Shown: positions 1 to 44,122, counted from the stretch's first letter. The stretch: 44,122 bases of DNA from Promethearchaeota archaeon (GCA_016926735.1 JAFGOA010000031.1:1-44122); one strand, 5' to 3'. A program made the numbers and translations. The notes: generated by a model not told the origin, from the letters alone.

Positions 1-106
1 ATTGAATACATGAATTAACCCATTTGCATGAGATATTAAAATAAAATAGTCATTGAGATGATACAAGCGTTTAAATACAGTCCAGATGTGTCAAGAAATC
101 CCTCAA

Positions 107-319
107 CTATGAATTTACACTAAAAGTCTTATTTTTTTTTATTCCTTCATTCGTATAATGACTTTTAGCTGCCGATATTGAGATCATCGGAGGATTATTT
201 TCACATATTCCACACCATGCAATGGTCATAAAATTAGCTTTTTCTTGAATTTTTGACCCTATAATGACTACAGGCATAGGATATAAATAAGTATTAGGTT
301 TAATTTCAATTTTAGACAT
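107..319 (-). pseudogene. Flavin reductase/flavoredoxin family protein, 3'-truncated
   Basis: N-terminus LYPMPVVIIG...NFMTIAW...PPMISIS...HYTNEGIKKNKTFSVN is typical of the family (about 190 aa), but it stops at TAG after 70 aa. No downstream frame resumes the expected sequence. Confidence 0.7.
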
Positions 320-514
320 TAAAATTACTAAGGGATTTTAAAAAATAAATTTATTAATAATTATAAAAGATTAAATGTAATTTTATATCATAATTTAATT
401 TTAGAAAATAAATTATTCTATGAAAAAAGAAATACTACAAAGATTTTTAACAAGATTTTTTCTTTATTTATTCATCTGTAATTTATCTTATTTTTAAAAA
501 GGATTTTATAAAAA

Positions 515-625
515 ATGACACAATGGAAATGTGATAAATGTGGTACTGAATTTAAATTGGAAGATATCCCAGAAGAATGTCCTAATTGTAAAGCAAATGA
601 TGGAACATTTACCTTAATTGAATAA
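515..625 (+). CDS. Rubredoxin-like/Zn-ribbon microprotein, 36 aa (not in ORF track)
   Basis: Manual translation MTQWKCDKCGTEFKLEDIPEECPNCKANDGTFTLIE*: WxCxxCG...PxxCPxC pattern, with AAGGA upstream. Confidence 0.85.
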   Translation: MTQWKCDKCGTEFKLEDIPEECPNCKANDGTFTLIE

Positions 626-776
626 ATATCAATAATAAATAACCTTTTTATACTCAAAATTTTCATTTAAAAATAATTAAATTAAGTAATGGTACTAAAT
701 TGATTCTTAAGAAATATATTTAACATAATTACTATATTTTTAAAATTTCTTTAATTCAAAAATTAGACTATGTATT

Positions 777-1388
777 TTATTTGGAAGTCAAATCTATATC
801 TCTGATTTTTGCACCACAATTCTCACATAAAATTTGATCATCATCTTTTAATAGATGTCCACATTTTTCACATCTTTCCATATTAAAAGATTGATATAAT
901 TGATTTTTATTATAATCTGTAATATCTTTATAAGAAAATAATATTTCCTCCAATTTTTTAATCATTTCTTCAATCCATAATAAGAATATGTATTTTTCTG
1001 TTTTTTCAACCGTTTTAAAGGATTTATATCTTACTTCTTTAACATTAGGAATCTCAATGAATTTTTCATTTCCAATTGATACAAAATTGTTATAAAATAA
1101 CATTCCATCATAAATTAGTTTTTTAATAGCATGATTTTTTTCTACTTCATAAGCCAAATCAAATCCAGTTGCTCCATTTTTAATCATTTCTAATAAATGC
1201 TTGAAAAATTTCAAATCATTCTTATAATTATTAAGAATTTTAATAAAATCATCCTTATTATATTGTTTTTTTATTATTATAAGTTGCTCTTCGGGTAATA
1301 GATAATCTCTTTCTTTAACAGAACCTATTTTTATTTTTTCAGATAATTTATTATATTGCGTTGATAATCTTGTTTGTTTTTTATCCAA
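777..1388 (-). CDS. Hypothetical protein with C-terminal Zn ribbon; paralogue of 1381-1833
   Basis: CEKC...CENCG at C-terminus; shares the ATGxDxAYExE...LIxDG..FYN core with its neighbour. Confidence 0.8.
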   Translation of the reverse strand: MDKKQTRLSTQYNKLSEKIKIGSVKERDYLLPEEQLIIIKKQYNKDDFIKILNNYKNDLKFFKHLLEMIKNGATGFDLAYEVEKNHAIKKLIYDGMLFYNNFVSIGNEKFIEIPNVKEVRYKSFKTVEKTEKYIFLLWIEEMIKKLEEILFSYKDITDYNKNQLYQSFNMERCEKCGHLLKDDDQILCENCGAKIRDIDLTSK

Positions 1389-1833
1389 TTATTTCACCAC
1401 ATTCCTCACATACTTTCTGATTTTTATTTTTTACTCTTGCTCCACATTTTTCACAATAAATATCTTGACTCTTCCATTTTTTTCTTGATTCTTTATACAT
1501 TTCATATTCCTTTTTGATTTTAATTGGATTTTCAAATTTTTCAATAATATTGTTTGCCCAATTCATAAATTGTTTTTTATGACTATCTCCCATAGTTTTA
1601 AAGGTTTTATAATTCTGTTTTTCTTCATTAGGGATATTTTTCACACTTTTATCGCCAATATTCAAAAAAATATTATAAAATACTATTCCATCAGAAATTA
1701 AATCATTTTTAAATCCATTATCTTCAATTTCATAAGCAATATCATAACCTGTGGCATCTTGCTCGATCATAAGCAAAATTCGTTTTAAAAATTTAATCAA
1801 AATTTCGTTATTTTGATCGATTATTGTAATCAC
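1381..1833 (-). CDS. Hypothetical protein with C-terminal Zn ribbon; paralogue of 777-1388
   Basis: CEKCG...CEECG; 8-bp overlap with the downstream paralogue; start codon uncertain (GTG). Confidence 0.8.
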   Translation of the reverse strand: MITIIDQNNEILIKFLKRILLMIEQDATGYDIAYEIEDNGFKNDLISDGIVFYNIFLNIGDKSVKNIPNEEKQNYKTFKTMGDSHKKQFMNWANNIIEKFENPIKIKKEYEMYKESRKKWKSQDIYCEKCGARVKNKNQKVCEECGEIIG

Positions 1834-1993
1834 CTCAAAGGAAGTATAAATTCAAAAATCTTTGATGTAAATAGTATTCCTATCTTATATAAATATATTT
1901 TATAAAAAAAATTATTCTCTTTCTATAATTAAGTACGATTCTATTACAATTAAATCCAAAAGATTAAATAAAAAAAGAAAATAATAACAAAAA

Positions 1994-2323
1994 TGACAAC
2001 TGAGATCCATACCCGCCTTTTTGTACTATTCTCGTCACCAAGAAATAGCTGAGGCATCTAACTAAGCGGCCTACCTAAAGCTCGCTCCAAGTACTCATCA
2101 CTTTCATTTGGCCTTGCACCAAGGATTTAGTTCGTTTCAACCATTCCCTTAAGCTATTTCTTTGGCTTATCTCCAAATCATTAATATAGGCTAAAGGGCA
2201 GTGTCGTTTCTATTACTAAATATACGATTTTCATCGTAGTGAGAAGACTCACACCTTGCTTGGAGTGTGAGGCGAGGTTCCTCAGCTGGAAATCCAACCG
2301 TCAGCCTCGGATCTCATTTGTCA
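1994..2323 (-). ncRNA. rnpB: RNase P RNA, archaeal type A
   Basis: Minus strand: terminal P1 helix UGACAA-UGAGAUCC/GGAUCUCA-UUGUCA; GAGGAACCUCGCC pairs with ACAAAAAGGCGGGU (P4, bulged U); conserved AUAGAAAC, UUGAAAC, GUGCAAG and AGAUG motifs; P6 CUCCAAG/CUUGGAG. The region is GC-rich against an AT-rich background. Confidence 0.93.
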
Positions 2324-2440
2324 AATAAGAACTAGTATTTATAAATTTATAATTTTTATTATTTTTTTCAGCAAATCCATGATAAGATCAAATATTAATA
2401 AGTAAAAATTGATTTTCTTAGAAAAAACTCCAGATGAACC

Positions 2441-2899
2441 CTAGGGCATTTCAACTTTCATTCTTGTTTTATAATTAATTAACATCTTATCATATTCTTT
2501 AGAAAATAATGGAGAAGATATCAAAAAGTCTGCTGTAGATCTATTACATGCTACTGGTATATTATATACAACACCAATTCTAAGTAATGCACGAACATCT
2601 ACATCATGAGGTTGAGCTTCTAAAGGATCCCAAAAAAATATCATACAATCTATTTCACCCAAGGATATTTTCGATCCAATTTGTTGATCTCCCCCTAATG
2701 GTCCAGATTGCATTCTAATAATGTTTAATCCTAAATATTCTTTTAAGATTTTTCCTGTTGTACCTGTAGCATATAATTCGTGATTAATAAGTGTTCCTTT
2801 ATTATATCGAGCCCAGTCCAATAAATCTCCTTTTCTATTATCATGGGCAATTAAAGCTATTCTCTTCTTTTTTCCCATTGTTTCAAATTTTTCTGACAT
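2441..2899 (-). CDS. mgsA: Methylglyoxal synthase
   Basis: ALIAHD, ATGTTG, SGPLGGDQQIG and FFWDPL..PHDVDV signature motifs. Confidence 0.95.
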   Translation of the reverse strand: MSEKFETMGKKKRIALIAHDNRKGDLLDWARYNKGTLINHELYATGTTGKILKEYLGLNIIRMQSGPLGGDQQIGSKISLGEIDCMIFFWDPLEAQPHDVDVRALLRIGVVYNIPVACNRSTADFLISSPLFSKEYDKMLINYKTRMKVEMP

Positions 2900-3097
2900 T
2901 ATTATCTATTAATTTAAATGATTTATTACAAATGAATTTTATTATTATAAACATCTAAATAATAAAAGAATGTTATTTATATCCTATTAAATAATCTATT
3001 CTCTATTTGTTAGTATATTTATCTATAATATCTCTATTGTTATAATTAATAAAAATAGAGAAAAATAAAAAAAAAGAAAGTTTAAAAATTTTAATTC

Positions 3098-5215
3098 TTA
3101 TATTAGAAAATTTATCAAACCAGCACCATTGCCAATTAAAATAAATAGTCCGATAAGTAATGTAGCTGTAAGAGACATAACAACTAATAATGTATTAATA
3201 CTTGGACCGGATGTATCTTTAAAAGGGTCTCCAACAGTATCTCCTGTAATTGCTGCTTTATGAGTCTCTGTGCCTTTGCCACCTAAATTACCATCCTCTA
3301 TAAATTTCTTGGCATTATCCCACGCACCTCCACTATTACTCATAAAAATAGCAAAGACAAAACCAGATAATATTGCTCCTGCTAGAAAAGCTCCTAAGGA
3401 AGCAACTCCAAATAGAATACCTATGATAATAGGAAATCCTATTGATAACATGCTCGGAAGAAGTAGTTCTTTTATTGATCCCTTAGTAGCGATATCAATA
3501 CATTTATTGAAATCAGCAGCTTCTTCACCACTTAGAATTTTTGGATTTTCTTCAAATTGTCGTCTAATTTCCAAGACCATTTTACCTGCATTTCTCTGAA
3601 CAGCTAAAACTAAGAGAGCTGAAAAAATCGCAGGAGTAACAACTCCAAGAAATGCTCCAATTAAAACACCAGGATCTAAAAGATTAATTGTAGCAAATAA
3701 TGCACCAGCATCTTCTGCTTCTTGTCTGTAAGAAAATAATAACGCTAAGACTGTTAAATTAGCAGCTCCAATTGCAAATCCTTTTGTAATTGCTTTTGCT
3801 GTATTTCCTGCGGAATCTAATCTATCTGCGGTTCTTATTACATCTTCTCCTAGATCTCCTTGTTCTGCTATTCCTCTAGCATTATCACAAATTGGACCAT
3901 ATGCATCATTAGATACGATTGTTGCTACTATTGATAACATGCCTACTGCTGCAATAGCAATTCCAAAAATACCACTGCCATCTATAGCCATTTCGGCAAT
4001 AAGATACGATCCTGCCATAGCAGCTACAATACCTATTGCTGGAGGAAAAACACTTAAAAGACCATAGCTAAAACCACTTAATATTGTTACTGCATGTCCT
4101 TCTTGTGCTGCATTTGCTATATTTCTGGTTGGTGTTTTATCTTCTCTTGTAAAATAATCACTTGTCCATCCAATAATAACACCTGATAAGATACCTAAAG
4201 TAGCACATAACCATAATGCCCAAGCAAACATTATTTCTTCACTATTTGCCAAAAATAAGGTAACTATACCAATACAAACTGCTGCTAAACCTATAAAAAG
4301 AACAGTTGCTAAATAAGTACCACCATTTAGTAATTTACTAAGAACATCAGTCTTCCATACTTTAATTATATATATTCCAATAATTGAAGCAAATAATCCA
4401 AAAGAACAAATCAAGATAGGAAGAATTGCAAATATAGTATTAGATACTAATGATGATAAACCTCCTGTTAGAAGCATAGCAGCTACTATTGAAGCAACAT
4501 AACTATCAAATAAGTCACTGCCCATACCAGCAATATCACCTACATTATCTCCAACATTATCGGCAATAGAAGCTGGATTTCTGGGATCATCTTCAGGAAG
4601 ATTATATTCGGCTTTTCCGACTAAATCAGCTCCTACATCAGCAGTTTTAGTATAAATACCTCCACCACATTTGGCAAATAAAGCAACACTACTAGCGCCA
4701 AAACTAAAACCTAAAACAACAGTAGCGGGATCTTCAACTATATCAGTTGCTCCAGCAATCCAGTATATTGTGGATACGCCTATTAAAGCTACACCAACAA
4801 CTGCCAATCCCATAACGCATCCTCCAAAAAAAGATACGACAAATCCGGGTTTTATTCCTTTTGTACAAGCTTGAGCTGCCCTTGTATTGGCTTTTACTCC
4901 TACAATCATACCTAACCATCCAGCCCACATAGAACCTGCTGATCCTATTAAATATGCTATCATGTGAGCCCAACTATATTCACCAGGTTTTATAGCAAAT
5001 AATAAAACGAGTGAAAGAATTGCTACAAAAATTATTAGGATTTTATATTGTACAGAAATAAAAGTTTTAGCACCACTTTCGATATAACCAGAGACTTCTT
5101 GCATTTTTTCATTTCCTGCATCTTGTTTCATAACATTTTTAGCAAAAACAAGTGCTAAAAGAATAGCAAGAATACCCGAAGCTAATGAAATTATAATTAA
5201 TAAAGGTATTTCCAT
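3098..5215 (-). CDS. hppA: Membrane-bound pyrophosphatase, probably K+-independent H+-pumping
   Basis: GGGIYTKTADVGADLVGK, EDDPRN, DNVGDNVGD, GGAWDNAKK and GDTVGDPFKDTSGP motifs; Lys in GNTAKA. Confidence 0.95.
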   Translation of the reverse strand: MEIPLLIIISLASGILAILLALVFAKNVMKQDAGNEKMQEVSGYIESGAKTFISVQYKILIIFVAILSLVLLFAIKPGEYSWAHMIAYLIGSAGSMWAGWLGMIVGVKANTRAAQACTKGIKPGFVVSFFGGCVMGLAVVGVALIGVSTIYWIAGATDIVEDPATVVLGFSFGASSVALFAKCGGGIYTKTADVGADLVGKAEYNLPEDDPRNPASIADNVGDNVGDIAGMGSDLFDSYVASIVAAMLLTGGLSSLVSNTIFAILPILICSFGLFASIIGIYIIKVWKTDVLSKLLNGGTYLATVLFIGLAAVCIGIVTLFLANSEEIMFAWALWLCATLGILSGVIIGWTSDYFTREDKTPTRNIANAAQEGHAVTILSGFSYGLLSVFPPAIGIVAAMAGSYLIAEMAIDGSGIFGIAIAAVGMLSIVATIVSNDAYGPICDNARGIAEQGDLGEDVIRTADRLDSAGNTAKAITKGFAIGAANLTVLALLFSYRQEAEDAGALFATINLLDPGVLIGAFLGVVTPAIFSALLVLAVQRNAGKMVLEIRRQFEENPKILSGEEAADFNKCIDIATKGSIKELLLPSMLSIGFPIIIGILFGVASLGAFLAGAILSGFVFAIFMSNSGGAWDNAKKFIEDGNLGGKGTETHKAAITGDTVGDPFKDTSGPSINTLLVVMSLTATLLIGLFILIGNGAGLINFLI

Positions 5216-5454
5216 TTTTTTTTCACTTTATAATTTATTTCTATATTTAATTTTCTAAAATACTACTTTTTATATCTATATTAAATTCTATTGATACAAA
5301 ATAGATTAATTATGAAAAATAATTACTCAAAACTTATAAAGTGAATGAAGAAAAATAAGCTATAAAAAAAAGATATGATTTATAAAGATATAATAATGAT
5401 TGATGGATAAATTAACTTTTCTATTTCATAAAAAATAAAAATTTTGGTAAAAAT

Positions 5455-6516
5455 CTATAAATATTCAAATAAAATAAGATTTTTTCTAATCCAAGATGTT
5501 GTTTTTTCTAAACCTTCTCTTATATTAACTATGGGATACCAATTAAGCGTCTTATTTGCTTTTCTTATGTCAGAAATATAAAATAATTGATCACCTTCTC
5601 TCCATTCTTTAAATTCATACGATATTTCATAATTTAATATCCCTTGTAATTCATTGATTAGTTCTAATATTGATATTGTACTGTCATATCCTCCGCCTAT
5701 ACAAAAAACTTCATTTTTAACGTCTTTTTCTATTAGTAAATCAAATAAATTTATTAAATCTGATATATAAAGAATATCTCTTACTTGCTTTCCATCTCCA
5801 AAAATTTTTATTTTCAATTTTTTTATTGCTGAAGCAATCATAAAACCTAACCATCCTTGATCTTCAGTTACCATTTGCCTTGGTCCATATATACAAGATA
5901 AACGACATATATTTGTATCTAAACCATAAGAAGATCCATACTCCTGAAAATAAAGATCAGATGAGAGCTTTGAAACACCGTATGGGGTATGCTTACATAA
6001 ATCTATTCGATATTCCTCATTAATACCCCTAAAATCTTTATCTTTTATTTGATATCTTAATTCAATCTCGTCTAATTCTATTTGGTTAACATTGTCTCCA
6101 TATATTTTATTAGTTGAACATAAAATTAATTTTGGATTTAATTCAGAAAGTCTTACTGCTTCAAGTAAATTTATTGTAGAGATTACATTATTTTTAAAAT
6201 CTCTATAGGGATTAACAAGTGAGTTGGTTACTGCTGTTTGTCCAGCAGTATGAAAGATAATGTCATATTGATTTGTTTTTATTAATTTGTTTAAATATTC
6301 GAAATTATTTAGATTTTCTACAAAAAAATCGATGTTATTAAATTTCCTAAGATATTCATAATTATAATTAATAATATTACAATCTTTGGAATTAAGTAAT
6401 TTGTATCTTGAAAAATTGTCGATTATATGAATGTGGGAGATCTTCTTTTTTTTTGCATAATATTCCGCGATATTTGAACCAATGAATCCTCCTCCACCTG
6501 TAATTAATATCTTCAT
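5455..6516 (-). CDS. NDP-sugar epimerase/dehydratase (extended SDR, CDP-paratose 2-epimerase-like)
   Basis: TGGGGFIG, STNKIYG, YGVSK, SCIYGPRQ..EDQGW and GDGKQVRD motifs. Confidence 0.85.
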   Translation of the reverse strand: MKILITGGGGFIGSNIAEYYAKKKKISHIHIIDNFSRYKLLNSKDCNIINYNYEYLRKFNNIDFFVENLNNFEYLNKLIKTNQYDIIFHTAGQTAVTNSLVNPYRDFKNNVISTINLLEAVRLSELNPKLILCSTNKIYGDNVNQIELDEIELRYQIKDKDFRGINEEYRIDLCKHTPYGVSKLSSDLYFQEYGSSYGLDTNICRLSCIYGPRQMVTEDQGWLGFMIASAIKKLKIKIFGDGKQVRDILYISDLINLFDLLIEKDVKNEVFCIGGGYDSTISILELINELQGILNYEISYEFKEWREGDQLFYISDIRKANKTLNWYPIVNIREGLEKTTSWIRKNLILFEYL

Positions 6517-6590
6517 TCTGATCTAAATTCTTTAGGATTTTTTTTTATTGAATATTTCTTAATTTTATTAGACAAATAGATTTAGTTATT

Positions 6591-7898
6591 TTAGTCTAAT
6601 AAATCCAAATCAATATCGAGAGGTATTTTATAGATTGATTCTTCTGATTCATCTTTCAATTCTTCATATAATTCTAAGAATTCTTTATTGAATGATATAG
6701 GGGTTTTTAGTATATCTTCTTTTATTGATTGAAATTCATTATTATCTGTAATAATGTTTTTTATTTTAGTCTCAAGCAAACCCAATTCTTTTTTCGTTGT
6801 ATGTGATAGATAAATTGGACTATTTTTACTTTTTATAAATCTGGTTGAATAATTAGAAAAATGTTTTTTTACAAGTAAATAAGCAGACTTATAATCATTT
6901 TTATCTATACACGATATTTTCAAATTTCTTTTAAATAAACTCTCAAAATCATGAGTAAAATTTATTAATGATTCTCGTAAGGATTTAGAGGACTTAGATG
7001 CTACAATTGCTACGGTAACATAATCAGATTCATTTAAATTTAAGATTCCTTCTTCAAGAGTTATATTCAGAACACCTCCTATATTCATAATCTCTTCACT
7101 CATCATTTGAACTGCATTAAGAAAACCTGTAAAAATATTTTCTCTGATATTATAATCTGACCAGTTAAAATCATATAACGGATTACCATTCCTATCTTTT
7201 ACAATTATTCTATATATTTGAATAGGTAATATAGAGAGGATTCTTGGATCTTTAGTTAGTGCAACTATCATGAGACATAAACCTATAGTTAATGAAATAT
7301 TCGCTATCACTATGAATATAGCTTCAAAGAGATATAATGTTAGAAAAACAACTGCCCCTATTGTAAAAATAACATGTCCCGATAAAAAGATAATAGATTC
7401 CCTTTTCGTAGAATATGGTGAATCTCTCCATGTCCTAATACCCCATAATAATAAATAAAGAGGATTTATAAAATTGAAAATTCCTGTTATAATTAAAAAA
7501 GCTCCACTCCATCTGTAAATATTATTATTGATATCAAAATAAACAGAATTGGGCTGAAATCCTAAATAGGTGAGCACACTTCCTAAAGCTATAATAGCCA
7601 ACAAACTATTTGAAAAATACGAGTCTTTTAATGAGTAATTAATTGCAATAATCATAAAAAATACACATGGGAACATCAACATCCCTGTCAATCGTGAGAA
7701 GATCTCATTATTAAAAATTATTGATAATGAATTTGATATATTGAATAAGCCAAAACATAAGACTGCTACCTGAATAAAAAATAAAGACATAATTTTATTC
7801 TGCTTTTTTGTTGTTGATTCTATAAATATTACCACTATTATCGACATAATTGCTAATATCATTTCAGTTATTATTTCTAACAAATTAAACAGTTCCAA
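6591..7898 (-). CDS. 7TM membrane protein with C-terminal longin-like domain
   Basis: Seven hydrophobic segments in about aa 1-215, then IYRIIVKDRNGNPLY...FTGFLNAVQMMSEEI...F..F..F, a pattern I read as Asgard longin-like. Confidence 0.65.
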   Translation of the reverse strand: MELFNLLEIITEMILAIMSIIVVIFIESTTKKQNKIMSLFFIQVAVLCFGLFNISNSLSIIFNNEIFSRLTGMLMFPCVFFMIIAINYSLKDSYFSNSLLAIIALGSVLTYLGFQPNSVYFDINNNIYRWSGAFLIITGIFNFINPLYLLLWGIRTWRDSPYSTKRESIIFLSGHVIFTIGAVVFLTLYLFEAIFIVIANISLTIGLCLMIVALTKDPRILSILPIQIYRIIVKDRNGNPLYDFNWSDYNIRENIFTGFLNAVQMMSEEIMNIGGVLNITLEEGILNLNESDYVTVAIVASKSSKSLRESLINFTHDFESLFKRNLKISCIDKNDYKSAYLLVKKHFSNYSTRFIKSKNSPIYLSHTTKKELGLLETKIKNIITDNNEFQSIKEDILKTPISFNKEFLELYEELKDESEESIYKIPLDIDLDLLD

Positions 7899-7930
7899 AT
7901 ATTTCTCATCTCATTTTATTTATTTTTAGC

Positions 7931-8650
7931 TTAATATTTAATTTTATTAGTATCTTTTTTGATTTTATAACTACTATTATATACTCTTTTTATTTTCTGA
8001 ATAATACATAATTCTTTTTCAGAATTATTATATGATTTAATTATGTTATTCTCAGTTAAAACTTTCAATCGATAATATACATTTTGACGTTTTTCATTAA
8101 TGATTTTATAAATTTCTGCTCTATTTATTTTTTCAATAGACATCATCAAGGAAATAATTTTTTTATTTATTTTATCTTTTAAAAAGTAATTTAGTCTTCC
8201 ATAATCCTCATCTATATGAAATGGAATAAAAATTGTAGAATTTCCAATCTTTATTTTTTTTATTAATTCAAATTTTATAAGCATTCCAATATGCCATATA
8301 AGTTGACCACTACTTCCTGATTGTTTTTCATATACTATTTTTTTCAATAATGAAAAATTAATACCATTATTTTTTTTTATAAGATTGTAAATTTTACGTC
8401 TGAATTGGTTATAAAGAACCGTTTTTTTTGTATATTTCGATCCTTCAATTAAGACTTTTTTATTTATTAGGAACTCTATCTTTTCTATTATTTCTTTTCT
8501 TGGACGTTTTAGAATTCTTTTTGCGGTAGTTTCAAGAATTTTGATATTTAGATATTCTTTTTTTACAAGAATATCTTCTGCGATTTGTATTATTTTTTGA
8601 ATATCTAGGTTATCAAGATCAAGAGTTTGATTATTATATTGTTCTATCAT
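7931..8650 (-). CDS. Multi-winged-helix transcriptional regulator (ArsR/MarR-like)
   Basis: RRKIYNLIKKNNGINFS...GQLIWHIGML and RQNVYYRLKVL tandem wHTH motifs. Confidence 0.75.
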   Translation of the reverse strand: MIEQYNNQTLDLDNLDIQKIIQIAEDILVKKEYLNIKILETTAKRILKRPRKEIIEKIEFLINKKVLIEGSKYTKKTVLYNQFRRKIYNLIKKNNGINFSLLKKIVYEKQSGSSGQLIWHIGMLIKFELIKKIKIGNSTIFIPFHIDEDYGRLNYFLKDKINKKIISLMMSIEKINRAEIYKIINEKRQNVYYRLKVLTENNIIKSYNNSEKELCIIQKIKRVYNSSYKIKKDTNKIKY

Positions 8651-8973
8651 AGATATTCCTAATCACAAAAATTATCTTCTTTCCATTAAAACAATTTTAT
8701 CAATTATGATAAAATATAATTTAGATTTTTTAGAGTAATAATATAATATTATCAATGTATTTAATGCTAATATGAAAAATTATAAAATATTTCTCCTTTT
8801 CGATTTATAAATCAAATATTTAAATATATCTACTTTGATTTTTGTATCTTAATGTCTTATTTTATTTTTTTTAAATATTAATGTTAACTTTTATTAAAAT
8901 TAATTCATATTATTGATTATATTTGATTAGCGTATATGATTTAAAAATATCTGTTTGAGAATATCTGAGTCAA

Positions 8974-9921
8974 TTGATAAATATGTTAGAAATAATGAAA
9001 GAATATCAATGTGATATTTGCATTATTGGTGCAGGTCCAGCAGGATTAAATGCAGCCCTATATTGTAGTAGAGCAAATCGGGATATAATAGTTCTTGAAG
9101 GTAAGGTACAAAGCGCTTTAGAAAAAACAAAAAAAATAGAGAATTGGTTAGGAGAAAAAAGCATTAAAGGAGAAACATTATTAAATAAATTTAGAAATCA
9201 TGTGAATAAATTAGAAAATGTTAGAATCATAAAAGGAGATGTTATTTCTCTCATGTTAGGAATGGGAAAAAATATGATTTCAACAAGAGCAGCAAATATA
9301 ACTGCAGATGTAATTGTTATTGCTACAGGAACCGGAGAAAGAAAAGAAGTTATTAAAGGAGAATCTAATCTTTTGGGCTATGGAATTTCATATTGTGCAC
9401 TTTGTGATGGTCCTGCATACAAAGAAAAAATAGTGTATCTATATGGTGAAGATGATGAATTAATTGAAGACGCTCTAATTCTTCATCAAATGGGATGTAT
9501 AGTGAATATAATTACTCCAAAGGATATTACTGAATTACCTGTAAACATAGAAAAAATAAAGAAAAAATCAATAAATATCCTTGATAAAATGAATATTATT
9601 GAATTAATTCCAAATTCAGAAGGTTTATTAGAAAAAATGAAATGCAAATCAGTGTCTTCCGAACAAGAAGAAGAAATTGAATTGGATGCTCTATTTATTT
9701 TTTCACATGTTCCTTCTACTTCAATTTTTAAAAAAGCCGGTGTTGAATTAGATGATAAAGATAATATCTCTGTTAATCAAAACCAAGAGACAAATATTAA
9801 AGGGGTTTATGCTGCTGGAGATGTAACTGGAGGGCTCTTTCAAGCTATATTTGCTGCCGCGGAAGGAGCAAAAGCAGGGATAAATGCTGCAAAATATTGT
9901 AGACAATTGGAGAAAAAATAA
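8974..9921 (+). CDS. trxB: Thioredoxin reductase-like flavoprotein with atypical NADPH site
   Basis: IIGAGPAG, ATG, SYCALCDG redox motif, TNIKGVYAAGD; the true start may be a downstream ATG. Confidence 0.85.
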   Translation: MINMLEIMKEYQCDICIIGAGPAGLNAALYCSRANRDIIVLEGKVQSALEKTKKIENWLGEKSIKGETLLNKFRNHVNKLENVRIIKGDVISLMLGMGKNMISTRAANITADVIVIATGTGERKEVIKGESNLLGYGISYCALCDGPAYKEKIVYLYGEDDELIEDALILHQMGCIVNIITPKDITELPVNIEKIKKKSINILDKMNIIELIPNSEGLLEKMKCKSVSSEQEEEIELDALFIFSHVPSTSIFKKAGVELDDKDNISVNQNQETNIKGVYAAGDVTGGLFQAIFAAAEGAKAGINAAKYCRQLEKK

Positions 9922-10159
9922 TCAATCAACTAAAAATTCTTTATATATTAATCTTAAATCTCAGTTCTTGGTTATTATTTTTACTATTATTTAAACTACA
10001 CGCTCTTCAATAAAATTATCTTTGATTATATCTTCAATTTTAATTAAATCATTATAATGTTTTATTATCACATTTTTATTCTGACTGTAACCTTTTTTAA
10101 AAAATAAAAAAGTAAATTTATTCCAATTTTTAATTTTCTTGATTATTCATATCACCTAA

Positions 10160-10183
10160 ATATTACAAGGTATTATGTAATAT
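10160..10183. promoter_or_regulatory. Inverted repeat ATATTACA-N8-TGTAATAT upstream of xerA
   Basis: Perfect 8-bp arms ending 23 bp before the xerA ATG; function inferred. Confidence 0.35.
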
Positions 10184-10206
10184 CTCCATAATATATCTAA
10201 ATAACT

Positions 10207-11130
10207 ATGGAAAATTATAAGATTTCTGACTTTTTAGAAGATTTTCTAATTGCAAAAGAAGTAGAAGAAGGATGTAGTTCATCTACAATTAGAGCTTATC
10301 GTTATGATTTAGAAAAATTAATTGAAATAATTGGAGATATTGAGATAGAACACAAACTCATTCGTCAAAAAATAAGATTTTTTTTAAAAATACTAAAAGA
10401 TAAAAATTATACTAAAAAAGCAATAGGAAGAAAAATAGCATGTTTGAGATCATATTTTAAATTTCTTACACTCAATGAGTTTATTTCAATCAATCCTATG
10501 TTAACAATTAAGACTCCTAAAATAAGGATAGAAGAAAGTCTTCCGAAATTTTTAGATCTTAAAGATATAAAAATAATTCTTATGCGATTAAAAAATAGGT
10601 CTATTTTTAATACAAAAAAGAGCGAAAGATATTACTTAATGATTAGATTATTGTATTCTACAATGGCAAGAGTAAGTGAATTGTGTAATATAAAAATAAA
10701 AGATATTAATTTTGAAAAGGGGTATATAAACCTAAGGGGAAAAGGGAATAAAGAACGAATTGTACCTGTTGATAATGGAACTTTAGCTAATATTTATGAG
10801 TATTTAGATAATCGAATTAAATATAATTCAGATGAATATCTTTTAGTAAATACAAGAAATGAACAATTAAAACCACGAGTTGTACAAAATGATATTAAAT
10901 TTATTAAAGAAAAATGTGATTTTCCAGATTCTAAGAAAATTACTCCCCATGTATTTCGTCATACAGGTGCAACTCATTTAAGGAGACATGGTATGGATAT
11001 AAGTGAACTCCAAGACATTTTAGGACATAGTTCTCCAAATACTACACGAATATATGCTAAAAATGATATATCAAAGTTAAAAGAATCTTATATTACAATG
11101 CATCCACTAAGTAATTCAAGAGATTTATAG
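10207..11130 (+). CDS. xerA: XerA/XerC-D-like tyrosine recombinase
   Basis: N-terminal SxSTIRAY; catalytic R (ARVSEL), K (GKGNKER), HxxR (TPHVFRH), H (LGHSS) and Y (TTRIY). Confidence 0.9.
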   Translation: MENYKISDFLEDFLIAKEVEEGCSSSTIRAYRYDLEKLIEIIGDIEIEHKLIRQKIRFFLKILKDKNYTKKAIGRKIACLRSYFKFLTLNEFISINPMLTIKTPKIRIEESLPKFLDLKDIKIILMRLKNRSIFNTKKSERYYLMIRLLYSTMARVSELCNIKIKDINFEKGYINLRGKGNKERIVPVDNGTLANIYEYLDNRIKYNSDEYLLVNTRNEQLKPRVVQNDIKFIKEKCDFPDSKKITPHVFRHTGATHLRRHGMDISELQDILGHSSPNTTRIYAKNDISKLKESYITMHPLSNSRDL

Positions 11131-11303
11131 AATATTTTTTTTTTCAAAAATGATTTTATTGTCATTCATTATTATTAGATCAATTCAAATTGATTAAGAA
11201 CCTGAATTATAAAATTTTATAATTTTTACAATATTTATCAATGTATTGAGAATTAATATAAGAAAGTTTAAACTTTAGATATTCTATATCTAGATATTAC
11301 TTT

Positions 11304-12521
11304 TTGAAAAGGCTATTTTTAAGGATAATTATGGATGAGGATAAATTTAGAGCAGAATTCAGTAAAAAGTCTATCTTTAGACAAGCAAGCTCATTAGATT
11401 TAAGTTATGTTCCAGATAAATTATATTGTCGTGATGATGTTCTAACTGAACTAATTCATAATCTTAAACGTATTGTTGATGAAGATAAACAACCATCAAT
11501 GAATATCTTAATCCATGGTAAAGGAGGAGTTGGTAAAACCGTCACAGCTCGATTTTTTGGCAAGAATTTCAAAACCATAGCATTAGAGAAAGATGTTCAA
11601 ATATTCATAGAATACTTTAATTGTGTGAATTTTCGTTCAAAAAGTAAAATTATTAGAGAGTTATTAGGTAAATATACACATGGATCTGGAAGAGGATTTT
11701 CTGATGATGAAGCAATAAAGCTTATTCTTGGTCAATTAATAAGAGACAATGGTTATATGATTTTAATCATTGATGAAATACACCTTTTAAATCCAAAAGA
11801 AGTTTGGGCTATATTAGATATAGCAGAAACGTTTGGACATCAAAATGCTAAATTATCTATAATACTTATTTCTAGAACTAAAGATTGGATGCGATTAGAA
11901 ACAGAACGTATATTGAGTAGATTGAATTCAAAAATAAAATTAAATCCTTATAATATTGACGAGGCTAAACAGATAATACAATATAGAAGTGAACTTGCAT
12001 TAAAAGATGGGGCATTAAGTGATGAAATTATAGAAATGATCTCACAGATTGTCGTAGAACATGAAAATATGAGACATGGTATTGAAATTTTAAGAAAATG
12101 TGGACAACATGCTGATAAAAAAGCGTTTAATGAAATAACAGCAGATATGGTTCGTGAAGCATCTAATGATGTATATCCCACTTTTCGAGGAGATATTGTC
12201 GATAAATTGAACGAACAAGAATTATTGGCATTATATGGAGTTGCTCAATCATTACTTGAAAAAGGAACGCCCTATACTATTGTAGATGATGCATATGAAC
12301 AATATCAAATTATATGCGAGACTTATGAAGTTGAGGTTCATGTAAAGATGAGTTATAGAAAATATATAAGACAACTCACTCAATTAAAAATAATCTCATC
12401 AAAAACAGTAAGAATTGATGATGATAAAAGAGGGAGACATCTTGAGATAACACTATTAGATATTCCTCCAATAAAGGTAATAGAACTTTTAAATAAACTA
12501 TTTGATAAAAAATATAATTAA
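11304..12521 (+). CDS. cdc6: Orc1/Cdc6 replication initiator (likely start ATG 11331)
   Basis: YVPDKLYCRD, Walker A GKGGVGKT, YFNC, Walker B IIDE, C-terminal wHTH ending RGR. Confidence 0.9.
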   Translation: MKRLFLRIIMDEDKFRAEFSKKSIFRQASSLDLSYVPDKLYCRDDVLTELIHNLKRIVDEDKQPSMNILIHGKGGVGKTVTARFFGKNFKTIALEKDVQIFIEYFNCVNFRSKSKIIRELLGKYTHGSGRGFSDDEAIKLILGQLIRDNGYMILIIDEIHLLNPKEVWAILDIAETFGHQNAKLSIILISRTKDWMRLETERILSRLNSKIKLNPYNIDEAKQIIQYRSELALKDGALSDEIIEMISQIVVEHENMRHGIEILRKCGQHADKKAFNEITADMVREASNDVYPTFRGDIVDKLNEQELLALYGVAQSLLEKGTPYTIVDDAYEQYQIICETYEVEVHVKMSYRKYIRQLTQLKIISSKTVRIDDDKRGRHLEITLLDIPPIKVIELLNKLFDKKYN

Positions 12522-12578
12522 CACTTGAATGATTATAGGAAAAGTTATTTCTATTTATTCGACTCTTATAATCCAAAT

Positions 12579-12812
12579 CTAATATTTTTGTTTATCATCC
12601 TTAGATTTTGCATACCAATCCAACCAATCTTTTTTTCGTTTTTTCTTTCTTTCTGATTCATCTAAATTATCAAGGTTTTGATTTCTAATTTTTTGCCAAT
12701 AATTATCCAATTCAAAACGATTTAATGAAAGACCACATGAATTACATACCATACATTTTAAGTCTGGATTATAAGTCATTTTACCCGCACATTCTGGACA
12801 GCGTGAAGCCAT
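12579..12812 (-). CDS. Small Zn-ribbon protein with charged helical tail
   Basis: CPEC...CNSCG followed by RKKKRKKDWLDWY. Confidence 0.8.
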   Translation of the reverse strand: MASRCPECAGKMTYNPDLKCMVCNSCGLSLNRFELDNYWQKIRNQNLDNLDESERKKKRKKDWLDWYAKSKDDKQKY

Positions 12813-13220
12813 ATTAAAAAATTTCCTTTTAGGTAGTTAGTATTATTTAAAATTAAAATAATTTTTGAATACTTAAAAAAAAAAGGAGATATTAGAAATT
12901 ATTAATATCTAAAGATTGATTTTAGAACAAAAGAAACAAAATAAGTATATCTTTTTTGAACTGCTAACATTTAAGTAGTTGGATTCTTGATTCTATGACC
13001 CCTTCACTAAGTGTGTCTTGTACCATCTCTATAAACATAACTTCCCGTTCTCCCCATGATAGATGGATAATAAATAATTGTTCTTCTTAATTATCAATAT
13101 CATTAATTGATTTTGCTTTAATTTATAATATAGAGTATAATAATTTAGGGAATTTTATGCTTATTCATCCAAACCGTAAAGAACATTACTTTCTGCTACA
13201 ACATGGCAAAAATTATTTTA

Positions 13221-14558
13221 TTAAATAGATATTTTTAAATTCGAGAAAGCGATGTAAGGAAAATATGTATTTTCAGAGAATTTTTGCTCTTTTGAAATAT
13301 AAGCACAATTTTTAAGCATTTCTAATATATTTCCACTAATATTTCCCCCTTTAATTGGATTATTTATAGTTCCATTCTTTATATAATATCCATTTCTTAT
13401 CTCTGCTCCAAAATTCCCTGAAAATTGATCAGGATTCAACCAAGAACATTTTTCTATGAAATATCCTTCTTTAATAGTTGATATTATTTCTTGTATAGAT
13501 AAATCTCCTGGAGGAATTATTAAATTGGAAACCGTATTAGCTATTGTTCCTTCAGAAGTTCTAATTCCATTACCTGTAGAAGATATATCTTCTAAAATTG
13601 CATATTTTTGATCAAATATTCGGGTTTTGAAAACTCCATTTTCTATTAGAATATTTTGTTGGTGTGGATTTCCTTCGCCATCCCAAGGATTTGAATTTAA
13701 TCCTCTTTGAAATAATCCATTATCAATGATGTTAAAATTGTCGCTAGCTATCTTTTCATTAAGTTTGAAAGAAGTTGTTTTATCATGAAAAGCTTGCCCT
13801 GAAGTATGAAAACTTAACACTGGAATTAATGCATCTTTTAATAAATTAGGAGATAAAATTACGATAATATTATTCTTTGATTCAGGTAGTTTAGCTTTTA
13901 AAGCATCCTTTGCATTATTTGCCCATTTTTCGATTCTTGTCTCTAAATGTAAATCTTTAGAATCTTTTATATATTCAATATCCCAAAATTCTGATAATTT
14001 ACCATTATTTTTTGCTTTAAGTGCAAATTCAAAGAAAAAATATGTTTTAATCGATTTTAAATCCAAATTATTACTATTTCTTAAAAATCTATTTTGAATA
14101 TGAACTCTAAACTTGCCAAAACTAGGGTTAATTTTATCTTGATTTTTAATTGCTGATTGTAATATATCAGAATATTTATTTTTAGTCTCTAATGGATTTT
14201 TTATAATAAAATTCTCTGCTAATTTAATATTTTTATAGGATTTTTTATCAGGAAAGTAATACTTAGAAGTATCATTAATCATTGATAATTTCTTACATTT
14301 TTCTATATCCTTTTCTATTTTATCATCTTCCAATGAATTACCCTTTATTAATCCAATTCCGGTTTTGTCTCCTTTTTGCTCAAGAATTCGTATAAAATAT
14401 TGAATAGTGTTAATATCTCTTTCTGATTCTGTCTCATTTTGAATAAATTGAGTTTCAAATACTTTTGATTCTAAAAAATAAATATCATAATCTTCAACAT
14501 TACTATTTTTAATCTTTTTTTCTAATAAATCTAAATTATAAATTGACATAAGTTCCAA
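13221..14558 (-). CDS. pmbA: PmbA/TldE family protein (non-catalytic partner)
   Basis: PWDGEG, LIENG, STGNG, SNLII.PG and SGNF motifs; no HExxxH; directly downstream of tldD. Confidence 0.85.
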   Translation of the reverse strand: MELMSIYNLDLLEKKIKNSNVEDYDIYFLESKVFETQFIQNETESERDINTIQYFIRILEQKGDKTGIGLIKGNSLEDDKIEKDIEKCKKLSMINDTSKYYFPDKKSYKNIKLAENFIIKNPLETKNKYSDILQSAIKNQDKINPSFGKFRVHIQNRFLRNSNNLDLKSIKTYFFFEFALKAKNNGKLSEFWDIEYIKDSKDLHLETRIEKWANNAKDALKAKLPESKNNIIVILSPNLLKDALIPVLSFHTSGQAFHDKTTSFKLNEKIASDNFNIIDNGLFQRGLNSNPWDGEGNPHQQNILIENGVFKTRIFDQKYAILEDISSTGNGIRTSEGTIANTVSNLIIPPGDLSIQEIISTIKEGYFIEKCSWLNPDQFSGNFGAEIRNGYYIKNGTINNPIKGGNISGNILEMLKNCAYISKEQKFSENTYFPYIAFSNLKISI

Positions 14559-14604
14559 ATCTTTTTTTTAATTTTTTTTTTTTCAATGATAACGAAATAA
14601 TACT

Positions 14605-15975
14605 TTATCCAGGACTTATTAATGCTTCTTTTACTCGTACATAACTTCCTCCACTAGTAACAGGAACAAAATCTTCATATCCTTTTCCGCACATCCCTGG
14701 TTTCAAACTTAAATTATCCTTACTTATTGCATCTATTGATTGCAATAAATCTAAAACAGAACCACTTAAAGTTATTGATTTTAATAATTTTGTTTGTTCA
14801 CCATTTTTAATTTGATACCCTTTTTTTGATGTAACTTGTAATCCTCCTCCGAGAGGATCTTCCATTCCAAAATATCCTCTACATAACATTACACCGTCTT
14901 TTATGTCTGAAATCATTTCCTCTAAAGAATTATCTCCTGGCTCAAAATAAGTATTACTCATTCTAACATTTAAAGAATGAGCATTACTTTCTCTTCTGCC
15001 ATTTCCTTGAGGAATAGCATCTAATATAGAAGCTGTCATTCGGTTATGAATAAAGTTTTTTAATATACCTCCTTCAACTAGTATATTTCTACCTGATTTT
15101 ATTCCTTCATCATCAAAAAAATATGAACCTAATTCATTATTTATATTGGGTGCATCATAGATATTACATTGATCTGATGCGACCTTTTTGTTTAAAAGGG
15201 TTTTTAAATAACTTCTATCTCTCATTATTTGATCAGCTTCTAAACCGTGTCCAAAGGACTCATGGGCAATTAAACCTGACATATCAGGATCAAGAATAAT
15301 TATGAAATTTCCAGACTCTGTATGTTCTGCTTTTAACATGTCTAAAGAATTTTGAGCTATATTTTCAAGTTTATTGTCAATTTCATTGAAAATTTCATAC
15401 CCTATTTCTCCTCCTGCAGAATAATAGTCAAAATCAATATTATTTCCCTCTTTAGCAATAGGTTGGATAAAAATTCTAGTTCTAGGAATAACTTGGCGTA
15501 AAATACTTCCTTCATTATTAACCAAAATTCGAGAGGATAAAATCTCAGTATAACCTATTATAGGATTTACTATCTTATCATCAAAATTCTTAATGAATTT
15601 ATATATTTCACGAATTTTATCAATTTTATCTTCAATATTTATCTTTTGAGAGTCTATTTGAGGAAGAATTGTCTTATCTAACTGCCAACCTTCATTTATT
15701 TTTAGTTTATTTTCTATTTCTGATGATCTTGGAAACATTGATTTGATTTCTTTTATTTGAGATAAATTATCAAAAGCAAATTCCCTCCATTTTCCTACAA
15801 AGGTTCTTCCTACACATCCCATTTGACTACTATTCTGAATAATTTCATCCGATCGTGTTTTTCTAATTTTTAAAGAGGACGTCTCATCATATAAAATATC
15901 AAAATATTGATTTTTCCTTTTAAAATCATTTGAAATCTCTACAAATGATGATATTATTTCTTCATATGATTGCAT
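14605..15975 (-). CDS. tldD: TldD metalloprotease
   Basis: HESFGHGLEAD, FDDEG, GNGRRES, RMSNTY and C-terminal CGK. Confidence 0.92.
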   Translation of the reverse strand: MQSYEEIISSFVEISNDFKRKNQYFDILYDETSSLKIRKTRSDEIIQNSSQMGCVGRTFVGKWREFAFDNLSQIKEIKSMFPRSSEIENKLKINEGWQLDKTILPQIDSQKINIEDKIDKIREIYKFIKNFDDKIVNPIIGYTEILSSRILVNNEGSILRQVIPRTRIFIQPIAKEGNNIDFDYYSAGGEIGYEIFNEIDNKLENIAQNSLDMLKAEHTESGNFIIILDPDMSGLIAHESFGHGLEADQIMRDRSYLKTLLNKKVASDQCNIYDAPNINNELGSYFFDDEGIKSGRNILVEGGILKNFIHNRMTASILDAIPQGNGRRESNAHSLNVRMSNTYFEPGDNSLEEMISDIKDGVMLCRGYFGMEDPLGGGLQVTSKKGYQIKNGEQTKLLKSITLSGSVLDLLQSIDAISKDNLSLKPGMCGKGYEDFVPVTSGGSYVRVKEALISPG

Positions 15976-16093
15976 TTTAATTTACCAATATTAAATTATT
16001 CATAGAAAAAACAGCTAAGGTTATAAATATTTACCTACCTAAAATCCGTGTTTTTTTATAGAATTTTCCAATATTTTATGAATAATTAGAGGG

Positions 16094-16984
16094 TTAAGAT
16101 ACAAATCCGTTTTCCATTTTAGAAATTCTTTTTTCTAATACAGTTATTGTTTCGATAATATTACTAATTTTAATTGTTATTGTTTTAATTTGATTTTCCA
16201 ATGATGATAATCTATTCAAAGTCCAATAAATTACATCAGATTCTCTACTTGGTTTCATTAACCAATTAATAATATTTGAGATTAATTTTTTATTATCTTT
16301 TTGACTGATACCTATATTAGGATCATTAGTAAAGATATCAATATCTCCCAAGGTTATTATTTTACCTTGTCCAAATTTAGAATAAGCTCCAACAATAAAT
16401 TCTTTTTTTGATTTATCTTCATCCCATTTCTTTATCGTATCATCATACTTCTCTGCCCAAGTATTTTTACTTAATTTGAGTATGGGGGAAGAATTTTCTT
16501 TTAACAATAGTGAGCATGTTCCTCCGATAACAATCTCTCTTAATTGATTAGTTAATTTATGGTTTGGAAAAGAATCAATCGTTAAAATGCTCGAACAATT
16601 TATATTTTTCTGATTTTCTTCTTTAACAATATTATCTTCGAATAAAATATTAAAAAAGTTACCTGAGATATCATTTAAATTAGTCTTTTGAAGATAATCT
16701 CCCCCATATTCACTAATTAAAAGGAGCGAGCCCCCTGTTCTAACATAATTCATGATATTTTCAATTTCTAAATTTGAAAAATAATCATTTATAGGATTCC
16801 CAATGATAAGAATATCTATATTTTTTAATATACCCTTGTTTATTTCTGAACTTTCATTATGAACTATTTTGAGATTAAACATCTCTAAAAGACTTAAAAA
16901 ACCAGAAAATTCATTATCAGAAGGATTTAACATTTCATTATGAGATAGATCAAATAATATGACTACTTTATCAGAAAAAGGCAT
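16094..16984 (-). CDS. GIFT (GldG/IFT52/DUF4350-like) domain protein with C-terminal coiled coil
   Basis: FDLSHNE, DILIIGNP, YVRTGGSLLL, TNLN, GKIITLGD.DIF, DNKKLISNIINWL; heptad-like tail; no signal peptide. Confidence 0.7.
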   Translation of the reverse strand: MPFSDKVVILFDLSHNEMLNPSDNEFSGFLSLLEMFNLKIVHNESSEINKGILKNIDILIIGNPINDYFSNLEIENIMNYVRTGGSLLLISEYGGDYLQKTNLNDISGNFFNILFEDNIVKEENQKNINCSSILTIDSFPNHKLTNQLREIVIGGTCSLLLKENSSPILKLSKNTWAEKYDDTIKKWDEDKSKKEFIVGAYSKFGQGKIITLGDIDIFTNDPNIGISQKDNKKLISNIINWLMKPSRESDVIYWTLNRLSSLENQIKTITIKISNIIETITVLEKRISKMENGFVS

Positions 16985-17269
16985 TTTTTTAAGATAACAA
17001 TTTAAACTTTATTTCCATAAAGAAAAAACACCTATAAAAATAATTCTATGCATTTTTTTGCTTTTTTAAGTATTTTATAATTTATATGAAAATTTTCGGA
17101 TTTTTAAATTATAATAGAAAAACAGAAAATTAGATCTTTTTTTTTCAATATAATTAATGGACAAAAATCTTATCTTGAGTAATTTTCAGAAAATTATACA
17201 AAAAATGATTAATAAGAAGATTTTTAAAAGTTATAAAATAATTCCATTTGGAATATAACAAATACATAA

Positions 17270-19550
<2,281 letters not shown>

Positions 19551-19726
19551 AATTAATTTATCTTTGAAATAAATATTTAAAATTAATATGTTTTCTTATT
19601 TCTTTTTGGAAAATAGATTAATATATTTTAAAAGTCTATGTACATGATGTACTTTTTCAAACTAGGATTTCTATTTTAAATTATTTTTTATAAAAAATAA
19701 AAGAGAATTAAAAGAAAAGAAAAAGA

Positions 19727-20215
19727 TTAAATATCAACTTCTAAAGGCTTTACTGAAAGATTTTTTCCACATTGTTCGCAGAAAGCAGATCCTTTTGTAT
19801 TTAGAAGTGTTTTAACATTACTTGAGAATGCTTTACCACATTCAGAGCAAAAGCTAATCTTACCTGGACGTTTTTCTATTATTGCGGAAACTCCGCTATT
19901 ATAATCACCATATTGATAAGATGACACTGGTTGATTTGTTCTTCCTTGAACAGAATTATAAGCACGCTTAAATAACTTAGCAAAACCTAAAACTAACGCT
20001 TTAAATAAATGATAAAGACCTTTTGCTAAATAGTAAATTAGATAAGCCACACCTTTAATGATATAATATACTAAAATACCCGCTAATATAAGAGCCGCAA
20101 CGATCCCGATAATTATTAGAATTTGACCAAATAATGGTTGAGCTAGAAACCATTCTGCAAATTGAGTCCAATAATATTCAATCCATTCTAATGCATTGTT
20201 TGCTATATCACTCAT
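19727..20215 (-). CDS. Membrane-anchored Zn-ribbon protein
   Basis: N-terminal hydrophobic helix; FCSECG...FCEQCG; AGGTG RBS upstream. Confidence 0.8.
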   Translation of the reverse strand: MSDIANNALEWIEYYWTQFAEWFLAQPLFGQILIIIGIVAALILAGILVYYIIKGVAYLIYYLAKGLYHLFKALVLGFAKLFKRAYNSVQGRTNQPVSSYQYGDYNSGVSAIIEKRPGKISFCSECGKAFSSNVKTLLNTKGSAFCEQCGKNLSVKPLEVDI

Positions 20216-20395
20216 TTTATTATAACACCTAATTATTTATTTTATTTTCTTAATTATTGAATAGAATAAGCATAATAAGAATAAATCGGAGTCCAATTTT
20301 TAATACCAGAATTAATAATTATTTGGTCTGTAATTATGATGTTAATTATATCTTCTTTGATAGAGAACGATTTTTAAGAGATATTAAATAAATCT

Positions 20396-21766
20396 TTATA
20401 ATATAAAATCATTTCTCATTTTCATTTTTTCATGTATATCAGGAAAAAGATTCTCCAATCTTTTAATATCTTTAAATTGTATAGATTTGAATTTACATAT
20501 CTCTCCATATAATTTTCCACTCTTTTTTAATGTTCTTTTAAAAGTATTATAATCCACATGTATAAGACCAAAACGAGGATTAAATCCATAAGTCCATTCA
20601 AAATTATCTAATAAAGACCAATAAATATATCCTTTTACATTAATCTTATTCTGTATTGCTCTATACACTTCTAATAAGTGTGAAATAATATAGTATTGAC
20701 GCCATTCATCATTTTCTGTAGCAATCCCATTTTCAGTGATAATAAGAGGTTTATCCGTAAACTTTGATGCTTTTTCTAAAATATTAAATATTCCTGAGGG
20801 AAATGGTTGCCAACCAAGATCGGTATAAAGATACTCATTTTTTATATTTGGGAGACTTGGGGACTCACCTTTAGGAAAGTCCTCTGATGAGAAATAAATG
20901 CGATGATAATAATTTAATCCCAGAAAATCAAAAGAATCTTTTAAATTTGGTACTTCCTCTTTTTCTGAACGATAAGGTAATTTTCCTGTTTTTATTGAAT
21001 TAAAAAAAGAGTTATTCATAAATTCCTCTCTTTGAGAGGCCTTTTCATGATCTTCAATTTGATTTGATAATACTTCTATATCTTCAATAACTTTTACGAT
21101 TCCAATAAATTTGATATTATAATTGTTTTTTAGAATATTATATGCCGAAGCATGCATTCTTAATAAATTATTAACAACTTTTTGGGTAATTTGAGAGTCT
21201 TTTTTAGAAGGAGGCATTTTCCCTAAACCATATCCAAGTAAAGCTAAAATTAATGGTTCATTGATTGTACACCAATAGTCTATTTTATCCTTGAACTCTT
21301 TTGCTAATAAATCGACGAATTTTTCAAAATAAATAAGATTCTTTTTATTTTCTAATCCTCCTTTCTTTGAGAACCATAATGGTAAGGTGAAATGAAAGAT
21401 TGTAAGCATTATTTTAATATTATTTCTATTAAGCCAATCAAACATTTTATGATAATGTTTAATAGCTTCAAAATCGATTTCGCCTTCTTTGGGAATTATT
21501 CTACTCCATTCAACAGACATTCTGTATATATCACAGTTCATTTTTTTTATTAGACTAAAATCTTCTTCATATAAATTCCAATGATTTGTTGCGAATCCTG
21601 CTTTTTGATTGTTTTGTATTTTTCCTGGAATTTGTTCAAATTCCCACCAATCAGAATTGTCAATATTACCTTCTATTTGATATGAAGAAGTTGCAGCTCC
21701 AAACAAAAAACTATCTGGAAATCGTATTCCATTTTTCACCATATTTAAATGAAAAGAGGTTTTCAA
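20396..21766 (-). CDS. Glycoside hydrolase family 1 (beta-glucosidase/galactosidase)
   Basis: FLFGAATSSYQIEG, TINEP (acid/base), ITENG (nucleophile), WSLLDNFEW. Confidence 0.95.
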   Translation of the reverse strand: MKTSFHLNMVKNGIRFPDSFLFGAATSSYQIEGNIDNSDWWEFEQIPGKIQNNQKAGFATNHWNLYEEDFSLIKKMNCDIYRMSVEWSRIIPKEGEIDFEAIKHYHKMFDWLNRNNIKIMLTIFHFTLPLWFSKKGGLENKKNLIYFEKFVDLLAKEFKDKIDYWCTINEPLILALLGYGLGKMPPSKKDSQITQKVVNNLLRMHASAYNILKNNYNIKFIGIVKVIEDIEVLSNQIEDHEKASQREEFMNNSFFNSIKTGKLPYRSEKEEVPNLKDSFDFLGLNYYHRIYFSSEDFPKGESPSLPNIKNEYLYTDLGWQPFPSGIFNILEKASKFTDKPLIITENGIATENDEWRQYYIISHLLEVYRAIQNKINVKGYIYWSLLDNFEWTYGFNPRFGLIHVDYNTFKRTLKKSGKLYGEICKFKSIQFKDIKRLENLFPDIHEKMKMRNDFIL

Positions 21767-21869
21767 AATAAATTTTTATAAATCGATAATATATTTTTTT
21801 GAATTTTTCAACTATAATAATAAGTTGGGAGAGAACCAAATGATATTAAAAATTTCAGAAAAATTTTGA

Positions 21870-23102
21870 TTAAGTAATCTTTGATCCACATACTGGACAA
21901 ATTATTGAATCTTTTACAGTTGCACCACAAATAGAGCATAATGTTACAGATTTTCTTGTTTGTGGTGGCCTTAAACTAGTAATAGAAACATTTTCACCAT
22001 TACTTAGAGCTTTATTGGTATCTTTTTTTGATGAATTTGCATTTATTGTAACTTCTTTACCAAAAAATCCCCCTACTTTAACTTTTTTTTGTACAACCTC
22101 AGGTACATTTTTTCCTGAATCTATATTTGACATTGCTTGATTGGATTCTTCTGAAATTAATTCTCCTTCTATTAAATTCTCACCTGATTCTGTTTTTTCT
22201 TCTAAAACCATCTCAACAAAATCTTTATCCAATTTCAAAATTGCACTGCACTTTGGACAACGAAAAATATATGCTAATCCTATATTATTAACTATTGAAT
22301 ATTCAGCTGCACAGCAACTATGGTAAGGACTATTACAATTATAACATTTATGAACCTCATCACTATATGCTTCACATATAGGACATAATTCTTGTTCACA
22401 TAATATACATTCTTTTTTATCTTCTGGAGAAAGAGAGATAAGATCAGTTGCTAATTTATCATAAAAAGTATGCTCATCTTCTAAAATTTTTTTAGATTCA
22501 GCTTTTATTAGATTAAATTCACTCTTACTACGTACCAATGAATTTAAATAGTTTGAAAATTGTTTACTTTCATTGCAATAAAGTGTGCCTCCAAATGTTT
22601 CACTTGTAAGAACTTTTAACTTTACATCATCTTCATAGAATTTATCTTCTCCAATACGAATTATATCGATAAATGTATGAAAATTTTTAGCTTTTAATAC
22701 TAAATTATAAAGAGCAGTGTGATATTCTTCTGATTGTGTGCTTGGTGTATCAGATATAACAATTATTCTATAGATCTTGGGTTCAATTCTACTTTTTTTA
22801 AAAATATGAGCTAATGTTTCATAAAGTCCATTTTCAAAATAGCTTATACCTTCTTCTCTTTCTTCCCAAATATCTTCAATTTTTTCTAAAATAAAAGAGG
22901 CTATTTGATCATAAATACTAAATACTTCTTTTTGTTTTTTAAAGATAACAAATCCATATGTAAAATTGCCCACTTTATTATTCGCATCCATAAATGATTT
23001 AAGACTTTTCAATAAACCTTTTTTTTTAAGGAACTCAGTTGATATATCTAAGTAGAAAATAATTTCCTTTGAATCTAAATTTTCATCATTACTTATTTGC
23101 AT
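21870..23102 (-). CDS. vWA-like domain + C4HC3 RING/PHD-like finger + C-terminal Zn ribbon
   Basis: IFYLDIS...RIIVISD...IDIIRIG...LTSETFGG (vWA-like); CILC-CPIC-CYNC-x4-HSCC-CPKC; terminal CSIC...CPVC. Confidence 0.7.
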   Translation of the reverse strand: MQISNDENLDSKEIIFYLDISTEFLKKKGLLKSLKSFMDANNKVGNFTYGFVIFKKQKEVFSIYDQIASFILEKIEDIWEEREEGISYFENGLYETLAHIFKKSRIEPKIYRIIVISDTPSTQSEEYHTALYNLVLKAKNFHTFIDIIRIGEDKFYEDDVKLKVLTSETFGGTLYCNESKQFSNYLNSLVRSKSEFNLIKAESKKILEDEHTFYDKLATDLISLSPEDKKECILCEQELCPICEAYSDEVHKCYNCNSPYHSCCAAEYSIVNNIGLAYIFRCPKCSAILKLDKDFVEMVLEEKTESGENLIEGELISEESNQAMSNIDSGKNVPEVVQKKVKVGGFFGKEVTINANSSKKDTNKALSNGENVSITSLRPPQTRKSVTLCSICGATVKDSIICPVCGSKIT

Positions 23103-23417
23103 ATTATATTTTTACCTTTGATTTGATATCGGATATAATTTAGTGAAAAAAGCATTCTGTTTTATTAATGAAAAATTAATAAAATTTTATTTAGGAACAA
23201 TAAAAAAGAATTCTTATTTATTTTTATTCTAATTTCTATCAAAGTTCATATTAGTCCTATTACATTAAAAAAAAAATTTCAAGATTACTCAAAAAAGACT
23301 ATGAATGACTCACAATGAATTAATACTAATAATGATAAATCATTTTGTTCAATGATTTACCATATAAAAAGCGATTATACGCTCATAGCAAAATAATACT
23401 TCTATACATTGAATAGG

Positions 23418-24614
23418 TCATAATGTAAATTTCTCATAGGTCACTTTTCCTTCCTTTTTGCGTACCTTATACAGTTTTCCAAAGTATCCTCCAACTCTTA
23501 TTATTTTTACACCCTCCTCTTCAATATTTTCCATCTCAGATTTAGATTCTTCTATCATTAGATTATTTTGTATTTCTATATTTATATCTTGATCTAATAT
23601 ATTTGGTTCATTTTTAGGAAAAATGAGTTGGTCTTTTCTATTTATGTCTGATCTTGGTTCAGGTTTTTTCTTTAGATATAAATCAATAAATTTATTTTCT
23701 TTTTTTTCTTTTCCTTCTTTATCTATAATCTCTCTATCAAGTTTTAATAATATACCACATTTAGGGCATCTAAAAATATATGGTATTCCAACATTATATT
23801 CCACTGAATATTCTAATATACAACAATTATGAAATGGAGACCTGCATTCTTCACAAATTTGAGGGATATCATAAACATCTGAACAAATAGGACAAATTTC
23901 TTTATTGCATATATTACAGACTAAATCTTCTTTACTTTCAGGTTCTATCAAATTTTTTGATAAATTTCTGTAAAATTTTAGATCATCTTGAGTAATGTCA
24001 AAATGTTCTGGTCTATCTGAATAAAGATTTACTATTTCCTTTACTTTCACAAGTTGGTTAAATACAAGTGTAAGTTCTTTCTTGTTATGGGTGTAAAAAA
24101 TACCTCCTTTTGTGTCTGATGCAAGAATATTCAATTTTACATCATCTTTAAAAAACCTATTACCTTCCCCAACAACACGAATAATATCTATAAATGTTGG
24201 AAAAAATTTTACTTTTGATATCAATTCAAACAAAGCATCTTGATAATCTTCAGAAAGTTCACTTGGTGTGTCAGTGAGAACTATAATTCTATTTGATTTT
24301 GATTTCTTTCTAATACTATCGGCAATATATGATAATATATAAAATAATCCCTTTTCAAAATTAGATTTATCTAAAGATCTATTTTTCCAATTTAAATCAA
24401 ATGTTTGAGAAAATTCTGTAATATCACTTTGTTCACTTAAGAATATTGGAAAATCATCATTACTAAAAAAAAGGAGCCCAAATTTACCCTTTAAATTAAG
24501 TTTTTCCTTTTTCTCTATATAATCTTTTATTAGATTATAAAGAGTCTTCTTTTTTATATACTCTTTTGTTAAATCTAAATAAAAAAAAACATCTTCATAT
24601 TTTTCTGCTGACAA
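23418..24614 (-). CDS. vWA-like domain + C4HC3 RING/PHD-like finger; paralogue of 21870-23102
   Basis: FFYLDLT...RIIVLTD...IDIIRV...LASDTKGG; CNIC-CPIC-CEEC-x4-HNCC-CPKC; TTG start. Confidence 0.7.
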   Translation of the reverse strand: MSAEKYEDVFFYLDLTKEYIKKKTLYNLIKDYIEKKEKLNLKGKFGLLFFSNDDFPIFLSEQSDITEFSQTFDLNWKNRSLDKSNFEKGLFYILSYIADSIRKKSKSNRIIVLTDTPSELSEDYQDALFELISKVKFFPTFIDIIRVVGEGNRFFKDDVKLNILASDTKGGIFYTHNKKELTLVFNQLVKVKEIVNLYSDRPEHFDITQDDLKFYRNLSKNLIEPESKEDLVCNICNKEICPICSDVYDIPQICEECRSPFHNCCILEYSVEYNVGIPYIFRCPKCGILLKLDREIIDKEGKEKKENKFIDLYLKKKPEPRSDINRKDQLIFPKNEPNILDQDINIEIQNNLMIEESKSEMENIEEEGVKIIRVGGYFGKLYKVRKKEGKVTYEKFTL

Positions 24615-24897
24615 TTTTTTAAAATATCTCCTATTTCTCTAAATAAACATAATTGATTTTTCTTAAATTTCTTTCTATATAAAAAATCCAGATATTTTAT
24701 ATTAATTTATGAATAAGGTGAAAATTGAGTTAAATTATATTGGAATTTTTGAATAACAAATCTTTTTATAGACATACGTTTAAGGATAAAACATACTTTA
24801 AAATATATAAGATCATAAATTTAATATTATAAGCTAATTATTTAATAAAATTGTAAGTTATAATAATTAGAACCAATAAAAACTAAAATGAACTTAT

Positions 24898-26871
24898 ATG
24901 GAAGAAATACTTAATAAATTAGAATTATCAGAAGAATCAATAAAACTGTATCTAGGAACTTTTGGGAAAGACATTTTATCATTTCAAGAACTAAAGTTAA
25001 TTATTCCAGAAATTATTGAAAAAAATCTAATTAAAAGATTAAACGAACTTCTCAATGCGGGATTATTAATTCAAGTCAATACCGATAAAGATGTATCACA
25101 AACAGATTTCTTTGCTATTCCTCCTTTTGATCCAATTCTAAACTACTTTAAAAACATAAAAGTAAGTTTTTCAGATATCAGTAGAGCTCTTAATGATTTA
25201 ATTGATTCTACAACAAAAGATATTTTTAAGAATAATAAAATTGAGCTTGAAACGGTTTATAAAGACTTCAAAGATATAGAAAAAGATTTTGTTGAGGATA
25301 GTCTTTTACAAAAAAAGGATGCTGAAGATATTTCAAAACAAATGGATGTAATTAGAAAAATAGGTGAAATTATCTCAAACATTCAAAATATAATAAAAGA
25401 TATCTCCCAAACAGAATTTTCTAATCTTATAAAAAGATTTGTAACTCTTAAAGAAGAGTTAAAATCAAAAATAGAAAGTCTTGAAATCAGGAAAAAAAAG
25501 GAAGAACTATTATTCCAAATACTTGATGATACCTTTAAAGATAGACTCGGAAATACAGTGAAAGATTTCATAAATACATTGAATTCTATGATAAAGCAGG
25601 AATTTAATAAAGTACCATTTAACGAAATTATTGAAAATGTTATCCATTCTCGTGATGACTTTAAAATCATGCTCTTAAATTTACTGAATAGTTTTGAATT
25701 GAATATAAATAAGATTTCAGATTTAATAAATGATAAAAAAACGAATCTAAATCAAAGTTTTGATGAACTTAAAAATCAAATAATAAATAAAATAAATTCT
25801 ATTGTTCAGAAAACAATAAAAAAAATAGAAAACCTAAATGATCCCATTATAACCTTGATATCCGAATCCAAATTAAAAACAACTTCTATAAAAACAGATA
25901 TCATTAAAAAATCTCAAGAAATTAGAAGCCTTACGAAGATTAAACAATATTTATTATCATCTATTAAAGATTCCAAAGAAGAATTATTATTAATCATTCC
26001 CAAAATAGAGGATTATATAGAGATAGGAATGTTTAAAAAATTACCTAAAACATTGAAAATCAAAATTGCTTCCTCTGATCCTCATGTTAATAGTAAAGTA
26101 AAACAATTTAAAGAACTTAATAATCTTGAATTTCGAAAATATGACAAACAGAATTTTATAGGAATAAAATCTGATAATAATTTAATTGGATTTGGACTAA
26201 TAATAGAAAATAAAGATCCTATGGATAATTTTATTGGTATTTCATCTAATAATAGTATTCTTATTGATTTATTGAAACCTTCCCTATATAAGATTTGGTC
26301 AGATGCTGAACATGGATCAAGTAGAATATTCGTTGAAGAAAAAAAATATAATTTTCCAAAAGTTGAAAATATGATGATTTCTCAAGAAAAAGAAATAAAC
26401 AGTATTGGGAAAAATAGAATACATATACCTAAATCTACTGAACCTCCAAAAAATATACCCCCACCTTCTGATATTTCAGAAATGTCTGTGGAACCTAAAA
26501 ATTTTAAATTAGAACAAGAACCGATAAATACTTCTTCTTTTCAAAAACAAAACTCTGAATTAAATATAAATGAATCTGTAAAATTTATCTCATTAGTTAA
26601 TCCAAAAGCAGGAGATAATTCTGGAATGATAATAAATGAAGCATTTAATACTTTGATTCAAAATATAAATATTTATTCTGGAGAAACCTTATCTCAAGAA
26701 TTAAATAGAATTACTGAATTAATATTAGAGAAAAGAGGATTTTCAGTAACTTTACATAACATTCGCACAACTATAAATGGTTATAAGAATCAAAAAATTC
26801 TTTTAACAATTGAGCAAAAGAACAAGATTTTTAACATAATTGAGGAATGGAAGAAAAGATTATTCACTTAG
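24898..26871 (+). CDS. Large multidomain protein: TrmB-like wHTH, long helical region, PLD-like domain, Pro-rich linker, C-terminal helical domain
   Basis: LELSEESIKLY...LNELLNAGLL...FAIPP (TrmB-like N-terminus); SKEELLLIIP..KIKIASS..EFRKY..IGIKSD (TrmB/PLD-like, no HKD). Confidence 0.55.
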   Translation: MEEILNKLELSEESIKLYLGTFGKDILSFQELKLIIPEIIEKNLIKRLNELLNAGLLIQVNTDKDVSQTDFFAIPPFDPILNYFKNIKVSFSDISRALNDLIDSTTKDIFKNNKIELETVYKDFKDIEKDFVEDSLLQKKDAEDISKQMDVIRKIGEIISNIQNIIKDISQTEFSNLIKRFVTLKEELKSKIESLEIRKKKEELLFQILDDTFKDRLGNTVKDFINTLNSMIKQEFNKVPFNEIIENVIHSRDDFKIMLLNLLNSFELNINKISDLINDKKTNLNQSFDELKNQIINKINSIVQKTIKKIENLNDPIITLISESKLKTTSIKTDIIKKSQEIRSLTKIKQYLLSSIKDSKEELLLIIPKIEDYIEIGMFKKLPKTLKIKIASSDPHVNSKVKQFKELNNLEFRKYDKQNFIGIKSDNNLIGFGLIIENKDPMDNFIGISSNNSILIDLLKPSLYKIWSDAEHGSSRIFVEEKKYNFPKVENMMISQEKEINSIGKNRIHIPKSTEPPKNIPPPSDISEMSVEPKNFKLEQEPINTSSFQKQNSELNINESVKFISLVNPKAGDNSGMIINEAFNTLIQNINIYSGETLSQELNRITELILEKRGFSVTLHNIRTTINGYKNQKILLTIEQKNKIFNIIEEWKKRLFT

Positions 26872-26912
26872 ATAAAAAGAAAATATTAAAAAAAATATCT
26901 TATTAAATTAAA

Positions 26913-27701
26913 TTAGCTGGATTTTTTATTTATATGTGATCTTACTATTCCAACAATAATATAACCAACTTCAATAATTACAAAACCAAAAAAGATGGAA
27001 CTTACAATTATAGCTAAAATAATTGTTGGATTTAATATCCCAATAATTCCAAAGATAGGACATAATGGTGCAAGCACAATAAAATAGATATAGATTTTCT
27101 TATCCTTTTCTCCAAATTTTATGCTTGTAGTGATATTTGACCATCCAAGAAAAATCATTATTATGGGAAGTAAAATATATGAAAAGAAAGGAAAAGCTAT
27201 ATCATAGGCTTGATATCCTCCTCCTCCTTCAAAAATAGCAAAAAAATAATTAGCATAAAATAAATTAATCATTAATAACGCACTCATTGGTGTAGGAACT
27301 CCAGTATATCCTGGAACATCAGAAATATTGAATCGAGCTAATCTTAAAATAGCACATAATGCAAATATAATACAAGCAATCAACAAAAAATAATCATAAG
27401 GTTCTAATGTATCTACAACTCGTCTAAATCCTTGAAACATAAGAATTGCAGGTGCAATTCCAAAAGTTAAAGAGTCATTTAATGAATCTAATTGTTTTCC
27501 TATTTCATTTATCGTTCCTGTCTTCCGAGCTATAAATCCATCTAATAAATCTGTTCCAATTGTAAAAGCAAGTAAGAAAAATCCTAAAGAAACATAACCA
27601 CGTCCACCAAGAGTTACTAAAAGAACAGCTATTAATCCAAGAGTTGTTCCTGTTAGTGTAATATAATCTTTTAATTTTAATAGATTAACAATTTTTGACA
27701 T
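26913..27701 (-). CDS. pssA: CDP-alcohol phosphatidyltransferase (archaetidylserine synthase-like)
   Basis: DLLDGFIARK..G.QLDSLND.LTFGIAP, LRLARFN and GVPTP motifs. Confidence 0.8.
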   Translation of the reverse strand: MSKIVNLLKLKDYITLTGTTLGLIAVLLVTLGGRGYVSLGFFLLAFTIGTDLLDGFIARKTGTINEIGKQLDSLNDSLTFGIAPAILMFQGFRRVVDTLEPYDYFLLIACIIFALCAILRLARFNISDVPGYTGVPTPMSALLMINLFYANYFFAIFEGGGGYQAYDIAFPFFSYILLPIIMIFLGWSNITTSIKFGEKDKKIYIYFIVLAPLCPIFGIIGILNPTIILAIIVSSIFFGFVIIEVGYIIVGIVRSHINKKSS

Positions 27702-27867
27702 TATATATTTATTAAATAAACCAATAATTAAAGATTTCTCCCATCTCTATTCTAATAAAAAATTGTCTTTTTTCTAATTCAAAATTAAAATCTTTGAGTT
27801 ACCAAAATTTTTATTTACATACTTTTATATTTTTTTAAAGAAGATTTTTATATTTAAAATAGTTATT

Positions 27868-29085
27868 GTGCCAAAAATGACTGAATATGACTATTTCATG
27901 GTTTATGAGCTTTTAGAGACCGGTGAAGAAGAGAGAATTGAGGCAGATCAAAATAATCTACAAGAAATTCTTCATCCAGAACAAGTTTTTGTAATTGTTA
28001 AAGAGGATGTAAGAAGAATATTTATATGGAAAGGAGCAAAATCTCCTGTTAGAAAACGATTCATTAGTTCAAGAGTAGCAAGTAAATTGCAAGATGAACT
28101 TATGAAACAAGCTGCTTTTCATCGCTGTAAAATTGTCTCTGTAGATCAAGGTGATGAACCTGAAGAATTCCTTAAGGTCTTCAGATTGGAAACTATGGAA
28201 GTTAAAGAAAAATTAGAAGATATGAGATATGTTCGAAATATCGAGAAAGATCTCGATGTTATAAAAGGAAAAGTTGTTGATGATGTTCCTATTAAAAAGC
28301 AAGTAGATGAAGAGTATTATTCTCCAGCATTAGAAGAGATGAAACGTAAAGGAATAGAAATAACATCAAAACCAATTCAACAAGATACAACCACAACTCA
28401 ATCAATGAAAATAAAAACATATCAACCTCCTCCTCATAAATTTGAAAAACCAAATCAAGATGAAATAATCAAAAAGATTTTGTCAAATAATGTTCCAAAT
28501 CAATATAAAAGACAAAATTTAATAATTGGAGAATCTTTGTTTGGTGCTGTTTCCAAAATAACAAATGTATTTGGAGAAGATATCGAAGAAACAGAATGGG
28601 AAAAAGTTGAAAAACTTCCCAAAGGAATTTTTAGTCTTGATAATTATTTATGTAGAATTTATTTCAACACACAAAAGGGAACTGTTGATGCTTTAGAAAT
28701 TTTAAAACCAGATAATGGAAAACCCGAGATGAAAAAAACGTCTTTTAAGATATCTGATGATGATATTTCATTAGAAAAGAAAATACTAAAATTAAAAACA
28801 CCTGAAAATTCATATCGAGAGAATTTAATAATTGGTTATAATTTATATGGTGCTATTTCAAAAAAAATTGAAGTTTTTGGAGAAGAAAGAGAAGAAGAAG
28901 AATGGAACTCTTTAAAAAAGGTTCCAAAAGAAATAGTTACATTGTCATCTCATTTATTCCGAATTTATTTTAATGAAAAGGAAGATAATGTTGATGCTAT
29001 TGAAATTTTGAAAAAAGAAGGGAATAGCGCTAATAAAAGCAGTACCAAAAGAAATTTACCAAAAATTCCCAGTAACAATGATTAG
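27868..29085 (+). CDS. Single-gelsolin-domain protein with duplicated C-terminal domain
   Basis: aa ~8-104 IFIWKGAKS...VDQGDEPEEF gelsolin signature; internal repeats at aa 202-280 and 304-382. Confidence 0.8.
   Translation: MPKMTEYDYFMVYELLETGEEERIEADQNNLQEILHPEQVFVIVKEDVRRIFIWKGAKSPVRKRFISSRVASKLQDELMKQAAFHRCKIVSVDQGDEPEEFLKVFRLETMEVKEKLEDMRYVRNIEKDLDVIKGKVVDDVPIKKQVDEEYYSPALEEMKRKGIEITSKPIQQDTTTTQSMKIKTYQPPPHKFEKPNQDEIIKKILSNNVPNQYKRQNLIIGESLFGAVSKITNVFGEDIEETEWEKVEKLPKGIFSLDNYLCRIYFNTQKGTVDALEILKPDNGKPEMKKTSFKISDDDISLEKKILKLKTPENSYRENLIIGYNLYGAISKKIEVFGEEREEEEWNSLKKVPKEIVTLSSHLFRIYFNEKEDNVDAIEILKKEGNSANKSSTKRNLPKIPSNND
28471..29013 (+). repeat. Two 79-aa intragenic repeats (28471-28707 and 28777-29013)
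   Basis: Ungapped alignment KKIL...RxNLIIG..LxGAxSK...VFGE..EE.EW...RIYFN...VDAxEILK. Confidence 0.9.
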
Positions 29086-29159
29086 AATTAAAGAAAGATA
29101 CGTTATTCTTAAAATTGTTTTTTATTATGTAAATTAAAGAGATATGAAAATATAAAGAA

Positions 29160-29621
29160 CTATTCAAATAATTTTTTATAGCAATTACAGCAAGGAATTC
29201 CTATAATAAATGTAAATTTTCTTTTTTTTTCGAAATACATAAGATCAATAAGCTTATTTTTCATATATGAAAATTTATCATCAAAATATAAATGTTTTAG
29301 ATTATAATAATGATTATCATTACCACAAACAGGGCAATAAGAAAAGTATTTTATAAAATTATTATATACTTCTTTTTCTTTTTGAGTTAATTTGCTTATT
29401 TTTATATCTGGATTATTAATAATTAAATCTTTTAAATAATCCAATTCTGTTAACATTTCTTCTCTTAGACTGTCTGTATTGATTAAATTATTTGAATTAT
29501 TTATCGAATTAAAGTTCATAGATGTAGTATTGCATATATCAAATTTATTAATATATTCTACAGCTTCGTTGAAAAATCTTAATTTTTCTTTTTTTTCAAT
29601 ATTTTCTTTTAGATCTTTCAT
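29160..29621 (-). CDS. Hypothetical Zn-binding protein
   Basis: FSYCPVC...IGIPCCNCY. Confidence 0.7.
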   Translation of the reverse strand: MKDLKENIEKKEKLRFFNEAVEYINKFDICNTTSMNFNSINNSNNLINTDSLREEMLTELDYLKDLIINNPDIKISKLTQKEKEVYNNFIKYFSYCPVCGNDNHYYNLKHLYFDDKFSYMKNKLIDLMYFEKKRKFTFIIGIPCCNCYKKLFE

Positions 29622-29819
29622 TTGTAATATATAATTTTTAATTATTTTTTCTTTTCACTCGATATAATGGTTTGAAAAAAAATCAATGCAAATAATAATT
29701 TAATAATAATCAATCACAATTTTATAAAAAAATGCTTATCCCCAATTTAATTTAAAAATAATTCTCTCTTTTTAATTTTTCTAACAAAAAAATTAAATAA
29801 TAATAATCTGACTTTTTTA

Positions 29820-32210
29820 TTATAATTCCTGCAATTTTTGTCTTTGTTTTTCTGTATCTTTAATATGACTTCTATTTAGATATTCATTTAACCTAAGTGG
29901 TCCTAGTTTATTTATCTTGTTTATGAAGGTTGTAACAACTGTTGCAAATTTTTCTCCCTCGCCAGCAGCTACACTTTCAATTTTTATACGATCTTTATTA
30001 ATACCTGTTTTGATTAAAATTTCTTCGATACTTTTATGTCTTTTTTCTGCTTTAATAAATCCAGTATCATAATGACAATCATTCTCATAACATCCCATAA
30101 TAATTACTCCATCAGCGCCTAAAAATAAACTTTCGAATACTAAAGAAGGATCAAGCATTGCAGTACACATTACTCTAATTGTTCTAATATTAGTAGGATA
30201 TTCAATTTTACTTGTTCCTGCCAGATCAGCTCCTGCATAAGAACACCAATTACATAAAAAACCTATAATTAAAGGAAATTCATTTTTTTTCTCTAATACT
30301 ATTTTAATTTGTCTCAAAATTTGACTTTTAGTAAAACCAGGTATATATAGCGCATCATTTGGGCACATTGCAGCACAAGCTCCACAGCCAGTACAAATTT
30401 CCTGAATGATCTTTAATTCTTTATTTTTAATATTTATTGCATTATAATCGCAAATATTTTCACATAAACGACATAAATCACATTTTTCTTTTTGCAAATA
30501 AACAATATATGGTTCTAACTCAACTCTTCCCTTTGTAAATAAAGCAATTACTTTAGCAGCAGCACTTTCTGCCTGAATAATACTCGAAGCAATATCTTTT
30601 GGTCCTTGAATAGCACCTGCTATGAAAATTCCATTTATTGAGGATTCTGATGATCGTAATTTTTGATGTTTTTCTAATATAAATCCATATGTATCTTGGG
30701 AAATATTAAGAATTTGACATAGTTCTTTTGTATTCTTTGCTGGTTCTATTCCTACTGCTAATACTACTAGATCTGTTTTATTTTCAAATAATATATCTTC
30801 ACTAACGCTTTCTCCTCTTATTATTAATTCATCAGAAGTATCACTTTTTACTATGGCAGAAATATTACTATTAATAAATCTTATTCCAAAATCTTCTCTT
30901 GCTCTATTATAAAATTCTTCACAATTCTTACCAACAGCTCTTATATCAATGTAATAGATATTTATATTGATATTTGGTAAATTTTTTTTTATTAATATTG
31001 CTTGTTTAATTGCAGCATTACAACATACTTGACTACAATAATCATGATGTATTTTTTTATTTCTAGAACCTACACATAATACAAATGAGACTCTCATAGG
31101 AGGTTTTCCTGTTGAAGGTCTTAAAATCCTTCCATTTGTAGGACCATCTCCATTTAATAATCTTTCTAATTGAAGAGTTGTGATAATATCTTGATAATTA
31201 TTATAGTTTAATTCTGATAACATTGATGGATCAAATGGTTTAAGACCTGTAGATACAATAATTGACCCTACATTAAATTCTAATAATTCTTCTTGTTGAT
31301 TAAAGTCAATCGCATCTCGTTCACATGCTTGGGCACATGCTTTACATCCTATACAATATTCTTTTTGAATATCTGGAAAAAGAGGTACTGCTTGAGGAAA
31401 TGGCACATCTATTGCCCTTCGAGGAAAAAAAGTATCTTTTATTTCAATTGGACATACCTCTCTACAAATATCAAAACAATGAATACATTCTTCTTCTTTT
31501 ATATAACGCGGCTTCTTTACTACAGTTACTTTAAAATTTCCAATACTTCCCTTAACATTTTTTACTTTTGAAAGAGTTAAAAGCTCAATATTTGGATGAT
31601 CATCTATTTCAGACATTAAAGGACCTAAAGCACAAATCGAACAATCAAGAGTTGGAAATGTTTTATCAAATAAAGCCATATATCCTCCAATAGTGGGTCT
31701 TTTTTCAATCATATATACTTTATATCCTGCATTCGCAATAACTAAAGCTGCTTTTATTCCTGCTATTCCTCCGCCTATGATTAATGTTTTTGGAATAATT
31801 TCTCGATATTGTGCTTCTAAAGGAAATAATAATTTAACTCTTTCTATTGCCATATTAATTTGATCAATAGCCTTTCTTGTTGCTTTAATTGGATTTTTTG
31901 AATGAACCCATGAATTTTGTTCCCTAATATTAGCAAAAGATAATAAATATTTATTAATTCCAGCTTTTTCGATAGTTTTTTGAAATAATGAACCATGTAA
32001 TTTAAAAGAACATGCGGCGATTACAATCCTTTCAATTTTATTTTTTTTTATCTCTTTTATTATATTATTTACTCCCGATTCTGAACATAAATATTGATCT
32101 TTAAAAACATGATAAATAGATAAATTCGAAAAATGCTTATACAATTTATCGACATCTATCGTCCCACTAATATTTCTTCCACATTCACAAATAAATAATC
32201 CTATATTCAA
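29820..32210 (-). CDS. hdrA: Heterodisulfide reductase subunit A fused to MvhD
   Basis: CECG.NI, AACS, NIREQNSW, GGGIAG, KTFPTLDC, CVGSR..CSQVCC, ferredoxin CxxCxxC motifs; C-terminal CNWCSYAGAD..RVMC..GC..DCHY (MvhD). Confidence 0.92.
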   Translation of the reverse strand: MNIGLFICECGRNISGTIDVDKLYKHFSNLSIYHVFKDQYLCSESGVNNIIKEIKKNKIERIVIAACSFKLHGSLFQKTIEKAGINKYLLSFANIREQNSWVHSKNPIKATRKAIDQINMAIERVKLLFPLEAQYREIIPKTLIIGGGIAGIKAALVIANAGYKVYMIEKRPTIGGYMALFDKTFPTLDCSICALGPLMSEIDDHPNIELLTLSKVKNVKGSIGNFKVTVVKKPRYIKEEECIHCFDICREVCPIEIKDTFFPRRAIDVPFPQAVPLFPDIQKEYCIGCKACAQACERDAIDFNQQEELLEFNVGSIIVSTGLKPFDPSMLSELNYNNYQDIITTLQLERLLNGDGPTNGRILRPSTGKPPMRVSFVLCVGSRNKKIHHDYCSQVCCNAAIKQAILIKKNLPNININIYYIDIRAVGKNCEEFYNRAREDFGIRFINSNISAIVKSDTSDELIIRGESVSEDILFENKTDLVVLAVGIEPAKNTKELCQILNISQDTYGFILEKHQKLRSSESSINGIFIAGAIQGPKDIASSIIQAESAAAKVIALFTKGRVELEPYIVYLQKEKCDLCRLCENICDYNAINIKNKELKIIQEICTGCGACAAMCPNDALYIPGFTKSQILRQIKIVLEKKNEFPLIIGFLCNWCSYAGADLAGTSKIEYPTNIRTIRVMCTAMLDPSLVFESLFLGADGVIIMGCYENDCHYDTGFIKAEKRHKSIEEILIKTGINKDRIKIESVAAGEGEKFATVVTTFINKINKLGPLRLNEYLNRSHIKDTEKQRQKLQEL

Positions 32211-32323
32211 AGAATTTCACATAAATATTTTCAGATCTATAATTAATAATTTGAGTAAATACTAATACAATTAAAATTTATTATTTTAAAAAGATAATCT
32301 TGATGCTTAAATTTAAAAATGAA

Positions 32324-32932
32324 TTACCTTGAAATATCTTTTGGTAGAAATTTGTAAGTCTTAAAAATATCAAAATTATTTTTTTTCATTTCTATAAAAA
32401 AACCTTTTTCCAATTCATATTCTTTTTTTGCCCATTCAAGAATTTGCTCGGGTTTATATAATTCTCCTTTTTTTTCTAAGGAATTTCTTAATGCAGGACA
32501 TTCCTTAGAGTACTTTCTAAAATTTCTCATATTCTTTATCAAAATATTCCATCCAATAGGATATGCTCTACATTGAAATGGGCGGGCAATATGAACTGAG
32601 CATAAGTCATTTTTATCAATAAATTCACAATGTTCATCATTTCCTGTAAATTTGAAACCAAGAGCAAAGAAATAATAATTTTTTCCTTTTGTTTTACCTT
32701 CTTCTTTCCAATAAAAACTTGTTCTAATAAGCTTTAAATATTTTTTTGCAAATGATTTTTGAGTATAATGCTCTCCTTGTTTGTTCAGATATTCCACTAG
32801 TTTTTCAATATCATTTTTATAAAGATATACTTCTCCATTATTTAATCCTTTACAGCATGCTCCACATTTTTCACATGAGAAATATAAACCATTTTTAAAA
32901 AATTCAGAAAGTCTTATATCTTTAGAAGGCAA
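32324..32932 (-). CDS. YkgJ-family Cys-cluster (Zn/Fe-S) protein
   Basis: FSCEKCGACC...CEF...CSVH.ARP.QCRAYP...CP. Confidence 0.88.
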   Translation of the reverse strand: MPSKDIRLSEFFKNGLYFSCEKCGACCKGLNNGEVYLYKNDIEKLVEYLNKQGEHYTQKSFAKKYLKLIRTSFYWKEEGKTKGKNYYFFALGFKFTGNDEHCEFIDKNDLCSVHIARPFQCRAYPIGWNILIKNMRNFRKYSKECPALRNSLEKKGELYKPEQILEWAKKEYELEKGFFIEMKKNNFDIFKTYKFLPKDISR

Positions 32933-33152
32933 TGTTCTATTAATCTTGTTTTTAAAAAACTGATCGGTTTAACATTTTTAATCTTTTCTTAATATGAAAG
33001 AATAAAATTTATTTGATTTTTTTAGAAGGTTTTTTTATTTACCATTATTTTTTTATCTATTATACATTATTCTCTGAGAAATAATTCTTACTAACCTTCA
33101 ATAGGTTGTTTAAATGTAATTATTTTAAATATCATAAATGAGTAAATAAATT

Positions 33153-35396
33153 TTGGAAAAAAAAATCAATATAATCGATGAAAAAATAAAACTTAAACAA
33201 CTAATTACTAATTTAATCAATATAACATCAACAATAAAAAAAAAAAATATCGAGAATAATTCTAGTTATATCCAATGGAAGAAAAAATTTTACGATCTCT
33301 ATAATAAGGATAATCTCGATGTCGATCTCTATCTCTATTTTTCAATAATATATTACATGGGTTATATTTTAATTTCTAAATTTTCTTTAGGCTTTGATTT
33401 ACCCAAAAAAAGTAATATACTAACTAAAAATTATTTTCAGAAGATATATTATGATTTTTCTCAAAAAAAAAAAGAAATTGATTTATTTACTTTGGGTTAC
33501 TTTAATTATATTTTAGAAATAGATTTAGATATATCTACTAGGTTTCTATCTATTTTATGGAAAATAATACAATTATTAACAAAATTAAATATAGAACCAG
33601 AATTATATTTTGATTTTATCGTTCAAAATATTATTCCAAAAGAAATTCGCCATGATACAGGTGAATTTTATACTCCATTTTTTCTTGTTCAAAAGATGGT
33701 TGATCATTCATATATTTTTGGTGAAAAAGTCTTGGACCCTTGCTGTGGTTCAGGGAATTTTTTAATTATAATTATAAGAAAAATTTTGAATTCAGATCTT
33801 CCTGATCTAAAAAAAAAACAAGCTATAAATAATCTTTATGGATTTGATATCAATCCCGTCTCGATATATATGGCTAAAATTAATATTATTTTATTATTAA
33901 GTAATAAATTTGAGAATTTTAAAATCAATATATTTAATTTAAACTCATTATACTCAAATAATAAATTTAAAGATTATTTATTTGATTTAATAATAGGGAA
34001 TCCTCCTTGGTATACCTTTCGAGATATAGATTCTATTGAAAAACAAGAAATTATAAGAAATCTTGTTGATAAAATGGAAATAAAACCATCGCCTAAAAAT
34101 ATTTTAAATATTGAGATATCTACTGTATTTTTTTATTCTTCTTATGAAAAATATATGAAAACAAACTCGAAGATCTTTTTTGTAATAACTAAAGGGGTTA
34201 TAACTGGTTCTCATACTTCTCGATTTAGAAATTTTAGAGGATTTGAATCAATAGAAATTTGGAATTTTAATAATTCGTTAAAAAAGGTTTTTCCTGTTGA
34301 TTTTATTTGTCTATTTGCCAGAAAAAGTAATAATAATAATCCTGTATTTGAATTAAGGATTCCTTGTTATAACTATATTGCACAAAAAATTAATGATAAT
34401 AGTTATAATTTAATTAATTACAATTTAAAACTTGAATCAAAAGAGATTTTAGTACCATATAATAGAGTAATAAAGGGTAATAAAATATATATAAAAAGAT
34501 TAGTCACCCAATCAAAAAAAGAAGAATTATTTGATTTAAAAGAAAGTATCTACAAATCATTATTTAGAAAAGGTGCAGATCTCAATCCTAGAAATTTAAT
34601 TTTTGTAAATGTAAAATCAATAGAAAATCCTCTTGTAAAAATTAATCCAGATGAAAGAATTTTTAAACGAGCAAAAAAACCTTGGAATAAAATTGAATTT
34701 AGAGATGAAATAGTTGATAAAAAAAATATTTTCAATGTATTGAAGAGTACAGAGTTATTGAAATTTTATATTTATAATAATTATAAAGTATTTTTACCCA
34801 TCGATAATAAAAATCTGAAATTTGATTTGAACACTCTAAATGAATATTCAAGATCATTTTATAATAAAATAAATAAGGTCTATTTAAGGTTAAAAAAGAC
34901 TACTACTAAAAATAAATCATTGATGGATAATCTCAATAGATGGGGTAAACTTCTACATACAGCACAATCGAAAAAAATCAAAGTTATTTATAATAATTCT
35001 GGAGGAATTCTCAAGTCAGCTGTAATTCAGGGCAATTATATAATATCTGGGGATTTAAGTTATTATTCAACTGATAATCTTGAAGAAGCTTATTATTTAT
35101 CAGCAATATTGAACTCAAATCTTATCACAAATCAGATACAAATTATAAAGAGTTCAAGGCATATCTTTAAAAAACCATTTAATTTTCCGATAAGAAAATT
35201 CAATCCTCAAAATAAAAATCATCGAGAACTAGCTTCTCTAAGCAAAAAAGCAGAAAAAGAAGTAATAATTTATTTTAGTAATCTTGAAAAAAAAAGACCT
35301 ACTACTTTTTTTTTCCCTAAAGGGATTATAAACAATAAAATTTCTCAAATTATAAATGATATAGATAATATTGTTAAGTTTGAATTATCTTCATAA
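33153..35396 (+). CDS. N6-adenine DNA methyltransferase with C-terminal specificity region (Eco57I/type IIG-like), apparently orphan
   Basis: GEFYTP, motif I LDPCCGSG, GFDINP, motif IV IGNPPW, YYLSAILNS. Confidence 0.85.
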   Translation: MEKKINIIDEKIKLKQLITNLINITSTIKKKNIENNSSYIQWKKKFYDLYNKDNLDVDLYLYFSIIYYMGYILISKFSLGFDLPKKSNILTKNYFQKIYYDFSQKKKEIDLFTLGYFNYILEIDLDISTRFLSILWKIIQLLTKLNIEPELYFDFIVQNIIPKEIRHDTGEFYTPFFLVQKMVDHSYIFGEKVLDPCCGSGNFLIIIIRKILNSDLPDLKKKQAINNLYGFDINPVSIYMAKINIILLLSNKFENFKINIFNLNSLYSNNKFKDYLFDLIIGNPPWYTFRDIDSIEKQEIIRNLVDKMEIKPSPKNILNIEISTVFFYSSYEKYMKTNSKIFFVITKGVITGSHTSRFRNFRGFESIEIWNFNNSLKKVFPVDFICLFARKSNNNNPVFELRIPCYNYIAQKINDNSYNLINYNLKLESKEILVPYNRVIKGNKIYIKRLVTQSKKEELFDLKESIYKSLFRKGADLNPRNLIFVNVKSIENPLVKINPDERIFKRAKKPWNKIEFRDEIVDKKNIFNVLKSTELLKFYIYNNYKVFLPIDNKNLKFDLNTLNEYSRSFYNKINKVYLRLKKTTTKNKSLMDNLNRWGKLLHTAQSKKIKVIYNNSGGILKSAVIQGNYIISGDLSYYSTDNLEEAYYLSAILNSNLITNQIQIIKSSRHIFKKPFNFPIRKFNPQNKNHRELASLSKKAEKEVIIYFSNLEKKRPTTFFFPKGIINNKISQIINDIDNIVKFELSS

Positions 35397-35525
35397 CTTT
35401 TAAATTATTTATAAAAAATTATAAATTTTTATAGACTTTTAATAAACAGTTAGAATTACATTAAAAAAAAAAACTAAATGGATAGGCATATTATTTAGGA
35501 ATTATTTATTTTATTCTATAGATAA

Positions 35526-36068
35526 GTGGGTATTAATAGCGTGGAAAAAAGAAAGTACTTATTTAAAATTGTAACTATTGGAGAAGGAGGATCAGGAAAA
35601 ACATCTTTACTACGTCGATATGTTGAAGGTAAGTTTGATGAATCAACTGTTTTGACTGTTGGTGTAGATTTCTACATAAAAGAACTCGACAGTAATTCAG
35701 AAGCAGAATGTACTTTACAATTATGGGATTTTAGTGGTCAATTAAGATTTCGACATATGTTAGGAAATTATGTTATGGGAGCTCGAGCTGCTCTTCTCCT
35801 AGTTGATCTTACTCATATGCCTGAAATGGAAGAATTGATAGAATGGGTAAATATAGTTAGATCTCATGATCCCGTCTTACCTATTCTTTTGGTAGGAGCA
35901 AAAGCAGATCTAAAAGACTTAATTGCTGTTGAAGATGAATTTATGTTGAATGTTGTGAATACCTTTAATATGGCGGGATATATAAAAACTTCTGCAAAAA
36001 CGGGACATAATGTAAATAAAGCTTTTAAGCTAATCGCTAAAACCTTAATGAATCGATGCAAATATTAA
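35526..36068 (+). CDS. Rab-like small GTPase (Asgard type)
   Basis: G1 GEGGSGKT, G2 TVGVDF, G3 WDFSGQ, G4 AKAD, G5 SAK. Confidence 0.92.
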   Translation: MGINSVEKRKYLFKIVTIGEGGSGKTSLLRRYVEGKFDESTVLTVGVDFYIKELDSNSEAECTLQLWDFSGQLRFRHMLGNYVMGARAALLLVDLTHMPEMEELIEWVNIVRSHDPVLPILLVGAKADLKDLIAVEDEFMLNVVNTFNMAGYIKTSAKTGHNVNKAFKLIAKTLMNRCKY

Positions 36069-36159
36069 TATAATGTTATTCTGTATGAGAAATATTTAGA
36101 TTCGGTACATTAGATTTCCTAAATAATACGCATTAAATTAACCTTATATTTCCTAAATT

Positions 36160-36969
36160 ATGTCTGAAAAAGATGAGCTTGTAATTCTTGGTTCTGGGGG
36201 AGGTCGCCATCATGTTCGAACTCAATATAGAGCTACCGGCGGGATATTATTTAAATTTAACAATACACAAGCTCATATTGATCCTGGTCCCGGAGCTATT
36301 GTAAGAATAAATCAATATAAAGAGGATCCAACTAAAACTGAATTATTTATTGCAACACATCTACATTTAGATCATTCAGGAGATATGGGGGCCATTATTG
36401 AAGCTTCTAGAGAATATTTGTATGATAAAAATAAAGTCTTTTTTAAAAAAGGGACTTTACTCACAACTTCAGATACATTACCTATAATATCTAAATACCA
36501 TCTTAATATGCTAGAAAAAATTGTTGAATTCAAAGCTGGTGCATCACTGAAATTTAAAAATACAGAAATCTTGGGTACAAAAGTGCTGCATTCAGATGAA
36601 GAGGGTTTTGGGGTTAGATTTAACTTTGATACATATTCTATAGCATATTCTAGTGATACAACTGTTTTTGATGGATTTGCGAGTCAATATAATGGAGTTA
36701 ATATTTTAATTTTAAATCTCCTTAGACCAGACTCCGTTTTATGCAAACGTCATCTTGCTACTGATCAAGTACTTCCATATTTAAAAAAAATAACACCCCC
36801 TCCGAAAACAATCATTTTAAACCATTTTGGGGTATATATGGATAGTCCTATATCAAAAAAAAATTATATTCCAAGTCAAATAGAAAAAATAAAGAAATTT
36901 ACCAATATTAAAAACGTTATCGCAGCAAGAGATGGATTAAAACTTAGAATAAAGGATTTATTAGATTAA
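36160..36969 (+). CDS. Metallo-beta-lactamase fold hydrolase
   Basis: LGSGGGR, IDPGPG, THLHLDH, YSSDT and HFG motifs. Confidence 0.88.
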   Translation: MSEKDELVILGSGGGRHHVRTQYRATGGILFKFNNTQAHIDPGPGAIVRINQYKEDPTKTELFIATHLHLDHSGDMGAIIEASREYLYDKNKVFFKKGTLLTTSDTLPIISKYHLNMLEKIVEFKAGASLKFKNTEILGTKVLHSDEEGFGVRFNFDTYSIAYSSDTTVFDGFASQYNGVNILILNLLRPDSVLCKRHLATDQVLPYLKKITPPPKTIILNHFGVYMDSPISKKNYIPSQIEKIKKFTNIKNVIAARDGLKLRIKDLLD

Positions 36970-37003
36970 AACTCTTATATGAACGTAATTCTATTCAAAA
37001 TAG

Positions 37004-37852
37004 CTAATCAATTTTAAATTTCTTTCCTCTTATATTTTTAAAAATGAAATAGGTGGTTATTATAACCAAAGATAAAAGAATATATCCAAATAATTCTATA
37101 CCAATACTATCATATTTAAATCCAATATATATACTATTGATATCAAAATCTTCATTATTCCATGTCCAGATATAACTTCTATTATCTTGATAATCGAAAA
37201 TCTCCAAATTCTCATCTTTTGATACATAACTTGGTATAGTTCCAAAAATTTGAATTTCTATTTTTTCATATATTATGCTATTCCAATGATTAGATGTAAA
37301 CAAATCATGATATATTTCACTCTTTCTAGCCATATACCCGACATCTTCAATCATACAACCAATAGATATTATTATTGAATCCTTCTCAGGTAATGTGATG
37401 TTATATCTAAAGATCACATTATTATATGAATTTCTTGAAAAATAAGAAGAAAATTCATCATTTTGTATCCAATGCCATTGATCTATGTAAGCTACAGGCT
37501 GAAATGGTATTGTTTGAACGTTAAAACCAGCATGATTGGTTGTTGAACCTAAGGGAAGAGAAATTAGAAAGGTCATGTTGCATTCTGAACCATTATTATA
37601 TACAGTATAATAATGAATAGTAGTAATATTAAACCTTGAACTCTCTGGATAATTTAAAGGATACTCAACGTGATATAAAATAGTTGCATTTAACAATGTG
37701 CAATTGTTATCATTAATTGGAAATGTATTACTTGATCCAAATTCTTCATACGGTAGAGGTGCTATAGCCAAAACTGGGTTTATTTTAATTTGTAATAATT
37801 GAAAAAAAACAAAAAATAATAGTACTAATTTTATACTCTTTTCTTTTTTCAT
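37004..37852 (-). CDS. Secreted, C-terminally membrane-anchored beta-rich protein
   Basis: Signal peptide MKKEKSIKLVLLFFVFF..VLA, many NxS/T sites, C-terminal TM helix plus basic tail. Confidence 0.75.
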   Translation of the reverse strand: MKKEKSIKLVLLFFVFFQLLQIKINPVLAIAPLPYEEFGSSNTFPINDNNCTLLNATILYHVEYPLNYPESSRFNITTIHYYTVYNNGSECNMTFLISLPLGSTTNHAGFNVQTIPFQPVAYIDQWHWIQNDEFSSYFSRNSYNNVIFRYNITLPEKDSIIISIGCMIEDVGYMARKSEIYHDLFTSNHWNSIIYEKIEIQIFGTIPSYVSKDENLEIFDYQDNRSYIWTWNNEDFDINSIYIGFKYDSIGIELFGYILLSLVIITTYFIFKNIRGKKFKID

Positions 37853-38408
37853 TAGTATTACTTCATTATAATTTAGATTTTATTAAGATTTCTAACAATT
37901 ATTAATAATAATTAAGTTTATCATATATATAAATGTTTCAGCTTTTCAGAAATTATGAAATAGTATCTATGAAAAATAAATCCCAATAATAATTAAAAAG
38001 ATATATGATCTCATTTACTATTTCTATAGTTTTTAGGAAGAGAAAGGAAGGGACAACATCATCTAGACAAATAAAAATAATGAGGGAGAGAATTAAACTC
38101 TATTTTAAGAGTTTAATAGAGGGCGAAATCCAATGTTAGTCTTGATATGATGTTTATTCTTTAAACCCTTCTTATGAGATAATTGTTCTTCATATTATTA
38201 AAAACATCTCGTTTAAGATTATTATGTGATACCCTCAAGAACAAATAAATTGAAATATATATAATAGATAAATTTATAAATTATAAAATTGCAATCAACT
38301 GATTTTAAAATTTTAATAATAAACAACGGATAAATATTATTATACAATAAAAAACATCGATTTAGAATTAACTTTTTTTTTTATATATCTTCAACAGTTT
38401 ATTTATCT

Positions 38409-39308
38409 ATGTTTGGTATTTTTAATGTTTTTCTGATTATATTAATATCAGGATTTTTTCTGAGTATTCTTATCAGCTTTATAGAATCAAAGACGCTAGG
38501 AACTATTTTTGATATAATTTCTTTTATAGGTATCATTCTTCATGAACTCAGTCATTATACTATGTGTCTTCTTATGGGGATTGTCCCTTCAGAAATTCAT
38601 ATGAGCTATAAAAATATGAGTGGTTATGTTTTGAGTAAAAAAGGAACCTTTATGCAAGGATTTTTAATCAGTCTAGCCCCTCTTTTCATTGGAAGTTATA
38701 TCGCTTGGTTTTGCTTAGATTTCATATTATCAAGTTTAGTTATCTGGTATTACCGACTTTTAGCTTTTATTGTTGTAATTTCGATTCTTATAGCAGCAGG
38801 GCCTTCTTATGCAGATATAAAATGTTTAGGCAGGTCCTTTAATGATGATATTAAAAAATCACTTGGACAAATCGCAATTGTTGTTATCTCTAGTGTCTGT
38901 GTTTGGTTTATAACAAAAGATATAGCAATACCAGAGAAGTTTAGCTTTCTTTATTTTATCTATATTACAATCGGTTATTTTTTAATAAAGTATCTTATCT
39001 TGGGAATTCTATATTTATCATCTATACTTGGAATTTCTACAAATTCAGTTGGTAGTATCTGTCATAATAATTCGAATACTACCTCGATTTCTATCTGTAA
39101 ACCAAAAAGGAAAAAAAGAAAAAGGGAATTATATCCAGATGAGATTGCCCAAAATAGATATATAGATCTTTTAGATAAAGAAAAATATGATAGAAGTGAA
39201 GAAGATGAGCAATCTACTAAGGATGCTATGAGTGAAATATGTGCAATAGATATAATTTTACGATCGGGAAAGAAAAAGAAAATAAAAATTAAAAGAGCTC
39301 AATGGTAG
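38409..39308 (+). CDS. Membrane zinc metalloprotease (M50-like)
   Basis: GIILHELSH, ISLAP, PSYAD; multiple TM helices. Confidence 0.75.
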   Translation: MFGIFNVFLIILISGFFLSILISFIESKTLGTIFDIISFIGIILHELSHYTMCLLMGIVPSEIHMSYKNMSGYVLSKKGTFMQGFLISLAPLFIGSYIAWFCLDFILSSLVIWYYRLLAFIVVISILIAAGPSYADIKCLGRSFNDDIKKSLGQIAIVVISSVCVWFITKDIAIPEKFSFLYFIYITIGYFLIKYLILGILYLSSILGISTNSVGSICHNNSNTTSISICKPKRKKRKRELYPDEIAQNRYIDLLDKEKYDRSEEDEQSTKDAMSEICAIDIILRSGKKKKIKIKRAQW

Positions 39309-39503
39309 ATGACTAAAAAAAATAGTAATTTATAACATTTAATTGATGAATTATATCTCTTTTTTATACATCTATAGTTAAAATTTATACTTACTATATA
39401 GTTTAATATAATATTTGTATTCAGAGTGAAATGTTAACCTCTTGATTCAATATTCTAGTTTGTTATTGTAATAGTGCATGTAAGCATGTCTCGATTATTT
39501 AGG

Positions 39504-40538
39504 TTATATAGTATCATTTGATGTTTTATTATATGGCGACTTTCTTAACAAAATTAGTTTTACGATTGGGGAAATAATTTTCAGACCTAACCTCCTCAAT
39601 CGGAATTTTCGCTTTAATTTTTCCACATATTGTTGAAAATTCTCAGTTTGGAAATTAAGAATCTCTTGGGACTCTTTGGTATCCATCCAATCTGTATAGA
39701 ACCAATCTTCTTTTTTTTTTGGAATTTTAAAAGCTTTATCTGGAAGCATGGTTAATCCAAGAGCATTGAAAAAGCCCCTTATAAATTCTCTTTCTAAAAG
39801 CTGACAATCCTCACCCCCTCCAATAAGATAAATTTTTTTAATTTTATCTATCATTACAGCATTAGCAAATGCAATTCCACAATCAATTGAAGAAACAAAT
39901 TCGATACGTTGGTCAAGTGGTATTTCAAATAACAGAGTATCAAATTTTAAAGGAATTTTTTCAACTGAAACAGCACCTAATCTCAGGATCATCCAAGGAA
40001 GTTCACTTTCTATTAATATCTTTTCACATTCTACTTTTGTATGTGAATAATGATTAGAAGGATTCAAGGGAGTATCTGCCTTTACTGGAGGCTTTAAATG
40101 CATTGTTGTTCCATAAATGCCTATAGAACTTGCCATTATGATTCTTGGTTTATTTGGTAATGCTTTTACAGCATTTATAAGATTCTGGGTTCCTTCAACA
40201 TTTACTTTATATGCTAATTCTGGTTTTTTTTCACTTAAAGGAGGTATAATAGCTGCAAGATGAATTATGCAGTCCATTCCCTTAACAACATTATTTAAAT
40301 CATTTATATTTAAAATATCTCCCCATATCGTTTTAAATTGCCAATTTTTTAACAATTTCTTACGTGATTTTTCATTTGGAGAATTTTTTATATCAAAACA
40401 TGTTACTTCATATTCCCGTGTAAGGAGTTGTTTTAGGGTGTTTTGCCCAACGTTACCAAAGGCACCAGTTAAAAGTATTTTCTGTTTCATTTTTATTTCA
40501 CATTTTCGATATGAAAGATATTTATCTATTATTTTCAA
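39504..40538 (-). CDS. NAD-dependent epimerase/dehydrogenase (extended SDR); likely start at MKQK
   Basis: TGAFGNVG, IHLAA, VNVEGT and YSHTK motifs. Confidence 0.85.
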   Translation of the reverse strand: MKIIDKYLSYRKCEIKMKQKILLTGAFGNVGQNTLKQLLTREYEVTCFDIKNSPNEKSRKKLLKNWQFKTIWGDILNINDLNNVVKGMDCIIHLAAIIPPLSEKKPELAYKVNVEGTQNLINAVKALPNKPRIIMASSIGIYGTTMHLKPPVKADTPLNPSNHYSHTKVECEKILIESELPWMILRLGAVSVEKIPLKFDTLLFEIPLDQRIEFVSSIDCGIAFANAVMIDKIKKIYLIGGGEDCQLLEREFIRGFFNALGLTMLPDKAFKIPKKKEDWFYTDWMDTKESQEILNFQTENFQQYVEKLKRKFRLRRLGLKIISPIVKLILLRKSPYNKTSNDTI

Positions 40539-40620
40539 ATTGAATTAATATATTATATTATAAATTAATTTAGAGTTTAGAGTTATTAATCTTTGTATGA
40601 TAAAATATCAATAAAATAAG

Positions 40621-40779
40621 TTAATCTAATGAATACCAGTGCCTACAAATAGCGCATTGACGAATTTTTATATATTTTACATTACCATTATTTTTTATAG
40701 ATAGTTTCCTATCAATCATATTAAATCCACATTTATGACATGTATATGCTTCATGCAATTCTGTTTTTGGGGATGTCAT
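40621..40779 (-). CDS. Zn-ribbon microprotein, 52 aa (not in ORF track)
   Basis: Manual translation MTSPKTELHEAYTCHKCGFNMIDRKLSIKNNGNVKYIKIRQCAICRHWYSLD*; two CxxC; GAGGAG 5 nt before the ATG. Confidence 0.8.
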   Translation of the reverse strand: MTSPKTELHEAYTCHKCGFNMIDRKLSIKNNGNVKYIKIRQCAICRHWYSLD

Positions 40780-41223
40780 TATTTCTCCTCATTGTATTAC
40801 ATTATTTTATTAATTTCACTATGAACAATTTTAGAATAAAATATAAAAAACCTTAATATATTTATAAACTCAATTTATTTAAATGTATGTTTGAATAAAA
40901 ATTTTGTTATCAATCTCCTTATAGTGTTTATAAGTTTTATTATCTCAAATAAATAATTATTTTTAAGAATACTTAGATAATTTACATTCTTTTTAATAAA
41001 AATTGATGAAAAAAAATCTTTAATTTTGATTTAATCTAAATAAAAATTAAAATCAATATATTTGTCTAAAATTTTAAAAAATTAGAATTTTTAAAAGTAA
41101 TTGGGTTTTATTTAATTTCAGCAAATAAATTGATAACCTAAGATAAGAATAGATTCTGTTTTGAGAAATAATCTTAATAATAACTCTATATACTATATTA
41201 TTTTATAAGAATAAACAATAAAA

Positions 41224-41778
41224 TTATGTAAGTTTTAAAAAGTCTGCATCAGTGACAATTCCAATATATTTATCGAATTTTTTTACTAAAACTGCTGAAT
41301 ATCTTAATAAAATATTAGAAACATCCTTTAAACTCCAATTATATTCAACTTCAGGAAAAGGAAGTTCTTTTAAAACCATTATATTTACATTTAATATATC
41401 TAAATTATCTATTATTAATTTTTGTGCTTTTTTTGAAGTAATACTTCCCAAATTACGATCATTTTCAATTATTGGTAATTGAGAGATATTATGTTTATTC
41501 ATTAATGAGATTGCGTCTTTTAATTTTGAATTTGTTTCGATAAAAATTAGTTTTTTTGTAGCAATATCTTCAATTTTTTTTGATGCTTTATTCATTTTTT
41601 TTCTCTCATTATTTAAATATTCAAAAATCATTTTCACTTTGGAGTATGGTGGATCTTCTAATCCATTTTCAATTCTAGAGAATGAAGATTGTGAAATGTT
41701 GCACATTTGACTGATCTTTAATTGACTTAAATGAAGCTTTTTACGTAAATCTTTTATCTCTCCTAAATTTGGCAACAT
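41224..41778 (-). CDS. XRE-HTH + CBS-pair transcriptional regulator
   Basis: LRKKLHLSQ..SQSSFSRIENG..P; CBS motifs ISQLPII and GIVTDAD. Confidence 0.88.
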   Translation of the reverse strand: MLPNLGEIKDLRKKLHLSQLKISQMCNISQSSFSRIENGLEDPPYSKVKMIFEYLNNERKKMNKASKKIEDIATKKLIFIETNSKLKDAISLMNKHNISQLPIIENDRNLGSITSKKAQKLIIDNLDILNVNIMVLKELPFPEVEYNWSLKDVSNILLRYSAVLVKKFDKYIGIVTDADFLKLT

Positions 41779-41786
41779 AAATCAAA

Positions 41787-41821
41787 ATGCATCTCCTGCA
41801 TATATTATGCACTTTATGAAT
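41787..41821. promoter_or_regulatory. Tandem operator-like boxes ATGCA-N5-TG(C/A)AT
   Basis: ATGCA-TCTCC-TGCAT-ATATT-ATGCA-CTTTA-TGAAT in the divergent spacer, 20-bp period. Confidence 0.5.
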
Positions 41822-41909
41822 AAAAATAATTTAAACCTTTATAAAGTATTCCATTTTTCATATGTTAAGTTAAATTAAATTTTAGAGCATAATAACATTA
41901 GGTGACAAA

Positions 41910-43382
41910 ATGACTAAAACTTATGAGGAAATTAATAATAAAATAAAAAATGGCAATGTAGTTGTAGTCACAGCTGAAGAAATGATAAAATTTGTTGAAC
42001 AAAATGGACCAAAAGTAGCTGCTGAAGAAATAGATGTTGTAACAACAGGCACTTTTGGGCCGATGTGCTCAAGTGGGGCATTCCTTAACTTTGGTCATTC
42101 AGATCCCCCGATAAAGTTCGAACATTTATGGTTAAATGACGTTCATGCTTATCATGGTAATGCAGCGGTTGACTGCTATATTGGAGTGACTCGGATGGTA
42201 GATATTAGACCTTTTGAATATGGCGGAGGTCATTTAATTGAAGATCTTGTAGCAGGAAAAAAAATAAGATTAAGAGGAAATTCATATACAACAGATTGTT
42301 ATCCATTATCTGAAATTAATACTGAATTTTCTATTGATGATCTAAATCAAGCTATATTGTGTAATCCAAGAAATGCATATCAAAGATATGTATGTGCAGT
42401 AAATAGTACTGATAGAACTCTTTATACTTATATGGGTAAATTACTCCCAAATTTTGGAAATGCTCATTTTGCTGGAGCTGGTGAATTAAGTCCTTTAAGT
42501 AATGATCCCGATTATGAGACTATAGGTATTGGTACAAGAATTTTTCTTGGTGGAGGAATTGGATATGTACTTGGAGAAGGAACTCAACATAATCCAAAAG
42601 GGAGATTTGGGACTCTTTTTGTAAAAGGAGATTTAAAACAAATGTCTCCAGAATTTCTTAGGGGAGTCACCTATCCTAAATATGGTAGTTCCATGTGTGT
42701 TGGTATTGGAATTCCCATACCAATTTTAAATGAAGGATTAGCGTTAAAGACAGCAATAAATAATTCGGAAATCTTAACAGATATAGTAGATTATGGTGTT
42801 CCCAGAAGAAATAGACCAAATATTAGACAAATTTCATATAAAGAATTATATAGTGGTGAAATAGATATAAATGGAAAGAAGGTAAAATGTTCTTCTTTAT
42901 CATCTCTATATCATGCGAGAAAAATAGCCAGTGAATTAAAAAATTGGATTAAAAAAGGAAAATTTCTTTTAAATCCTCCTGCGGAAACATTACCTACTGA
43001 TAGTAATTATAAACCTATGAGACAAACTATAAAACTCAAATTTGTAAAAGATCTGAAAAAGAAAGCGGTGATTTGCTATGAAGATTGTGAAATTAAAAAA
43101 GTAGCAGAAAGGATAATTGACAAAAATACAAATCATATCATCATTACTACTCATGATAATAAATTAAGAGGAATTGTTACCAGTTTTGATATCACAAAAG
43201 CAATAGCTCAAGATAAAACTGAAATAAAAGAAATTATAACAAAAAGAGTGATTACAACTACGGATAATGAACCAATTGATGTAGCTGCAAGAAAAATGAA
43301 ACAACATGAAATTTCTGCTCTACCTGTTATAGATGATCAAAATAATGTATTAGGAATAATTAGTTCAGAGGAGTGGATGTAA
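41910..43382 (+). CDS. L-aspartate semialdehyde sulfurtransferase (homocysteine biosynthesis, MJ0100/MA1821 family) with CBS pair
   Basis: DVVTTGTFGPMCSSGA, YGGGH, NPRNAYQ, TYMG, ELSPL.NDP; C-terminal CBS domains. Confidence 0.92.
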   Translation: MTKTYEEINNKIKNGNVVVVTAEEMIKFVEQNGPKVAAEEIDVVTTGTFGPMCSSGAFLNFGHSDPPIKFEHLWLNDVHAYHGNAAVDCYIGVTRMVDIRPFEYGGGHLIEDLVAGKKIRLRGNSYTTDCYPLSEINTEFSIDDLNQAILCNPRNAYQRYVCAVNSTDRTLYTYMGKLLPNFGNAHFAGAGELSPLSNDPDYETIGIGTRIFLGGGIGYVLGEGTQHNPKGRFGTLFVKGDLKQMSPEFLRGVTYPKYGSSMCVGIGIPIPILNEGLALKTAINNSEILTDIVDYGVPRRNRPNIRQISYKELYSGEIDINGKKVKCSSLSSLYHARKIASELKNWIKKGKFLLNPPAETLPTDSNYKPMRQTIKLKFVKDLKKKAVICYEDCEIKKVAERIIDKNTNHIIITTHDNKLRGIVTSFDITKAIAQDKTEIKEIITKRVITTTDNEPIDVAARKMKQHEISALPVIDDQNNVLGIISSEEWM

Positions 43383-43783
43383 AAATGACAATAATAAATA
43401 CAACTGTACCTTTAGGATTGATAAAAAATATAGACGATTATTCAAGAATAATTAATGAAATATTGAAACATGATGTTTCTTTTAATATTCTTAAATTTTC
43501 AACAACTTCTGAAGGAATAAACTTATTATTAGATGTACCTGAAGAAAAAATTAAAACTATAACAGAATCACTTACAAAAAATAATATTCTTGTTAATAAA
43601 AAAGGAAGAGTAATTGTTGATAAAAATTTATGCATTAATTGTGGTTCATGTATAAGTCTTTGTCCTACAGATGCATTACACTTTAAAGAGGATCTACAAC
43701 TTGAATTTTCTGAAGATAAATGCATAGGATGTCTTTTATGTATTGATTCATGTCCTAGGTTTGCAATTCAAGAGAGTCGATAA
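43373..43783 (+). CDS. NIL-like domain + 2[4Fe-4S] ferredoxin (MA1822/MJ0099-like partner)
   Basis: CINCGSCISLCP and CIGCLLCIDSCP; overlaps or abuts the sulfurtransferase stop. Confidence 0.85.
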   Translation: MDVKMTIINTTVPLGLIKNIDDYSRIINEILKHDVSFNILKFSTTSEGINLLLDVPEEKIKTITESLTKNNILVNKKGRVIVDKNLCINCGSCISLCPTDALHFKEDLQLEFSEDKCIGCLLCIDSCPRFAIQESR

Positions 43784-43947
43784 TAGATAATTATAATTAT
43801 TTATTAATAAAATGAAATATAAACACATTAATCGTTATGTTCTTTTCTTATTCTTTTTCTTCTATAAATTGCTTTTTTGGAAATATTATTTCAACTCTTT
43901 ATTGAAATTTCATAAAAACTTATAATTTTTTATAAAAATCATAAAAA

Positions 43948-44031
43948 TCATCTCCCTCCCTTATTTTAAATATTGATCTCACTTAAAATAAAAGTAATTC
44001 ATATATTATGTTATAACAAGGAGGGAGATGA
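43948..44031. repeat. Inverted repeat TCATCTCCCTCC...GGAGGGAGATGA
   Basis: Perfect 12-bp GC-rich arms (43948-43959 and 44020-44031), with imperfect extension inward. Confidence 0.7.
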
Positions 44032-44122
44032 AAAGACAAGTATCGAAAATAAAATCATTGGAATTAAATAGCTTAAATTAGAACTTCTCAACGATAAATA
44101 CTGTCAATATTTCCTCTTACAA

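Follow-up and report, generated by a model that had tools for sequence, protein, structure and literature searches.

What does a tandem pair of archaeal genes do when each of them joins a vWA-like domain to a zinc finger, an arrangement familiar from the eukaryotic TFIIH subunits p44 and p34? The question is raised by a 44,122-nucleotide stretch of DNA from a Promethearchaeota archaeon (GCA_016926735.1, JAFGOA010000031.1:1-44122), which was analysed in its entirety and is called here the window. The original prediction, made from the sequence alone, had seen in this pair an Asgard heterodimer that might act in ubiquitin signalling or in the regulation of XPD/XPB.

A tandem pair of paralogous genes

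The two adjacent open reading frames, here called A and B, both lie exactly where they had been placed, on the minus strand. They are indeed paralogues, with 138/393 identities (35%) over nearly their full length (BLASTP of A against B, E 3e-67), and the AlphaFold2 model of A has a mean pLDDT of 81.7. The features of the locus are:

21870..23102, minus: gene A, 410 aa, ATG start; vWA, C4HC3 zinc finger, acidic linker, GGFFG hairpin and zinc ribbon
22530..23072, minus: A, vWA-fold domain (residues 11-191) with degenerate MIDAS D19-I-S-T-E; from AlphaFold2 and Foldseek
22248..22409, minus: A, Cys/His scaffold C232-C285, a probable PHD-type C4HC3 cross-brace to which an N-terminal CxxC and a CC doublet are added; from spacing, conservation and a domain model
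22092..22217, minus: A, acidic low-complexity linker (residues 296-337); from sequence, and pLDDT <50 for 309-335
22041..22091, minus: A, conserved beta-hairpin (residues 338-354) with GGFFG (344-348); from alignment and model
21873..21947, minus: A, C-terminal zinc ribbon (C389, C392, C402, C405); Pfam Zn_ribbon_3 at E 6.6e-4, below the cut-off
23418..24614, minus: gene B, 398 aa, TTG start; vWA, finger and GGYFG hairpin, without the terminal zinc ribbon
24051..24599, minus: B, vWA-fold domain (about residues 6-188) with degenerate MIDAS D14-L-T-K-E; placed by alignment to A
23757..23918, minus: B, Cys/His scaffold C233-C286 with the same spacing as in A; invariant columns in 120 B orthologues
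23460..23510, minus: B, conserved GGYFG hairpin region (375-379); G375, G376, F378 and G379 invariant in 120 B orthologues
24898..26871, plus: divergent 657-aa gene, a conserved neighbour; possible N-terminal TrmB-like winged helix and long helical regions

Relatives are numerous (371 for A at E<=1e-3 and 501 for B), and the databases name the members of the family only as "hypothetical", "VWA domain-containing" or "RING finger protein". In the tree, A and B form sister clades (99/95) inside a wider Lokiarchaeial vWA-finger family, and each of the two clades is retained with a support of 100/100. This topology traces A and B to a duplication within the Lokiarchaeial family, separate from the one that produced p44 and p34; as sister clades they parallel that eukaryotic pair, and a direct assignment of one gene to p44 and the other to p34 does not hold. 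Some distant relatives are much longer (about 1100 aa), having a vWA, a finger and a ribbon followed by a long coiled-coil tail (e.g. P0336). The possibility that this tail represents a Rosetta-stone fusion with the 657-aa neighbour was considered and discarded (best BLASTP E 3.7).

The tandem itself is well conserved: of the 71 related loci having at least 1500 bp of DNA upstream of A, 67 have B immediately upstream on the same strand, with a partial B in one of the others and no B in three. Moreover, the 657-aa gene is present and divergent in 58/59 of the related loci with sufficient upstream DNA, and the same upstream block includes a gelsolin-like gene (51/52) and a PssA-like gene (56/58). 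This block cannot be taken as evidence for an operon, since the flanking housekeeping genes are also conserved (37-45 of 80 loci). About 20 kb of housekeeping synteny surrounds the pair (aminotransferase, diaminopentanoate dehydrogenase, phosphate transporter, PhoU and DeoC aldolase) and the neighbourhood consequently says little about function. The 657-aa protein has no Pfam match at E<=1e-3 (HxlR HTH at E 0.051); Pfam TrmB occurs in 25-33% of the members of its Atlas neighbour clusters, which is a lead only. No gene for ubiquitin, E1, E2, JAB or the proteasome was found among the 32 ORFs of at least 100 aa in the window, and none for the ubiquitin system or the proteasome among ten conserved flanking ORFs, of which nine belong to the related locus L012 and one to a second such locus, L008. 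XPD and XPB are likewise missing from the window and the flanks examined, so that a genomic link to XPD, XPB, E1, E2 or ubiquitin is not supported.

The vWA domain and the zinc modules

The N-terminal domain of A, modelled with pLDDT >90, is the alpha/beta vWA fold that had been anticipated. In Foldseek it aligns with solved vWA domains (ANTXR1, p44, p34 and Rpn10) at TMt 0.6-0.72 and rmsd 3.3-4.3 Å; for example, ANTXR1 gives TMt 0.71 and rmsd 3.9 Å, p44 (5of4_E) TMt 0.72 and rmsd 3.4 Å, and Rpn10 (8amz_W) TMt 0.69. Pfam VWA is matched by 4/20 family members (best E 2e-7), with no match for A or B themselves. The MIDAS is degenerate in both proteins, the pentapeptides listed above standing in place of DxSxS. 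An intact DxSxS...T...D is absent, D19 and D118 are the sole invariant MIDAS residues of the 121-sequence alignment, and the Ser position is occupied by Ile, Val or Leu in most A orthologues.

When solved structures were searched with a profile of A and B only, no vWA chain was retrieved at E<=10. The whole-family profile, built from 48 sequences, retrieved Rpn10 (2.8e-13), p44 (7.7e-8), BABAM1 (1.4e-7) and Tfb4 (4.9e-6); the sequence link to Rpn10 and p44 emerges only after more canonical relatives have been added to the profile. These matches put the vWA domains of A and B into one sequence class with those of the intracellular eukaryotic proteins Rpn10, TFIIH p44/Tfb4 and BABAM1. BatA/BatB-like bacterial vWA proteins reach scores close to that of p44 against the family profiles, so eukaryotic ubiquitin or TFIIH proteins are not alone in showing this likeness. 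The link to the eukaryotic proteins is real, but it is not specific.

The relatives with a canonical MIDAS, P0371 and 31 others, are mostly Helarchaeota where their source is named. Their profile aligns with that of A/B over 280 columns spanning both the vWA and the finger (hhalign, 99.7% probability, E 3.7e-26), and hmmsearch connects A/B to the P0371 family at E 5.9e-15. Against solved structures the P0371-family profile gives Rpn10 (9.7e-17) and p44 (2.1e-12), and precomputed annotation assigns Pfam Ssl1 to 27/32 of its members. Their C-terminal RING-H2 matches the E3 RINGs of Arkadia, RNF13 and RNF38 (2.3e-6 to 2.2e-4).

The finger of A and that of B share, with equal spacing, the Cys scaffold CxxC-x4-CxxC-x9-CxxC-x4-HxCC-x17-CxxC described in the original prediction. 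A regular expression for this scaffold matched 184/241 proteins; six of the 57 non-matching ones are explained by a Cys232 to Gly replacement (P0007) or by a two-residue insertion at the last CxxC (P0133, P0139, P0181, P0191 and P0230). In the 121-sequence alignment C235, C240, C243, C253, C256, H261, C263, C264, C282 and C285 never vary, and at least 90% of the sequences retain C232. The domain appears to be a cross-brace finger of the RING/PHD type, as had been thought (pLDDT 88.6 when the finger of A was modelled alone), and the extra CxxC together with the CC doublet probably forms a third zinc site.

The RING consensus has the spacing C3-x(1-3)-H-x(2-3)-C-x2-C, while that of PHD fingers is C4HC3, C-x2-C...C-x2-C-x4-H-x2-C...C-x2-C, in which the second position ahead of ligand 7 is aromatic. 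The present finger, C-x2-C-x9-C-x2-C-x4-H-x2-C-x17-C-x2-C, is PHD-type, its ligands C253-x2-C256-x4-H261-x2-C264 departing from the RING spacing. In sequence, the best matches to the finger part of the wide family profile are the FANCL RING (5e-4) and the MTF2 PHD (9.5e-4). In structure, the Foldseek matches of the finger alone are led by RINGs, all of them weak (E 1.2e-2 to 0.1, TM 0.35-0.48; none of the 500 counted at E<=1e-3). The best ones are the Deltex RING (1.2e-2), the FANCL RING from an E2-E3 complex (4ccg_X), Rbx2, Slx1, NSE1 (probability 0.97, rmsd 2.8 Å, 67 columns) and PHF7 with UBE2D2; several of them are C4HC3 fingers that hold an E2.

Downstream of the finger the two proteins diverge somewhat. 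An acidic linker had been attributed to both; it exists in A, but the corresponding region of B is mixed and Lys/Glu-rich. The terminal zinc ribbon was rightly described as one-sided: it is present in A only, and its four Cys are invariant in 120 A orthologues. Most B orthologues also carry a ribbon, which is absent from this B and from its closest aligned relative, P0123, implying that the B lineage of the window has lost it. The hairpin that follows the linker is a feature missing from the original list; in the model of A its strands are formed by residues 338-343 and 349-354, and all 121 aligned sequences have G344, G345, F347 and G348.

Candidate roles for the pair

We tentatively propose that A and B are a non-catalytic paralogous adaptor pair of the Lokiarchaeial family, probably serving ubiquitin-type signalling. 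The two proteins would work together as a two-subunit scaffold, for which the conserved order of the tandem and the retention of both clades argue. A prediction of the full-length A and B complex (each with a 120-row alignment) scored 0.25 (mark 0.32), a result that speaks neither for binding nor against it. Because the MIDAS is degenerate, the vWA domains would dock partner proteins rather than bind a ligand through a metal. The system served may be ubiquitin-type modification or recognition; the vWA would then dock the complex, and an E2 or some other partner would be held by the finger. Lacking the RING-H2 of their Helarchaeal relatives, A and B may be non-catalytic partners or receptors and not ligases themselves. 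The fold and domain content, the class of the vWA, the RING-H2 of the P0371 family and the E2-holding look-alikes of the finger all point in this direction. On the other side stand the lack of any ubiquitin, E1, E2, JAB or proteasome gene in the window or the flanking ORFs scanned, the PHD-type spacing of the finger (CxxC-x4-H-x2-C and not the RING-type C-x-H-x2-C), the weakness of all of its fold matches, the BatA/BatB-like scores and the best Foldseek matches of the whole A model, which are TFIIH subunits and not Rpn10. The majority of PHD fingers read peptides and do not act as ligases.

These TFIIH matches suggest a rival reading, weaker than the ubiquitin-type adaptor one and on balance unlikely, in which A and B would be a p44/p34-like core scaffold, the vWA domains binding and regulating the archaeal helicases XPD and XPB and the fingers interlocking the subunits. 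The top matches of the whole A model are Tfb4 (7zsa_4, 3.4e-10, and 7o4k_4, 4.4e-10) and p44 (8ebs_E, 1.6e-9), with alignments of 312-390 columns that extend past the vWA. In the Atlas feature rows listed, the non-archaeal clusters that bear a name are those of p44 (0.86-0.89) and Tfb4 (0.83); values below 0.9 are a lead only. The matches of the family profile to p44 and Tfb4 and the conserved tandem of paralogues are in keeping with this, p44 and p34 being likewise an interlocked pair of vWA and zinc-finger proteins (PMC6422496). The long alignments, however, have an rmsd of 12-21 Å (15-18 Å for the top Tfb4 matches), and vWA-only matches trail them by about two orders of magnitude or less. 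Neither A nor B has a Pfam match to Ssl1, Tfb4 or C1_4 at E<=10, and none of 20 family members matches Ssl1 (PF04056), Tfb4 (PF03850) or C1_4 (PF07975) at E<=0.1, which speaks against membership of the p44/p34 families. C1_4 is equally absent from 40 distant relatives. Ssl1 does pass its cut-off of 27 bits in two of the distant relatives, P0371 (30.1) and P0387 (30.7), where the generic VWA model scores higher (59.6-72 bits), and precomputed annotation gives Tfb4 in one, P0399. Nor is there a tie specific to TFIIH, for the profile matches to p44 and Tfb4 are confined to the vWA and Rpn10 scores better; no TFIIH chain occurs among the 50 best fold matches of the finger alone, contrary to the expectation of a TFIIH-like finger. 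The separate duplication of A and B within an archaeal family and the lack of XPD or XPB in the window or the flanks examined weigh against it as well.

The PHD-type spacing invites a different explanation, which we consider very unlikely: the finger could be a true PHD that binds an extended peptide, such as the Lys-rich N-terminal tails of Lokiarchaeial histones, while the vWA recruits other factors. The aromatic position of the PHD consensus is taken by F280, two residues ahead of the seventh ligand; this residue is kept in at least 90% of the sequences and aligns with the PHD Trp of JARID1D. The best matches of the finger-alone profile are the PHDs of MTF2 (6.4e-3) and then JARID1D (0.02), and the Pfam PHD cut-off of 24 bits is exceeded in 3/40 distant relatives (P0285, 26.1; P0287, 26.8; P0293, 25.9). 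Lokiarchaeota also have genes for histone modifiers and for histones whose tails are long and K-rich (bioRxiv 10.1101/2021.11.30.470311). The PHD matches of A and B themselves are all sub-threshold, though, with none to Pfam PHD (PF00628) in either protein and only zf-HC5HC2H at E 5.7 for B; the fold matches lean to RINGs, and no chromatin gene is linked to the pair in the window or the flanks examined.

It is similarly improbable that A and B are Rpn10-like receptors, whose vWA would dock on a proteasome-associated or Cdc48/PAN-type machine and whose zinc modules would bind ubiquitin-like tags in place of UIMs. Among solved structures, both family profiles and P0371 alone (3.1e-8) match Rpn10 best in sequence, and the Rpn10 vWA is found among the fold matches of A (8pfd_B, 8j4a_B, 4cr2_W and 8amz_W, TMt 0.62-0.70). 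Yet A and B have no Pfam UIM match at E<=10 (HMMER filters can lose short motifs), there is no proteasome gene nearby, the terminal ribbon is a generic zinc ribbon and, to our knowledge, Lokiarchaeia have no 19S lid on which an Rpn10 could dock. Finally, a Sec23/24- or ArnB-like nature can be dismissed, ArnB (8s05_A) being just rank 24 among many vWA matches and the A model being without the beta-sandwich that follows the vWA in ArnB and Sec23/24 (PMC12852372).

Full-text searches revealed no published account of the Lokiarchaeial vWA-finger family; the 2011 prokaryotic-RING paper of Burroughs, Iyer and Aravind lay outside them. The family is widely conserved in Lokiarchaeia, has a vWA of the Rpn10/p44 class together with a PHD/RING-type finger and is kept as a paralogue pair, which makes A and B a concrete and clonable candidate for asking whether such scaffolds predate the eukaryotes and what they bound. 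As far as we know, p44, p34 and Rpn10 are treated as eukaryotic inventions. Likewise, chromatin reader domains such as the PHD are described as eukaryotic innovations in one broad survey (bioRxiv 10.1101/2021.11.30.470311). A more far-reaching view, quite unlikely in our estimation, is that Rpn10 and TFIIH p44/p34, as eukaryotic intracellular vWA scaffolds, stem from this archaeal family, whose C4HC3 domain would even then have been a PHD/RING finger recruiting an E2 or reading lysine-rich tails. If so, some of the TFIIH core or the ubiquitin-receptor machinery, along with the PHD fold as a working module, would be older than the eukaryotes. Were A and B merely lineage-specific adaptors with no tie to ubiquitin, helicases or chromatin, they would be a routine new domain architecture.

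Comparison with known systems

TFIIH p44 (Ssl1) and p34 (Tfb4) resemble A and B in being a pair of paralogues with an N-terminal vWA, a non-canonical metal site and zinc modules thereafter; no likeness between their zinc domains and those of A and B was detected by sequence profiles or by the finger-alone model. The acidic linker, the GGFFG hairpin and the zinc ribbon are extras of A/B, and we know of none of these in TFIIH subunits. In TFIIH the pair is joined by interlocking eZnF domains and a RING-vWA contact, and p44 binds XPD through its vWA and p34 through its zinc modules (PMC6422496).

The vWA of Rpn10/S5a, an intracellular docking domain, is the best sequence match to the family vWA among solved structures. 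Its own metal site is not known to be functional. In Rpn10 the vWA is followed by UIM helices, whereas in A and B it is followed by zinc fingers, with no UIM match. Plant E3 ligases of the RGLG and WAV3 types, with the former of which the pair had also been compared, were retrieved by none of our searches; they do join a vWA and a RING in one protein, but the order of the domains and the subtype of the vWA (copine-like in RGLG) are different. WAV3 is mentioned in PMC12852372. The Asgard RING E3 of the ESCRT-ubiquitin cluster, which we also considered, appears to be a different protein, RING-only and in another gene cluster (bioRxiv 10.1101/2023.07.25.550441).

With respect to the finger, those of FANCL, NSE1, Slx1 and PHF7, like the PHDs of MTF2 and JARID1D, share with A and B the ligand pattern of an eight-ligand cross-brace, the CxxC-x4-H-x2-C and the aromatic residue before ligand 7. 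The A/B fingers differ from them in the additional CxxC and the CC doublet, and all of the matches are weak. The P0371 family is homologous to A and B over both the vWA and the finger. It keeps a canonical DxSxS MIDAS (D14, S16 and S18 invariant) where that of A and B is degenerate, and it ends in a RING-H2 where A and B have instead the hairpin and, in A, the zinc ribbon.

Domains of the A and B paralogues

The stretch for which the original prediction proposed two adjacent paralogues is exactly filled by two minus-strand ORFs, A and B, whose products are 35% identical over nearly their full length (E 3e-67).

21870-23102, minus strand: A, 410 aa, ATG start
23418-24614, minus strand: B, 398 aa, TTG start

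The window's G+C content is 22-32%. Its Ras-family GTPase, gelsolin-repeat protein, IFT52-GIFT-like protein and Cdc6/Orc1 are typical Asgard products. In Pfam and NCBIfam scans of A and B every match fell below the cut-off, and only the Zn_ribbon_3 match to A's C-terminus (E 6.6e-4) reached E<=0.001. The spacer between B and A (23103-23417) is 315 bp long and very AT-rich; in related loci the two frames are separated, stop to stop, by a median of 142 bp.

Both proteins begin with the predicted vWA fold. An AlphaFold2 model of A, built from an alignment of 121 A/B relatives, has a mean pLDDT of 81.7. Its alpha/beta domain (residues 11-191, pLDDT >90) can be superimposed on vWA domains of known structure at TMt 0.6-0.72, and its disordered segments are residues 309-335 and 356-374. 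The MIDAS metal site is degenerate in both A and B, as had been noticed from the sequence, and D19, D118 and a post-linker GGFFG motif are invariant in the alignment. The Cys scaffold CxxC-x4-CxxC-x9-CxxC-x4-HxCC-x17-CxxC likewise has the same spacing in A and B; ten of its 11 Cys/His positions are invariant among the 121 sequences and the other, C232, is retained in at least 90% of them. The terminal zinc ribbon, predicted for one protein of the pair, is that of A and is invariant in 120 A orthologues. Since most B orthologues also end in such a ribbon, while the window's B and its closest aligned relative (P0123) have none, the lineage of the window's B has lost the ribbon.

In ligand spacing, and in having a conserved aromatic residue two places ahead of ligand seven, the finger matches the PHD-type C4HC3 consensus. 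In the model of A it reaches pLDDT >90 apart from a ten-residue block at 74; modeled in isolation (138 sequences), its pLDDT is 88.6. Foldseek matches to the isolated finger were all weak, with none of the 500 counted at E<=1e-3, and the best were RING/PHD-like: Deltex, FANCL (4ccg_X), Rbx2, Slx1, NSE1, TRIM2 and PHF7. Sequence profiles give the same picture. Against solved-structure sequences the finger profile found first the MTF2 PHD (6.4e-3) and then the JARID1D PHD (0.02), to which the finger was aligned; the finger part of a wide family profile found FANCL (5e-4) and the MTF2 PHD (9.5e-4). From the alignments, the extra CxxC pair, a CC doublet and D248, which is invariant, point to a putative third zinc site in the finger.

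The gene neighborhood

The comparison covered 80 related loci, the best of 200 confirmed matches and all of them Asgard MAG records. In 71 of these the upstream sequence extends for 1500 bp or more, and 67 of the 71 have a complete B immediately upstream of A and in the same orientation. One locus (L024) has only a finger-bearing B fragment of 172 aa (9180-9695), and three (L014, L037 and L074) have A with no B in the upstream DNA present, L074 also lacking the 657-aa neighbor listed here with other nearby genes.

19727-20215, minus strand: 162-aa protein, hydrophobic N-terminal half, C-terminal double zinc ribbon
24898-26871, plus strand: 657-aa protein, divergent from B
27868-29085, plus strand: gelsolin-like protein, 405 aa, sub-threshold gelsolin repeat (E 8.2e-4, residues 33-102)

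Of 59 loci long enough to include it, 58 carry the gene for the 657-aa protein; the corresponding figures are 56 of 58 for a PssA-like CDP-alcohol phosphatidyltransferase gene and 51 of 52 for the gelsolin-like gene (again within the best 80 of 200). The synteny around A/B extends on both sides into ordinary metabolic and transport genes, and for this reason a functional operon embracing the wider neighborhood was rejected. Scanning the window's 32 ORFs of at least 100 aa and ten flanking ORFs found no ubiquitin, E1, E2, JAB, proteasome, XPD or XPB gene. Because the synteny is this general and no ubiquitin- or TFIIH-type genes lie nearby, we take the tandem arrangement, not the neighborhood, as evidence that the two paralogues have both been retained and probably work jointly.

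Several neighbors deserve brief mention. The 657-aa protein, which has no Pfam match at E<=1e-3 (HxlR HTH weakly, E 0.051) and whose neighbor clusters in Atlas, a feature-similarity search of protein clusters, carry TrmB in 25-33% of their members, may be a regulatory protein containing long helical stretches. By eye, the translated gelsolin-like protein has two clearly similar internal repeats of ~65 aa in its C-terminal half; the homologous region of one related locus (L012, 3407-4489) gives a weak HeH/LEM/Rho_N-like match. The same locus encodes a zinc-ribbon protein related to LURP-one (LOR, scramblase-like fold; 4684-5415, minus strand), a gene found between the gelsolin-like and PssA-like genes in 54 of the best 80 of 200 loci and for which the window has no space between 27701 and 27868. 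The 162-aa protein weakly matches the Rhp7 treble clef (E 1e-4) and the UBZ ubiquitin-binding zinc finger (E 5e-3), and 15 of these 80 loci have a homologous gene downstream of A.

Elsewhere in the window, at 10207-12521 (plus strand), a tyrosine recombinase gene (Phage_integrase, E 7.9e-41) stands directly upstream of the Cdc6/Orc1 gene. The enzyme may be of Xer type, close to a replication origin, or part of a mobile element. Eukaryote-like signatures are an IFT52 GIFT-domain-like protein (16094-16984, minus strand, E 7.9e-13) and a Ras/Roc-family small GTPase (35526-36068, plus strand, E 3.7e-35). A 747-aa N6-adenine DNA methylase of the MmeI/Eco57I type (33153-35396, plus strand) may be a type IIG restriction-modification enzyme.

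The wider family

At E<=1e-3, A has 371 relatives and B 501; those with a named source are all Asgard or metagenomic, mostly Promethearchaeota/Lokiarchaeota, and the databases call them "hypothetical", "VWA domain-containing" or "RING finger protein". Searched with a profile, 1.84 billion representatives yielded 482 proteins at E<=1e-3, of which 172 reach E<=1e-10 and 78 reach E<=1e-30. When 40 more distant relatives were scanned with Pfam, three passed the PHD cut-off and one that of C1_1, many gave sub-threshold Prok-RING_1 matches, and P0371 and P0387 passed the Ssl1 cut-off on a canonical vWA domain. The P0371 family comprises 32 relatives, of which most of those with a named source are Helarchaeota and 27 match Ssl1. 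It has the same finger as A/B, but differs in its intact DxSxS MIDAS and its C-terminal RING-H2; the two profiles align over 280 columns (99.7% probability, E 3.7e-26).

In a midpoint-rooted maximum-likelihood tree of 48 members (first 320 residues, without eukaryotic sequences), A and B each form one clade (100/100 for both) and are sisters (99/95); the P0371 group, with its canonical MIDAS, and two other subgroups branch outside this pair. Some relatives are long, at 622-1118 aa (P0334, P0336, P0338, P0342, P0348, P0352, P0356 and P0361), and in these the vWA-like N-terminus, shared finger and zinc ribbon are extended by a tail of hundreds of residues. The tail of P0336, the one read through, is Lys/Glu-rich, has a coiled-coil appearance and precedes a further C-terminal domain.

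Eukaryotic resemblances and possible function

A profile of A and B only found no vWA chain at E<=10 among solved-structure sequences. The profile of the 48-sequence family matched Rpn10 (2.8e-13), a bacterial BatA-like protein (1.7e-10), p44 (7.7e-8), BABAM1 (1.4e-7) and Tfb4 (4.9e-6), all confined to the vWA part; that of the P0371 family matched Rpn10 (9.7e-17), BatA-like (3.8e-15) and p44 (2.1e-12), and its RING-H2 matched Arkadia and RNF13 (about 1e-5 to 1e-6).

What the analysis establishes is a pair of conserved paralogues that combine a vWA fold, its metal site degenerate, with a C4HC3 finger of probable cross-brace type, a disordered linker, a conserved hairpin and, in A, a ribbon. 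We envisage non-catalytic adaptors that would work via protein contacts and probably act together. The system served would most likely be ubiquitin-type modification or recognition, a tentative reading suggested by three observations: Rpn10 is the nearest sequence relative of the vWA domain; the P0371 relatives carry an E3-type RING-H2 at their C-terminus; and the finger best matches the C4HC3 fingers of FANCL, NSE1, Slx1 and PHF7, some of them solved bound to E2. Whatever probability this and the following readings leave falls to a scaffold in some other process.

A TFIIH-like role is unlikely. In its favor are the analogy of a paralogue pair, the whole-model fold ranking, in which Foldseek placed Tfb4 and p44 first (E 3.4e-10 to about 1e-8, 312-390 columns, rmsd 12-21 A), and an Atlas lead, in which clusters of eukaryotic p44 score 0.86-0.89 and Tfb4 scores 0.83, behind archaeal clusters and at lead level only. 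Matches to the vWA domain alone begin at about 2e-8 and include ANTXR1, Rpn10, p34 and ArnB. Because profile and fold matches are spread in this way, the vWA domain is of the intracellular Rpn10/p44/Tfb4/BABAM1 type and not specifically p44-like. No homology of the A/B zinc modules to their p44/p34 equivalents was detected. Roles as a PHD reader or as an Rpn10-like receptor are each more improbable still.

A full-text literature search found no published work on this vWA-finger family, which the supplements of Asgard comparative-genomics papers may list as an orthologous group. What appears new with respect to known systems is the combination of vWA domain and zinc finger as a scaffold in an archaeal setting, the probable tri-zinc PHD-like finger and the conserved paralogue pair.
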